Under the pieces are notes generated by a model. That model searched no databases, was not told where the DNA came from, and saw nothing but the letters and a program-made list of their open reading frames with translations. Of a DNA stretch of 64,000 bases, positions 1 through 64,000 are shown piece after piece. Positions within the stretch are counted from its first letter, which is position 1. Each line of letters begins with the position of its first letter. This stretch comes from an uncultured Gemmatimonadales bacterium (GTDB lineage Bacteria > Gemmatimonadota > Gemmatimonadetes > Gemmatimonadales > GWC2-71-9): the NCBI GenBank assembly GCA_963795085.1, contig CAWCFX010000006.1, positions 128,001 through 192,000 on the forward strand. Direction: 5' to 3'. The translations under genes were made by a program, and so were the position numbers.

Positions 1-939
1 TCCTCCCGACACCGGCGAGGGCGACGTGCTGTAGTAGACGGTGTCGTAACCCAGGTTTCCGAAATAGTTCGAACCCCAGCAGGCGGCCTCCTGCGCGATC
101 GTGAGCCCGCAGCTGAAGTAGGGGGAGGTGGTGCTGACCTCGAAGAACTCGAAACCGCCCACGACCGGGGCCGGGGTAAGACGGTGCTGCCGGGAACCAT
201 CGCCGAGTTGTCCAAACAGATTCTCGCCCCAGCAGTACGCGGCCCCTCCGGTGGTAGTGCCGCAGGTGTGACCCCAGGGTGAGGAGATGGAGGAAAAGGT
301 GTGTCCGCCGCTGACGGGTGCCGGCCAGAACCGGCTCGTGGTGGATCCATCCCCGACCTCACCCGTGGAGTTCGCACCCCAGCACCGTGCAACCCCCGCT
401 AGGTCCACACCGCAAGTGTTGCCCTGCCCGGCCCGGACGGACTGCCACCGGTAAAAGGCCACCGGCCGCGGGGTCACGCTCTCATCCGGCTCGGAGGGTC
501 CTATGCCAAGTTCACCCTGGCTGTTGGACCCCCAGCACCACCCGGCACCCTGGACCGTGACGGCGCACGTATGCTGACCACCCGCCGAGATGGCCGCAAA
601 TTCCAGCCGGAACCCCGTCACGACCGAGGTGGCCGACCGGCCTTCAATGGTGGCGGTGATAGTCGCGGGGCCTTCGGCCCGTGCGGTGGCGAGTCCGCCC
701 GGGGAAACCTCGATGATATCCGGATCGCTGCTGACCCAGCTCACCTGGCGCCCGCGCAGGGTGTCTCCACTCGCCGAGATCCCCACCGCGTGGATCCGGA
801 CCGTATCGTCGAGGAGAATATCACCCGCTCCCATCCCCGCGAAGGCCACCCGCTCTACCGGCACCGCCTCGCCGGGCGCAATGATCCGGTCAGTGCAGGC
901 GAGTGCCAGCAGAGCGACCGGCCAGGCGCGAAGCTTCAC
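1..939 (-). CDS. RCC1/BLIP-II-like repeat lipoprotein with N-terminal Ig-like domain (3' end outside window)
   Basis: Own translation from GTG at 939, which overlaps the upstream TGA: MKLRAWPVALLALACTD..., then repeats such as AGGQHTCAV..GAGWCWGSNSQGELG. Confidence 0.85.
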   Translation of the reverse strand, partial: MKLRAWPVALLALACTDRIIAPGEAVPVERVAFAGMGAGDILLDDTVRIHAVGISASGDTLRGRQVSWVSSDPDIIEVSPGGLATARAEGPATITATIEGRSATSVVTGFRLEFAAISAGGQHTCAVTVQGAGWCWGSNSQGELGIGPSEPDESVTPRPVAFYRWQSVRAGQGNTCGVDLAGVARCWGANSTGEVGDGSTTSRFWPAPVSGGHTFSSISSPWGHTCGTTTGGAAYCWGENLFGQLGDGSRQHRLTPAPVVGGFEFFEVSTTSPYFSCGLTIAQEAACWGSNYFGNLGYDTVYYSTSPSPVSGG

Positions 940-2291
940 GGCGCCCACACCACCACCGGTTGGTGCCGGTTGACATAAGTGTTGTCCCCCAGCTGGCCGT
1001 AGAAGTTTGCGCCCCAGCAGTACACCACTCCGGTCACCGCGATGGCGCAGGTATGGGCCCCCCCAGCGGCAATCGACGCAAATCGATGACCTCCGGCCAC
1101 CGCGACCGGGCCGGTGGGAACGATCGTGGTCCCATCGCCCAACTGGCCGACGTAATTGTCGCCCCAGCACCAGGCGTCGCCCTGACCGGTCAATCCGCAG
1201 GCGTGTGCCGCCCCCGCGGTGAGTGTGGTAAAACGATGGCCCCCGCTGACCGGGACGGGTACCAGACTGCCACCTGGGCCTCCATCCCCGAGTTGCCCGC
1301 TGTAGTTCTCACCCCAGCACCAGGCCTCGCCGGCAATCACCACGCCGCAACTGAACTGGTATCCTGCCTCGAGGGCGGTGAACCTGAGCCCCCCGGCCAC
1401 CGCAACGGGAGCGGTCTGAAAGTTGGTGGTTCCATCGCCCAGCTGACCGGAATAGTTTGCGCCCCAGCACCACGCCGTGCCGTTCGCAGAGAGGCCGCAG
1501 GCGTAGCTGTCACCGAGGTCGAGCGACACCAGCGCGGGAGGTCCGGCAAAGCCCCCGATGAAACCGGATCCCCAGCAATGCACCCCTGCGGCAACGATCC
1601 CGCAGGAACTGCTGCCCCCGGTCGCGATGCTGGTCATGGTGAGTGCGGACATTATTCTGGTCGGGGTGATCCGGTGTGCGCTGGTACCGTCACCCAGCTG
1701 GCCGTTCCAGTTGCTGCCCCAGCAGTACCCGGCGCCCCCCGCCAGCCCGCACGCGTGGGAACCGTACGGGCTGGCGGCCGCGAGGCTCGACCAGGTATGG
1801 GCCCCGGCCAGCGGCATGGGTCGGGGAACACTGCCTCCGACAAGACCAATCCCGAGGTTTCCGTAGAAGTTGCTTCCCCAGCAATAGCCTGCCCCCTGCG
1901 TCCCCAGGGCGCATGAAAAATCGCCGCCGAGCGACAGGCGGGCCGCCCGCAGGGGGGCGATAACCGCCAGCCCGGCACTGTCGGCGTGGGAACCGCTGGC
2001 GGCGTACAGGAATGTCTGCCCCGGTCCAACCCCGCGTACGAGGCCGCCCCGGTCCACCGTCGCCACGGAAGGGTCACCGGTGGCCCACTCGATCCGCTGG
2101 GTAAGCACGTTCTCCCCGTTGGCGTCGAGAGCGGCGGCGACCAGCCGGAGGGTGTCTCCCACCAGGAGCGATCCGGTGGCGGGGGCCACCACCACGCTGG
2201 CGACGTCTCCGCCCGGACCCACGACGACTTCGTCGCAGGCGCCGAGGGCGAGCCCAGCGAGCAGTGCATGCAGGAGCGGCTGTCTGGGCAT
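936..2291 (-). CDS. RCC1/BLIP-II-like repeat lipoprotein with Ig-like domain
   Basis: Lipobox-like LALGAC; Ig-like WATGDPSVATVD; repeated CWGxNxxGQLGDG; start taken at the ATG of MPRQP. Confidence 0.9.
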   Translation of the reverse strand: MPRQPLLHALLAGLALGACDEVVVGPGGDVASVVVAPATGSLLVGDTLRLVAAALDANGENVLTQRIEWATGDPSVATVDRGGLVRGVGPGQTFLYAASGSHADSAGLAVIAPLRAARLSLGGDFSCALGTQGAGYCWGSNFYGNLGIGLVGGSVPRPMPLAGAHTWSSLAAASPYGSHACGLAGGAGYCWGSNWNGQLGDGTSAHRITPTRIMSALTMTSIATGGSSSCGIVAAGVHCWGSGFIGGFAGPPALVSLDLGDSYACGLSANGTAWCWGANYSGQLGDGTTNFQTAPVAVAGGLRFTALEAGYQFSCGVVIAGEAWCWGENYSGQLGDGGPGGSLVPVPVSGGHRFTTLTAGAAHACGLTGQGDAWCWGDNYVGQLGDGTTIVPTGPVAVAGGHRFASIAAGGAHTCAIAVTGVVYCWGANFYGQLGDNTYVNRHQPVVVWAP

Positions 2292-2389
2292 GGCGTGCCC
2301 CACAATGGAAGGAACCCCGGGCGGCGGCCGCTGCCCGGGTTATGAGATTGGGGACGAGGACACCGGACGGCCCCGCACAGGGCCGGGCA

Positions 2390-3814
2390 TCACCCCATAC
2401 GCCATTTAGTCCCGCCCGGGGTGTCCTCCAGGACTACTCCCTTCGCGGTGAGTTCTGCCCGAATCGTATCGGCCTGGACGAAGTCCCGCTTCTTCTTGGC
2501 CTCCCGCCGCGCCTCGATCCGCTCCTCCACCCAGGCCCGGAGATCCTGGTCCACCGCCTTCTTGGCGGGAACGATATCGAGTACACCCGCCGCCCAGTGG
2601 AACGCCTCGGCCAACCGAGTGCTGCCGGCGTTCTGGTCCAACAGGCGGTTGGCCCCCGTGACAAAGGTGAACAGGGCGGCGACCGCCCTCGGTGCGTTGA
2701 GATCGTCGTTCATCGCGGCGGCAAACTCTTCCCGGAACTCGGTGGCCAGGCGGTCCGCGTCCGCGCCCGGGGCCGCCGTGCCGGACTCCGCCAAACGCCC
2801 CTGGAAATTGCCCAGCCGGGTGGCGCCCTCCCCCGCCGCTGCCAGCGCCTCGTCGGTCAGGTCCAGCTTCTGCCGGTAGTGGGTCTGGCACATGAGCAGC
2901 CGTATGGCCCCGGCATCCACCCCATCGTTCTGGAGATCGCGGGCCGTGGTGATGTTGCCGAACCGCTTGCTCATCTTGGTGCCACGGACGTTCAGAAACT
3001 CCCCGTGCAGCCAATGCCGGGCAAACTCGGCGCGCCCGGTGAAGGCGCAGCTCTGGGCGATCTCGTCCTCGTGGTGGGGAAAGATCAGGTCCACGCCACC
3101 GGCATGGATGTCCAGTACGTCCCCCCAGCCCCGCTTCCCCAGCAGGTCGAGCGCCATGGCCGAGCACTCCAGGTGCCACCCGGGACGGCCCCGGCCGAAC
3201 GGGGCGTCCCAGGCGGCCCCCACCTGTTCGTCGGTGGGCGAGGCAGCTTTCCAGAGTACGAAATCCCGGGCGTCCTCCTTCGCGTATTCGTCGCTGCTTA
3301 CCCGGCCGCTCGCGCCGGTGCGCAGTTCCCGCTGGTCCAGCCGGGAGAGACGTCCGTAGGCCGGAAACTTTTCGATGGAGAAGTACACCGAACCATCCTC
3401 GCCCCGGTAGGCGATGCCCTTGGCGAGAAGGCCCTCCACCAGCCGGATCATGGGAGGGATGTACTGGGTGGCGCGGGGGTACTCGTGGGCGGGCCGGATT
3501 CGGAGATAGTCACGGTCTTCGAAAAATGCCTGCGCGTACGGCTCCACGTGGTCCCGGAGGGAGAGGCCCTTCTCCGCCGCGGCCTTGATGGTGCGGTCGT
3601 CCACGTCGGTGAGATTCATGATGTGGTACACTTCGAACCCGCTCGCTTCCAGCCACCGCCGCAGCAGGTCCTCGAACAGAAAGGTCCGGAAGTTCCCGAT
3701 GTGGGCGTAGTTCCATACCGTGGGACCGCAGGTGTACATGGAGACCCGGCCCGGAGCGATCGGCGCCAGGGGTTCCACCCGCCGGGACAGCGTGTTGTAC
3801 AGGTGGAGGCTCAT
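2390..3814 (-). CDS. cysS: Cysteinyl-tRNA synthetase
   Basis: MYTCGPTV, HIGN, GRPGWHLECSAM, DIHAGGVDLIFPHHE and KMSKR motifs. Confidence 0.98.
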   Translation of the reverse strand: MSLHLYNTLSRRVEPLAPIAPGRVSMYTCGPTVWNYAHIGNFRTFLFEDLLRRWLEASGFEVYHIMNLTDVDDRTIKAAAEKGLSLRDHVEPYAQAFFEDRDYLRIRPAHEYPRATQYIPPMIRLVEGLLAKGIAYRGEDGSVYFSIEKFPAYGRLSRLDQRELRTGASGRVSSDEYAKEDARDFVLWKAASPTDEQVGAAWDAPFGRGRPGWHLECSAMALDLLGKRGWGDVLDIHAGGVDLIFPHHEDEIAQSCAFTGRAEFARHWLHGEFLNVRGTKMSKRFGNITTARDLQNDGVDAGAIRLLMCQTHYRQKLDLTDEALAAAGEGATRLGNFQGRLAESGTAAPGADADRLATEFREEFAAAMNDDLNAPRAVAALFTFVTGANRLLDQNAGSTRLAEAFHWAAGVLDIVPAKKAVDQDLRAWVEERIEARREAKKKRDFVQADTIRAELTAKGVVLEDTPGGTKWRMG

Positions 3815-4758
3815 CCGCCCTTCCGCTCCCCGCCCGGCTCACCGCCGCCAAACAACCGGGGAATTCGTTCGTCGTCGATTCGCAGGTGCATGGTGCGCTG
3901 GGGGAAGGGAATCTCGATGCCCTCCTGGTCCAGCCGGATCTTGATGCGGCGCCGGAATTCGCGGGCCACGTCCCACTGGGATCCTGGCACGGTACGCAGC
4001 AGCGTGCGGATGACGATCGCGTTGTCGCCCAGCGACTCGACGCCCGACACCTCGGGCGCGCCGTCCACCTTGTGCTTCCACTTGGGATCGGCGTACAGCT
4101 TCCCGGCCTCGTCCCGGAAGACGGCCAGGGCATGGTCAACGTCGGTCGCGTAGGCCACCCCTATTTCCATCACCGAGCGAGACCAGCCCCGGGTCCGGTT
4201 GGAGACCACCGCGATCTCCCCGTTCGGGATGGTATGCAGGATGCCCTCGAGATCGCGCAACTGGACCACCCGGAGCGTCATCCGCTCCACCACGCCCGCC
4301 TTTCCGGCGGCCATGATGATGTCCCCCACCGCGAACTGGTTCTCCAGCAGAATGAAGAACCCGGAGATGATGTCCTTCACCAGGCTCTGGGCGCCGAACG
4401 AGACCGCCAGTCCGAGGATGCCGGCGCCGGCCAGGATGGGGGTAATCGCCACGAACGTGTTGAAGGTGGCCAGGATCGCCACGACGAGGATCACCACCCG
4501 GCCAACGCTGCGCAGCAACTGGGCAACCGTCTGCCCCCGCTTTTCCCGGATGGTCAGGGTGCTGTCGTCGCCATCGTCCACCGACTTGATGATCCGGCGC
4601 GCCGCCATTCGGACCAGCTGGTTCCCGATCCAGGCACCGATCCAGATCAGCAGGACGGCGACCGCCTTGCGGGTCAGGACCGCGTACTCGACGTCGAAGA
4701 AATGCGCCAGGGACTCGACCAGGCTTCTCAGATCGAACAACTCGCTCACTGCGCACAC
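3811..4758 (-). CDS. mscS: Small-conductance mechanosensitive channel (MscS/YbiO family)
   Basis: GAGILGLAVSFGAQSLVKDIISGFFILLENQFAVGD and GIEIPFPQRT. Confidence 0.92.
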   Translation of the reverse strand: MCAVSELFDLRSLVESLAHFFDVEYAVLTRKAVAVLLIWIGAWIGNQLVRMAARRIIKSVDDGDDSTLTIREKRGQTVAQLLRSVGRVVILVVAILATFNTFVAITPILAGAGILGLAVSFGAQSLVKDIISGFFILLENQFAVGDIIMAAGKAGVVERMTLRVVQLRDLEGILHTIPNGEIAVVSNRTRGWSRSVMEIGVAYATDVDHALAVFRDEAGKLYADPKWKHKVDGAPEVSGVESLGDNAIVIRTLLRTVPGSQWDVAREFRRRIKIRLDQEGIEIPFPQRTMHLRIDDERIPRLFGGGEPGGERKGG

Positions 4759-4795
4759 CTCATTTCGGGGAGAGCAAGGTGCGAAACCTATGCCC

Positions 4796-5503
4796 CTACG
4801 GGTGTGGAGGGTAGCCGCGAATCCGGCTGGACGGCGAGGCGGGCCGGCGGCCGTCCGGCCTGCATTGGAGCAGCGGATACCAGAGGACTGACCCGGTCAC
4901 CGGGATCCCCCCTTCCCGAAGCCGGCCGAGCACCTCCTCCGGGTGGCGCCCCTCGAGACGGACCTGGATGCCCTCCCGATCGGAGTGGTGGAGGGAACCG
5001 AGACCGTCCAGCAGGCGGGCGGCCCGCGCGGAATCGGGCAGCGCGATCGCCAGGGTGGCTGACGCCAGAACCTGACTTCGGTCGCTAATGCGAAGCAGAG
5101 TCTCCCGCACCAGCTGGATGATCCCACAGTGATCGGGCTGGGTATTCTGGCTGGGGGGATACACCTGGGGGGTTACGATGCGGTCGGCCCAGCCGAGGAG
5201 CGCTCCCGCCCGCCGGCTGGCCACGCCAACCCCACGGCTCCGCGGCAGCAGGCGGGCGATGAGGGCGCCGGTCGCGAAGGTTTTCGTCCCCGGGTCCAGC
5301 AACAGGTGGCAACACCGCCCATCCACGGCATGCCACGCGACTGGTTCATTTTGGGGAATCACCCGTACGCCCCTGCCCGCAGGGGCCGTCCAGTCTATCC
5401 ATGGGCTACCCAGAAAAAATCCGGTGACCAGGCCTGGTTCCAGCAGATGTGGCAGATCGTCCGGCTCACAGCGGCCGGCCGGCGCGGTTCGGGGTGCGCT
5501 CAT
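4796..5503 (-). CDS. Hypothetical protein, possibly a degenerate ABC-ATPase-derived protein
   Basis: 235-aa ORF colinear with neighbours; LLLDP...VASR...ADRIV resembles the Walker B/H-loop region; start uncertain. Confidence 0.45.
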   Translation of the reverse strand: MSAPRTAPAGRCEPDDLPHLLEPGLVTGFFLGSPWIDWTAPAGRGVRVIPQNEPVAWHAVDGRCCHLLLDPGTKTFATGALIARLLPRSRGVGVASRRAGALLGWADRIVTPQVYPPSQNTQPDHCGIIQLVRETLLRISDRSQVLASATLAIALPDSARAARLLDGLGSLHHSDREGIQVRLEGRHPEEVLGRLREGGIPVTGSVLWYPLLQCRPDGRRPASPSSRIRGYPPHP

Positions 5504-5603
5504 GCCCCACGATGTCCGCGCGGGCAGTCCGGTGTGGCATCAGAATCATGCGGACGGGATCAGAATCGCGCCGCCGCTCTGGGGACGGGCGAAAGTCGCG
5601 GGA

Positions 5604-6071
5604 TCAGCGCGGGAAGGCCCGCTTCCATTTTGGAATTGCGGCGCCGACCACCGCCCCCACGACCATGCCCGTTCCACCACCCAGAAGGCCGATGGTGACC
5701 TCGCTGTTGTCCCGACAGTCGAATTCGCAGACGGCATCGACGATGGACCCGAGGAAGATCCCGCTGGCCACGCCCAGGATCCCACCCACGATCGCCCCGG
5801 TCTTGATCCGGCGGCCCCGGACCCACAGGGTATCTACCGACCCAAGGGAAACCCGGCGGTCCCCGGAATCCGTCCGCAGCACCAGGTCCGGGCGCAATTG
5901 GCGCACCGTACCCGAGATCCGCCCGATCCCCGGACCGTGAATCCGGACAAGACGATCCGGCGTCAACAGCCGCGCGACCCCGGTATCGGATTGATTCTCC
6001 TGCGCCGCGATCCGGCCCGAGAGGGCCGCTATGAGGCTGAACCCCACCCACACCGCGCGTCCTATCGCCAT
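5604..6071 (-). CDS. Hypothetical exported/membrane protein
   Basis: Signal-peptide-like N-terminus after a GAGG RBS; two Gly-rich C-terminal hydrophobic segments. Confidence 0.75.
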   Translation of the reverse strand: MAIGRAVWVGFSLIAALSGRIAAQENQSDTGVARLLTPDRLVRIHGPGIGRISGTVRQLRPDLVLRTDSGDRRVSLGSVDTLWVRGRRIKTGAIVGGILGVASGIFLGSIVDAVCEFDCRDNSEVTIGLLGGGTGMVVGAVVGAAIPKWKRAFPR

Positions 6072-6565
6072 GTGAACCTCATTCCCCCGGTGAGGGTGAG
6101 AAACGTCCATTTGTTACTACCGGGTCCCAGGCGTTGCAGGTTCTCATAGGCCCGGGCCTCCACCGTAAAGGTGGTCAAGCCTGAACCGATCGGCACACCC
6201 ACGCCCAGGCTCCCGGTCAGGAGGTTGGTTCCCAGGTCGGCGCCTTTCCACTGGGTGCCGCCCAGGCTGGCGATGAGGTAGGGCCGAAACCCCTGCCCTT
6301 GCCTGGCCAGGTGCAGCCGAGCCACACCGGCGAGCCCGGACACCCGGACCCCACCCGGGAAGAAGAGCACTTCGGGCCCGAAGGAAAGCGAGGACGCCAC
6401 GAACGCGAAACTGGCCGATCCGCCCGCCCGCACCGGTAGCCCACCCGCCTCCACCCCGCTGGCCATCCCGGCATTGACGCGGACTTCTCCGATCTGGGCA
6501 GCGGCGGGTGGGCTCATCAGCCCCCACGGAACACCGGCGAGCAGAATGGCAAGCTGAGTTCTCAT
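6062..6565 (-). CDS. Putative outer-membrane beta-barrel protein
   Basis: Signal peptide (AAAQ), alternating beta-strand pattern, C-terminal GMRFTW. Confidence 0.7.
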   Translation of the reverse strand: MRTQLAILLAGVPWGLMSPPAAAQIGEVRVNAGMASGVEAGGLPVRAGGSASFAFVASSLSFGPEVLFFPGGVRVSGLAGVARLHLARQGQGFRPYLIASLGGTQWKGADLGTNLLTGSLGVGVPIGSGLTTFTVEARAYENLQRLGPGSNKWTFLTLTGGMRFTWR

Positions 6566-6724
6566 GTCACTTACGCTCGATCTTGATGAAGAACCCGCCG
6601 GGCGATGCCTTCACGCGGTTTTCACGCGCCCGGCCTATTATTCATGGCCTACGCTACAGCCGGAACCTGCCGGCCGGCCGTGGCGCAGCCGTGACCTGGC
6701 CGGTCCATCCTCAAGGAGGCGCGT

Positions 6725-7192
6725 GTGGATCTCAGTCCCGCTCACATCCACCTGATGTTCAACCATATCCCGGTGCTGGGACCCTGGTTTCTCGCCCTGC
6801 TCTTCGCGTTCGGACTGGTCCGCAAGTCTCCCGACCTGCTTCGCGCCGCCATGCTGCTGACGGTACTGCTGGCCGGCACGACCGGATTGGTCTTTCTGAC
6901 CGGCGAACCGGCTGAGCACCAGGTCGAGGAACAGGCCTGGTTCGATGAGGACCGGGTGCACGAGCACGAGGAGCGGGCCGAGGCCGGGCTGATCGCCACC
7001 GCCATCACCGGAGTTCTCGCCCTGGTGGGGCTGGTGCTGGCGCGGAAGGGCAGACCCCTGCACCGGGGCCTGGTCCTCATGGTGCTGGCGGCGACCCTGA
7101 TCACCGGCGGACTCTTCGGGTGGACAGCCCTGGCCGGAGGCGAAATTCGCCATGACGAGGTTCGCCCCCCAGGGCATAGTGTCCGCGTCTGA
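6725..7192 (+). CDS. Conserved membrane protein (DUF2231-like)
   Basis: HLMFNHIP, TGEPAE, HEHEERAE and GGEIRHDE motifs; 4 TM segments; AAGGAGG RBS. Confidence 0.8.
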   Translation: MDLSPAHIHLMFNHIPVLGPWFLALLFAFGLVRKSPDLLRAAMLLTVLLAGTTGLVFLTGEPAEHQVEEQAWFDEDRVHEHEERAEAGLIATAITGVLALVGLVLARKGRPLHRGLVLMVLAATLITGGLFGWTALAGGEIRHDEVRPPGHSVRV

Positions 7193-7213
7193 CCCGCCGG
7201 GTCCCGGGGATCC

Positions 7214-7783
7214 GTGACGCGGGAAATTCTCTGGCGCCGGCTGGACCGGCCGGGGATGGAGGCGGCCAGCCTGTCCCGGCGCGGGGCGAACTGGAATCTC
7301 CAGGGCACCGTGCTGGTGGAGGAATCGGGACGGCCCTGCCGGCTCGACTATGCGGTCGTCTGTGACCGCGAGTGGCGCACCCAGTGGGCCCGGGTCAGCG
7401 GCTGGATCGGTTCGGCGCTGGTGACCCAGCGACTGGCCCGGAGCCCGTCCGGCGAGTGGCGCCAGAACGGCGAAGTGCGCGCCGGGGTGCTGGGGTGCGT
7501 GGACCTCGATCTTGCGTTCTCTCCTGCCACCAACCTTCTCCCCATCAGGCGGCTGGCCCTTGCGGTGGGAGCCGGAGAAACGGTCCGCGCCGCCTGGCTC
7601 CGCTTTCCGGATTTTCAACTGGTGCCGCTGGAACAGCGCTATACCAGGACCGGCGAGCAGGAGTACCGGTATGAGAGCGGAAATGGCGCGTTCACCGCCG
7701 GCATCTCGGTTGACGGCGACGGACTGGTGGTACGCTATGGAGCCCTGTGGGTCGCTGAGCCGCTCCGCCCGCCGGGCACCTAG
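7214..7783 (+). CDS. Putative glycolipid-binding domain protein (DUF1089-like)
   Basis: GCVDLDLAFSPATNLLPIRRL, LEQRYTR and VDGDGLVVRY motifs. Confidence 0.85.
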   Translation: MTREILWRRLDRPGMEAASLSRRGANWNLQGTVLVEESGRPCRLDYAVVCDREWRTQWARVSGWIGSALVTQRLARSPSGEWRQNGEVRAGVLGCVDLDLAFSPATNLLPIRRLALAVGAGETVRAAWLRFPDFQLVPLEQRYTRTGEQEYRYESGNGAFTAGISVDGDGLVVRYGALWVAEPLRPPGT

Positions 7784-7784
7784 C

Positions 7785-8255
7785 GTGGGCAAGGCCAGCG
7801 CCGGTGTCCTGCTCTTCCGAAGACGCGGCCCCGACCTCGAAGTCCTGCTGGTCCACCCGGGCGGTCCCTTCTGGGCCAGGAAAGACGCGGGCGCCTGGTC
7901 GATACCCAAGGGTGTGATCGAGGGGGAAGAGGATCCCGAACAGGCGGCGTTCCGGGAACTGAGGGAAGAAACCGGGTGGGACCTCGCGGGCGATCCGATC
8001 CGCCTGGAGCCGGTCCGGCAGGCCGGGGGCAAAGTGGTTCACGCCTGGGGACTGGAGACCGATGTGGATTCCTCGAGCTGCCGCAGCAACACCTTTCAGA
8101 TGGAGTGGCCGCCCCGTTCGGGCCGGCAGCAGGAGTTCCCGGAAGTGGACCGGGCCGGCTGGTTCTCGCTCAGTGAGGCCCGGGCCAGGATTCTGCCCGG
8201 CCAGATCCCGTTGCTCGACGACCTCGCCACCAGGCTCAGACATCCCCCCAAGTGA
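7785..8255 (+). CDS. NUDIX hydrolase (predicted NTP pyrophosphohydrolase)
   Basis: VLLVHPGGPFWARKD..WSIPKG and Nudix box AAFRELREETG; GTG start at 7785. Confidence 0.92.
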   Translation: MGKASAGVLLFRRRGPDLEVLLVHPGGPFWARKDAGAWSIPKGVIEGEEDPEQAAFRELREETGWDLAGDPIRLEPVRQAGGKVVHAWGLETDVDSSSCRSNTFQMEWPPRSGRQQEFPEVDRAGWFSLSEARARILPGQIPLLDDLATRLRHPPK

Positions 8256-8268
8256 GCCGCCCACCGGC

Positions 8269-9348
8269 TCAGGACCGCGGCGCCCCCTTCTTGCTGCTCT
8301 CCGAGCGAGCCTTGATAATCGCGTCCACCAGCGGGGCCTGGTCGAACCGAACCGGGTCAGTGGCCGGGAGGCCGGTGTCCCGGGCTGCCTTCTCGCAGGC
8401 CGCCCGGGCTTCCTCCTCGGTCATGTCAAAAGTGTTGAGGCAGATCCCGATCACCCGCGTGGGATGCACCGCGGAGCCGATGGCTTCGTACCAGCGGATG
8501 TAGTCGGTCAGGGGCGGGATACGGAGCCACGAGGCCTCCCGGTAATCTCCGATATACTCCCGGCTGGCCTGGTGGCAGAGGATGAGCGCGTCGGGACAGG
8601 AGCCATGCAGGAGCCCAACCGTGACGGCCGAGTAGCCGGGATGGTTGATACTCCCCTGTCCTTCGACCAGCACGATATCCGCGTTCTTGGCGCCTTCCAG
8701 GACCAGCATCTCCGCTGCCCCGTTCACGAAGTCGGAGACCACGGCATCCACCGCGATGCCCCAGCCTTCGATCATGATCCCGGTCTGGCCGGTCGCCACG
8801 AACCGGGTCCGGATGCCGCGCCGGTTCAGGTCGCTGGCCAACTGGAGCTGGGCGGTCATCTTGCCCACGTTGCAGTCGGTTCCCACCGCCGTCACCACGA
8901 ACGCGTCCACTTCTTTCGCCGCGCCGGAGGCCACCGGGATCTCCGCCGGCGGCTTTCGCAGGTCAAAGAGCCGGGTCCCCTTCTGCTCGGCCTTGGCCAC
9001 CAGCATGGGATCGTCGGTGAGGAATGTGTGCAGGCCGCTCCAGAGGTCGCACCCGGCGGCGATCGCTTCCGCCAGCCAGCCCCGCCACTTCTCGGGCAGT
9101 TTCCCGCCCGCCGGGGCGATGCCGATCAGGACCGCGGTCGGCTTCAGGGCCAGCCCTTCGGCCATGGTGGCGACCACCGGGATGGTGCCGCCGAATCCCA
9201 GGACCTGCTGGACGGTCTTGCCCGCCTGCAAGTGATCCACCACGGCCAGCGTCTGCTCGGGCCGGTAGCGGATGACCGAGTTGGCGGTCTTGGAGGTCAG
9301 CGGGCCGAAGTCGCCGTCGGCGAGAATGACGAAGCGGGGCAAGGACAT
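8269..9348 (-). CDS. DUF1611 family protein (DgcN-like, P-loop)
   Basis: KTANSVIRY, VGTDCNVGKMT, ATGQTGI and VEGQGSINHPGYS; the true ATG is at 9348 and the longer ORF reads through a repeat. Confidence 0.9.
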   Translation of the reverse strand: MSLPRFVILADGDFGPLTSKTANSVIRYRPEQTLAVVDHLQAGKTVQQVLGFGGTIPVVATMAEGLALKPTAVLIGIAPAGGKLPEKWRGWLAEAIAAGCDLWSGLHTFLTDDPMLVAKAEQKGTRLFDLRKPPAEIPVASGAAKEVDAFVVTAVGTDCNVGKMTAQLQLASDLNRRGIRTRFVATGQTGIMIEGWGIAVDAVVSDFVNGAAEMLVLEGAKNADIVLVEGQGSINHPGYSAVTVGLLHGSCPDALILCHQASREYIGDYREASWLRIPPLTDYIRWYEAIGSAVHPTRVIGICLNTFDMTEEEARAACEKAARDTGLPATDPVRFDQAPLVDAIIKARSESSKKGAPRS

Positions 9349-9540
9349 TGAGGGAATTAGGGAATTGAGGGAATGTTGGAATTGAGGGAATGTTGGAATT
9401 GAGGGAATGTTGGAATTGAGGGAATGTTGGAATTTGAGGGAAATGTTGGAATTGAGGGAATGTTGGAATTGAGTTGAGCCTCTCAAATTCCACAATTCCC
9501 TCAATTCCCCCATTCCTTCAATTCCCTAATTCCCTCAATT
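9349..9540. repeat. AT-rich palindromic tandem-repeat element, copy 1
   Basis: Six 17-bp units GGAATTGAGGGAATGTT (9361-9464, one with 2 extra bases), core GGAATTGAGTTGAGCCTCTCAAATTCCACAATT, then inverted AATTCCCTC-type units. Confidence 0.95.
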
Positions 9541-10302
9541 CTAATCTTTCCCATCCTCCAGCAGTTCGGCATCGTGAATGGTTTCACCGCCCTTGCCGAG
9601 CTGCCGGGCCTTTTCGCCGCTGCCGGGCTTGAGGACGCCCATCTTCATTTTCAGTTCGATGAGTTGCTGGTCCGAGCTGCCCTTGTACTCCAGCGACTCG
9701 AACTGGCGGGCCAGGGCGTCGCCGGAGAACTCCTCCTGGAGTTCCGCGGCCGCGATGGCCTTGCGTTCGTTGGCTTCGATCTTCTCCGCCATGCGCTCGA
9801 ACCCTTCGAAGGCGCTCTTGTCGGAGAGCCCCGACATGGTCTCCTGGATGCGCTGCTGGGCTTCCGCCCGGCGGGCCCGGGCGACCAGGATGTTCTTCTT
9901 GCGCTTGGCCTCTTCAATCTTGTCGTTCAGCTGGCGAAGACTGTTCTTGAGGTTCTCGGTCTCCGCCTTGTGCTTGAGCCAGGTCTCATGCAGCGTCTGG
10001 GCGCCCTGCAGTGACTCGTTGTAGCGGACCAGCGCCTGCTTGGCCAGGTCGTCCCGGCCCTCCTGGACGGCAAGCATGGCGCGGCGCTCCCAGTCTTCCG
10101 CCTGTTTCTTGAGCTGCTCGGCGTCAGCCTGGAGCTTTTTCTCGTCGGCGATGGAGGAGGCAACCTGCTGCTTCGCCTTGGCCAGCTGGCCTTTCATATC
10201 GATGATCAGCTGGTTCAGCATCTTCTCGGGATTTTCCGCCCGGGAGATCAGGTCGTTGATGTTCGACCGGAGCATCGTGGACAAACGGTCAAAAATCCCC
10301 AT
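9541..10302 (-). CDS. pspA: Phage shock protein A (PspA/IM30, ESCRT-III-like)
   Basis: MGIFDRLSTMLRSNINDLISRAENPEKML, GRDDLAKQAL and FERMAEKI; coiled coil. Confidence 0.96.
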   Translation of the reverse strand: MGIFDRLSTMLRSNINDLISRAENPEKMLNQLIIDMKGQLAKAKQQVASSIADEKKLQADAEQLKKQAEDWERRAMLAVQEGRDDLAKQALVRYNESLQGAQTLHETWLKHKAETENLKNSLRQLNDKIEEAKRKKNILVARARRAEAQQRIQETMSGLSDKSAFEGFERMAEKIEANERKAIAAAELQEEFSGDALARQFESLEYKGSSDQQLIELKMKMGVLKPGSGEKARQLGKGGETIHDAELLEDGKD

Positions 10303-10304
10303 TG

Positions 10305-10700
10305 CTACTTCTCCCGGTAGGGCGCGAGGGCGCCGAGATGTGAGGCAAGCGCCAGGGTGAGGGAATCGAAGCTGGCTTCAAACTCGCTGTAGTCCAGATC
10401 TTCCAGTTCCAGGGTGTCGGTCAGGACGACATGGTCGCCTTCCAGTCCGTACGACCCGTGGACCAGGTCGCGGGCATTCAGTTCGAGCAGCTGGCGGAAC
10501 AGTTCCCCGCGGCGCGGCTCGGCCGCCGGGAGCTCCATGACGCGCACCCGCAGGATGACCACGGGAGGGGCGCAATGCACCACCACCTCGGCGTCGTGGG
10601 GCGTACGGGCAATCCAGAGGCCGGGTTCCACCTCGGTGGATTCGACCGTCCCGCTGTCAAGCCGGCCCAGGAAGGACTCAATGTCATCTCGGGTCACCAT
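10305..10700 (-). CDS. CesT/YbjN-like chaperone-fold protein
   Basis: Small acidic protein with ELFRQLLELNA..LVHGSYGL and ELEDLDYSEF; GGGGAA RBS; directly upstream of pspA. Confidence 0.8.
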   Translation of the reverse strand: MVTRDDIESFLGRLDSGTVESTEVEPGLWIARTPHDAEVVVHCAPPVVILRVRVMELPAAEPRRGELFRQLLELNARDLVHGSYGLEGDHVVLTDTLELEDLDYSEFEASFDSLTLALASHLGALAPYREK

Positions 10701-10904
10701 GTCATGTTCCCCTTTTCCAGGCCTCACGGCCCCCTGATCTGTCCCGTGGATGCTGCAATGTAATTCGTCCCGCCGGGCGCGCGCAGCGGCGGATCAGCCT
10801 CCCTCGAGTGAGGGCCGGATATCCTCCCTCGGCCCCGCCAGCACCCGCTCGGCGGCGTCCACCCGTTCTTCCAGTTCCTTGACCCGTTGCTGGTCCGCCT
10901 CCCC

Positions 10905-11246
10905 CTACCCGGGCAGACGCTCGGTATTCTGCCGGCTCAGCAGCCGCTCGGTAAAATCCACCCGCTCCTCCAACTCCACGAGGCGGTCCTGCAACCCCTC
11001 GAGGTATGCCACTCGCTCCTCGACTTCGGCGACCCGATCGGGGTCCCGTGCGTGCTCCCTGGCGAGGCGGCGGAGGCCGCGTTCTCGGCGGACGCCGAGG
11101 AGGAGAACCGACCCGGCGGTAATCATCGGGTACAGCGCCGCCGGCCCGTCCGTGACTCCGACGAATCCAAGCACGCAGCCGGTTACGACCAGGTGAATGA
11201 CCAGGTCCACCGGATCGAAACCCATCAGCCGCTTAAAGGCCGTCAA
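10905..11246 (-). CDS. PspB-like small membrane protein, class A (2 TM + coiled coil), array member 10
   Basis: LMGFDPVDLVIH N-terminus; ELEERVDFTERLL motif; TTGA overlap. Confidence 0.85.
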   Translation of the reverse strand: MTAFKRLMGFDPVDLVIHLVVTGCVLGFVGVTDGPAALYPMITAGSVLLLGVRRERGLRRLAREHARDPDRVAEVEERVAYLEGLQDRLVELEERVDFTERLLSRQNTERLPG

Positions 11247-11527
11247 TGTGCGTCTCTCTGAACCATGGGAACGGACTTCTCCCGGGCCAACAGCCGCTCG
11301 GCAAAGTCCAGTCGCTCTTCTACCTCCTCCAGGCGGGCCTCCGCCTGCTCCGCTCCCAGCAGCCGCCGTTCGAGATCCTCCACCCGCTGGACCAGGTCGG
11401 GATCGGCCCGGCCGGTGCCTTCGAGCCGGCGGCCCAGGGCCCGTCCGATCGGCCCCCGGAGGACCAGGACGACCGAACCCGCCACGATGAGCATCGCGAG
11501 GAGCGGACCAGCGACTTCAGGATTCAC
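11243..11527 (-). CDS. PspB-like small membrane protein, class B (1 TM + coiled coil), member 9
   Basis: TM, GPIGRALGRRLEG, EVEERLDFAERLL. Confidence 0.85.
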   Translation of the reverse strand: MNPEVAGPLLAMLIVAGSVVLVLRGPIGRALGRRLEGTGRADPDLVQRVEDLERRLLGAEQAEARLEEVEERLDFAERLLAREKSVPMVQRDAH

Positions 11528-11811
11528 CGGCTGGCTCCCTGGTCAAGTCCGCCCGCATCGTCCCTGCCCTGGACCAGCAGCCGTTCCGAGAAATCCATGC
11601 GTTCCTCCACCTCGTTCACCCGCGCGTGCAACTGCTCCAACTCGGCGATGCGACTCCGCAGGTCTTCCAGTTCCCGAATGGTGTCGGGGGTGACGGTCTT
11701 TCCCTCCAACCGGCGTTGAAATACCCGAACCCCCACAAAACCGGCATAGAAGAGGAGGGGAAATCCCATCATCATGATGACCGCTATCGCGACCTTGAGG
11801 AGGTCATCCAT
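11524..11811 (-). CDS. PspB-like small membrane protein, divergent class B, member 8
   Basis: TM, FQRRLEG, EVEERMDFSERLL. Confidence 0.85.
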   Translation of the reverse strand: MDDLLKVAIAVIMMMGFPLLFYAGFVGVRVFQRRLEGKTVTPDTIRELEDLRSRIAELEQLHARVNEVEERMDFSERLLVQGRDDAGGLDQGASR

Positions 11812-12095
11812 CAGCGCAGTTGCTCCGGTTCCCGCTGGGCCAGCATCCGCTCAGTGAAGTCGAGCCGCTCCTCCAGTTCGGCCAGCCGGGCCGCCGGAAC
11901 CCCCTCGGCCGGGGTGCGCTGGAGCAGCGCCTCCAGCTCGGCCACCCGGTTCTCCAGGTCCACCATCCGCCGGGGTGCGCCGCCCGCTTTCGATTCGATC
12001 CAGCGGCCAACCGCCCTGGCAATGGGCCCGAAGAAGATGCCCACCATCGTGAGGCCGATAGCGCCGTACATGGCAAATTCACCGAGCTCGCTCAT
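11811..12095 (-). CDS. PspB-like small membrane protein, class B, member 7
   Basis: TM, GPIARAVGRWIES, ELEERLDFTERML. Confidence 0.85.
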   Translation of the reverse strand: MSELGEFAMYGAIGLTMVGIFFGPIARAVGRWIESKAGGAPRRMVDLENRVAELEALLQRTPAEGVPAARLAELEERLDFTERMLAQREPEQLR

Positions 12096-12445
12096 CGGGG
12101 CTCCTCGATTCGGTCGGGGCGCCCCTGGGCCAGCAGGCGCTCGGCGAAATCCACCCGTTCTTCCAGTTCATAGATGCGCTGCTGAGCCGCTTCCAGGTCG
12201 GCAACCCGGTGCTCCAGGTCCAGGTTGTACTCCCCGGATGGCGCGGCCGGCGATCCCAGTGCTCCCCGCTTCCGGGCCCAGTGCCGGCGCCATGCCAGGA
12301 CCCCCAGGGACCCCGCGAACACGGCCCCGATCATCATGTCTTCGTGTTGCCGATTGATACTGGAGAGGACCACGGCAATGCACATGGTGATCCCGGCCTG
12401 AATCAGGAAATCCACTCCGTCAATGCCCAGCCAACGTTGGATCAT
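12092..12445 (-). CDS. PspB-like small membrane protein, class A, member 6
   Basis: ATG at 12445 (ATGA overlap): MIQRWLGIDGVDFLIQ, 2 TM, ELEERVDFAERLL. Confidence 0.85.
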   Translation of the reverse strand: MIQRWLGIDGVDFLIQAGITMCIAVVLSSINRQHEDMMIGAVFAGSLGVLAWRRHWARKRGALGSPAAPSGEYNLDLEHRVADLEAAQQRIYELEERVDFAERLLAQGRPDRIEEPR

Positions 12446-12762
12446 CGCGGCGCCCTCGTGGCTTCGTCCCGGGCCAGCACCCGCTCCGTGAAATCCAGGC
12501 GCTCCTCGAGTTCGACGATGCGACCCTGCCGGTCCTCGAGCCTGCTGACACGGTCGTGAAGGACCGTCTGCTCCATCCCGGAGGACGGTCTTCCCCTCGA
12601 TCTGATGCGGCGGGCAAAGGCCCGCCCCACCGGCCAGCACAGCACCAGCACTCCGGCCATGACGGACAGCACTATCAGCGCCGCCACTGCGGGCGGCAGG
12701 TGGGGGCCGGGAAAGAGCCAGATCACCGGATCCGGCGGTACGGGCGCCTGGAGAGTGATCAT
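12442..12762 (-). CDS. PspB-like small membrane protein, class B with Pro-rich N-terminus, member 5
   Basis: TM, WPVGRAFARRIRS, ELEERLDFTERVL. Confidence 0.85.
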   Translation of the reverse strand: MITLQAPVPPDPVIWLFPGPHLPPAVAALIVLSVMAGVLVLCWPVGRAFARRIRSRGRPSSGMEQTVLHDRVSRLEDRQGRIVELEERLDFTERVLARDEATRAPR

Positions 12763-13115
12763 CTTCCCTCCTCTAACTTCTCCGCCTCGCGAACCCGGGT
12801 GAGCAGGCGCTCGGCAAAGTCCAGCCGCTCCTCGAGCTCCAGGATCCGCTGCTGTCCTGCCTCCAGCTCCGCGATCCGGTCGTCAAGTTCCTCGACGCGT
12901 TCGGCGGGGAGGGCGACGGTCTCCTCCGCGGCCAGGGCCCGGGTACGCCGCCAGGCCAGGAGCGCCAGCGAGGAGGCGAACACGCCGGACATCAGCATGT
13001 CTTCAACCCGTCCCTCGCTGGCCTCGGAGAGCAGGGCGGCGACCCCCAGGGTCACCAGCACATGCACGGCAACGTCAAAGAGATCCATCCCGAACAGTTT
13101 CCAGCGGGTCTTCAC
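12759..13115 (-). CDS. PspB-like small membrane protein, class A, member 4
   Basis: LFGMDLFDVAVH, 2 TM, ELEERLDFAERLL. Confidence 0.85.
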   Translation of the reverse strand: MKTRWKLFGMDLFDVAVHVLVTLGVAALLSEASEGRVEDMLMSGVFASSLALLAWRRTRALAAEETVALPAERVEELDDRIAELEAGQQRILELEERLDFAERLLTRVREAEKLEEGR

Positions 13116-13480
13116 GGGCCGATCTCCCGGGGTTCCGCCTTGCGGGCCAGTAGCCGCTCGGCAAAGTCCATTCGTTCTTCCAATTCATTCATTCGGCCCT
13201 GGTGTGCCTCGAGGTCAGCCACCCGGGTTCGCAGGTGGTCGAGTTCCTCCAGTACCGCCGGGTCCTGCCCTCTGCCCTCGATGCGCCGGGCGATCGCCCG
13301 AACCAGGGGCCAGAGAATTACCACCGCGCCGGCGACGACACCCAGAACAATGAGCACGAAGACGGGCGCCGGCAGCACTTCCCATGGCGCGGGTGTTCCA
13401 TGGGGGAAGGGAGGAAACTGCTGGACCAGGACCTGGTCCGGCGACGGGGGCGCGGGAGGCGCCACTTGCAGGAGGGTCAT
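13112..13480 (-). CDS. PspB-like small membrane protein, class B with Pro-rich N-terminus, member 3
   Basis: TM, WPLVRAIARRIEG, ELEERMDFAERLL. Confidence 0.85.
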   Translation of the reverse strand: MTLLQVAPPAPPSPDQVLVQQFPPFPHGTPAPWEVLPAPVFVLIVLGVVAGAVVILWPLVRAIARRIEGRGQDPAVLEELDHLRTRVADLEAHQGRMNELEERMDFAERLLARKAEPREIGP

Positions 13481-13728
13481 GATCCCTTTCCGATCTCGCC
13501 CGGCTCGCGGCCCTGGGCCAGTAGCCGTTCAGCGAAGTCCATTCGTTCGTGCAGGTCGCTCAATTCTCGACGCAATTGGTCCAGTTCTTCGTAGATCACC
13601 GGGTCGGGGACGGGGGCGGCGTGCTTCCCCCGCAAACGGTCGGCGACGGCTCGCCCGACCGGACTGAAGGACAGCGCGGTCAGCGTGCCGCCGCCGAAAA
13701 TGAGCAAGATCGCAAGGATGTCTTCCAT
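13477..13728 (-). CDS. PspB-like small membrane protein, class B, member 2
   Basis: TM, SPVGRAVADRLRG, DLHERMDFAERLL. Confidence 0.85.
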   Translation of the reverse strand: MEDILAILLIFGGGTLTALSFSPVGRAVADRLRGKHAAPVPDPVIYEELDQLRRELSDLHERMDFAERLLAQGREPGEIGKGS

Positions 13729-13732
13729 TCCT

Positions 13733-14020
13733 TTACTCTCCGGAGAGCGGGGTGGCCGGCCGAGGGCGGCTCAGCATCCGCTCGGCAAAATCAAGGCGCT
13801 CCTGGGCTTCTCCCAGCTGGCGCTGCAGCTCATCAACCTGTTCCCGGAGAAAGCCCAGCTCGGCGCGGAAATCCTCCTCGGCCTCGCCGCTGGTGCCCTG
13901 GATCCTGCGGCCCAGCGCGATTCCGACCGGGCTGTGCATGATGCGCACAACGCCGAAGATGATGCCCCCGGTAATCAGGACCCCGGTGATCATCCCGAAG
14001 ATCGGAATCAGTTCTCCCAT
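13733..14020 (-). CDS. PspB-like small membrane protein, class B, member 1
   Basis: ATG at 14020 (MGELIPIFG); TM, SPVGIALGRRIQG, EAQERLDFAERML. Confidence 0.85.
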   Translation of the reverse strand: MGELIPIFGMITGVLITGGIIFGVVRIMHSPVGIALGRRIQGTSGEAEEDFRAELGFLREQVDELQRQLGEAQERLDFAERMLSRPRPATPLSGE

Positions 14021-14065
14021 GTCGGTTCCGTTCAGTGGTGCGGGTGCAGCCCATCCACGAGGGTG

Positions 14066-14092
14066 TACGGGATGGTGTTCCACAATGTTTCA
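14066..14092 (-). promoter_or_regulatory. ECF sigma factor promoter (sigmaW-like)
   Basis: Minus strand TGAAAC-N17-CGTA, ending 45 bp upstream of the first array gene. Confidence 0.65.
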
Positions 14093-14146
14093 AGTCGGAA
14101 CACCTCAAGGGCGGCCACCGATGCCAAGGTGTTGGCCGCCAGCATG

Positions 14147-14365
14147 TTAGGACACGATTTCAACCGACTGGATCGCCGCCAGCGAAACGGCGATCTCAGT
14201 TTCTTCGGCTCCGGCCGGTCGGAGGAATACCTCATGCGCCGCCATCTCGGGGTCAACGCTGGTGGGCACGCCGACGACTTGAAGGTTTCCGGTTGTCCGG
14301 ATGCGCACGGCCTGCTCATGATCGCCGGCGTATCCCAGTAGAGATACGATCTGGTCGTATTCCAT
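14147..14365 (-). CDS. Small hypothetical protein (possible Sm/SH3-like beta fold)
   Basis: 72-aa ORF with GGGGGA RBS; beta-strand pattern ending VSLAAIQSVEIVS. Confidence 0.6.
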   Translation of the reverse strand: MEYDQIVSLLGYAGDHEQAVRIRTTGNLQVVGVPTSVDPEMAAHEVFLRPAGAEETEIAVSLAAIQSVEIVS

Positions 14366-14446
14366 GGAATCCCCCACGGAAAAAGGGTTGCCTGCGCTTT
14401 CGGCAGAGGATGATCCTTTAACATGCGGCAATGACTCCCCGAACGC

Positions 14447-14475
14447 AAAACCGCCCCCGGGGTCTCCGGAGGCGG
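14447..14475 (-). terminator. Intrinsic terminator after the DPP-IV gene
   Basis: GC hairpin CCGCCTCCGG-agacc-CCGGGGGCGG followed by TTTT on the minus strand. Confidence 0.7.
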
Positions 14476-14493
14476 CCTGGGCCGGCCGTGCCG

Positions 14494-16767
14494 TCAGGTG
14501 GCCGGCCGGGGCTTGGGGTTCATGAGGTGGTCGTTCAGATAGTTGGTAATGAGGGTGAACAGGTGCAGCCGGGTATTGCCCCCGAAGATCCCGTGGTTGC
14601 GGTTGGGATACTCCATCAGGGCGAATTGCTTGTTGGCGGTAACCAGCGAGTTCACCAGCGCCTGGCTGTTCTGGAAGTGCACGTTATCATCGCCGGACCC
14701 GTGCACCAGGAGCAGGTCTCCCCGAAGCTGGTTCACGTAGCTCAGGGGCGAACCCTTGTCGTATCCCTCCCGGTTTTCCTGGGGGAGACCGTTATACCGC
14801 TCGGTGTAGATGTTATCGTAGTATTTCCAGTGCGTTACCGGCGCGACGGCCACGGCGGTCCGGTACACTTCGCCGTGCTGGAAGAGCGTGTTCAGGCTCA
14901 TGAATCCGCCATAGCTCCAGCCCCAGATGCCCATCCGGGTGGAATCCACGTAGGGCCACCGCCCGATGGCCCGGGCCGCAGCGGCCTGGTCCCGGGTTTC
15001 GACCACGCCCATCTGGCCGTAGATGATCTTCCGCCAATCCCGACCCCGCGCGCCGGTCCCCCGGTTATCGACGCTGGCCACGAGGTACCCCTGCTGGGTC
15101 AGGAGCAGAAACCAGAGATACTGGCTGCCCCCCCAGGAGTCGAGCACCGTCTGGGACCCCGGTCCCCCGTACACGAAGAAGAGAATGGGATACTTCCGCG
15201 CCGGGTCGAACCCCGGGGGCTTCATGATCCAGCCGTTGAGGGCAACACCGTCCTCCACCGGCACCTGGAAGAACTCCCGCGGTCCCTCCTTGAGCACCGC
15301 GACCCGTGACCGCAGCCGGGCGTTCTCGACCACGGTGCGCGCCACCGCGTGGGTCGGCAACTGGACCAGCGCGGTGACCGGGGGAACCCCCATGCGGGAG
15401 TGGGTGTGGAAGGCCCATTGAAAATTGGGCGCGACGTTGTAGCTGTTGGAGCCAGGCTGATCCGCCGGGGTCAACCGCTCCGGGCGTCCCCGGCCGTCCA
15501 GCCTGGCGCGGAAGAGGTATCGCTGGGCCGGGTTGTCGGGTGAGGCGACAAAGTAGACAAAGCCGCCCTTTTCATCGATGCCTTGCACGCTGATGACATC
15601 GTATGCGCCGGGCGTCACCAGTTTCACGTCACGTCCGTCCCGGGATACCACGTAAACATGGTTCCAGCCATCGCGTTCGCTGACCCAGGTAAACCGCTGG
15701 CCCCCGTCCAGCCATTCCATGTCGTCGACCACTTCGACCCAGGCCTGGTCCTTTTCCGTGAGAATGGTCCGTACCTGCCCGGTGGCGGCGTCCCCCAGCA
15801 TGAGGTCGAGGGTGTTCTGCAGCCGGTTGAGCCGCTGGACATGGACCTCCCGGGAATTGGCGGCCCAGTCCATCCGGGCGGGATAGTTGTTCCGCGGGTC
15901 GCCCGGCAGCGCCAGCCACTGGGTACCGCCTCCCTTGATGCTGACGATTCCGATCCGGGCCGCCGAGTTGCTCTCGCCGGCCTTGGGATACTGGACCGGC
16001 ACCACGTTGGCGTAAAGCGAGTCGGTGTCGTTGATGAGATTGAAATCGCGGACGCTGTCCGCGTTCAGTTGCCAGTAGGCGATAGACTGGCCGTCCGGGC
16101 TCCAGCGCCAGCCATCCTGGAGACCCAGCTCTTCTTCATAGACCCAGTCGAAGGTGCCGTTGATGATGGTCCGCGAGCCGTTATCGGTGAGCTGGGTGAT
16201 CCGGCCGTCGGTCAGGTCCTCGACGTAGAGATTGTTCTCCCGGACATAGGCGACTTTCCGGCCATCCGGGGAAAACTTCGCGAACATCAGCGTGCTGGGG
16301 CGGGCTGCCGGGCCACCAAGCTTCCGAAGCTGCCAGCTGGTGCGGTTGAGGATCCAGTAATCGCCCCGGGTGTTGGTCCGCCACACCGGTCGCGAGTTGG
16401 TGTAGATCAACACCGCACCCAGGTCGGGAGACCAGCGGTAGTTCTCGACCGCCAGGGGTACCGAGTCGCCTCCGGGCTGGAATCGGGCTGCCGGGATCAA
16501 CACCTCGCGGGCGCCCGAGCGGGTCTCATAGCGCACCAGGTCCCGGCCCCGGCCTTCGGCGGGCCGCTCCAGCGTCGTGTAGGCCGCCCCGTCGTTCATC
16601 CACCGAATGGGACCGAACGTTTCGGACTGAAAATCCTGGGAGGCATGGACCCGGTGCAGGGTCAACAGGCTGGAATCCGCAGCCGGCGTCTGGGCATCAG
16701 CGGCGGATCCGGCGAGAACGCCCAGGGCAACGAGCAAGACAGCGCGGGGACGGAAAGACACGGGCAT
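14494..16767 (-). CDS. Dipeptidyl peptidase IV (S9B)
   Basis: Signal peptide, DWVYEEE, GWSYGG nucleophile and HGSGDDNVH. Confidence 0.95.
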   Translation of the reverse strand: MPVSFRPRAVLLVALGVLAGSAADAQTPAADSSLLTLHRVHASQDFQSETFGPIRWMNDGAAYTTLERPAEGRGRDLVRYETRSGAREVLIPAARFQPGGDSVPLAVENYRWSPDLGAVLIYTNSRPVWRTNTRGDYWILNRTSWQLRKLGGPAARPSTLMFAKFSPDGRKVAYVRENNLYVEDLTDGRITQLTDNGSRTIINGTFDWVYEEELGLQDGWRWSPDGQSIAYWQLNADSVRDFNLINDTDSLYANVVPVQYPKAGESNSAARIGIVSIKGGGTQWLALPGDPRNNYPARMDWAANSREVHVQRLNRLQNTLDLMLGDAATGQVRTILTEKDQAWVEVVDDMEWLDGGQRFTWVSERDGWNHVYVVSRDGRDVKLVTPGAYDVISVQGIDEKGGFVYFVASPDNPAQRYLFRARLDGRGRPERLTPADQPGSNSYNVAPNFQWAFHTHSRMGVPPVTALVQLPTHAVARTVVENARLRSRVAVLKEGPREFFQVPVEDGVALNGWIMKPPGFDPARKYPILFFVYGGPGSQTVLDSWGGSQYLWFLLLTQQGYLVASVDNRGTGARGRDWRKIIYGQMGVVETRDQAAAARAIGRWPYVDSTRMGIWGWSYGGFMSLNTLFQHGEVYRTAVAVAPVTHWKYYDNIYTERYNGLPQENREGYDKGSPLSYVNQLRGDLLLVHGSGDDNVHFQNSQALVNSLVTANKQFALMEYPNRNHGIFGGNTRLHLFTLITNYLNDHLMNPKPRPAT

Positions 16768-16926
16768 GACCTGGTTAGGGGATCGAGGGCAAATACGAAC
16801 TGCGCAGAGTGGAAGTTACAGGGAGAACCGCGGGGTCGCCACGGCATCGCTGACTGGGTGTGGGCAAGGTACGTGCATCAATCTTGCCTTCCGCTGCGGT
16901 TCTTTGGCTATGTCTCGGCGCCGCCG

Positions 16927-17763
16927 CTATCCCCCCGTCTCGCGCAGCGCGATTCGCAACCGCCGCTCCTGCCAGAATACAATCAGCCCGAGCAGGAGCA
17001 GGCTCCCGACCAGGATCGTAGTCGCCAGCACGTTGATCTGGGGCGGGAATGCCGCCCGGCGTGCGCCATATACATAGAGAGGATAGGTGACCCGGCTGCC
17101 GGCGTTGAACAGGGTAATGATGAAATCGTCCAGTGACAGCGCGAATGACAGCATCGCCGCCGCGACGATCCCGGGAGCGATCAGGGGCAGGGTGACGCGG
17201 GTCACCACCCGGAACGGCCGGGCCCCCAGGTCCATGGCCGCCTCCTCCAGGGTCCAGTCAAACCCCCGGATCCGGGCCTTGACCGTCAGCGCCACGTAGC
17301 TGATCGAGAACATGACGTGGGCGATGACGATGGTTGCAAAGCCGGTCGCCACGTTGAACTGGAGGAAAAGCGCCAAGAGCGAAGAACCGAGGACGACTTC
17401 CGGCGTGGTCAACGGCAGCACCAGCAGCAGGTTCAGGGGACGGCTGCCCTTGAAACGGTAGCGGCCCATGGCCAGGGCGATGAGCGTCCCGAAGATCGCG
17501 GCGGCCAGGGTGGACACCCCGGCCACCTTCAGGCTCAGCTTCAGGGCCTCTACCAGCGCGGGGTAGCGAAACGGGTCAGCCCAGGCGTCCAGCGAAAAGG
17601 CCTTCCACACGAAGTTGAACTTCCCCGCCGGTTCGTTGAAGCTGTACAGGACGATGACAAAAATGGGGATGAAGAGATAGAGCAGCACCAGGCCGGCCAC
17701 GAGATCGAGGACCCGGGCCGACCATCGTGCACCGACCATTCCCTCCCCCTTGCCCCCGGTCAT
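16927..17763 (-). CDS. potC: Spermidine/putrescine ABC transporter permease
   Basis: LEEAAMDLGA (EAA motif) and SFALSLDDFII. Confidence 0.88.
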   Translation of the reverse strand: MTGGKGEGMVGARWSARVLDLVAGLVLLYLFIPIFVIVLYSFNEPAGKFNFVWKAFSLDAWADPFRYPALVEALKLSLKVAGVSTLAAAIFGTLIALAMGRYRFKGSRPLNLLLVLPLTTPEVVLGSSLLALFLQFNVATGFATIVIAHVMFSISYVALTVKARIRGFDWTLEEAAMDLGARPFRVVTRVTLPLIAPGIVAAAMLSFALSLDDFIITLFNAGSRVTYPLYVYGARRAAFPPQINVLATTILVGSLLLLGLIVFWQERRLRIALRETGG

Positions 17764-18602
17764 GCCAGGTCGTCGGTGCCAAGCACCCGGGTGTAGGTCA
17801 GCACCAGGAGTATGACGATCAGCATGAGCACGAATGAAAGCGATGCGGCCAGCGGATAGTCCCGGACGGTCAGGAACTGCCCCTGGATGACCGACCCCAG
17901 CACCCGCTGGTTGGGGCTGCCCAGCAGCTCGGCGTTGATGAAATCGCCGGAAGCGGGGATGAACGTCAGGAGGCTCCCCGCGAACACCCCCGGGAGCGAG
18001 AGTGGAAAGATCACCTTGCGGAAGGCCTGCCGCGGGCTCGAATACAGGTCCTGCGCCGCCTCCACCAGCCGCCGGTCAATCTTCTCCAGGCTGACGTAGA
18101 TCGGGAGAATCATGAACGGGAGAAAATTGTAGGTAAGCCCGCCGACCACGGCCCAGCTGGTGTTGAGCAGGCGGCCTTCGGCGGGGAGCAGGTGAAGCCA
18201 GCCGAGGGCGCTCACCACCATCCCCCCGTCGCCCAGGATGGTCTTCCACGCGAAGGTGCGGACCAGGAAGGTGGTGAAAAACGGGAGAATGACCAGGCCG
18301 AGCAGCAGGTTCTTGAGCCGCCCGGCGCGGAAGGCCATCACGTATGCCAGCGGGTAACCCATGACGAACGCGGCGCCGGTGGCCAGCGCGGCGAATCCGA
18401 AGGACCGGCCCAGGTGATCGCCGTAGACCGTAAAGGCCTGGGCGTACCCGGCGTACCACGGCGCCGGCCCGGCCAGCGAGGTGCGGGCCAGCGCCAGGGT
18501 GGGCAGGACATAAAAGAACAGCAGCCAGGCGATCCCCGGCGCCACCAGCAGGTAGGGCGCCCAGGATGCCTCCCGGGGGCTGGAGCTGCCGACGCCGGCC
18601 AC
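17760..18602 (-). CDS. potB: Spermidine/putrescine ABC transporter permease
   Basis: YNFLPFMILPIYVSLEKID..LVEAAQDL; GTG start estimated at 18602. Confidence 0.88.
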   Translation of the reverse strand: MAGVGSSSPREASWAPYLLVAPGIAWLLFFYVLPTLALARTSLAGPAPWYAGYAQAFTVYGDHLGRSFGFAALATGAAFVMGYPLAYVMAFRAGRLKNLLLGLVILPFFTTFLVRTFAWKTILGDGGMVVSALGWLHLLPAEGRLLNTSWAVVGGLTYNFLPFMILPIYVSLEKIDRRLVEAAQDLYSSPRQAFRKVIFPLSLPGVFAGSLLTFIPASGDFINAELLGSPNQRVLGSVIQGQFLTVRDYPLAASLSFVLMLIVILLVLTYTRVLGTDDLA

Positions 18603-18607
18603 CCGGG

Positions 18608-19771
18608 TCAGGCTCCCATGGCGTCCTGGAAGATCCGGCTGAACTCCTGGTCCTCGGCATCGTCCAGGGAGCGGAAGCTGTGCAGCCGGGCCACCAGGTC
18701 GGCCGGCGGGCTGACCAGCGGGCTCGACGCCAGCTCGGGGGCGATCCGGGCCAGCTCCGAGGAGGTGCCCTTCACCGGCGAGATATATGGGGCGGCCTTG
18801 ACGATCTTGGCGGACACGGCGGGCTGATAGACATAATTGATCCACGCCATGGCCTGGTCCACCCGGTTCGACGTCCTGGGGATCAGCATGTTGTCCGAGT
18901 AGCGCATCGCCCCTTCAGCCGGCGCGATCCAGCGCAGGTCGGGATTGTCGGCCGCCAGTCCCTGGATGTCACCTGACCAGGCAACGGCCACCGCGATATT
19001 CCCGGCGGCGAGGTCTTCGGCGTAGTCGTTGCCCGTAAAGGCCCGGATATGGCCGTTCTCGCGGTAGCGCTTGATCCGGGCCGCCGCGGCTTCGACATCT
19101 GCCCGGGTCGCCGCGCCGGGGTCCTTGCCATCGCCGAGCATGACGAGGCCGAGGGTGTCCCGCATTTCCGTCAACATTGTCACCTGGCCCTTGAACCTGG
19201 GGTCGAACAGGTCGGCGACGCTGGTGAGTTCACGCCCGGTCTTGGCGGGATTGTATCCGATGCCCGCCATACCGGACAGCCAGGGCACGCTGAACCGCCG
19301 CCCCGGATCGAAGTCAACGCCGCGGAGGCTGTCTTCCAGGTTGACCTTGTTGGGGAACTTGGCATCCGGCAGTTCAGCCGCATATCCCATCCGTATCAGC
19401 CGGCCCACCATCCAGTCGGTCAGCACGATAATGTCGCGCCCGATATCCTGGGAGCGGGAGAGCGGTTCGCTGATCTTGGCGAAGAACTCGTTGTTGTCGT
19501 TGACGTCCTCGGTATACTCGGCCCGGATCCCGGTCGCCTGCTGGAAATCGGCCGGGATCGCCGGGTCGGTGTACAGCGGCCAGTTGGAGACCCGCACACT
19601 CGCCGCGGCGGCGGTGCCATCGCCGCCATCCTTCCCGGAGCAGGCACTGAGAAACGCGCCGCCGAAGGCCAGCCCCCCCGCCGCCAGGGCCGACCGGCGG
19701 AGAAAGGTGCGACGGTTGAGATTTCTGAGCAGATACTCCCGGATCGGATCACCGCTGTCATGCTGGCTCAT
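18608..19771 (-). CDS. potD: Polyamine ABC transporter substrate-binding protein (Tat lipoprotein)
   Basis: NRRTFL Tat motif, lipobox LSAC, NWPLY and AWSGD. Confidence 0.88.
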
Positions 19772-20958
19772 GGCTGGGTCTCGGGGCTGGGGGAATTGTT
19801 CACTGCCCGGTCGGCAGTATCGGCGAAGTCAGACTCAAGCGCGGGACGCAGCTGGCTGGGCGGCAGGAGCCGGGCCGCGTCCCCATCCCACCCGGCAAAG
19901 AGGGATTGGCCGGCCGTGAGGTCGGGGATCGGATGGTCGGGGCCCAGGTGGCCGATGATCTCCGTGCCATCTCCGGCCCGGAGCGCCAGCCGGACCACCG
20001 GCCCCTGGAAAATGGCGCTCTCGACGGTGACCGGAATGGAATGGCCGTGGGGACGCGGGGCCAGGGAAATATGGAGCCGCTCCGGCCGGACCATGACGAT
20101 CGCGGCCTCTCCCGGGTTGGCGGTCCACGGGCCAATGGTCACCGGCATGACCGCGCCGCTGATGACCGCGGTCGGGCCGCTGCCATTGGAGGGCCCGGCC
20201 CGCGCCCGCAGCAGGTTGGCGACTCCGATAAAATTCGCGACGAATACCGTGGCGGGGGCGTGGTAGATCTCCCGGGGCGTGCCGATCTGCTCGACCCGGC
20301 CCTCGTTCATCACCACGATCCGGTCGGACATGGTCAGCGCTTCTTCCTGGTCGTGGGTGACATAAATGAACGCGATGCCCACTTCCCGCTGAATCCGCTT
20401 GAGCTCGATCTGCATCGCCTGGCGCAGCTTCAGGTCGAGCGCTCCCAGGGGCTCATCCAGCAGAAGGGCGCTGGGATAGTTCACCAGCGCCCGGGCCAGG
20501 GCCACGCGTTGCTGCTGGCCTCCGCTCAGCTGTCCCGGCTTTCGCCGGGCCAGCGCCCCCAGCCGGATGATCTCCAGCAGTTCCTTCACCCGGCGGTCGG
20601 TTTCCTCCGAATCCAGCTTCTGGGATCGGGGGCCGAACGCGACGTTGTCATACACCGACATGTGGGGGAAGAGGGCATAGTGCTGGAACACGGTGTTGAC
20701 GTTGCGGCGGTACGGCGGCACGGTGGAGACATCCCGCCCCTGGAGGATGATCCGGCCGGCGGATGGGTGTTCGAACCCGGCGATCATCCGGAGGGTGGTC
20801 GTCTTGCCGCAGCCGGAAGGCCCCAGCAGGCTGAAGAACTCGCCGGAGCCGATATCGAAGTGCGCGTCGTCCACCGCCACGAAGTCTCCGAATCGCTTGG
20901 AGACGTGCTCGACCCTGATGACCGGACCGGCTGGGGTGGGGCTTGCGTTCAGGTTCAT
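19768..20958 (-). CDS. potA: Polyamine ABC transporter ATPase
   Basis: [30 protein letters not shown] and TOBE-like C-terminus; ATG at 20958. Confidence 0.92.
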
Positions 20959-21102
20959 CGGTGAGAGCGCTTGCGGTGGAGGGTGCGTCAATCTGCAGGT
21001 TTCCCCGGACTTTGACAACCGGGGCCGGGGGGCCGCCAAACTTCCCAGGTCTGGAGCGGCCGAGTAGTTTGAGGCCGCCCCCACCCCCAGGAGCAGCGTA
21101 CC

Positions 21103-22497
21103 ATGAAGACCGGAGCGGCCCCGTCCCCCAGTTCCACGCCCGTGGCCGGGCGGCTGGCCGAGCGCGCCAACCAGATCCGGGAACGCGAAATGGCGCGCCT
21201 GCTCGCCCGGACCCCGAAATCCGCGGCCCTCTACCTGCGCGCCCGGCGCACGCTTCCCTTCGGCGTGGTTTCTTCGTTCCAGAAAATGGCCCCCTACCCG
21301 ATCTATCTCTCCCGGGGCGTCGCCGGCCAGGTGTGGGACCAGGACGGGCACGCCTACCGGGATTTCCACGGGGGGTTCGGGGCCATGGTGGTGGGACACG
21401 CCCATCCCCGGATCGTGGCGGCGATCGGGGAGGCGGCCGCCCGCGGGACCCACTTCGCCGTCACCACCGAGTCCGCGGTCGAGTACGGCGAGGAGCTGTG
21501 CCGGCGGTTCAACCTGGAGATGATCCGGTTTGCCAACTCGGGCACGGAAACCACCATGGACGCCATCCGGGTAGCCCGGGCCGCCACCGGCCGCGACGTG
21601 GTCTGCAAGATCGAAGGTTCCTACCACGGCCACCACGACGCGGTCATGTTCTCGGTCGTCCCCAACGCGGACGTCATGGGCGGCCGCGAGCGGCCCGCCA
21701 AGGCGCCGGTGTCCACTGGCCTGGTCAAGGATGCCCACCGGTACATCGAAGTGGTTCCCTTCAACGGCGTGGCCGAAGTCGAGCAATTGTTCGCGGAACG
21801 AGGGCAGGACATCGCCTGCATCATCATGGAACCGGCCATGATGAACATCGGGATCGTGCTGCCGGAGCCGGGGTACCTCGAACGGGTTCGCGAGTTATGC
21901 ACCCGCCACGGGATCGTCCTGATCTACGACGAGGTGAAAACCGGGGTGACGATCGCCGCCGGAGGCGCCACCGAGCGGTTCGGCGTCCAGCCGGACCTGG
22001 TATGCCTGGCCAAGGCGATCGCCGGCGGACTCTCCGGCGGCGCCTTTGGAGGGCGAGCCGATTTGATGATGCTGATCGAGCGGGGGGTATCGCAGATGGG
22101 CACCTTCAACGGCAACCCGCTGGTCGCCCATGTCGGGCTGGTCACGCTGAAGGAGATTCTCACGGCGGACGCCTACGAGTACCTGGGCCGGCTGGGACAC
22201 CGGATGGCCGAAGGGTGCCGGCAGGCGATCGCGCAGTACGACCTGCCCGCCCACGTGATCGACCTCGGCGCCAAGGGATGCGTTTCCTATCGCCGGGAAC
22301 CGATGCGGAACTACCGGGACTTCCTGGACACCCAGCCGGAGATCTTCGGCGCTTCCTACCCGTACCTCCTGAACCGGGGGATCTTCATGACGCCGGGGGA
22401 CGAAGAACAGTGGACGTTGTCCGTCCAGCATACCCCGGCGGACGTGGACGCCTATCTCGAGGTCTTCACCGAATTCTGCCGGGAACTGGCGGGCTGA
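21103..22497 (+). CDS. Class III PLP aminotransferase (GSA-aminomutase-like)
   Basis: [34 protein letters not shown] and GTFNGNP. Confidence 0.9.
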
Positions 22498-25388
22498 AGG
22501 GGGCGGCTGACCGCCGGCCGGGGCTCCAGCACCTTCCGGAGGAATTGGCCGGTATGGCTGGCGGCGACCCGGCTCACCTCCTCCGGCGTGCCTTCGGCCA
22601 CGGTCAGCCCGCCCTGCTCGCCGCCTTCCGGGCCCAGGTCCAGGATCCAGTCCGCCGTCTTGATGACGTCCAGGTTGTGCTCGATCACGATCACGCTGTT
22701 GCCCTTGTCCACCAGCCGGTGGAGCACCTCCAGGAGCAGCCGCACGTCCTCGAAGTGAAGGCCGGTGGTCGGCTCGTCGAGGATATAGAGGGTCCGGCCG
22801 GTATCGCGCTTGGCCAGCTCGGTGGCCAGCTTGACCCGTTGCGCCTCGCCGCCGGAGAGCGTGGTCGCCGCCTGCCCCAGGTGGATGTACCCCAATCCCA
22901 CGTCGTTCAACAGCTCCAGCTTCTCCGCGATCCGCCGCTGGTTGGCAAAGAAATCGAGGGCGTCCTCCACCGTGAGATCCAGGACGTCCGCGATGCTTTT
23001 TCCCTTATACCGGACCTCCAGCGTCTCCCGGTTATAGCGCCGCCCTTTGCAGACTTCGCAGGGGACGTACACGTCCGGGAGGAAATGCATCTCGATCTTG
23101 ACCAGCCCGTCTCCCTGGCAGGCCTCGCAGCGGCCGCCCTTCACGTTGAACGAGAAGCGGCCCGGACCATACCCGCGGAGCTTGGCCTCCGGCAGCTGGG
23201 TAAACAGTTCCCGGATGGGAGTGAAGAGCCCGCTGTAGGTGGCGGGGTTGGACCGGGGGGTCCGGCCGATAGGACTCTGGTCGATATCAATGACCTTGTC
23301 GATCTGGTCCAGCCCCTCGAGCCGCTGGTGCTGGCCGGGCACCACCTTGGCGCGATAGAAATGGCGGGCCAGCGCGCGGTAGAGGATGTCGGTCACCAGG
23401 CTGGACTTCCCGGAGCCCGATACGCCGGTCACCGCGACGAAGAGCCCCAGCGGAAAATCCACCGTGAGGTCCTGGAGGTTGTTCTCCCGGGCTCCCACCA
23501 CGCGGAGGCGCTTGCCCCGGGTGGCCAGCCGGCGGCCGCTGGGAACCGGGATGCGCAGTTCGCCTCGCAGGTAGCGGGCGGTCAGCGACGTGGGGTGGGC
23601 CAGGATGTCGTCCACTGAGCCCTGGGCCACCACCTCGCCGCCAAACCGCCCCGCGCCGGGACCCAGGTCCACCACATGGTCCGCCGCCCGGATGGTGTCT
23701 TCGTCGTGCTCCACGACGAGCACCGTATTGCCGAGGTCCCGCAGGTCGCGCAATGTCCCCAGCAATCGTTCGTTGTCCCGCTGGTGCAGCCCGATGCTTG
23801 GCTCGTCCAGGATGTAGAGAACGCCCACCAGCCGGGAACCGATCTGGGTGGCCAGCCGGATTCGCTGCGCCTCGCCGCCGGACAGCGACGCGGCGCCCCG
23901 GCCCAGGGTGAGATACTCCAGGCCCACATCGCGGAGGAACCGGAGCCGGTCGCAGACTTCCTTGAGAATCGGACCGGCGACGTCGGGGTCGAGGGCGCCG
24001 TCGCCGGTCCGGCCCAGGGGAATGCTCTGGAAGAACTGCAGGGCCTGGCCCACGGGTAACTGGACGACGTCACCGATGCTCCGCCCCCGGACCAGCACCG
24101 CCAGGCTCTCCGGCTTGAGCCGCCGGCCGCCGCAGGTGGCGCAGGGCTGCTCCACCATGAACTCCTCCATGCTGGACCGGATCGAGTCGCTGGATGATTC
24201 CCGGTACCGGCGCTCCACGTTCCGGAGCACCCCTTCCCACTCGCTCTCGTACTCGCTTTTGGCCCGGGCTCCTTCGGCGTGAAACTTGAGCACTTTGCCG
24301 GGCACCCCGTTGAGGATGGCGCCCCGGGCCGACTCGCTCAATTCGCCCCACGGCGTATTGAGATCGAACTTGAAGGCGCGCCCCAGCGTGGGCAGGACCA
24401 CCTTGCGCAGGTAGCCGCTCGGCTCGCCCCAGGGCAGGATCACCCCTTCCAGGATCGAGATGCTGGAATCCCCGAGGATCAGGCCGGCGTTGACCTCGCG
24501 GCGGGTGCCCAGGCCGTGACAATCGGGGCAGGTCCCGAAGGGCGAGTTGAAGGAGAACTGGCGGGGTTCCAGCTCGGGGAGCGAGAGTCCGCAGACCGGA
24601 CAGGCAAACCGCTCGCTGAACATGAACGTCTCGGTATCCGGCCCGCCGGGGCGTCGGTCGGCCGTTCCGCCATGGCGAATAACCTCGACCACGCCATCGG
24701 CGGCTTTCAGGGCAGTCTCGATGGAATCGTGGAGCCGGGACCGGTCCGCGGCGGATACCGCCAGCCGGTCCACCACCACGGAAATGTCGTGGTTCTGGCG
24801 CCGGTTAAGCGCCGGCACCTGGGTGAGATCACAGGTCTGGCCATCGACCCGCACCCGGATGAACCCCTGGCGGCGGGCATCGTCGAACAGGTCCTTGAAC
24901 TCCCCTTTCCGCCCCCGCACCAGCGGCGCCAGGATCTCCAGCCGCGTGCCGTCCGGCCACCCGGCGACCAGGTCGCTGATCTGGGACGCGCTCTGCCGCT
25001 GCACCGGGCTGCCGTCGTTGGGACAATGGGGCACCCCGACCCGGGCCCAGAGCAGCCGGAGATAGTCGTAGATCTCGGTGATGGTTCCGACGGTGGACCG
25101 GGGATTCTGGGCGCCGGCCTTCTGCTCGATGGAGATGGCCGGCGAGAGGCCCTCGATGGCATCCACGTCGGGCTTTTCCATCAAGCCGAGGAACTGGCGG
25201 GCATAGGCGGAGAGCGATTCGACATAGCGCCGCTGCCCCTCGGCGTAGATGGTGTCGAACGCCAGCGAAGATTTTCCCGACCCGGAGAGGCCGGTAAACA
25301 CGGTCAGCGCATTTCGGGGGAGCGAAACGGAGATGTTCTTGAGGTTGTGCTCGCGGGCACCGCGTACAACGAGGAACTCTTCAGGCAT
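22452..25388 (-). CDS. uvrA: Excinuclease ABC subunit A
   Basis: Two ABC modules ([26 protein letters not shown]) and zinc fingers. Confidence 0.98.
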
Positions 25389-25579
25389 AAGACGTCAAAG
25401 CTAGCCCTGAGGACGGACCCAGTTCAAGACTCGGGCCCCGGGCAAGGCTCGGGTTGTTGCTGACCCGGGACGAGCGAGGGACCCGCGGCACGGCGGAACC
25501 GGGACAGATTCCCGCAGTTGTAGCTTTCGATTAATTCGCTAACATTGTATCAGGCAATCATCGGGATCAGCCCTTCTAT

Positions 25580-26440
25580 ATGCTGTCACCAGGCGCCTCG
25601 TTCCCGGAGCCGCCTTGCCAGATACTGGAGTCGTTATTCATGCGTCGTGCCCGTCATAGCCGGAGCAGTGGCCGGGAACAGGCCCTGGACGAACTCTTCG
25701 CCACCGCCGGCCTGGAGGCCGACCCGGCCGCCCGGGGCGTGGACAGTCATTTTTCGCTGCGGCCCTTCGCCGAGGGGAGCGTCGGCGACGGGGTCGTGGA
25801 ACCGGACCCCGTCGCTGAGGGCACCGTCCCGGAACAGTTGCTGCGCCGGGCCCGGGAGGCCGCCGACCGCAACCGCCGCGGGGATGCCATCCAGATCTAC
25901 CGCCAGCTGTTGACCATCGAACCGGGCAATCTGGCCGGGCGCAACAACCTGGCGCTCCTGTTCGAGGCCGGCGGCGAGCCCGAGATGGCCATCGACGAAC
26001 TGAACGCGGCGCTTCGCCACCACCCCGACCAGGTGGACCTGCTGGTCAACCGGGGCGCCATCCAGGGCACCCTCAAGCGGTACCCGGAGGCCGAGGCTGA
26101 CCTGCGGCGTGCCTTGCGGCTGGCGCCCGGGCATGCCGGCGCCCACTACAACCTGGGCCTGGTGCTCTGGAAGAAAGGTCTGCCCGAGGATGCGTCCGCC
26201 GAGTTCCAGCGGGCGGTCGAGAAGGATCGCGACCACACGGCGGCCTGGTACTACCTGGGCGATGCGCGCAACCAGGCCGGCGATCTCCCCGGCGCGCAGC
26301 AGGCGCTGGAGGAAGCCGTCCGGCTCGACGCTTCGTTCAGCAAGGCCTACCACCTGCTGGGCCGGGTGTTCGACCGGATGCATCGACCCGGCGAGGCCAT
26401 CGAGATGTATCGCCGAGCGCGGGAGATCGCCACGCAGTGA
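25580..26440 (+). CDS. TPR repeat protein
   Basis: Multiple TPR units (AHYNLGLVL, AWYYLG); start may be the ATG at 25640. Confidence 0.85.
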   Translation: MLSPGASFPEPPCQILESLFMRRARHSRSSGREQALDELFATAGLEADPAARGVDSHFSLRPFAEGSVGDGVVEPDPVAEGTVPEQLLRRAREAADRNRRGDAIQIYRQLLTIEPGNLAGRNNLALLFEAGGEPEMAIDELNAALRHHPDQVDLLVNRGAIQGTLKRYPEAEADLRRALRLAPGHAGAHYNLGLVLWKKGLPEDASAEFQRAVEKDRDHTAAWYYLGDARNQAGDLPGAQQALEEAVRLDASFSKAYHLLGRVFDRMHRPGEAIEMYRRAREIATQ

Positions 26441-26940
26441 TCGAGGTCGTGGTTGACGATCTCGCCTTCCTGGCGGTCGATGCCATCCTGAGGCCGGCCA
26501 GCGAACGGCTCGACCCCGTCACCCCGGCCATGTCACGTCTCGACCACGCGGCCGGCCCCGGGTTTGCCGATCAGCGGCGGATCCAGACCGCGCTCGATAT
26601 CGGCGCCGCCGTGGTCACCGGGGCCGGCGACCTGGCCGCCAAACTGGTGGTCCATGTCGTCATCCAGGGCGAGGACCGCGCGGCAACGCCGGATTCGGTC
26701 CGGCGGGGCCTGCTGTCGGCCTGGCAGCGGGCCGAAGACTGGGGACTGGAAGCCGTGGCCATGCCGTTGATCGGAGCCGGGGCAGGTCAACTCTCCCTTG
26801 AGGATGCCACGACTATCCTGATCCAGACGCTGGAGCAGCACCGGACCCGGGCCCGGTTCCCCACGCTGGTGCGGATCGTCCTGGAGCGCGAACCGGAGCG
26901 CGCCGCGGTCGCCGCCGTGGTGGCAAGGCGGCCATCCTGA
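26437..26940 (+). CDS. Macro domain protein (degenerate motifs)
   Basis: VDAIL, GAAVVTGAGDLAAKLVVHVV and VAMPLIGAGAG. Confidence 0.85.
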   Translation: MIEVVVDDLAFLAVDAILRPASERLDPVTPAMSRLDHAAGPGFADQRRIQTALDIGAAVVTGAGDLAAKLVVHVVIQGEDRAATPDSVRRGLLSAWQRAEDWGLEAVAMPLIGAGAGQLSLEDATTILIQTLEQHRTRARFPTLVRIVLEREPERAAVAAVVARRPS

Positions 26941-28472
26941 ATCGCAGGACTCTGGCGACCTTCATCCTGGCCTCGTGGGTCCTGACGCTGGGGTGGCTGA
27001 CCTGGCGGGTCTACCGCCGGGGACCCTCCACCTTCCAGTCCGCCGCGGGACCCATCCTTCCCCCCGATGCCTATTTCTTCACCGTGCGGGCAGCCGGCCG
27101 GCAGATCGGGATCGCGTCAATTACCATCGACACCCTCTCCGATGGCGTGCAGGTCATCGAGCGCCTTGGACTCGACCTGCCCTTGCATCCTACCAGTACC
27201 CGCAGCCAGTTCACGACCCAGTTCACCATCGGGACCGACCTGCGGCTCCGGGAATTCCGGGTCACTTCACCGGGGCCGACCGACCCGGTGGTGCAACACG
27301 GCACGGTTGAAGGAGATTCCCTCATCACGGTGTCGCCCGGCACCGGCGAACCCCGGTGGCGAATACCGGCCGGTTCCAGTTCGCTGATTCCCCCCCTGGC
27401 CGCCCCGGTCGCCCTGGCCCTGCAGCAGAAGCTTCGGGTCGGGGAGCGCCTCTCGGTGCCGGTTTTCGACCCGCGCACCCTGGCGCCGGGGATCATTGCC
27501 CTCACCGTCCTGGATGATTCGGTATTCCTGGTTCCCGACAGCGCCGATTTCGATTCCGCGGCCGGCGGCTGGCTCCCGGCCCATTCCGACACCATCCCGG
27601 CGTGGAAACTGGCATGGTCGGACGGCAGCCGCAGCCTCGAGATGTGGGTGGACAGCCGGGGCCTGCCGATCCGGATCGTATCCCCGGCGGGGCTCGAGTT
27701 CGACCGCTCCGCCTTCGAGATCGTCACCATCAACTACCGGCGCAGCCGGGAGGCCGGCCGGATCCAACCGGAGCCAGCCATCGTCCCCCGGACCGCGGTG
27801 GCGGGTGGAGCGGAGCCGGACCGGGGCATCGGCTCCCTGCGGGTCCGCCTCAGTGTGGGGGGCCAGGCATGGCGCCTCCCGGCCGATTCCTTGGCCGGCG
27901 GGAGCCAGCACATGGAGGGCGATGTTGCCGTCACCAGCCAGGTGGCGCTCGCCGGGACCGACACCGTGCCGCTGCCAGAGGATCAGCGCATCCGGTGGCT
28001 GGGCGATGCGCCGTTCCTGGGCATTGGGGATTCGGCCATCCAGCGTCAAGCCGCCCAGATCGCGGGTCCGGAGCGGGATCCGGGCGCCGTCGCGACCCGG
28101 CTCACGGCATGGGTCGCCCGCAACATTGCCCGGGTGCCCTCCCTGCGCGTGCCGCGGGCTGCAACGGTCCTCCGCGAGCGGCAAGCCGACGTGGACGGCC
28201 ACACGGTCCTGCTGGTCGCGCTGGCCCGCGCCTCCGGCATCCCGGCCCGGCCGGTCAGCGGCATTCTTCTCGCAGGAGGGCGGTTCTACCTCCACTCCTG
28301 GGTCGAAGTGTACCTGGACCGGTGGGTGCCGGTGGACCCGACCTGGGGAGAGATGCCCGCCGGCGCCAACCGGCTTCGGCTGGTGACCGGCGGCCTGGCC
28401 CGGCCCCTCGACCTGCTGCCGCTGGTGGCCGGCCTGGATGCCGAACTGCTGACCCAACGACAACGCCCATGA
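26937..28472 (+). CDS. Membrane-anchored transglutaminase-like protein lacking the catalytic Cys
   Basis: LARASGIPARPVSG and HSWVEVY..WVPVDPTW; the frame extends 5' to CTG 26937 through a signal anchor. Confidence 0.8.
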   Translation: MNRRTLATFILASWVLTLGWLTWRVYRRGPSTFQSAAGPILPPDAYFFTVRAAGRQIGIASITIDTLSDGVQVIERLGLDLPLHPTSTRSQFTTQFTIGTDLRLREFRVTSPGPTDPVVQHGTVEGDSLITVSPGTGEPRWRIPAGSSSLIPPLAAPVALALQQKLRVGERLSVPVFDPRTLAPGIIALTVLDDSVFLVPDSADFDSAAGGWLPAHSDTIPAWKLAWSDGSRSLEMWVDSRGLPIRIVSPAGLEFDRSAFEIVTINYRRSREAGRIQPEPAIVPRTAVAGGAEPDRGIGSLRVRLSVGGQAWRLPADSLAGGSQHMEGDVAVTSQVALAGTDTVPLPEDQRIRWLGDAPFLGIGDSAIQRQAAQIAGPERDPGAVATRLTAWVARNIARVPSLRVPRAATVLRERQADVDGHTVLLVALARASGIPARPVSGILLAGGRFYLHSWVEVYLDRWVPVDPTWGEMPAGANRLRLVTGGLARPLDLLPLVAGLDAELLTQRQRP

Positions 28473-29239
28473 TCCGCCTGAATGGTCTGACCAAGAAGTA
28501 CGGCCGGTTCACCGCCGTGGACGGCATCAACCTCACGGTGCCCGAGGGGGAGCTGTTCGGCTTCCTGGGCCCGAACGGCGCCGGCAAGACCACCACGCTG
28601 CGGATGATCGCCGGCATCCTCAAGCCTTCCGCCGGGACCGTGGAGATCGCGGGCGACGACATCCAGGCCCGGCCGCTGCATGCCAAGGCGCGGCTGGGGT
28701 TCATCCCGGACCGGCCCTACGTCTACGAAAAGCTGACCGGCGCGGAGTTCCTCCGCTTTGTCGCCGCGCTCTACGGGCAAAGCGGGGCCGAGGTCGAAGA
28801 ACGCGCCGGTGAACTGCTGGAACTGTTCGAGCTCACCCCGTGGAAGCACGAGCTGGTCGAGTCGTACAGCCACGGCATGCGCCAGAAACTGATCATCTCC
28901 AGCGCGCTGGTCCACCGGCCGGCCGTCATCGTGGTGGACGAGCCGATGGTGGGCCTCGACCCCCGCAGCGCCAAGCTGCTGAAGGATCTCTTTCGCCAGT
29001 TCGTCACCCGGGGCGGCACCGTGCTCATGAGCACCCACACCCTCGAAGTCGCCGAGACCATGTGCGACCGGATCGCGATCATCGTCAAAGGCAGGATCGC
29101 CGCCTACGGGACCATGGCGGAGTTGCGGGAACAGACCTCCTCGGCCGACATGAGCCTGGAAGAGCTCTTCCTCAAGATCACCGGCGGAACTCCGGACCGG
29201 GACATCGGTGCCGTGCTGGGAGCGAACAGTGCCGAATGA
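28469..29239 (+). CDS. ABC transporter ATP-binding protein
   Basis: GPNGAGKTT, YSHGMRQK and VVDEPMVGLD; ATGA overlap at 28469. Confidence 0.95.
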   Translation: MIRLNGLTKKYGRFTAVDGINLTVPEGELFGFLGPNGAGKTTTLRMIAGILKPSAGTVEIAGDDIQARPLHAKARLGFIPDRPYVYEKLTGAEFLRFVAALYGQSGAEVEERAGELLELFELTPWKHELVESYSHGMRQKLIISSALVHRPAVIVVDEPMVGLDPRSAKLLKDLFRQFVTRGGTVLMSTHTLEVAETMCDRIAIIVKGRIAAYGTMAELREQTSSADMSLEELFLKITGGTPDRDIGAVLGANSAE

Positions 29240-29374
29240 CCGGCCACCGGTGAGAAACGCGCGGCGAGAGGGGCGGATGATCCCGTTGCGGCCAGTCGCG
29301 ACCGGACGGGAAGCCGGCCTGGCTTGCCTGGCGCCGGCCACCCCTCGCCGGTTGCCGAACTAGAGGACGCCCGG

Positions 29375-31075
29375 ATGGATACGCCGATTCCGCAGCCCCA
29401 TGTCTGGCAACTGCTGATGCCGAAGTGGCGAAGCGCGCTTACCCGCGGGCGCCAGGGCCGGTCGGGCGCCAGCGGCAAGGCGATCCTCCTGGGGCTGGTG
29501 GGCGTGCTGTTCTGGCTGGGGATTTTCTTCATTATGTACCGGGTGCTCAAGAGCTTCCGGGCCACCGAGGAAATCGGGACCCTGGTGCCCGGGAAGCTAC
29601 TCGGCATCATGCTGCTGGCGTTCCTGTCCATCCTGCTGTTGTCGAACCTCATCACCTCGCTCTCCACCTTCTTCATGGCCAAGGACCTCGACCTGATGGT
29701 CTCGGCGCCGGTGGACTGGCTCCGGTTTTACCTCGCCAAGCTGGCCGAGACGACGGTGCACTCGTCCTGGATGGTGATGCTGATCGCGGTACCGATCTTT
29801 ACGGCCTACGGCGTGGTGTTTGGCGGCGGGTGGCTCTTTCCGCTGGTAGTCATCGCCGCGGTGGTGCCCTTCCTGGTGATGCCCGCCGTAATGGGATCGA
29901 TTCTCACGCTGGTGCTGGTGAACGTCTTCCCCGCCCGGCGCACCCGGGACCTGCTGAGCCTGGTCGCCATCGGCGCCGCCGGGGGCGTGGTGCTGCTGCT
30001 CCGGATCGCCCGGCCCGAGCGGCTGGCGCGGCCCGAGGGGTTCCAGAACCTGGTGGATTTCATCACCGTGCTGCGCACCCCCACTACACCGTACCTGCCC
30101 AATGAATGGGCCACCAACATGGTGATGAACTGGCTGGTGCGGGTTTCCGACCCCTTGCCGATCGCCCTGCTCTGGACCACCGCCGCCGCCTTCGTCGTGT
30201 TCGGGGCCATGCTGCACCAGAAACTCTACGCGACCGGGTTCACCAAGGCCCAGGAAGGCGCCGAGAAATTCGTGCGGGGCGCCGGGTGGCAGCGGGCCGG
30301 TTCCCGGCTCTTCGGGCGGCTCTCGGCGTCCCGGCGGGAGTTTCTGCTCAAGGACCTGCGGGTGTTCTTCCGCGACGCGACCCAGTGGAGCCAGTTGATC
30401 CTGCTCGCGGTGCTCATCGTGGTCTATCTCTTCAACATCACCGCGCTGCCGCTGTTCACCGGCGAACGAGTCTCCTTTTTCCTGGTGACCCTCATCGTCT
30501 TCCTCAACCTGGGCCTGGCGGGCTTTGTGCTCGCGGCGATCGCCGGGCGGTTCATCTTTCCGTCTTTTTCCCTCGAAGGGAAGCAGATGTGGCTGCTCCG
30601 TTCCAGTCCGCTCGATCTCCGGGCGCTGTTGTGGAGCAAGTTCTGGATCGGGACCGCCCCGCTCCTGGTGCTGGCGCTGGTGATCACGGTGCTGACCAAC
30701 ACGATACTGCAGGCATCGCCCTTCATGATGGGCGTGAGCGTGGTGACGATTCTCCTGCTGACCTTTGCCATCTCCGCCCTGGCGCTCTGTTTCGGGGTGC
30801 TCTATCCCCAGTTCGATACCGAAAATGCGGCCCAGATCCCCACCAGCTTCGGGGGCCTGGTCTATATGATGGCCGCCGTGAGCCTCCTGGGCCTGGTGAT
30901 CATGATCGAGGCGCGGCCGGTCATGGAGTATCTCCGGTCCCAGCAGTACGGCGGCACCGCCAACCTCACCGGCGAACTGTTGTTCTCCGGCGCCTGCGTG
31001 GTCGCGATCTGTCTCGCGGCCACCATCATTCCCCTCAAGCTGGGGCTGCGCCGGATGGAAGAAATGGAGTTCTGA
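29375..31075 (+). CDS. ABC-2-type exporter permease
   Basis: Many TM segments, two-fold internal organisation, SLEGKQMWLLRSSP; GAGG RBS before ATG 29375. Confidence 0.85.
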   Translation: MDTPIPQPHVWQLLMPKWRSALTRGRQGRSGASGKAILLGLVGVLFWLGIFFIMYRVLKSFRATEEIGTLVPGKLLGIMLLAFLSILLLSNLITSLSTFFMAKDLDLMVSAPVDWLRFYLAKLAETTVHSSWMVMLIAVPIFTAYGVVFGGGWLFPLVVIAAVVPFLVMPAVMGSILTLVLVNVFPARRTRDLLSLVAIGAAGGVVLLLRIARPERLARPEGFQNLVDFITVLRTPTTPYLPNEWATNMVMNWLVRVSDPLPIALLWTTAAAFVVFGAMLHQKLYATGFTKAQEGAEKFVRGAGWQRAGSRLFGRLSASRREFLLKDLRVFFRDATQWSQLILLAVLIVVYLFNITALPLFTGERVSFFLVTLIVFLNLGLAGFVLAAIAGRFIFPSFSLEGKQMWLLRSSPLDLRALLWSKFWIGTAPLLVLALVITVLTNTILQASPFMMGVSVVTILLLTFAISALALCFGVLYPQFDTENAAQIPTSFGGLVYMMAAVSLLGLVIMIEARPVMEYLRSQQYGGTANLTGELLFSGACVVAICLAATIIPLKLGLRRMEEMEF

Positions 31076-31089
31076 CCCTGGAAACCGAC

Positions 31090-32118
31090 ATGATCGATCT
31101 TTTCAGCGACACCGCCACCCGCCCCTCGGCCGCCATGCGCCGCGCCATGGCGGAAGCCGAGGTGGGCGACGAGCAACGCAAACTGGACCCTACCGTAAAC
31201 CGGCTCCAGGCAATGGCCGCGGACATCGTCGGCAAGGAGGCCGGCCTGTTTCTCCCCTCCGGCACCATGTGCAACCAGATCGCCTTTGCCGTCCACTGCC
31301 GCCCGGGCGACGAGATCATCATGGATGTCCTGGCCCACCCGTTCCATCATGAAGGGGGCGGCCCGGCAGCGGTCAGCGGGACCCTGATTCGCCCGGTCGC
31401 GGGGACCCGCGGCGTGTTCACCCCCGACCAGGTGTCCGCCGCCATCCATGGCAGCGCCTACGGGCACTCGCGCACCCGGGCGATCTCCATCGAGCAACCA
31501 GCCAGCGATGCCGGCGGCACCCTCTGGCCGCTGGACGCCATGCGCGCGGTCTGCCAGCGGGCCCGCGAGCATGGCATGGCGACGCACCTCGATGGCGCGC
31601 GGCTGCTTAACGCGCAGGTCGCCTCCGGCATCCCGGCCCGGGAGTATGCCGCGACGTTCGATTCGGTATGGATCGACCTGAGCAAGGGGCTGGGCTGCCC
31701 GGTGGGCGCGGTACTGACCGGGTCACGCGCGTTCATCGAAGAGGCATGGTACGTGAAGCACCGGCTGGGCGGCGCGATGCGGCAGGCCGGTATCATTGCC
31801 GCGGCGGGTGTCTATGCGCTGACCCACAACATCGAGCGGCTGGCCGACGATCATGCCAACGCCCGGCGCCTCGCGGAGCAGCTGGCCGGGGTGAGGGGAA
31901 TATCCCTGGATCCGGAGCGGGTCAAGACCAATATCGTGATCTTCGAGGTCGCCGAGGCCGAGCGCCTGGCGGCCCGGCTGGAGGAGAAGGGGGTAATCCT
32001 GACGGTGCTCGGCCCGACCACCCTGCGGGCCGTCACCCATCTCGACGTCAACCGGGCCCAGGTCGACGCTGCGGCCCGCACCATCCGGGAGGCACTGGAA
32101 GGGCCCGCGGCGGGCTGA
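31090..32118 (+). CDS. ltaE: Low-specificity L-threonine aldolase
   Basis: DLFSDTATRP, PSGTMCNQ, HLDGARL and LSKGLGCPVG. Confidence 0.92.
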   Translation: MIDLFSDTATRPSAAMRRAMAEAEVGDEQRKLDPTVNRLQAMAADIVGKEAGLFLPSGTMCNQIAFAVHCRPGDEIIMDVLAHPFHHEGGGPAAVSGTLIRPVAGTRGVFTPDQVSAAIHGSAYGHSRTRAISIEQPASDAGGTLWPLDAMRAVCQRAREHGMATHLDGARLLNAQVASGIPAREYAATFDSVWIDLSKGLGCPVGAVLTGSRAFIEEAWYVKHRLGGAMRQAGIIAAAGVYALTHNIERLADDHANARRLAEQLAGVRGISLDPERVKTNIVIFEVAEAERLAARLEEKGVILTVLGPTTLRAVTHLDVNRAQVDAAARTIREALEGPAAG

Positions 32119-32120
32119 GA

Positions 32121-33068
32121 TCAGGTCCCCAGGATATCCCCGTACACCTTCCGGTCGATGTTGCCGCCGCTCAGCACCACCGCGACCCGCTTTCCTTTCA
32201 TCCGTTCCTTTTCCCGGCACAGCGCGGCCAGCGCGATGGCGCCCGCCCCCTCCGCCAGGTTGTGCGTGGCGGTGAAGTAGAGCCGCATCGCCTCTTTGAC
32301 CGCGTCGTCGGGCACCATCACCACTCGTTCCAGTCCATGGAACATGATGGCGAGCGCTTCCGGGTCCGGTACCCGGCAAGCCACCCCGTCGGCAAAGGTA
32401 TCCGCCGTCTCAGTCGCGAGCAGTTCCCGGTGGCGGAAGGAGAGGGCATAGGCGGGTGCCCGGTCACTGACGACGCCGACGATCCGGGTGGCCAGCCCCA
32501 GGGCATTGCGGGCCGCGATCAGCCCGCAGGCTCCGGACCCCATGCCAATGGGGACGAAGATGGTGTCGATGGCGGAGACAGCGCGAAACAGTTCCAGCCC
32601 GTAGCTGGCCACGCCCGATACCAGCAACGGATTGAAGGACCGCACCATGTGCAGCCCCCGCTCCCCGGCAAGCCGGGCCGCGTACTCGGCGGCGGCCTGG
32701 AAGTCACGCCCGGCTTCAATCAGCTCGACACCCAGTGCCCGCATCGCCGCGTTCTTCTCCACGCTGTTCCCAATCGGCGCGACGACAGTCGCCGGGATTC
32801 CCACCCGGCCGGCGGCAAACCCGATGCTCTGCCCGTGGTTGCCCCGGGTCGCCGTGATGACGCCGCTCGGCCGGCTCTCCACCAGGCTCGCAAGGTAGAC
32901 CAGTCCGCCCCGCACCTTGAAGGCACCGGTCGGCAGGTGATTCTCGTGCTTGACCCACACCTCGGCGCCGCAGGCCTCGGCCAGCAGCGGCCAGGCGATC
33001 TGGGGCGTCGGTGCAAGCACGGAGTGAACCACGGAGGCGGCGGATTCCAGATCGGGGAGAGAGAGCAT
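32121..33068 (-). CDS. Threonine/serine dehydratase family PLP enzyme
   Basis: KHENHLPTGAFKVRGG, ATRGNHGQS and LSGGNID; ATG at 33068. Confidence 0.92.
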   Translation of the reverse strand: MLSLPDLESAASVVHSVLAPTPQIAWPLLAEACGAEVWVKHENHLPTGAFKVRGGLVYLASLVESRPSGVITATRGNHGQSIGFAAGRVGIPATVVAPIGNSVEKNAAMRALGVELIEAGRDFQAAAEYAARLAGERGLHMVRSFNPLLVSGVASYGLELFRAVSAIDTIFVPIGMGSGACGLIAARNALGLATRIVGVVSDRAPAYALSFRHRELLATETADTFADGVACRVPDPEALAIMFHGLERVVMVPDDAVKEAMRLYFTATHNLAEGAGAIALAALCREKERMKGKRVAVVLSGGNIDRKVYGDILGT

Positions 33069-33189
33069 GGGGATTGAGGGAAATGAGGGAATGGGGGAAT
33101 TGAGGGAATGTTGGAATTGAGGGAGTGTTGGAATTGAGTTGAGCCTCACAAATTCCACAATTTCCTCAAGTCCGACATTCCCTCAAATC
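33069..33189. repeat. AT-rich palindromic tandem-repeat element, copy 2
   Basis: Same GGAATTGAG/GGAATGTT units; core GGAATTGAGTTGAGCCTCACAAATTCCACAATT, 32/33 identical to copy 1. Confidence 0.93.
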
Positions 33190-33786
33190 CTATGGCGTAA
33201 ACACCGCCGCGCTCCCCTGCCCGTCCGTGATGATCCCGATCCCGGTTCGAGAATTGTGATAGGACCCGCTGCCATCGCCATAGTTTTCGCCAACCCCGCT
33301 TCCCTGGCGGTACAGTCCCCGCTGCATGGCGAGGGCGCGAAGGTTCACAATGGCGGCCTGGCCTTCGAATCCCGCGTTCCCCTGGTAATCGAGCCAATAA
33401 CGTCCCTGGGCCACCGGCCCGGTGAGCTGCTGTAATCCCGTCAGGTCCGCCGCTGGCAACTGGCGCCCATTGATGAAGACCCCGGTGGTCCCCCGGGAGA
33501 TATCTGCAGGGAGGTCACCGCCGATGGGCAGCAGTGGAACCGTGAATCCCATGGTGGCGCCGCCTTCCTGACCCCAGGCCCCGGAGATCTTGTCATACCA
33601 GTAACGGCCGTCCGGGACGCGGGTCTGGAAGGTCTGCTCCAGCAAGGCCAGCGTATCGGCCGGGAGCCGGGCCCGATTGATGAAGACACTGCGAGCTGCC
33701 TGTGCCTGAACGACTTCCATTATCCCTCCCGTCAGCAGGAACCCGCAGAGAGGCACTACCGCGCGTAACACTCGATCCGGCTTCAT
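33190..33786 (-). CDS. Hypothetical secreted protein with two internal repeats
   Basis: ATG 33786, signal peptide; VFIN..LP....GRYWxD..G.EG occurs twice. Confidence 0.75.
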   Translation of the reverse strand: MKPDRVLRAVVPLCGFLLTGGIMEVVQAQAARSVFINRARLPADTLALLEQTFQTRVPDGRYWYDKISGAWGQEGGATMGFTVPLLPIGGDLPADISRGTTGVFINGRQLPAADLTGLQQLTGPVAQGRYWLDYQGNAGFEGQAAIVNLRALAMQRGLYRQGSGVGENYGDGSGSYHNSRTGIGIITDGQGSAAVFTP

Positions 33787-34089
33787 AGGCCCGACCTTGT
33801 TCCAGGGTAAGGGATGGCTGCGCCCTATGCTACCACCCCGGCACTGCCCGGCGCAATTCTTCGCTGATTTTTCGGGTCGTCGTCTGATCTCGGAAACCGC
33901 CAACGACGCCAGGCGATCCTCGATGGGGATGCGGAACCGGACCGCAACCGGGGTGGCCGGCGCATCGCGGTTTTTGAGGTGGGGATCGCGGTTTTCCGGT
34001 GCCGGTCGCGGGAACCCCGTTCGGTAGGTTGGCGTGCCGTCGCATCGCGCCTGGCCGCCGGCGCACCAACGCACAGCCTGGAGGTTCCC

Positions 34090-35331
34090 ATGCACCGAAG
34101 CACCCTGCTCGCCGCCGTCGCGCTGCTGGCGCTTGTGTCCGCCTGCACCGACCGCACCCCGCCGGCCACCGCGCCCAATGGGGCCGACACCCCTGCTACC
34201 CAGTCATCCGGGCCCGCCGTTGAGCGGGAGCGGTTCCAGCGGCTGGCTCGGCATCTCGCCCGGGCCCTGCGAGACAGCGCCTTCCGGGCCACCCTTCGCG
34301 GCCGTCTCGAGGCCTCTCGATTTCCGGAGCACAAACTGCATTTCCAGGGAGTTCTGGCGGGAGACAACCAGCGCCTGCTCACCGAGATCGCCCGGCTGAG
34401 CGGCGCGCCGGAAGCCGAGCTCCGGGAGGACGCCGCCAATGCGGGCGCCATCGAGATCTATCTCCCGGTCCCGGAACACCGAAGGGCGTGGCAGGGTGAG
34501 GAGGACATCCTGGTGGCCACCGCCCTCACCGACGACGAGGCGCCTGTGGCCTGGGACACCCGTGGCGGGAAGCACCTCCTCGACCGGGCGGCGCCCCCGT
34601 CCCGGCCCGTCCTCGGGCTGGTCCCCGCCGAGACCGATTTCCAGGCCACCCGCCCGGCGGGGGCGGACTGCACCGAGGCGACGTGTCCCCCCACTGATGG
34701 GGGGAACCCCGGGGGGGGCGGCGGCGGCATTCCGAGCCCCATGGCACCCGGTTTGTACATGACCTATGCCCATACAACACAGACATTTGAGAGTTGGTTG
34801 AAGGGGAACCCCGAATTTGAGGTGCATATCCTGGGGCAGTTGGGCCAGACCGACTCCCTCGCCGACTATCAGTGCGCGGGTGAGCATGCCGGGGGGCCCT
34901 ACCAGTATGACCAGAACAGCACCGACTGGACTGGCAACGTCCTGCTCTTCAGCCAGGCCCAACTGGACAGTTACCGGGTCCAGCATCCGGGGCAAAGCAT
35001 CCGGGTCTTCATGGTGGAAGATGACGATACTGCCTGTGATATCCGAAACGGAGGCACCACGATGGAAGAGATCCTGGCGGCGGTGGACGGTGCCTATTCC
35101 ATACTGACCGGAGGCCGGGACAGTCTCGCGGGGCCTATCCGGTATTTCAGGAAGGCACGCGCGTATCAGAAGCTGCTGCAGAAGCTGGCCCAGATCATCA
35201 AGACCAACGATGAACTGGTCGGCAATGCGATCGAGGACGCCGTGGTCGGCCAGTACTACCCGGGAGCGAACTGGATCATCAAGGGCGAAAAGAACGTGAC
35301 GAACGGCTGGATCAAGCTGGTCATGAAGTAG
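34090..35331 (+). CDS. Lipoprotein, DUF3103-like
   Basis: GGAGG RBS, lipobox VSAC, ESWLKGNPEFEVHI; family assignment from memory. Confidence 0.7.
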   Translation: MHRSTLLAAVALLALVSACTDRTPPATAPNGADTPATQSSGPAVERERFQRLARHLARALRDSAFRATLRGRLEASRFPEHKLHFQGVLAGDNQRLLTEIARLSGAPEAELREDAANAGAIEIYLPVPEHRRAWQGEEDILVATALTDDEAPVAWDTRGGKHLLDRAAPPSRPVLGLVPAETDFQATRPAGADCTEATCPPTDGGNPGGGGGGIPSPMAPGLYMTYAHTTQTFESWLKGNPEFEVHILGQLGQTDSLADYQCAGEHAGGPYQYDQNSTDWTGNVLLFSQAQLDSYRVQHPGQSIRVFMVEDDDTACDIRNGGTTMEEILAAVDGAYSILTGGRDSLAGPIRYFRKARAYQKLLQKLAQIIKTNDELVGNAIEDAVVGQYYPGANWIIKGEKNVTNGWIKLVMK

Positions 35332-35360
35332 CACCCCTGCACCTCAACCGGGAGGAGAAC

Positions 35361-35963
35361 GTGCGCACCCTTCGAATGGTTCTGCCGGCACTCTGGCTCA
35401 TGGCAGGCTCCGCGTCGCTCAACGCCCAGCAGGGCTGGGGGGTCGCGCTGGAGATCGGCTCCGCCGGTTTCAGCGGACACTCCGGGTCGACCGGCGACAC
35501 GCCGGAAAGCTCCGGGCGCCCCGCCGGCACCAGCACCTGGGGGGTGCTGCTCGACCGAACCGGGCGCGCCGTTCGCTTCTCGGTGGGGGCCAGGGTGGCC
35601 TCCACCGGCGTGATGATCGAGGACGACGAGATCTCGGTGGAAGCCCGGGACGTGCTGACCCTGCTGGAGATCGCCCCCGAGGCAGCGGTCACCGTCCTGC
35701 GGCCGGAAGGCGGGGCGATCCGCCTGCATGTGGGGGTGGTGGTAGACCGCTGGAGCGCGGATGGCGTCGAAGCGCGGACCAGGGTCGGCGGCCTGGGAGG
35801 CGTGTCGTTGGAGATGCCGCTGGCCCGGCGGATCGGGATCCAGGTGCGGTGGGACGCCAGCATCACCGGGTCGGTGTTCAGGGACGAAGACTTGCCGGCT
35901 GACTTCGAGCGTCGGAGCGGCCGGCGAACCCGGTGGTCGCTGGGCGCCCGTTACCGGCTCTAG
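35361..35963 (+). CDS. Putative outer-membrane beta-barrel protein
   Basis: GGAGGAG RBS, signal peptide, C-terminal WSLGARYRL. Confidence 0.7.
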   Translation: MRTLRMVLPALWLMAGSASLNAQQGWGVALEIGSAGFSGHSGSTGDTPESSGRPAGTSTWGVLLDRTGRAVRFSVGARVASTGVMIEDDEISVEARDVLTLLEIAPEAAVTVLRPEGGAIRLHVGVVVDRWSADGVEARTRVGGLGGVSLEMPLARRIGIQVRWDASITGSVFRDEDLPADFERRSGRRTRWSLGARYRL

Positions 35964-36526
35964 CGCCTGGTGGCGCCGGCCTGCTCCGGGACCGCGGCCA
36001 CCTGGGGCCGGCCGCATGCCTCGCAGAAACGGGCTCCGTAATCGAGAGGCGCGGAACAGGCCGGGCAGACAACGCCGGTCGCCAGCCGGTCACCACAGTT
36101 GGAGCAGAACACCGCGTCCGGTTCCGGACGGGGTCCGCAGGTCGAACAGGAGAGCACGCCGGGTCCCGCCGAAGCGGAGCGAAGCGCGCGTATTTTAGCG
36201 GAGATAATTGCTTCGACGGGATCCGGCACCTCCCCTGCCTCGGCCGGCATATCGGGCGCCGCCGCCTCGGCCCGCATCGCGGTGATCGCCGATTGCGTGT
36301 AGCGGTCCCGGAGCAGTTGGTAATCCGCATCGGAAAGTTTGCCGGTCTCCCGGTCGAACTCGATTTCCTTCAGCGCGGCCATCGCCATGCCGCGGGGGGT
36401 GTCCTCGATGTCCGGGAGCAGGAATTCGGGCGGGCGGCGCCCGCCGCCCGAACCGAGCAGGGGTTCCAGGATCATAAACAACGCGACCAGCCCCACCACG
36501 AGCGCCGCCCCGATCTCAATGATCAT
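35960..36526 (-). CDS. Membrane-anchored double zinc-ribbon protein in the ccm operon
   Basis: N-terminal TM, LKEIEFDRETGKLSDADY, four CxxC motifs. Confidence 0.85.
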   Translation of the reverse strand: MIIEIGAALVVGLVALFMILEPLLGSGGGRRPPEFLLPDIEDTPRGMAMAALKEIEFDRETGKLSDADYQLLRDRYTQSAITAMRAEAAAPDMPAEAGEVPDPVEAIISAKIRALRSASAGPGVLSCSTCGPRPEPDAVFCSNCGDRLATGVVCPACSAPLDYGARFCEACGRPQVAAVPEQAGATRR

Positions 36527-37151
36527 TCATCATCCCGCTGGACCGCCCGCCGGAGCTCGGCCAGTTCTTCATCAGTGGCATCGACGGGAGAAGGCCCCCC
36601 GGGCGGTGAAGTCGAAGGGGTCCCCGCCGCCACGGCGGCTACCGATTTCCGGCGGGTTATGTAGAGCGCCAGGACGGTACCGGCAGTCAGGATGGCGGCC
36701 CCCGGCACCGCGTAACCCGCCAGGTTGAATCCCTCAGGGCGGGGAGCCATCAGCGCCTGCTCGCCGTACTGGTCCACGAACTGTTGAATGATCTGCGCCT
36801 CGCTGAATCCGGACTGATACAGCCCCAGCACCTGCTTGTGCAGCCGGGGCGAGGTCTCACAGGTAAAGTCGGTGGTGCGGCACGTGAAGATGTCCAGGTT
36901 GCACCCGCACGAGCACTTGAGCTTCTGCTCGATTTGCCTGACCGCTTCGTCGTTATCCGCCGCGGTGGCCCGCGCCCGGGGCCTTCCCACCGAGTAGGGA
37001 TCCCGCAGGGTGCCGGTCTCCCCCGTCCCGGCCAGCGAATCCTGCTGGCCGGCGACATCGCCGCGGACCAGGAAGGCCCCGCTAGCGACAACGGCTGCCG
37101 CACGAAGGAATCCCCGCCGGCTGAGGCTCCGGCCGCCCGCCGCCGCGCCGT

Positions 37152-37155
<4 letters not shown>
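36523..37155 (-). CDS. ccmH: Cytochrome c maturation CcmH-like protein with Tat signal
   Basis: SRRGFL, LKCSCGC and FVDQYGEQALMAP followed by a TM; ATGA overlap at 37155. Confidence 0.8.
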
Positions 37156-39202
<2,047 letters not shown>

Positions 39203-39206
<4 letters not shown>

Positions 39207-39628
39207 GCTTCTTTCTGCTCCTCGTACACCGCCTCGTAGCGGGAGCCGCACTTGGCGAGCAGGGTGGTCGCGTGGAAAACACCATCGGTGTTGAGCCGGC
39301 CTTCCACCACCACCTCGATGTTATCCTGGGTGTCGGTGAAGGTATCAGGCGCCATGCCACGGTAGGTCACCGGATAGCTCTTGGTCCCGTCGGTCACTTC
39401 GAAGTCGATGGTCTGGCTGGCCGCATCCCGGCGAATGGTGCCGGGGACCACCCTGGCCCCCATCTTGACGCCCACATTATGGAACGTCGGATCCTGGGCG
39501 GTCCGGGCGGCCAGTTCCGTCGGGGTGAAGAAGTAGGTGCCGGTCTGCTTGACCCCTTCATATATCATGTATGTAATCGCGGCTACGATGACGACGGCCC
39601 CGACCAGGAACTTGTGTCCTGCCTTCAT
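39203..39628 (-). CDS. ccmE: Heme chaperone CcmE (CxxxY type)
   Basis: YRGMAPDTF, VVVEG and LLAKCGSRY. Confidence 0.9.
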
Positions 39629-39687
39629 GGCGTTCTGCTCCCCGGGAGTAAGAATGGAAAATACAGCGTTGGCACCGGGAAAGTCAT

Positions 39688-40437
39688 CTAGGCCCCGCGC
39701 GCCGCGGTCAGGAAGTCCTCGACCGACCGCTTGTGCTCCCCGTATTCCGGACGGCCTCGGGCCATTTCCTCTTCATAGTGCCCCAGGAAGTCGGCGTACG
39801 CCTGCTTCAGGGCAAGCGAATCCCCCGCAAAGCGCGCCCGCGCCCCCCGGATCATGTAGGCAAACAGGTGTCCCGGGGTCTGCTGGAGGATGGTATCGGC
39901 CAGGGCCTCGACGGCGACCGCATCACCGGTATGGATGCGCAGCAGGGCAAGGTGAAACCGGGCGTCCGCATCGACCCGGCCCAGCTGGTCATACGCCATC
40001 ACCGCCATCGGGGTGAACTGGGTCACGGTAGCCATGTCGCCGGACTCCGCAGCCGACATGACCCTGTTGTAGAGCCGGTCGAAGCGTTCCCGGGGTGTCA
40101 GGCTGGAAATATCCGGCGGGGTCCCGGCCGCGTCGGCCGCGAACTGCGGGGTCGCGACGGCTGGCTTCACCACCGGCTCGCTCCGCGCCAACACGAACAC
40201 CAGGAGCACGAGGAGACCGAGTCCGGCCACCCCACTGATCACCCAGGGGGCCTTACCTCCCGGTTGACCCGCCGAGGTCCGCGTTGCCCCGCAATGGGCG
40301 CAGAAACGGCCCTGGCCGGTCAGCGGCTGGGAGCAGCCGGCACAGACCTCGCCCCCAACCGCCGTCCCGCATTCCTGGCAGAATTTTCCGGAGACCCGGC
40401 TGCCGCAGCCGGGGCAGAGGATCGAAGCATGGGGCAT
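39688..40437 (-). CDS. Double zinc-ribbon, TM and TPR-like helical protein (CcmI-like position)
   Basis: Four CxxC motifs, one TM, helical C-terminal domain; upstream of ccmE. Confidence 0.75.
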   Translation of the reverse strand: MPHASILCPGCGSRVSGKFCQECGTAVGGEVCAGCSQPLTGQGRFCAHCGATRTSAGQPGGKAPWVISGVAGLGLLVLLVFVLARSEPVVKPAVATPQFAADAAGTPPDISSLTPRERFDRLYNRVMSAAESGDMATVTQFTPMAVMAYDQLGRVDADARFHLALLRIHTGDAVAVEALADTILQQTPGHLFAYMIRGARARFAGDSLALKQAYADFLGHYEEEMARGRPEYGEHKRSVEDFLTAARGA

Positions 40438-40521
40438 CGGCGCAATTCACTCCGGTCAGGGGTGTCCGGAACAATAAAGCCTGACCATGAAGATTGGGTG
40501 AAATTGGACCGGTCCCGGCTT

Positions 40522-41568
40522 TTAGCAGGGTACACCGTGATACCAGCAGCTGGTGTGGGGGGACTGGGTGAAGAAATCGAACAGGAACTGCCCCACCTTG
40601 GTCTCCCCGGCCTGGCTGGGGTGGAACCCGTCGGTTTCGAAGTCTGCCCGGACCCAGGTGAGCCCGTCCGCGCGAGGGGTGGTGCCGTCGGCCCACAGGT
40701 ACGGGCCCCAAGCCACCCAGGGGGCCACCGTGCGGTGGTCAAGATTGCCGGAGAGCGGGTCGATGGTCCCCTTGAGGATCTGGCGGACCTGGGCGGCGAT
40801 CGTCCAGGCCATCGCCAACCCGCTTTCGTACGCGTAGGGCTCCGGGTTGTTGGTGGCCGTCGTATAGCCGGCGTAGATCCGGCTGGACACGAAGACCTGC
40901 TGCAGGTTCGGATACACGATCTTGAGGGTTCGCAGAATGTTGCCGACGCTGCGCTGGAGGTTGAAGGCATCGGCGCTGGCTGCGGGCAGCGCCACGGTCG
41001 GCGCCTTGTTCACCACTTTGAGCCAGATGACCTGGACCTGCTGATCGGTGACGTTCTGGAGCGCCAGCTCGGTCCGCACCCTCGCGTAGCTGGCTGAAAG
41101 GTACGACTCCCAGACGGGGGCCGGCTGGTTGCCGTCCGCCCCGTTCACCAGGATGAGCGCGGACGACCGGCCGGGATCAGCGCTGACCCGGCCTCCCAGG
41201 GTCCAGCTGTTGCACACCGGGCCCGGCCGCTTGCCGCAGAACTCCTGCCGGGCGCTCGACATTCCCACCGAGAGCAGGACCACCTTCCCGTTGGGCGCGG
41301 GATGCCCCGCGGCATCGAGCGGCTGGATCCGGCGGGCCGCCGCCAGCCCGTCGGTGGTGTGCCGGGCCGGCATGGTGTTGCTGCCATTGTAGAGACCGAG
41401 CTTCCAGCTGTAGTAGGTGCTCGAGGGGCTATCGGCCAGGGGAATCGGGGTGGCGGTCGCGGCGGCCGAAGCATCGAGCCCCGGGTCCAGCGGCTGGCGG
41501 TCCGGCGTGCATCCGGCGCCGAAAATCGACACGGCGGACATGGCCGCCCAAAGTGACCTGCGCTGCAT
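40522..41568 (-). CDS. Lipoprotein with SGNH/GDSL-like hydrolase fold
   Basis: Lipobox GAGC, SVGMS and C-terminal DGFHPS. Confidence 0.7.
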   Translation of the reverse strand: MQRRSLWAAMSAVSIFGAGCTPDRQPLDPGLDASAAATATPIPLADSPSSTYYSWKLGLYNGSNTMPARHTTDGLAAARRIQPLDAAGHPAPNGKVVLLSVGMSSARQEFCGKRPGPVCNSWTLGGRVSADPGRSSALILVNGADGNQPAPVWESYLSASYARVRTELALQNVTDQQVQVIWLKVVNKAPTVALPAASADAFNLQRSVGNILRTLKIVYPNLQQVFVSSRIYAGYTTATNNPEPYAYESGLAMAWTIAAQVRQILKGTIDPLSGNLDHRTVAPWVAWGPYLWADGTTPRADGLTWVRADFETDGFHPSQAGETKVGQFLFDFFTQSPHTSCWYHGVPC

Positions 41569-41661
41569 CGTTTGGCTCCCGGGTCGCGGTGCGCCACCGC
41601 GGCGCGTCTTCCCAAAAATAGGCCGGACCGGCGCCCTGTCCTGTGATCTGGGTCGCCCCCA

Positions 41662-42786
41662 TCAGCCTCGCCGACGCCGCTTGACCGCGGGCTCGATGGC
41701 GGCTGCCCGGGCCAGCTCCCGGTGGATCCGGCCCACCCGTTCGATCTGCCCCTTGGCGGGGAACCGCTCGTAAAAGCCATCGGCGCGGAAGTTCCTCGTC
41801 AGTTCCGACCAGGGCGCCAGTCGCCCGGCCCAGCGCTTGACCCGGCCTTCCTCGAGATCTTCTTCAGCCCAGAGATCGGCGGCCACCCGGATCATGGCTT
41901 TCAGGGTCACCGAACTGGTGATGAAATAGTTGCTGTTCCCCCAGGCATCGCCCCAGACTGATTCGGCGGCCTTGAAGAAATCGCGGATGACCCGGTAGAA
42001 TCGCTCCACGTAGCGGCGGTCGGTTCCGGTCCGTTCAATGGCCTTCCACTCCGCATGCACCCAGCGGTGCACCTCGTTGAACAGCTCGGCCTGGAGGATC
42101 CACTTTTCCTGGCGGCTCCGCCCGCCCAGCCGGTTGATCCGGTACCGAAGCGGGCTATCCGCCTCCTTGTAGAGCAGTTCCACCACCCGGGCCGAAAACT
42201 TCTTGTCGGGGTCCGCCCAGGAGACCCGCTCGTAGAGATCGACCAGGTGGCTCTTGTTGATGCGGGTGGGCGTACTGTTGATGATGACGAACATCTCGGT
42301 GGCGAAGTCTTCGCTCTTGCCGTCGAAGATGATGCAGGGCACATGCAGCGATGCGGCCTCCTCCGGCCGTTCGTTCTGATAGAACTGCAGCGCGGCCAGC
42401 CGGTGCTGGCCGTCGATAATGAGAAAACCGCCGGAGGGCTGGACCAGAATCCCGTTGTTTCCCGACTGCGGGGTAAACCGCAGCCGTTCGGCCGTAAACA
42501 GGAGCACGGTGCCCGGGATGGGCGGCTGGCTCACGGCCGTTTCGTAGAAATTCTTGATGGCCTTGACCTTGGCCTTGGAGAGGGTGCGCTGAAACGCTGC
42601 TTCCGAGCGCTCGACCCTGGAGATGAACCGCGCAATGTCGTCTTCTTCGGGGGGAGCCTCGGGGGCGATTTGCTCGCCCTCGCCATAGAACCGGCTGATG
42701 AATCGCACCCGCTCCAGCAGTTCCGCGGCAGGATAGGCGGCGAAATAGAAGACGCTGTCCTTCTGGCGTACCTGGGTGGCAAGCAT
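41662..42786 (-). CDS. DGQHR domain protein (DndB/ParB-like superfamily)
   Basis: FQRTL, IIDGQHRL and FVIINSTP motifs. Confidence 0.9.
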   Translation of the reverse strand: MLATQVRQKDSVFYFAAYPAAELLERVRFISRFYGEGEQIAPEAPPEEDDIARFISRVERSEAAFQRTLSKAKVKAIKNFYETAVSQPPIPGTVLLFTAERLRFTPQSGNNGILVQPSGGFLIIDGQHRLAALQFYQNERPEEAASLHVPCIIFDGKSEDFATEMFVIINSTPTRINKSHLVDLYERVSWADPDKKFSARVVELLYKEADSPLRYRINRLGGRSRQEKWILQAELFNEVHRWVHAEWKAIERTGTDRRYVERFYRVIRDFFKAAESVWGDAWGNSNYFITSSVTLKAMIRVAADLWAEEDLEEGRVKRWAGRLAPWSELTRNFRADGFYERFPAKGQIERVGRIHRELARAAAIEPAVKRRRRG

Positions 42787-42843
42787 CCCGGGTCTCCGTA
42801 GTCGGGGGACGATTCACGAGGGGATTGGGGGCTGGCTACAAGT

Positions 42844-44325
42844 TTACTCCTCCCGGGTGGGCTCGCAATCTCTGGCCCAGGCCAGGGCCGCCCGGACGGC
42901 CCGGCTCCACTCCTCTCGCCGGCGGCGGCGTTCCTCGCCGGCCATGCCGGGCTCGAACACCGTAAACCTCCGCCCGGCGATGAACTCTTCCGGTGTACGC
43001 CAGAGTCCCAGGGCCAGGCCGGCCAGGCCCGCCGCGCCCAGCGCCGTGGTTTCCACCATGTCCGGGCGTTCCACCGGGATGCCCAGGGCGTCGGCCTGGA
43101 ATTGCATCAGCCAATCGTTGGCGGCCGCCCCCCCATCCACCCGCAGCGTCGCGATGGCGGTGCCGGCATCACGGGTCATGGCGGCGACCAGTTCGGCGCT
43201 GCTCCAGGCCATCGCTTCGAGGGCGGCGCGCACCAGGTGCGCCCGGGTGGTGCCCCGGGTCAGGCCGGTGATGGTGCCCCGCGCGTCCGCTTCCCAGTGG
43301 GGCGAGCCGAGGCCCACGAACGCCGGCACGAAGGAGACCCCGCCCGCGTCGGGGACGCTCCGCGCCAGGGCCTCTGTCTCGGCCGCTTCCCCCACCAGGC
43401 CCAGCCCATCCCGCAGCCATTGCACCGCCGCGCCGGCGATGAACACGCTGCCTTCAAGGGCGAACGCCGGCTCGCCCCGGGGCCCGCAGGCGATGGTCGT
43501 CAATAAACCCGCCTGGGAACGGGCCCGCGCGGCGCCGGTGTGTTCCAGCAGAAACGCGCCGGTGCCGTAGGTGTTCTTCGCCATCCCCGGTCGCACGCAT
43601 CCCTGCCCGAAGAGGGCCGCCTGCTGGTCACCGGCGACTCCCGCGATAGGGAGGGCGGCCCCGAAGAATTCCGGATCGCTTTCGCCGAGGATACCGCTGG
43701 AGCTGACCAGGGTGGGCAAGACGTCGCGGGGGACGCCGAACAGGCCCAGCAGTTCGTCGTCCCAGTCGTGGCGGGCCAGGTTATAGAGAAGGGTACGCGA
43801 GGCGTTGGTATGATCGGTGACATGGACGCGCCCGCCAGTCAGGCAGGCGATCAGCCAACTGTCGACCGTGCCGAAGGCCAGGTTCGGCACATCCCGGTGG
43901 CGCGCGAGCAGCCACTCCAGTTTGGTCGCCGAGAAGTACGGATCCAGGACCAGCCCGGTCAGCTCGCGCAGGCGGGGTTCTCTGCCCCCGGCTCGCAGTT
44001 CGGCACAACGCGCCGCCGTGCGGCGGTCCTGCCAGACGATCGCGGGGGCCACCGGCGCCAGCGACGCGCGGTCCCACAGAACCACCGTCTCCCGCTGGTT
44101 GGTAATCCCGATGCCCTCGGGAGTTTCTCCGGCGGCGGCGATGGCGTCCCGGGCAGCCTCGACCGTCACCCGGAGAATCTCCCGGGGATCGTGTTCCACC
44201 CACCCGGGCTGGGGAAAATACTGGGTGAACTCCCGGTAGCCCCGGCCGATCACCCGGCCCTCCCGGTCGATGACCAGCGCGGTCGAGCCGGTGGTGCCCT
44301 GGTCGAGCGCCAGGATGCTCGGCAT
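42844..44325 (-). CDS. glpK: Glycerol kinase
   Basis: [26 protein letters not shown] and KNTYGTG. Confidence 0.96.
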
Positions 44326-44329
44326 CCGC

Positions 44330-45349
44330 TCAGTCCCGGAGGCTGAGAATTTCGGCGCCCCGAAGGACCCCGGCATCGGTGATATACGCCGCGACCAGGT
44401 CGGCCGGCGTCACGTCAAAGGCCGGGTTCCAGGTACCCACGCCCACAGGTGACGTGACCTGGCCGTTGAATCCGCGGACCTCATCGGCATGCCGCTGTTC
44501 GATGGGTATGGAATTGCCGTCCGGGGTCGCGAAATCGAACGTGGTGCGCGGCGCCGCAACGTAGAAAGGCACCTGGTGGGCGCGCGCCGCCAGGGCCAGC
44601 CCGTAGGTGCCGATCTTGTTGGCAACATCCCCGTTCCGGGCAATCCGGTCGGCGCCCACGATCACGCAGTCCACGTCTCCCTGCCGGAGCCGGCTGGCGG
44701 CCATTCCCTCGGTGATCAGGGTGCAGGCGATTCCCGCCCGGGTCAGTTCCCAGGCGGTGAGCCGGGCTCCCTGCAGGAGAGGGCGCGTCTCCGAGGCCAC
44801 CACCCGGATGTCACGGCCGGCGTCACGGGCCTTGTACAGCGGCGCCAGCGCGGTCCCGATGCCGCCGGTGGCAAGCGCCCCCGCGTTGCAATGGGTGACG
44901 ACCACGGCTCGGTCCCCCAGCAACGCAAGGCCGGCAACCCCGATCCGATCGCACATGGCGGCATCTTCTTTCCAGATGGCGGTGGCTTCCGCGACCAGGA
45001 CCGGGTGAAGCTGGGCCGGGGCGGCGGCCACTGCCCGGCGCCACATCCGGTCCAGCGCCCATCCCAGGTTCACCGCCGTCGGGCGGGTGGCGCGGAGCAG
45101 GTCGTGAGCGCGGCGCAAGCCGGCCAGCGCATCTCCGTCGCCCCCGCCCTGGGGCACCGCCAGCGTCAGGCCCATGGCGGCGCTGATGCCGATGAGCGGC
45201 GCGCCCCGCACCCGGAGGGAGCTAATAGCCTCGGCCACGGCCTCGGCGGTGGCGAGGTCGAGGTAATGTTCGCGGGAGGGAAGCAAGGTCTGGTCGAGAA
45301 TCCGGACCTGGTGGTCCGGCGTCCAGCCGATTGGGTGGGGGATAGGCAT
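44330..45349 (-). CDS. mtnA: S-methyl-5-thioribose-1-phosphate isomerase
   Basis: [38 protein letters not shown] and NPAFDVTP. Confidence 0.96.
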
Positions 45350-45378
45350 GCAGGCAATCTAACAGCGGGCCGGCGGCG

Positions 45379-46959
45379 TCAGCGGGCTCCCAGCGAGTTG
45401 GTGAACGCGTCATAGACGTCGGCCCGCCACCAGTGCCGGGATTGTTCCATGATCCCGTAGGCTTCTTCCATCGGCATGGCCGCCCGGTAACTGCGGGTGG
45501 TGGTCAGCGCGTCAAAAACATCCGCGATGCAGATGACCTGGGCGTGGAGCGGGATCTCGTCGCCCTTGAGCCGGTCCGGATAGCCGGTACCGTCGTAACG
45601 CTCGTGGTGGGAACGGATGATCGGCTTGATGTCCCAGGGAAATTCCACCGCCGCCAGCAGTTCGAGGCCCCACACCGGGTGCATCTTGACGATATCAAAC
45701 TCTTCGTTGGTAAGCCGGCCCGGCTTGTTGAGGATTTCGTGGGGCACCTTGACCTTGCCAAGATCGTGGAGATAGGCGCCGAGCCGAAGAGTGGTCTGTT
45801 CCTCCTCGCTGAGTCCGAGGGCCTGCGCCACCTTGAGGCCGTACTCCGCCACCCGGCCGCAGTGGCCGAAGGTGTACCGGTCCGACGATTCGATCGACTG
45901 GCCCCACTCGGCGACGACCTTGAGAAACGTCCCTTCCAGCTCCGAGACCTTGCCGCGAATATCCACCAGGTCCACCCGGGCGTTCAGGCGGTGGAAGAGT
46001 CGGTGGGAAGTGTTCAGGAGCCGCAGCGAATCCTGGTTTCGCCCCATCATCTGGAGCAGCAGGGCCATTTCGCGGGAGGCCTCGGCCTCGCTCAGGACCG
46101 AGCCGGTCTCCACCGCGAGGTCGATCGCCGCCTTGAGACGTGACTCGGCCACGGCGTGATGACCGGTTTCCCGGTAGACCGTACCCAGCACCTTGTAGGC
46201 ATCGGCCTTGTCGAGCCGGGCGCCCAGTTCGTCGAATATGCGGAGCGCCGCCTCGGCGCTGTCGCGGGCCTTTTCATAGCGCTGCCGGGCCAGGTGGACT
46301 TCCGCGTGGTTGAGAAGACAGAGTCCCTGAAGATGAATATCGCCCATGGTGGAGGCGCGGGCGTGGCTGGCCACGAAGTACCGGTCCGCTTCTTCCCACT
46401 GTTCCTGGTCGGCGCTGATCATGCCCAGGTTGTGGTACGCAATGGCGCAGCCCCGTTCGTCACCGGCATGCACGAATGCCTGGAGGGAATCGAGGTAGTG
46501 CTGCCGGGCCTGGTCGAGATCTCCCTCGACGTTGGCCAGGATCCCGAGGTTCTGGAGGATCCGGCCCTGCAGTTCTTCAGAATCCCGGCCCAGTTGCAGT
46601 CCGGCCGTAAACCGTTCCCGGGCGGAGTTCATGTCCCCCGCCTCAAACTCGAAGCCGGCCAGCGCGTTCAGCGCTTCGGCAGCCAGCACATGTAGTTCAG
46701 CTTGCTGCGCGGATTCGTAGCTCTGCTGGCAGAGGGCTCGGGCCCGGGCAGGTTCGCTCCGGTGATGGCAGATGACCCCGAGCCGCCGGCGGGCTTCAAT
46801 GCCCGCCGACCCCCGCCCGGCCGAGTCTATGGCTCGCTCATAGCAAGCGGCCGCCAGGTCCAGCTTGCCCTGGCGTTCAAAGCCCCGGCCACTCCGCAGG
46901 TCATTCTCTGCGGCGTCGAGAGCGGGTTCCGGAGCGGGCCGGGCCTCGGGCTTGGTCAT
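45379..46959 (-). CDS. TPR-HD-GYP phosphodiesterase
   Basis: N-terminal TPRs; LHDLGK and HHERYDGTGYPD intact. Confidence 0.92.
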   Translation of the reverse strand: MTKPEARPAPEPALDAAENDLRSGRGFERQGKLDLAAACYERAIDSAGRGSAGIEARRRLGVICHHRSEPARARALCQQSYESAQQAELHVLAAEALNALAGFEFEAGDMNSARERFTAGLQLGRDSEELQGRILQNLGILANVEGDLDQARQHYLDSLQAFVHAGDERGCAIAYHNLGMISADQEQWEEADRYFVASHARASTMGDIHLQGLCLLNHAEVHLARQRYEKARDSAEAALRIFDELGARLDKADAYKVLGTVYRETGHHAVAESRLKAAIDLAVETGSVLSEAEASREMALLLQMMGRNQDSLRLLNTSHRLFHRLNARVDLVDIRGKVSELEGTFLKVVAEWGQSIESSDRYTFGHCGRVAEYGLKVAQALGLSEEEQTTLRLGAYLHDLGKVKVPHEILNKPGRLTNEEFDIVKMHPVWGLELLAAVEFPWDIKPIIRSHHERYDGTGYPDRLKGDEIPLHAQVICIADVFDALTTTRSYRAAMPMEEAYGIMEQSRHWWRADVYDAFTNSLGAR

Positions 46960-47115
46960 GCCTTGCTCTGTGGCAAGCCGGGCGCCAATGTGGTCCGCCC
47001 CTTGGGAAGCAGCCTATATTGCTTGTTGACAACGGATTACGGCTACGATTAGAGATTCCAGGCCTCCCTACCCTCCTGGGTTCTTGCCGCAATCTTCCAT
47101 GAAAAGTGGCGATTC

Positions 47116-47150
47116 AAATAAATACGGCGGCTCCCTGGGGAGCCGCCGTT
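47116..47150 (-). terminator. Intrinsic terminator
   Basis: 11-bp perfect stem ACGGCGGCTCC/GGAGCCGCCGT followed by ATTTATTT on the minus strand. Confidence 0.75.
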
Positions 47151-47170
47151 TGCCCGCCGGTCCGCGCCGA

Positions 47171-47695
47171 CTACCAGGCTACCGCGTACCGCGAGAAGTG
47201 CTCGAGATTGGTGCTGACTTTCTTGCTCAGTTTGTCGTCCACCGACGGCAGCAGCTGCAATATCCGGAGGCCGTCCGTCGTGTAGGCGACCCGGCGCGGC
47301 AGAATCGAAGCCGGCAGCGGGCAGTTGTCGTAGTTCAGGGTGAGCACGGCCGGTTTACCGGCGTTAAATACCAGGCCCTCAGGCTGTAACTGGACGGAAT
47401 TAGTCGTGTCGGCTTCCATGCTCATCGTAATGAGCGTCGAGCGGTTCAGCGCTCCCGCAGGAATCACCAGCTTGTGTTTGCCGACCTTGAGGGTTCCCCC
47501 GGCCTGGTTCACCCGCAGCGATATGGTCGCCGCCGGCGTGGCGGAGCACTTCAGCAGTTTGGAGAGGCCCAGCGCCCCAAACTCCGGCCCGGCCAGGGTG
47601 GGGTCCGGCGCCGCGGCCCGATCAATACCACAACTGACAGTCACCGCCACCAGGGCGGCCACAAACATGAGTCCTACCAGTCGTCTCGCCTTCAT
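47171..47695 (-). CDS. Lipoprotein with ZU5-like domain, paralog 1
   Basis: AAGGAG RBS, lipobox VSC, GGTL..LVIPAGAL, PEGLVF and LEHFSRYAVAW. Confidence 0.8.
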   Translation of the reverse strand: MKARRLVGLMFVAALVAVTVSCGIDRAAAPDPTLAGPEFGALGLSKLLKCSATPAATISLRVNQAGGTLKVGKHKLVIPAGALNRSTLITMSMEADTTNSVQLQPEGLVFNAGKPAVLTLNYDNCPLPASILPRRVAYTTDGLRILQLLPSVDDKLSKKVSTNLEHFSRYAVAW

Positions 47696-47962
47696 TCTTG
47701 CCGCTCCTTGGAAGTGAATGTCATGCGCCTATACCGCTGCCTCTTGGCTGCCGACCCGGATGCGGGTGGACGCGGAAAACTTGCAGGCACCATAGGGTGC
47801 AAAGCGGATGCCAGATGGAGTGCAACTCCGCGCAGTACCCCGCTCCGCCGGGGTGTGCCCACAACATCTCGTGAGCCAACCACTTACCGGCGGCCGGGAG
47901 GCGCCTGAAGGCGCGGCTCAATCCCGCCTGCGAACGGCCTTCGCTTTCACTCTCCCACAACG

Positions 47963-47995
47963 CGAAACGTCGCCGCCACTGGCGACGACGTTTCG
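47963..47995 (-). terminator. Hairpin after ZU5-like paralog 2
   Basis: CGAAACGTCG-CCGCC-ACT-GGCGA-CGACGTTTCG inverted repeat; weak U tract. Confidence 0.5.
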
Positions 47996-48018
47996 AGATT
48001 TGAGGAGTGGCGCGCGGA

Positions 48019-48564
48019 TCAATAGGCCACGGCGTACCGGGAGAAATGTTCCAGCGGTGCGGTCACTTTCTTCGCCAGAATATTGTCCACCGACCGCAGG
48101 ATCTCGAGCAGCTGCAGCCGTTCGGTGGTGTACACGATCTTCTTGGGAAGCAGGCGCGCCACCAATGAGCAGTTCGCATAGCTCATCGTCAGGCTCGCGG
48201 GCTTCCCGCTTGCGAACCGCAGGCCCTCCGGCAGCAGGCGAACCGAGTTCACGCTGTCCAGGACGATCTCGGCGGTGATGACCGTGTTTTTCGTCAGGGC
48301 GCCCGGCGGGATCACCAGCGTGTGCGGGCCAACCGTGATCGTCCCACCCCGGATCCCGATGGTCTTGCTGCTGATCGCCGGGCGGAGGGGCGAGCAGCTG
48401 AGCAGGGTGGCCAGGAGATTCGTCCCGAGTAGTCCGTCCCGCTGTTCCAGCGCCGGGATTCCGGACAGGTCCGTTGGCCCCTGTGAATCACCCGCAGAGC
48501 AGCTGATGCCGGCCACCAGGAAGAGGCCCAGGAACATCATCGAGATAAGGCGCGAGCGTTTCAT
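48019..48564 (-). CDS. Lipoprotein with ZU5-like domain, paralog 2
   Basis: ATG 48564, lipobox ISC, LVIPPGAL, PEGLRF and LEHFSRYAVAY. Confidence 0.8.
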   Translation of the reverse strand: MKRSRLISMMFLGLFLVAGISCSAGDSQGPTDLSGIPALEQRDGLLGTNLLATLLSCSPLRPAISSKTIGIRGGTITVGPHTLVIPPGALTKNTVITAEIVLDSVNSVRLLPEGLRFASGKPASLTMSYANCSLVARLLPKKIVYTTERLQLLEILRSVDNILAKKVTAPLEHFSRYAVAY

Positions 48565-48929
48565 CGGACTGCCTCGGAGTGAATAGTGTGCGCCGGTACC
48601 GCGGCCGCTTTGGCCGCCGGCCCCAGACATCGGGGCGGACGCGGAAACTGCCGTGCCGATGTAGAGCAAGTTGGGGCCCAGCAGATTGGAATAACGACGC
48701 ACTATTTGACAGCACAATTATATACCCACCCTAACTCTCAGTTCGATAAGTATATAGGCGATATATCAGATATTGCATCTGACATAATATTGAACAACCA
48801 ACGAGGCTGGTCCCGGACCATGGCCAGTGCCATGTTGCTGGGCCTGCCCCCCGTTCGTTGCGGGAGAGCCACAGTCTGCACCCGGCCAGGGAGGCCGCTA
48901 TACTTCCAGTTCCTCTTTCATCCCCGGCC

Positions 48930-49712
48930 ATGAACTTCCCAAGCCTTCTCCTGGAAACCGCCGGCGGCATCGCCCGCCTGACGATCAACCGCCCCGACAA
49001 GCTGAACGCCCTGAACGACCAGGTCATCGCCGACCTGGGCCGGGCCATGGACCAGATAGACACGGACCCAGCCATCCGGGGCGTCATTGTGACCGGGAGC
49101 GGGACGAAAGCCTTTGTCGCGGGCGCGGACATCCCGGAGCTGTCCCGCCAGGGCCCCTTCGACGGCAAGGCTCGGGCGCTGGTCGGCCAGCGGGTCTTTC
49201 GCCGGATCGAACGCTCGGGGAAGCCGGTGATCGCCGCCATCAACGGGTTTGCCCTCGGCGGGGGCTGCGAGCTCGCCATGGCCTGCCACATCCGGATTGC
49301 GGCCGAGTCGGCGAAGTTCGGCCAGCCGGAAGCGAAGCTGGGCATCGCCCCGGGGTATGGCGGCACCGTGCGGCTCCCCCGGCTGGTGGGGAAAGGCCGG
49401 GCCCTGGAGCTCCTCCTGACCGGGGTGATGATTGACGCGAACGAGGCCTACCGGATTGGACTGGTGAACCGGGTGGTTCCGGGCGAGCATCTGCTGGACG
49501 CGGCGGAAACGATGATGCGGACGATCCTGGAGAACGGCCCGCTCGCGGTCAGGGTCTGCATCGAAGCGGTGGACTCGGCGTTGGAAACCACTCTCGACGA
49601 AGGCCTCCTGCTGGAAGCCAATTACTTCGGTCTGCTGGCCTCGACGACCGACATGCGGGAAGGCATGGCCGCCTTTCTCGAGAAGCGCAAGGCGGCCTTT
49701 ACCGGCCACTGA
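48930..49712 (+). CDS. Enoyl-CoA hydratase (crotonase)
   Basis: NRPDKLNAL, AFVAGADI, GFALGGGCEL and GQPEAKLG. Confidence 0.95.
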   Translation: MNFPSLLLETAGGIARLTINRPDKLNALNDQVIADLGRAMDQIDTDPAIRGVIVTGSGTKAFVAGADIPELSRQGPFDGKARALVGQRVFRRIERSGKPVIAAINGFALGGGCELAMACHIRIAAESAKFGQPEAKLGIAPGYGGTVRLPRLVGKGRALELLLTGVMIDANEAYRIGLVNRVVPGEHLLDAAETMMRTILENGPLAVRVCIEAVDSALETTLDEGLLLEANYFGLLASTTDMREGMAAFLEKRKAAFTGH

Positions 49713-49748
49713 AGGTGTCCGCGCCGCGGGGAGAGACGTCCTACCGGT

Positions 49749-50141
49749 ATGATCCGACAGCTCGCGGGACTGACAGCCCTCGCCCTGGTGGCCGGATGCC
49801 CCGAACGGGGCCGGCTGACCGGTCCCACCAACGGCATCGGCATCGGCCCGGCTGTAAGCATCGACAATCCAGCCCAGGACGTCACCATGACGGCGGGGTC
49901 GGCCATGCTGATCGGGGGAACCGCGTTCGATGAGGAGGGGGTGGACTCGGTCTACTTTACCGCGCTCGACCGTCCCGGAGAAACCGCCACCATTGCTGCG
50001 GGCGGCCATCCACGGGCTTCCTTTTCGTTTGTGCTGAACCTGGTTGGCAACCCGGGCGACACCATCACGGTATGGGTCTATGCGGCCAACCTGAACCAGG
50101 TGCGTGGCGATCCGGTCAGCCGCCGCATCCGGCTGCGCTGA
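49749..50141 (+). CDS. Small Ig-like lipoprotein
   Basis: Lipobox VAGC; PAVSIDNP and DEEGVDSVYF beta-sandwich pattern. Confidence 0.75.
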   Translation: MIRQLAGLTALALVAGCPERGRLTGPTNGIGIGPAVSIDNPAQDVTMTAGSAMLIGGTAFDEEGVDSVYFTALDRPGETATIAAGGHPRASFSFVLNLVGNPGDTITVWVYAANLNQVRGDPVSRRIRLR

Positions 50142-50154
50142 CCCAGCCCTCCCG

Positions 50155-50604
50155 TCAGGTCCTGATCACCCCGAGGCTATCCGCCGACCTCGGCCGCCAT
50201 TTGGGCACGGAATCCGGCAGCATCTCCCGCCAGTCCAGGTACCATTGGTAACTGAAGGCATCGGTGGGCACGGCCGGCGCCAGCCGGTGCAGCGCCTTCC
50301 GCGCGCCCGGGGGCAACGCCACGCCGAGCCCGACCGCGCCGCAGCCGCCTTTCCGAATGTTGATGCATCCCTCGACGTGCAGTGAATCCACCCACACAGT
50401 ATCCGCGGTCGGGTTCCTGGCCCAGAGCACCGCGCCGCGGCGGGCGGGGAGGATGTCCTCCCAGGTCACCAGCGGAGACGGCAACGCCTCCGCCTGACCC
50501 ACCGCCCGGCCCAATGGAACGATCGCCGCCCCCCACCAGAGGAATAGCGCCCCCAGGGGAAGGCGACTCGCCGGTGACGGAATCCAGGGGTCGGGCCGGT
50601 GCAC
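50155..50604 (-). CDS. Hypothetical exported protein
   Basis: GTG right after the TauE stop with a GGAAG-like RBS; hydrophobic N-terminus; Cys pair. Confidence 0.5.
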   Translation of the reverse strand: MHRPDPWIPSPASRLPLGALFLWWGAAIVPLGRAVGQAEALPSPLVTWEDILPARRGAVLWARNPTADTVWVDSLHVEGCINIRKGGCGAVGLGVALPPGARKALHRLAPAVPTDAFSYQWYLDWREMLPDSVPKWRPRSADSLGVIRT

Positions 50605-50606
50605 CG

Positions 50607-51539
50607 CTAGGACGCCGCCACTTCCTTGGCTCCGGCCTGCAGTTCCGAGGTCCTGGAATGGTCCCGCCGGGCGGCGCGAAGGAGGCTGACGCTGGTGTAC
50701 ACCACGACCACCACGACCAGGTAGCGGATGACGGAGAGGGGCAGTGACTTGACGATGTACGCGGCGATCAGCACGGCGGGGATTCCCCCCAGCGCCATGC
50801 CGAACGTGGCGCCGGGATGGTAGGCGCCGGCCTTGATGAACCGGGCGCTGGCAACCGGCATGAGGAAGGCGCACGACCCCATCATGATGGGGAAAGCGGC
50901 CGTGGGGTTCATGCCCAGGAGGCTGACCAGGATCAGACAGGGGCCATAGAGCCCGATCCCCAGCGTCATCAGGGTGCCGAGGATGAAGTTCCCGATTACG
51001 CCGGCCCAGAGCAGGGTACCGGTCAGGGCCAGCGCTTCCCCGCCGGCGGGGATCAGATTGAACTGGGCCAGCAGCATGAGCCCGGCTGCCGCCAGGAGGG
51101 CAATCCCCATTCCGATCTGGATCGCCCGGCGCGGCCACCGGGCAACGATGCCCGCACCCAGCCAGGCCCCGGCCACGGCGGCGAGTATCATGAGCACCAG
51201 CGTCTTGCTGTCCACCGGCACCAGCTGGGTGAAGATGATCGCCTGGGCGATGGTAGGAAGGGTGTGCCCTGCGTTGAGGGTGCCGGGAATGACTTCGTCC
51301 CGCACCATCTTCCATTGCCGGAACACCGCCGTGGTGGTCGCGAACGAACCGATGCCCAGAGTATCGAAGAAGTTGGCCACGAACCCGGTCGCGAACATGC
51401 CCGGTCCAGCCCGGGTGTCCTCCCGCGCCGCGCGTTTGGCCGCCCGGAGGCCGAGCCCCAGGACGACGATGTAGAACACGGTAAAGCCCGCCAGGGCGAG
51501 CAGCAGAAAGTCTTTGGCGTTCCAGTCCTGGAAGTTCAT
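50607..51539 (-). CDS. TauE/SafE family permease
   Basis: NFFDTLGIGSFATT, LMTLGIGLYGP and FPIMMGSCAFL; multiple TM segments. Confidence 0.88.
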   Translation of the reverse strand: MNFQDWNAKDFLLLALAGFTVFYIVVLGLGLRAAKRAAREDTRAGPGMFATGFVANFFDTLGIGSFATTTAVFRQWKMVRDEVIPGTLNAGHTLPTIAQAIIFTQLVPVDSKTLVLMILAAVAGAWLGAGIVARWPRRAIQIGMGIALLAAAGLMLLAQFNLIPAGGEALALTGTLLWAGVIGNFILGTLMTLGIGLYGPCLILVSLLGMNPTAAFPIMMGSCAFLMPVASARFIKAGAYHPGATFGMALGGIPAVLIAAYIVKSLPLSVIRYLVVVVVVYTSVSLLRAARRDHSRTSELQAGAKEVAAS

Positions 51540-51796
51540 GGCTCGCGGGGAGAATGGGGGTGATGCACGGCGGTTTGGACAATTGTACGCATCCCCTGCG
51601 CGAAAAGCGAACCAGCTTCGGTTCGCCCCCGGGCCGAGGTGCGAAAAGCGAGGCCGGCGCGGCTCGGCTATGTTTGCCTGCCCGATAAAGTTAGACCGCT
51701 TCCGAACTCTCGATTTTCGAGCCTGCTCCCACTACATTACGGGATGTTTTTCGACCCCTGCCGGGCGGGTCAGGCCCGGGAATGCGGAGGACTGGG

Positions 51797-52178
51797 ATGG
51801 AGCGCTTGCTGGGTAGCGCTGGCGCTCCTGTCGGGGTGTGCGGCACGAGACCGAATCACCTTTCCCGTGGCCGACGGCCTCGGTCCGGCGGTGATGATCA
51901 TTTCACCGGGCCAGGACACCACGGTAACCGCAGGACCTTTTGCCCAGGTGAGTGGGCGGGTCACCGACCGGGACGGCATTGACACCGTGTACTTTGATGT
52001 AACGGGGGGCGGCGCCTCCTTTCAGCCATATGTCGCGTCAGGGGCGGACACCGTCAACTTTTCTCTCCCCCTGGCGACGTCCGGCCTGAACGGAGTGACG
52101 ATGACCGTCACCATATTCGCCACCGACCTGGGCGGCGTAAGGGGCGACACGGCCATCCGGAACGTCACCGTCCAGTAG
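51797..52178 (+). pseudogene. Ig-like lipoprotein with a probable one-base insertion in its signal peptide (or an alternative upstream start)
   Basis: GGAGG-6nt-ATG 51797 is out of frame by one G with the LALLSGC... body; paralog of 49749-50141. Confidence 0.55.
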
Positions 52179-53263
52179 TGCGGCTCTGCCAGTTGGCGGT
52201 CCGCGGATTTCGTAACCTCGCCGACGGCGTGATGCGCTTTCCGCCGGGGGGGGTGGCCCTGCTGGGCGATAATGGCCAGGGCAAGACCAACCTGCTTGAA
52301 GCGATTTACTACCCGGTCTTCTTCCGCTCCTTCCACGGCGCCGGCGACCAGGAAATCGGCCATTTCGGCGGGCCTGGATTCGGGGTGGAGGCGAGCATCG
52401 ATACGCCGGCGCCCCATGCGATCGGCGTTCGATACTCGGGCCGGAAAAAACTGATCGAGGTTGACGGGGTTGCCGCCACCCGGCTGGCCGATCACGTGGG
52501 CACCTGGCTGGCGGTGGCGTTTCTTCCCCAGGACTTGCGCCTCGCCGACGGGCCGGCGTCCGGGCGGCGGCGCTTCCTCGACCGGATGCTGGCGATCGCG
52601 GACCGGCATTACTACCTCGCCCTGGCGCACTACCGTGCGGCGCTGGCCCAGCGAAACGCCGCCCTTCGCCAGGGGCGGCCGGACCTGGCCCGGGCCTTTG
52701 ACGAAGCCCTCGCGCGGGCCGGGTCGCGGGTCGTGGCTTCCCGCCTCGCCTGGGTGGAGACAGCCCGGGAAGAAATGGCCACGGAACTGGCCCACCTGGG
52801 GGAGCGGGAATCGGTAGATCTCGCTTACGGGGGCCGGGCCGAGCTCGCGGACCCGGCCGGCTGGGCCCCCGCGCTGGACGCCAGCGAAAAGCGGGACCGG
52901 CTGCAGCGCAATACCGGCATCGGGCCACACCGCGACGACCTCCGGATCAACCTGGCCGGGCACCCGGCCCGGGAGTATGGCTCTACCGGGCAGCAGCGAA
53001 GCGTCGCGATTGCGCTCAAGCTCATCGAGCTGGCGACCCTGGCCCGCTCCCGGGGCGCGGCTCCGGCGCTCCTGCTCGATGACGTTTTCGCGGAACTGGA
53101 TATTGGCCGGCAACGGCAACTGGCGCGCCGGCTGCTCCCGGCGGGAGAGCGGCAGATCTTCCTGACGTCCCCGCGCGAAGACGAACTGCCCCCCAACCTG
53201 GAGCTTCCGGTCTGGCGGGTCTCCGGCGGCGTTGTCTCAGCGGACCGGATCGCGGACCGGTAA
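52178..53263 (+). CDS. recF: DNA replication/repair protein RecF
   Basis: FRNL, GDNGQGKTNLLEAIY, GPHRDDL, STGQQR and LLLDDVFAELD. Confidence 0.95.
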   Translation: MRLCQLAVRGFRNLADGVMRFPPGGVALLGDNGQGKTNLLEAIYYPVFFRSFHGAGDQEIGHFGGPGFGVEASIDTPAPHAIGVRYSGRKKLIEVDGVAATRLADHVGTWLAVAFLPQDLRLADGPASGRRRFLDRMLAIADRHYYLALAHYRAALAQRNAALRQGRPDLARAFDEALARAGSRVVASRLAWVETAREEMATELAHLGERESVDLAYGGRAELADPAGWAPALDASEKRDRLQRNTGIGPHRDDLRINLAGHPAREYGSTGQQRSVAIALKLIELATLARSRGAAPALLLDDVFAELDIGRQRQLARRLLPAGERQIFLTSPREDELPPNLELPVWRVSGGVVSADRIADR

Positions 53264-53272
53264 AGGGGGAGC

Positions 53273-53665
53273 ATGACCGAAAGCGCGGACGACCGGCTGG
53301 CCAAGGCCACCGCCTGGATCCATCAGCAGGGGGCCCGGAAGAAGAAAGGGCGGCTGGCCAGCGCGGGCGAGGCGGTGGACCGTTTCCTGGCACGGGCGGG
53401 CCTGGCCAAGCGGGTCGCGCAGGCCAGCATCGTGGAAGAGTGGCCGCAGTTGGTCGGCCCCCAGATCGCCGCGGTGACCCGGGCGGACTCGGTGACCCCG
53501 GACGGCGTGCTTCGGGTCCTCGTGTCCACCGCCGCCTGGGCCAGCGAGTTGAGCCTGATGGCCCCCCGGATCCTCGCCCGGCTCAACGCCGAGCGGCGGG
53601 GCCGGATCACCGAAATACGCTGGATCGTCGGCGACCGACGGCCCGCGGCCCGGCCGGCACCCTGA
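53273..53665 (+). CDS. dciA: DciA/DUF721 family protein
   Basis: WPQLVGPQIA, GVLRVLV and AWASEL; lies between recF and gyrB. Confidence 0.85.
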   Translation: MTESADDRLAKATAWIHQQGARKKKGRLASAGEAVDRFLARAGLAKRVAQASIVEEWPQLVGPQIAAVTRADSVTPDGVLRVLVSTAAWASELSLMAPRILARLNAERRGRITEIRWIVGDRRPAARPAP

Positions 53666-53701
53666 TGCCCGGTTTCTGATCTTTGAGCGCAGCACAACTG
53701 A

Positions 53702-55648
<1,947 letters not shown>

Positions 55649-55670
55649 GTCCCTGTCCCCGTGCGGAACC

Positions 55671-55706
55671 CAGGCCCCGGCGCTGTTCGGCCGGGGCTTG
55701 TCATTT
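55671..55706 (+). terminator. Probable terminator after gyrB
   Basis: CAGGCCCCGGC-loop-GCCGGGGCTTG followed by TCATTT. Confidence 0.6.
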
Positions 55707-55757
55707 CATCCGGCGAGACTAGACTGAGCAACGACACCCCGGGCGCTCCAACTTCCC

Positions 55758-57764
55758 GTGCCGCAAGGGTTTCTAGTGAGCGACGATCCCGTTCCTGTGC
55801 GACTTCGCAGTCTCGTTCTCATAGCCGCCATCTGCGCGGGCGCGATTCCCCTGGTCGCGCTGGCAGGCTGGATCCTCAACGCCCCTGCCCTCCGCGGGGT
55901 GCTTCCCGGCGCCATCGCCATGAACCCGGTGACCGGTGCGGCGCTGCTGCTGCTGGCGATGGCCGTGGCCGTTGCGGACCGCCCGGGGCACACCATTCTC
56001 CGCCGGGTGCTGAGCGGGGCAGTCGCGGTCGCGGGCATCAGCCGGCTGGCCGACGGCCTCGGGCTCCCGGTCGCAGCCCTGGACCTGGTCCTGTTCCGGC
56101 AGGAGATTCTGGGGCTGTCCCCGGTGCCCCGGATGGCGTATTCCACCGCCATCTGCCTTGTGGTCCTGGCTGCGGGGCTCGGCAGCTACCGCGTGGAGGC
56201 CCCCGGCCGCGGACGGCTGCTGATCCTGCCGGCCGCCCTCTTCGCCCTCTTCGCGGCCACCGGCTACATCTACCAGGCCGAATGGTTCTTCAACATTCCC
56301 GCCTTGAAGCCGATGGCGCTCAATACCGCGATCGCCCTGATCGCGCTCTGCGTCGGAGTGACGGCCCTGCCGCCCGCCCTGGCCCCCACCGATCAACTGG
56401 TGGCACCGGGGGTCGTTGGGGTTACCGCGCGCCAGCTGATCCCGGCCGCCTTCCTGATTCCGTTCATCCTCGGCTTTTTCCGGGTCATTGCCGAGCGGAG
56501 CGGGTGGGTAGACCTGGGCCTGGGCACCGCGATATTCGTGGTGCTGACCGCCTTGATCCTCTCCGGTCTCGCCCGCTACAGCGTGCTCAAGATTCTCCGC
56601 GCCGGCGAGGCGCAACAACAGATGGAAAGGGCGATCCGTACCTCGGAACGGCGGCTCTTCCAGATACTCGAAGCGATACCGGTCGGGATCTTCGTGATCG
56701 GCCGGGACGGACGGCCCTACTACGCCAACCGCCGCAGCAACGAGATCGCGGGGTTGGAGCTGCAGCCAGGCATCGCGGCGGGTGACCTGTCGAGGACCTT
56801 CCGGGTGTACCGGGCGGGAACCGGGGAGCCCTATCCGAACGCCGAACTCCCGGTCGTCCGGGCCCTCCGGGACGAGCGGGTCTACGTGACCGATATCGAG
56901 CTGGGCCGGCCGGAGGGGCGGGTGCCGATCGAAGTCTGGGCCGAGCCGGTCAAGGGAGACGATGGCCAGATCGAATACGCCGTCTCCGCCTACAACGACA
57001 TCACGGCCCGGGTCCAGGCCGAGCACCAGATCCGGTCGCTCAACCAGGAATTACGGCACCAGGTCGTCGAACTGGCGGCAGTCAATCGGGAGCTCGAGAC
57101 CTTCAGCTACTCGGTCAGCCACGACCTCCGGGCGCCACTCCGGGCAGTGGACGGGTTTTCCCGGATACTGGAGACCGATCACGCTCCGGCGCTCGACGCC
57201 GAGGGTCACCGACTCCTGGGCCGGGTCCGGGATAACGTGCGCCGCATGGGCAACCTGATCGACGACCTGCTTCGTTTTTCCCGGCTGAGCCGGGCAGCGC
57301 TGGAGGTCAGGCCGGTGGACATGAACGACCTGGTCCGGAACGTGGTGGCCGATTTGACCCGGGACGGGGCCAGCCGGGCAATGGTGAGCATCGGCCCCCT
57401 GCCCCCCGCGCCCGGCGATATGGGCCTCCTCCGGCAGGTCTGGACCAACCTGGTCTCCAACGCCCTCAAGTACAGCGACCCCGGTGCCGATCCTCGGATT
57501 GAGATCCAGGGCCTCATCACCGGGGGCGGAGTGGAGTACTCCGTGCGGGACAACGGGGTGGGATTCGACATGGCGTACGCCGACAAGCTCTTCGGAGTCT
57601 TCCAGCGGCTCCACCGGCAGGACGAGTTCGAAGGGACCGGGGTCGGCCTCGCCATCGTGCAGCGTATCGTGCACCGGCACGGCGGAACGGTCCGGGCAGA
57701 ATCGGCGCCCGGACAGGGTGCCACTTTTTCTTTCTTGTTACCCCTGGCAGAAACCCATGGCTGA
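55758..57764 (+). CDS. Membrane PAS sensor histidine kinase
   Basis: Multi-TM N-terminus, [26 protein letters not shown] and GTGVGLAIV. Confidence 0.93.
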
Positions 57765-58185
57765 GCTCGAGGGGGTGGAGATTCTCCTGGTGGAAGACAG
57801 CAGCGACGACGCGGAGCTGACCCTGCGCTCGTTGCGCGAACACAAGATTGCGAACCGGATCGAGCTGGCCCGGGATGGCGCCGAGGCCGTGGACTACCTC
57901 GAGTCGGGACGCCCGCTGCCCCGCCTGGTGCTGCTGGACCTCAAGCTCCCCCGGCTCACCGGGCTGGAGGTGCTGCGAAAGATTCGTGCTGCCCCCCGCA
58001 CCCGGACCCTCCCGGTGGTGATTCTGACCTCCTCGCGCGAAGAACCTGATATCGCGCAGGCGTACGAACTGGGCGTCAACAGCTACATCGTCAAGCCGGT
58101 CGAGTTCGAAGATTTCGTCAAGGCGGTCACCGAGGCGGGGCTCTACTGGCTCCTCCTGAACGAAGCACCGAGGTCCAGCCGATGA
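57757..58185 (+). CDS. Single-domain response regulator (Rcp1-like)
   Basis: ILLVED, LLDLKLP and GVNSYIVKP. Confidence 0.93.
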
Positions 58186-60095
58186 CGACGCGGATCCTGC
58201 TGGTCGAGGACAGTCCGAGCGACGCAGAACTGCTCATCATGGCGCTTCGGAAATCGCTGGCCCAGTGCGACGTGCACCAGGTCGTCGACGAGGCCGCGTT
58301 CCTGCAGGAACTGGCGGAGTTCCGTCCCGACATCGTAATCAGCGATCACAACTTGCCTCGTTTCAGCGGCCCCCGCGCCCTGGAACTCACCCGGCTGGCC
58401 GACCCGCACCTGCCCTTTCTCCTGGTCACCGGGTCGCTCGACGAAGAGACGGCGGCGCACTACATGCGGTCGGGTGCGACCGACTACCTCCTCAAGGACC
58501 GCACCGCGCGGCTGGGCTCGGCGGTGCTGGCCGCACTGCAGCAGTCTCAGCAGCGGAAGAGTCTCGACCGGCAGCAGATGCTGCTCCAGAAAGTGATTGA
58601 CACCGACCCGAACCTCATCTTCGTCAAGGACTACGACGGCCGGTTCCTCCTGGCCAATGGCGCGGCGGCGGAAATCTACGCCTGCTCGATAGAGGCGCTG
58701 GTGGGCCGGACCGACGCCGACTTCAACGCCAACGCCGCCGAAGTCGAACATTTCCTCCGGGTGGACCGGGAGGTAATGGAATCGGGAGAGTCGAGGTTCG
58801 TGGCCGAGGAGCCGGTCACCAACCCGGCGACGGGGCAAACCCGCTGGTTCCAGACGATCAAGGTTCCCCTGACGCTGCCGGGGTACGACCAGAAGCTGAT
58901 TCTGGGGGTGGGCACCGACATCACCAAGCGGCGGGACCTGGAAGAACAACTCCGGCAATCGCAGAAGATGGAAGCGATCGGCCGGCTGGCGGGAGGCATT
59001 GCCCACGACTTCAACAACGTCCTTACCGCCATCCTGGGCTATTCCCAGATGCTGCTGCAGGACCTGTCACCTGAGGACCGCCGGCGCGAGGATGTCCAGG
59101 AAATCGAGCAGGCCGCCACCCGGGCCGCGAGGCTGACCCGCCAGCTTCTCGCCTTCAGCCGGCGCCAGGTGCTGCAGCCCCAGACTCTCGATCTCAATGA
59201 ACTGATCGGGACCCTGGACATGTTCCTGCGCCGGCTGATCGGCGAGGACATCAATCTCCGGGTCCGTCCGGGCGAGGCCCTGTGGATGGTCTCGGCGGAC
59301 GCCGGCCAGATCGAACAGGTTATCATGAACCTGGTCGTCAACTCGCGTGACGCGATGCCCCAGGGCGGCAAGATCACCGTCGAGACCGCGAATGTGCTCC
59401 TCGACGCGGGCTACGCCCAGCGGCACGTGACGGTCAAGCCCGGCGAGTATGTCATGATCGCCGTGAGCGACACCGGGACCGGGATGGACGAGGCAACCCA
59501 GGGGAGGGCCTTCGAGCCCTTCTTCACAACCAAGCCCGCCGGCCAGGGCACCGGCCTGGGGCTGTCCACGGTGTACGGCATCGTCAAGCAGAGCGGCGGA
59601 AACGTCTGGATCTATTCCGAGCCGGGCCGGGGCACCACCTTCAAGGTGTACCTGCCCAGGGCCATCGGGGTGAGCGATGCCGCCCGGCCGGCCGCGGCCG
59701 ACCCATCTGATTTCCGGGGGACCGAAACCATCCTGCTGGCCGAGGATGAAGACAGCGTCCGTTCGCTGACCGCCAGGGTGCTCCGGGGGCTGGGATACCA
59801 GGTACTGGAAGCCCGGCTGGGCCGGGAGGCGGAAGAGATCGCCCGGGGGCGGACCGCGCCGGTTGAGTTGCTGCTTACCGATGTCGTCATGCCGGAATAC
59901 TCGGGCTCGGAATTGGCCGCCCGGCTCTCTCGGCAGAGCCCCGGCCTCAAGGTGCTTTACATGTCGGGGTACACCGACGAAGCAGTCATCCACCACGGCC
60001 TGCTCGAATCCAACATCGCCTACCTGCAGAAGCCGTTCACCCCGGTTGTCCTGGGACGCAAGGTGCGCGAGGTGCTGGACTCAGCGCGGGCGTAA
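58182..60095 (+). CDS. Hybrid REC-PAS-histidine kinase-REC
   Basis: N- and C-terminal REC domains; [10 protein letters not shown] and PFFTTK..GTGLGL. Confidence 0.94.
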
Positions 60096-62933
60096 GGATC
60101 CTGCCAGCCGGGCAGCTCGTCCCCGCACCTCCGCCACCATGGGCTGAAACTCTGGATCGGCATGCTGCCAGAGGCGGCTGACCCGGAGATACGCCGCGGC
60201 CGCTTCTCGGCCCCGGCCCAGCCGCTCCAGCAGTTCACCCCGCCGGTACAGCGAGGGCGCCAGGTAAGCCCGGCCGAACGCGGAGTGCTCCGTCGGCGCG
60301 GCCAGCCAGCCAAGGGCCATCTCCGTCTGGCCCGTATGCACCAGCCACTCCGCCCGCACCATCCGCTCCAGCCGGAATCCCAGGAACGGCGCATCCAGGC
60401 CCCGGTCCAGCACCTCGGGCTTGGCCTCCGTGGCCAGCAGTCCCTCCTCCCAGCGTGACAGGTTGCGTCCGAGCATTCCGCTGTACGCCCGAATCGAAGA
60501 CGCCAGGGCCGAGTGCCGCGGGGTGGGCGGCCGGCGTGCCAGCAATGCAGCCTGCGCAAGACTGACATCGTGCCGGCCCATGCGCGCACTCAGCAGGCCC
60601 CGCACGTAGGCCAGGCGGTCGGCGTGGGCGAGCCGTTCCTCGCCGGCCGGCATGAACGGCCTGGCCTCCGGGTCCACCGCATCCAGCCAGGCCCGCACCT
60701 GGGAGAGCGCGGTATCCGGAAGGGGAAGCCCCGGTGTACTGAAGAGCAGTCCGGCGTGTTCCGCCGCCAGCAACGGGTCCAGCCGGGCCGCCGAATCGAG
60801 CATGCCGAGCGCTTCCCGCCATCGGCCTCCGCCCATCAGGAGGTGAGCCAACAACAGCCGCCCGGTCAGCCGAATGGCGGGGGGGCGATCGGCCGAATCC
60901 ATGAGCCGGACGATGCCGGCCGCGGCTTCGCCGTCCTCCAGCAGGTACAGCGCGTGGGCTCCGACCGTGGCCAGTTCCTGGCCGGGCACCTGCCGAAGTT
61001 CGTCCTCGATCTTCCGCCGATCCGCTTCGCGACCCAGCTCGACGGCCCGCACCATCCGGCCGGCCCACCAGAAATGGGACCCCGGGACGATCCGGCTCAG
61101 CAGCGAGTCAAATGTTCCGTACTCCCGCTCCAGGGCGGCGATTTCGAGCAGATGAATGAGCGGGGCCTCGCCGTCGTTCATGGCGTACGCGCGGCGGAAG
61201 AAGTCCCCCGCCTCGGCCACGGGGCGCCCGCGGCTGGGATTGAAGTGAAACAGGACTTCGCCGAGGTTGAAGATGGCATCCACCTCTTCAGGGCGGCGCC
61301 GCAGAATTTCCCGGTACCGCCGTTCGGCATCGTCGGCGTCGCCCCGCTCGTAGTGAAGGAACGCTTCGACCAGTTCCCGTTCCGGCGGCGGCAACCGCTC
61401 GCCATATCGGGCCGCCTGCTCGGCGGCCCAGCGCGATGAATCAACCGCCGACCAGGTATAGGCCTGGGCGAGGCGGTAGTAGGCGAGTGCAAACGCCGTG
61501 TCCAGCGCGATGGCGCGCTGGTAACCCGCGATGGCACGGGGGAAGGTTCCCCGTTGAAATTCCCACTCGCCCTCGAGATAGGCCTTGAGCGCGGGAATCG
61601 AGTGGGTGGTGCGGGCGGCCAGCCGGGCGACCCCGCGAGCCGGGCTCTCCCGTCCGGCCGCGATCAACCGGGCCGTCAGCTGGTCCACCAGCGCAAAGAG
61701 AGAATCGGCCGGCCCCTCGACCATGGCGGTTTCCAGCTTGTGGCCGGGAGGGTCCACCCGGAACAACGAGGCACTGATGCGGAGACGGCTCCCGGTGGCG
61801 ACCACGTCTCCGGTCACGAACATACCGGCACCCAGGATTTCGGCCGTGCGTTGCGCCTGCTCGGGGGTGGGCGCGGCCGCTTCCGGCCGGGCCAGCGCTC
61901 GCGGGTGAATGCTGCGGAGATCTCCGGCACCGTCGAGACCGGTACTGAGGAGCGCGGGGGCGCCCTCGCCGACGTAGGCCAGCGACGGTTCCCCGAGCAC
62001 GGCAAAAGGAAAAACTGCCACGATGTTGGACTGGCGGCCGAGCGGCACCCCGGCCGTCTCCAGCCCGGTCCAGGACCCCGAGATGACCATCAGGGCCCCT
62101 ACCAGCCGAGCGAGGGAGCGGCGCCGGCCCCGGTGCCGGTTCGGAAGGGAGGGACGGGGCGGCGGCACGGGGAGCAAGGCAGGCGCAGGGGAACCTGCTT
62201 CGGTCCCGGAGGGAGCACGGGCCCGGATAGCCCGGGCCAGTGCCTGCGTTTCGGCCGATGGTTCCGCATCGAAATCGACCTTCAACCGGCGCGCGAAATC
62301 TTCATACGCCTGGACCGCCCCGGCCCGATCACCGAGGCGGTCCAGCAGGGCGAGCAGACGGGTAAGGGCGCTTTCGTCATCGGGAATCAGCCCAAGCGCC
62401 CGGCGTCCCCAGTGCGCGGCACCGAACCGGTTCCCGGAACGTTCCTCCCGGTCGGCCAGGGCCCAGGCCGCATCGAAGGCCCGGCGATGCAGTCGGCTGC
62501 GTTCCCGTTCCATCCATCGCTCGAAATCGGGAGTGTCAGGCAGGAAGTAGGCCTCGAGGAGCGCGCCCTGGTACTTCTCGAGCGCCGGGATGGTGTGTCC
62601 AGCCTCCAGGTCTGCCTCGAACGCGACCGCATCACACCAGACCGACCCCTCGGCCAACCGGACCTCGTCGTCGCCGCGGCTTTCCAGTGCCCCGGCACCC
62701 AGGGCGCGCCGCAGATAGTGAAGCGTCTTGCGAAGAGCAGCCCTGGCCCGGTCCTGGTCCAGCTCGGGCCAGAACAATGCGACCAGTGCGTCCCGCCGGT
62801 GAAATCCCCGGGGCTGCGCCAGGGCCAGGTACACGAGTAACCCGGCCCGCTTGGGATGCACGAGGATGCCCCGCGCGGCTTCCGGGTCGGGCGCCGTGAG
62901 ATCGAGTCGGCCGAAGGTGCGAAGCTCTATCAT
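60081..62933 (-). CDS. SARP/BTAD transcriptional activator with TolB-like and TPR regions
   Basis: MIELRTFGRLDL, HRRDALVALFWPE, EPSAET, VAVFPF and TPRs; ATG 62933. Confidence 0.88.
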   Translation of the reverse strand: MIELRTFGRLDLTAPDPEAARGILVHPKRAGLLVYLALAQPRGFHRRDALVALFWPELDQDRARAALRKTLHYLRRALGAGALESRGDDEVRLAEGSVWCDAVAFEADLEAGHTIPALEKYQGALLEAYFLPDTPDFERWMERERSRLHRRAFDAAWALADREERSGNRFGAAHWGRRALGLIPDDESALTRLLALLDRLGDRAGAVQAYEDFARRLKVDFDAEPSAETQALARAIRARAPSGTEAGSPAPALLPVPPPRPSLPNRHRGRRRSLARLVGALMVISGSWTGLETAGVPLGRQSNIVAVFPFAVLGEPSLAYVGEGAPALLSTGLDGAGDLRSIHPRALARPEAAAPTPEQAQRTAEILGAGMFVTGDVVATGSRLRISASLFRVDPPGHKLETAMVEGPADSLFALVDQLTARLIAAGRESPARGVARLAARTTHSIPALKAYLEGEWEFQRGTFPRAIAGYQRAIALDTAFALAYYRLAQAYTWSAVDSSRWAAEQAARYGERLPPPERELVEAFLHYERGDADDAERRYREILRRRPEEVDAIFNLGEVLFHFNPSRGRPVAEAGDFFRRAYAMNDGEAPLIHLLEIAALEREYGTFDSLLSRIVPGSHFWWAGRMVRAVELGREADRRKIEDELRQVPGQELATVGAHALYLLEDGEAAAGIVRLMDSADRPPAIRLTGRLLLAHLLMGGGRWREALGMLDSAARLDPLLAAEHAGLLFSTPGLPLPDTALSQVRAWLDAVDPEARPFMPAGEERLAHADRLAYVRGLLSARMGRHDVSLAQAALLARRPPTPRHSALASSIRAYSGMLGRNLSRWEEGLLATEAKPEVLDRGLDAPFLGFRLERMVRAEWLVHTGQTEMALGWLAAPTEHSAFGRAYLAPSLYRRGELLERLGRGREAAAAYLRVSRLWQHADPEFQPMVAEVRGRAARLAGSLRPR

Positions 62934-63143
62934 GCGATAAGGATGGATGGCAGGGGTTCCCCACCCGTTCCGGGACGGGAACGCCGCCGTTATTGCGAAG
63001 GTAACGCCGCGGGAACGACCGCGCACCAGGTTGGATCCGTGTTCCGAGCCCGCTCCCGGTCCGAGGGGGATCCAACCTCGTCGGGGCGGCGGCGGAGCGC
63101 CAGATCACCCTGGGCTCGTCCCCCGCAACCAAGGAGTCTACTC

Positions 63144-64000
63144 ATGCGACTATTGTATCTCGGCCTGCTGGCCGCGACCGTGGCCACCGCCTGCGTCGAA
63201 GGCACCATCCCCACGCCGGCCCGCTGGCTGAACCGCCCAGACCAGGCCCGCCCCGGCCGGCCGGCCGGGGGCTATGAAGTCTGGGTGGTGGACCAGTCGA
63301 ATACCACCGGCCTCGCCCACGGGGGGGCCCTCTATATCTACCCAGCGGAGCAGCTGGCCGGAGCACACCCAGCTCCCGAGCGCATCGACCTGGCCGGGAG
63401 CGCCACGACCCTGTGTATGGGGACCACCGGGGCGGCGCCGGTGCGCCCCCACATGGTGTTCTTCAACAGCAGCGCGAGTCATGCAGTGCTCTCGTTCGTG
63501 TCCAGCGGGCACGTGGTGATATTCGATGCGGCCACCCGGGAGCCGGTGTCCTGCCTGCGCACCTCTCCGGGGGTTGGTGGCGCACGCCAGGCGCATGCCG
63601 CTTTTCCCGCTCCGGACGACCGCTATATCCTGGTGGCCAACCAGAACGGCAAACTGCTGGAGCGGATCGATACCGATTTCGGCTCCGGTCACTTCCAATT
63701 CAACCCTGCGGCGACGCTCGACCTGGCAACCTGCGTGACGCCGGGCGGGGCGGCCTGTGAATCTCCGGCTTACCGTCCCGACAACGCGCCCATCTGCCCT
63801 ATCGTCGATGCCGACAGTAGGCACGCGTTCGTGACACTGCGGGGGGGAGGACTTTTTGTGGTCAACGCCGCGGCGACTCCCATGCGGATCGTCGCGGAGT
63901 ATGACCGCAGCACGGTCCATGGGAACGGTTGCGGCGGGGTCCAGGTGGGCAGCCACATGTTCCTGGATTCGGGCGGCGGCACCGGGACGAACATGACGGA
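63144..64000 (+). CDS. Lipoprotein, probable beta-propeller (partial)
   Basis: AAGGAG RBS; MRLLYLGLLAATVATAC lipobox; YEVWVVDQS, RPHMVFFN and ILVANQNGK; open to the window end. Confidence 0.8.
   Translation, partial: MRLLYLGLLAATVATACVEGTIPTPARWLNRPDQARPGRPAGGYEVWVVDQSNTTGLAHGGALYIYPAEQLAGAHPAPERIDLAGSATTLCMGTTGAAPVRPHMVFFNSSASHAVLSFVSSGHVVIFDAATREPVSCLRTSPGVGGARQAHAAFPAPDDRYILVANQNGKLLERIDTDFGSGHFQFNPAATLDLATCVTPGGAACESPAYRPDNAPICPIVDADSRHAFVTLRGGGLFVVNAAATPMRIVAEYDRSTVHGNGCGGVQVGSHMFLDSGGGTGTNMT

Follow-up and report, generated by a model that had tools for sequence, protein, structure and literature searches.

Why should ten small membrane protein genes stand directly before pspA? PspA, IM30 and Vipp1 are bacterial relatives of ESCRT-III. 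How such proteins reach sites of membrane damage has been worked out for only a handful of model organisms, and each of these has a set of small membrane partners of its own. The locus described here lies in a 64,000-nucleotide stretch of DNA from an uncultured Gemmatimonadales bacterium (the window), and all of its features are on the minus strand.

The ten-gene array and its operon partners

Ten consecutive ORFs of 83–122 aa occupy positions 10905–14083, before a CesT-type gene and pspA. The initial annotation described the same arrangement, and the ORF list, the shared motif and profile searches agree with it. All ten proteins match a common family profile. Paralogue 1 (13733..14083, 116 aa; E 3.8e-17) has a GTG start, with an alternative ATG at 14020, and an IPIFGMITG-type anchor. 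Paralogue 2 (13477..13728, 83 aa) represents a MEDILAI..LIFGG subtype, which is the most widely kept in arrays and is found in 13 of the 14 arrays of group f1 (groups are introduced below). In paralogue 3 (13112..13480, 122 aa; E 4.7e-35) a single TM separates a Pro-rich N-terminal tail from a long C-terminal helix; paralogue 5 (12442..12762, 106 aa) combines a Pro-rich N-terminus with one TM. Paralogues 4 (12759..13115, 118 aa), 6 (12092..12445, 117 aa) and 10 (10905..11246, 113 aa) belong to a subtype with two hydrophobic segments; the start of paralogue 6 was taken as the ATG of MIQRW, and a longer ORF, to 12640, would overlap the neighbouring gene. Paralogue 7 (11811..12095, 94 aa) has an insertion in the helix, and paralogues 8 (11524..11811, 95 aa) and 9 (11243..11527, 94 aa) make up the rest.

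Stop-to-start overlaps had been reported for nine of the genes. Nine are indeed chained, by eight overlapping junctions (seven by 4 nt, one by 1 nt), while the first of the nine junctions, between paralogues 1 and 2, is a 4-nt gap. A scan of positions 9200–14700 gave no sigma-70-like promoter, and terminator-like sites in the region were not enriched (3 observed versus 3.9 expected from shuffled sequence). The ten paralogues share one operon with the CesT-like protein and PspA.

The pspA gene (9541..10302) encodes a PspA/IM30 protein of 253 aa that matches PF04012 (E 1.3e-46; 159.5 bits, cut-off 33.9) over profile positions 1–216 of 220 and is 58–93% identical to 24 aligned relatives; it falls below the TIGR02977 equivalog cut-off (136.7 versus 242.95). 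The gene before it (10305..10727, 140 aa) has a CesT/Tir-like chaperone fold, matching PF22550 (CesT_Tir_1; E 6.4e-26; 91.3 bits, cut-off 27) over positions 6–128 of 131. Its earlier label, CesT/YbjN-like, holds for the CesT/Tir half and not for the other, the protein being below the cut-offs of the YbjN (20 bits versus 22) and CesT models. PADLOC defence models gave no match at E ≤ 0.01 to the CesT-like protein or to the eleven small proteins, and only coiled-coil noise to PspA.

Three features had been overlooked: a second family motif, described below, and two elements flanking the array. One is a motif-only remnant, QQRVKELEERVDAAERVLAG (10821..10901), in frame after the TAG stop of paralogue 10 and matched by the family profile at E 1.9e-5 and 5.9e-8. 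The other, at the operon head (14147..14365), is a conserved 72-aa gene that precedes 8 of 19 arrays. It belongs to no Pfam family, and its sequence had no Pfam match at E ≤ 1, Hfq family included. Its AF2 model (pLDDT 87.9) consists of one helix and five strands, a predicted Sm/Hfq-like fold, for which the best Foldseek match in the PDB is Hfq (5szd_G, E 8.6e-4, TM 0.73–0.75).

A common cytoplasmic helix on differing membrane anchors

The C-terminal motif ER[LMV]DF[AST]ER[LMV]L, pointed out in the initial annotation, is present in ten of ten paralogues in their alignment, with E, R, D, F, E, R and L invariant. A second conserved motif, P-[LIV]-x-R-A-[LIW]-A-R-R-[IL]-E-G, is juxtamembrane. A family HMM made from 143 database representatives and one window paralogue matches all ten (E 1.9e-14 to 4.7e-35); the ten, all matching a profile built almost wholly from other genomes, are true paralogues of one family. 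The family comprises 3015 clusters at 50% identity (E ≤ 0.001) and has no Pfam family. Its named matches are exclusively from Gemmatimonadota, the only phylum from which, judging by such matches, it appears to be known so far. Orthologues are under purifying selection (dN/dS 0.11–0.50 in all 14 computable pairs, with dS saturated). Members are annotated today as hypothetical or are mislabelled PilO.

A crude hydropathy scan found one or two hydrophobic segments in each of the ten paralogues, the second in three of them. Basic residues follow the last detected TM in eight of ten, and the C-terminal helix is therefore placed in the cytoplasm, the compartment of PspA. In the AF2 model of paralogue 3 (pLDDT 88.7) helices span residues 38–70 and 74–114, the latter as one continuous helix; a Foldseek search of the PDB with this model returned no match at E ≤ 10, and E. 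coli PspB likewise matched no PDB chain at E ≤ 1. The anchors vary: some are a two-segment hairpin, the others a single TM, to which a Pro-rich outer tail may be added. A basic juxtamembrane helix comes next in most paralogues, and every one has a cytoplasmic heptad-spaced helix of about 40 residues ending in the invariant ELEER-x-DF-x-ERLL. Its hydrophobic residues recur with a/d spacing; one core position is occupied by a conserved Q, which the invariant E, R and D surround. An attempt to read this helix as a mimic of a PspA helix failed (hhalign of the family against a PspA alignment, probability 0.28%).

Hydropathy, flanking charges and the AF2 model thus agree with the PspB-like architecture proposed earlier, an N-terminal membrane anchor followed by a cytoplasmic C-terminal helix. 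Homology to PspB is another matter. That these proteins are true PspB homologues, very distant and multiplied, would fit the size and architecture that they share with PspB and the linkage of their genes to pspA. At E ≤ 1, TIGR02976 also finds 54 of 144 diverse members; the stricter threshold of E ≤ 0.001 leaves 7 of 143, and the matches cover profile positions ~5–72 of 75. Against this, nothing reaches the cut-off of 51.7 bits: not the ten paralogues (6/10 match at E ≤ 1, with 10.3–14.4 bits), the 143 diverse members (best 28.9 bits, E 1.1e-6) or any of 101 genomes (best 26.6 bits). The N-termini of the GspM (63/144) and CcmI (49/144) models match about as frequently, and Pfam PspB (PF06667) matches none of the ten at E ≤ 1. 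The profile comparison proposed in the initial annotation, run as hhalign, gave probabilities of 1.6% (8 columns) and 8.9% (13 columns, E 0.0037) in a register one heptad off that of hmmscan; it is a weak test because the PspB alignment is shallow and confined to Enterobacteriaceae (12 sequences, Neff 1.36). Moreover, the array genes are upstream, not downstream, of pspA, and PspC is missing. The claim of PspB homology is not supported, and we consider such descent very unlikely.

The bacterium's own genome (93% complete) yielded no classical membrane partner for PspA: PspC (PF04024) has no match at E ≤ 1, and no PspB passes the cut-off. None of the profiles compared connects the family with a known partner of PspA beyond chance level.

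Linkage to pspA and copies elsewhere

In two family-level groups, f1 and f3, same-strand arrays of 1–11 copies are directly upstream of pspA, or of cesT-pspA, in all 18 loci fetched. A wider scan located pspA in 22 f1 and f3 genomes; 20 of these, among them one unpublished genome (G018), have family matches next to it on the same contig. The other two have pspA on a short separate contig. A genome of group f5 carries a single divergent copy ~420 nt upstream of pspA. The map of copy number and pspA linkage called for in the initial annotation therefore bears out conserved linkage in f1 and f3. In 6 of the 18 f1/f3 loci no cesT-like gene is present and the array borders pspA directly, which makes PspA the constant neighbour. 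The array is absent from all six loci of group f2, where pspA is kept in six and cesT in four; PspA, then, does not need these proteins.

Judged from gene context only, we put at about one half the probability that the array is a lineage-specific family of PspA membrane partners, working like PspB/PspC, LiaI or PspM. The paralogues would be membrane-anchored proteins that bind PspA. The cytoplasmic helix that they share would have one of two uses: assembling them into mixed coiled coils, or presenting a single docking face common to all. Through their different anchors the proteins might be placed in, or sense, different membrane states, and they would keep PspA at the membrane or bring it there, as PspB/PspC, LiaI and PspM are believed to do in other phyla. 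A bolder form of this reading is offered tentatively, the odds being against it: the array may be a combinatorial bank of up to eleven anchors that nucleate or tether the ESCRT-III-like PspA polymer at different lesions or lipid environments through one helix, which would be a new PspA-docking motif reused on TM2-domain and PadR-linked anchors. If true, such a multiplicity of PspA adaptors would be without known precedent among Psp, Lia and Vipp1 systems.

Family members and their helix are not confined to the neighbourhood of pspA. The bacterium's own genome has six weaker family copies outside the array, and three genomes from group f7 and a single f2 genome carry copies that lie far from pspA. 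At 10 of 30 orthologous loci, spread over several genera, a PadR gene is followed by the C-terminal module, which also forms the end of a TM2-domain protein. Given these contexts, the helix may serve generally for oligomerisation or interaction, perhaps as a coiled-coil module common to small Gemmatimonadota membrane proteins. The array might then build, through coiled-coil oligomerisation, a mixed membrane complex with its own function (a scaffold, or channel-like or signalling). In that case PspA and the CesT-like protein would be produced alongside it, either to shield the membrane from the complex or to assist in its assembly, and the paralogues would be clients of PspA and not its recruiters. 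The family profile's only sequence matches in the PDB are leucine zippers and other coiled coils (E ≥ 0.0098), and natural two-module fusions occur (P0001); among 128 candidates for longer fusion proteins with the C-terminal module none reached E ≤ 0.001, which is weak evidence. CesT/Tir partners of PspA have been read as assembly chaperones in section 19 of Ravi et al. 2024 (mSystems, PMC11237479), which also suits a client role. A plain zipper, however, would have no need of the charged residues (E, E, E, R, D, E, R) that stay invariant along the helix, and the pspA linkage holds in three family-level groups. A client role for the array proteins is rather unlikely in our view.

The copies next to PadR suggest a further possibility, namely that the proteins are membrane-bound regulators whose helix holds PspA, the CesT-like protein or a transcription factor inactive at the membrane and releases it on stress, the PadR-linked copy being the prototype. 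The recurrence of the PadR pair across genera is in keeping with this, as are the repeated palindromic operator-like sites in the PadR promoters, and pairs of PadR with a membrane protein are a known theme around Psp systems in the account of Ravi et al. (PMC11237479). Yet in this genome the PadR palindrome (≤ 1 mismatch) occurs only at PadR's own promoter, and sequestration leaves the need for ten copies unexplained; we regard a regulatory role as distinctly unlikely. The PadR beside a dispersed family member was also considered as a controller of the array and rejected: no comparable palindrome is present at the array, and a shared 9-mer, CCGTACACC, is at about chance level and is not kept in the orthologous promoters.

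Comparison with known systems

Membrane partnership with PspA, the reading preferred here, would add an unusually large set of partners, kept across related soil bacteria, to the systems known. A large family without a Pfam entry, in tandem arrays of up to eleven genes before pspA, has come from a poorly studied phylum. Should the helix dock PspA, it would be a new, short and easily testable targeting motif, and the arrays a natural experiment in which one effector is coupled to many membrane anchors. Should it not, what remains is a family of small membrane proteins that is both widespread and conserved.

As in the CesT/Tir-PspA dyad operons of Ravi et al. (PMC11237479), a CesT-fold gene directly precedes pspA here, and in group f2 the cesT-pspA dyad stands alone in four of six loci. 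The dyad contexts given there include band-7/flotillin, AAA+ ATPase, YqiJ/YuaF, spermine synthase and ATP-grasp, among others; the partner genes of its section 19 are absent from this locus. The contexts set out in that section include no tandem array of small TM-plus-helix proteins, and the word stem 'gemmatimon' does not occur in the paper's main text. The SHOCT and SHOCT-like modules discussed there (PMC11237479) resemble the family in being short helical C-terminal modules on varied membrane anchors near Psp genes. They differ in motif and in being a two-helix unit, versus a predicted single long helix here, and SHOCT models match none of the ten paralogues at E ≤ 1.

Some JGI records label relatives of the array proteins GspM/PilO/PilN. 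That identity was rejected (≤ 24.7 bits versus a cut-off of 60, with only positions ~4–80 of the 180 of GspM matched), and unlike those proteins the array members end after the helix, without a C-terminal periplasmic domain.

The genes of PspC, LiaI/LiaF and mycobacterial PspM stand next to pspA or liaH, and the small membrane proteins they encode are thought to anchor or regulate PspA or LiaH. The array likewise consists of small membrane proteins encoded beside pspA, but these exceed the cut-off of none of the corresponding models; two-segment paralogues match the PspM model weakly and under its cut-off (E 0.0086 in the window, 2.5e-5 in 1 of 143 representatives). We know of no ten-gene tandem array in any of the PspC, LiaI/LiaF or PspM systems. 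The nearest likeness in form is to PspB of the E. coli pspABC operon, likewise a small inner-membrane protein whose N-terminal TM precedes a cytoplasmic C-terminal helix and whose gene shares an operon with pspA; the sequences show weak, collinear, sub-threshold similarity. In contrast to the pspA-pspB-pspC order, the array is upstream of pspA and without PspC; it has ten copies versus one or two in PspB operons, and its proteins bear the invariant ELEERxDFxERLL and the juxtamembrane RA-x-ARR-x-EG as hallmarks of their own.

Organisation of the operon

The minus strand of the window carries a single tightly packed string of genes: in transcription order, a 72-aa gene (14147-14365), ten small genes encoding 83-122 aa each (from 13733-14083 to 10905-11246, numbered here as paralogues 1 to 10), a 140-aa gene (10305-10727) and a 253-aa gene (9541-10302). 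The last two encode a CesT_Tir_1 protein (PF22550, E 6.4e-26) and, at the end of the string, PspA (PF04012, E 1.3e-46). Of the nine junctions among the paralogues, the first is a 4-nt gap and the other eight are overlaps, of 4 nt in seven cases and of 1 nt in one; a 177-nt spacer separates the array from the 140-aa gene. Terminator-like hairpins show no excess in the region (3 vs 3.9 expected from shuffled sequence). The ORF listing and the two Pfam matches thus confirm the ten-gene array described in the initial annotation, as does the alignment of the ten proteins for the common C-terminal motif behind divergent N-termini, in which E-R-x-D-F-x-E-R-x-L is invariant. A motif-only remnant (..ELEERVDAAERVL.., F to A) lies at 10821-10901 on the minus strand, in the reading frame of the tenth paralogue and immediately after its TAG stop.

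The 72-aa protein at the operon head is without a Pfam family. Its AF2 model (pLDDT 87.9) has one helix and five strands, and in the PDB it comes closest to subunits of Hfq hexamers (E 8.6e-4, TM about 0.74, 18% identity). PF17209, the Hfq family, is without a match in the genome of origin, where the gene is present in one copy only. Of 19 arrays, 8 have this gene upstream. The operon is flanked by genes for a DPP IV/S9 peptidase (14494-16767, minus strand), a DUF1611 P-loop protein (8269-9339, minus strand), a NUDIX hydrolase (7830-8255, plus strand) and a putative glycolipid-binding protein (PF06475, 7214-7783, plus strand), the S9 peptidase and DUF1611 genes being operon neighbours in several relatives too. 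Two 17-bp tandem repeat arrays occupy the stretch from the pspA stop to the DUF1611 gene, one at 9347-9473 (ATTGAGGGAATGTTGGA x7.4, 93% matches) and a second at 9486-9541 (AATTCCCCAATTCCCTC x3.3), and the longest ORF of the DUF1611 gene would run through both.

Anatomy, extent and age of the membrane-protein family

The ten small proteins stay below the cut-offs of all Pfam and NCBIfam families. When a profile of the ten was used in a word-indexed search, 7037 of the 8000 candidates scored were at E <= 0.001; among the 120 matches listed, none has a Pfam domain, about 17 bear the JGI label PilO or PilN, and the organism names, where given, are Gemmatimonadota or Gemmatimonadales. An exhaustive search of 1.84 billion representatives returned 3015 proteins at E <= 0.001 (743 at E <= 1e-10), and the strict motif is found in 123 of the 148 best representatives. 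All 30 clusters returned from the ESM Atlas are named 'hypothetical protein' and share no common Pfam; the phylum most often represented is Gemmatimonadota. This is a real and large family, with named matches from Gemmatimonadota only. Among the database proteins, P0006 has a doubled motif and P0001 is a two-module fusion.

Within the phylum, 251 genomes (including the unpublished G076 and G196) were scanned at E <= 1e-6, and are referred to here by group (f1 to f12, with f1, f3 and f5 at family level); as 19 candidates were scored per genome, all match counts are lower bounds. Family matches occur in 113/113 genomes of f1, with 2-18 matches each. They were also found in 2/3 genomes of f3, 4/4 of f4, 1/1 of f5, 23/37 of f7, 2/16 of f6 and 1/3 of f8, as single weak matches in 18/53 of f2, and in 0/20 of f9 to f12.

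Three conserved parts are seen when one window paralogue is aligned with 143 representatives of 50% identity clusters from the database (144 members in all). A hydrophobic segment, usually ending in W/G-P, is followed by a basic stretch next to the membrane, [LIV]-x-R-A-[LIW]-A-R-R-[IL]-E-G, and then, after a short Gly/Asp/Pro linker, by hydrophobic residues with a/d spacing, a Gln kept in one of the core positions, and a near-invariant run, E-L-E-E-R-[LV]-D-F-[AT]-E-R-[LM]-L, often with L-P behind it near the protein end. In the AF2 model of paralogue 3 (mean pLDDT 88.7), the TM helix extends as far as residue 70, and residues 74-114 form a single helix. Several anchor subtypes recur: one short TM alone, a TM preceded by a Pro-rich N-terminal tail, a hairpin of two segments that begins W-L-G-[IM]-D, and the IP-x-FGM type. 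Basic residues lie after, not before, the last detected hydrophobic segment in 8 of the 10 paralogues (the crude hydropathy scan detected only the first segment in two of the two-segment paralogues), so the long helix is predicted to be cytoplasmic. The heptad pattern with its polar core residue, together with PDB matches that are to coiled coils only, suggests that these helices pair with each other, and the invariance of the charged residues suggests a specific partner.

Orthologues of the paralogues within the genus are 40-67% identical, vs 89-93% for PspA, and dN/dS is 0.11-0.50 in all 14 computable orthologue pairs, values that are rough because dS is saturated. When 106 array proteins were clustered into subtypes (letters), the subtype of paralogue 2 (MEDILAI..LIFGG) was present in 13 of 14 f1 arrays, and the order in three arrays of the window's genus was partly collinear (F G D H I J K L C M; F G N D J H O P C M Q; F G U R K H C M Q). 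In f3, the arrays share a conserved subtype set of their own. The ten paralogues are therefore long-lived, separately conserved genes with gains and losses, and not recent copies of one gene.

Linkage to pspA, and the module elsewhere

Of the 24 f1 and f3 genomes in a scan of 30 relatives, pspA was detected in 22. Family matches adjoin it on the same contig in 20 of these (one being the unpublished G018), and in the remaining two pspA is on a short separate contig. Twenty-four pspA loci (18 from f1 and f3, six from f2) were fetched and scored with the 144-sequence HMM. In all 18 f1 and f3 loci, pspA is immediately preceded on its own strand by family genes, in 11, 9, 8, 5, 5, 9, 6, 4, 5, 8, 4, 5, 3, 4, 5, 3, 1 and 2 copies; several of these loci run to the contig end, so that some counts, at least the 3 and the 2, may be incomplete. 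A cesT-like gene separates the array from pspA in 12 of these loci, and the array abuts pspA in the other six. By the same HMM, family genes were beside pspA in 0/6 f2 loci, four of which have cesT-pspA alone; in one of the four (L101), serine dehydratase genes and the gene for a 181-aa membrane protein are upstream. The f5 genome has a single divergent copy about 420 nt before pspA, and in three complete f7 genomes and one f2 genome the copies are far from pspA. The interpretation in the initial annotation is borne out in part: a bank of membrane proteins with conserved linkage to pspA holds. A second, divergent PspA-like gene (PF04012, 36.5 bits) is located elsewhere in the source genome (G000:C4:292451-296806, locus L113), between AAA+ ATPase and OmpA-domain genes, associations of PspA homologues that are mentioned by Ravi et al. 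2024 (PMC11237479).

The source genome carries six further, weaker family copies. At G000:C6:62079-62900, outside the window (loci L107 and L114), a PadR-family regulator gene is followed after 2 bp by that for an 88-aa member ending ..ELENRLDFAERLL. This dyad is kept in 10 of 30 PadR-orthologue loci, across several genera, and in the PadR promoters a TTGAC box is followed by two or three palindromes of the CGATATATCG type. It provides the model for reading the array proteins as sequestering regulators, which we regard as unlikely; in the source genome the palindrome occurs only at the PadR promoter. Another copy sits between bshC and murJ. A TM2-domain protein (PF05154, E 1.3e-19; G000:C2:460664-461083, locus L111:3165-3584, minus strand) ends in the same module (..ELAERVDFTERLL), which is therefore portable between membrane anchors. 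The occurrence of the module without pspA weakens the idea that the helix serves solely for PspA docking. A self-standing membrane complex, with PspA and CesT as its helpers, would accommodate these copies and the suggested pairing of helices; given next to it the array upstream of pspA in all 18 f1 and f3 loci, we consider it a possible but less probable reading.

Relation to PspB and to known Psp systems

The initial annotation called the paralogues PspB-like. The architecture is indeed alike, and 6 of the 10 paralogues match the PspB model TIGR02976, with E 0.035-0.66 and 10-14 bits (cut-off 51.7). Of the 144 diverse members, 54 match it at E <= 1; E <= 0.001 is reached by 7 of 143, the best of them scoring 28.9 bits, and the cut-off is exceeded in 0/101 f1 genomes (best 26.6 bits). 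Pfam PspB matches 8 of the 144, with a best E of 0.0034. The N-terminal TM-plus-helix parts of GspM (63/144) and CcmI (49/144) match about as often as TIGR02976. A comparison by hhalign with a shallow alignment of 12 enterobacterial PspB sequences gave probabilities of 1.6% and 8.9%, in a register one heptad off that of hmmscan. No PspC match was found in the source genome, nor any PspB match above 17 bits, and no PspB structure was found in the PDB. PspB homology was thus not borne out and, as sequence similarity never reaches significance despite the like architecture, PspB was not adopted as the identity of the family. Because the PspB alignment was shallow, a very distant homology keeps some small probability, and we rate it as quite improbable.

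The reading we prefer, at a probability of about one half, is that the paralogues are membrane partners of PspA, based on gene context and topology. They would be co-translated with PspA and held in the inner membrane by anchors that vary, each with one conserved cytoplasmic helix facing the compartment where PspA acts.

Full-text literature on PspA or phage shock in Gemmatimonadetes/Gemmatimonadota offered nothing related, as judged by title and abstract. The main text of Ravi et al. 2024 (PMC11237479) contains 'Gemmatimon' 0 times, and no mention of a tandem array of small TM-plus-helix proteins was found in the parts seen; its supplementary tables and web app may list such neighbourhoods. 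That study describes CesT/Tir-PspA dyads and many partner domains.
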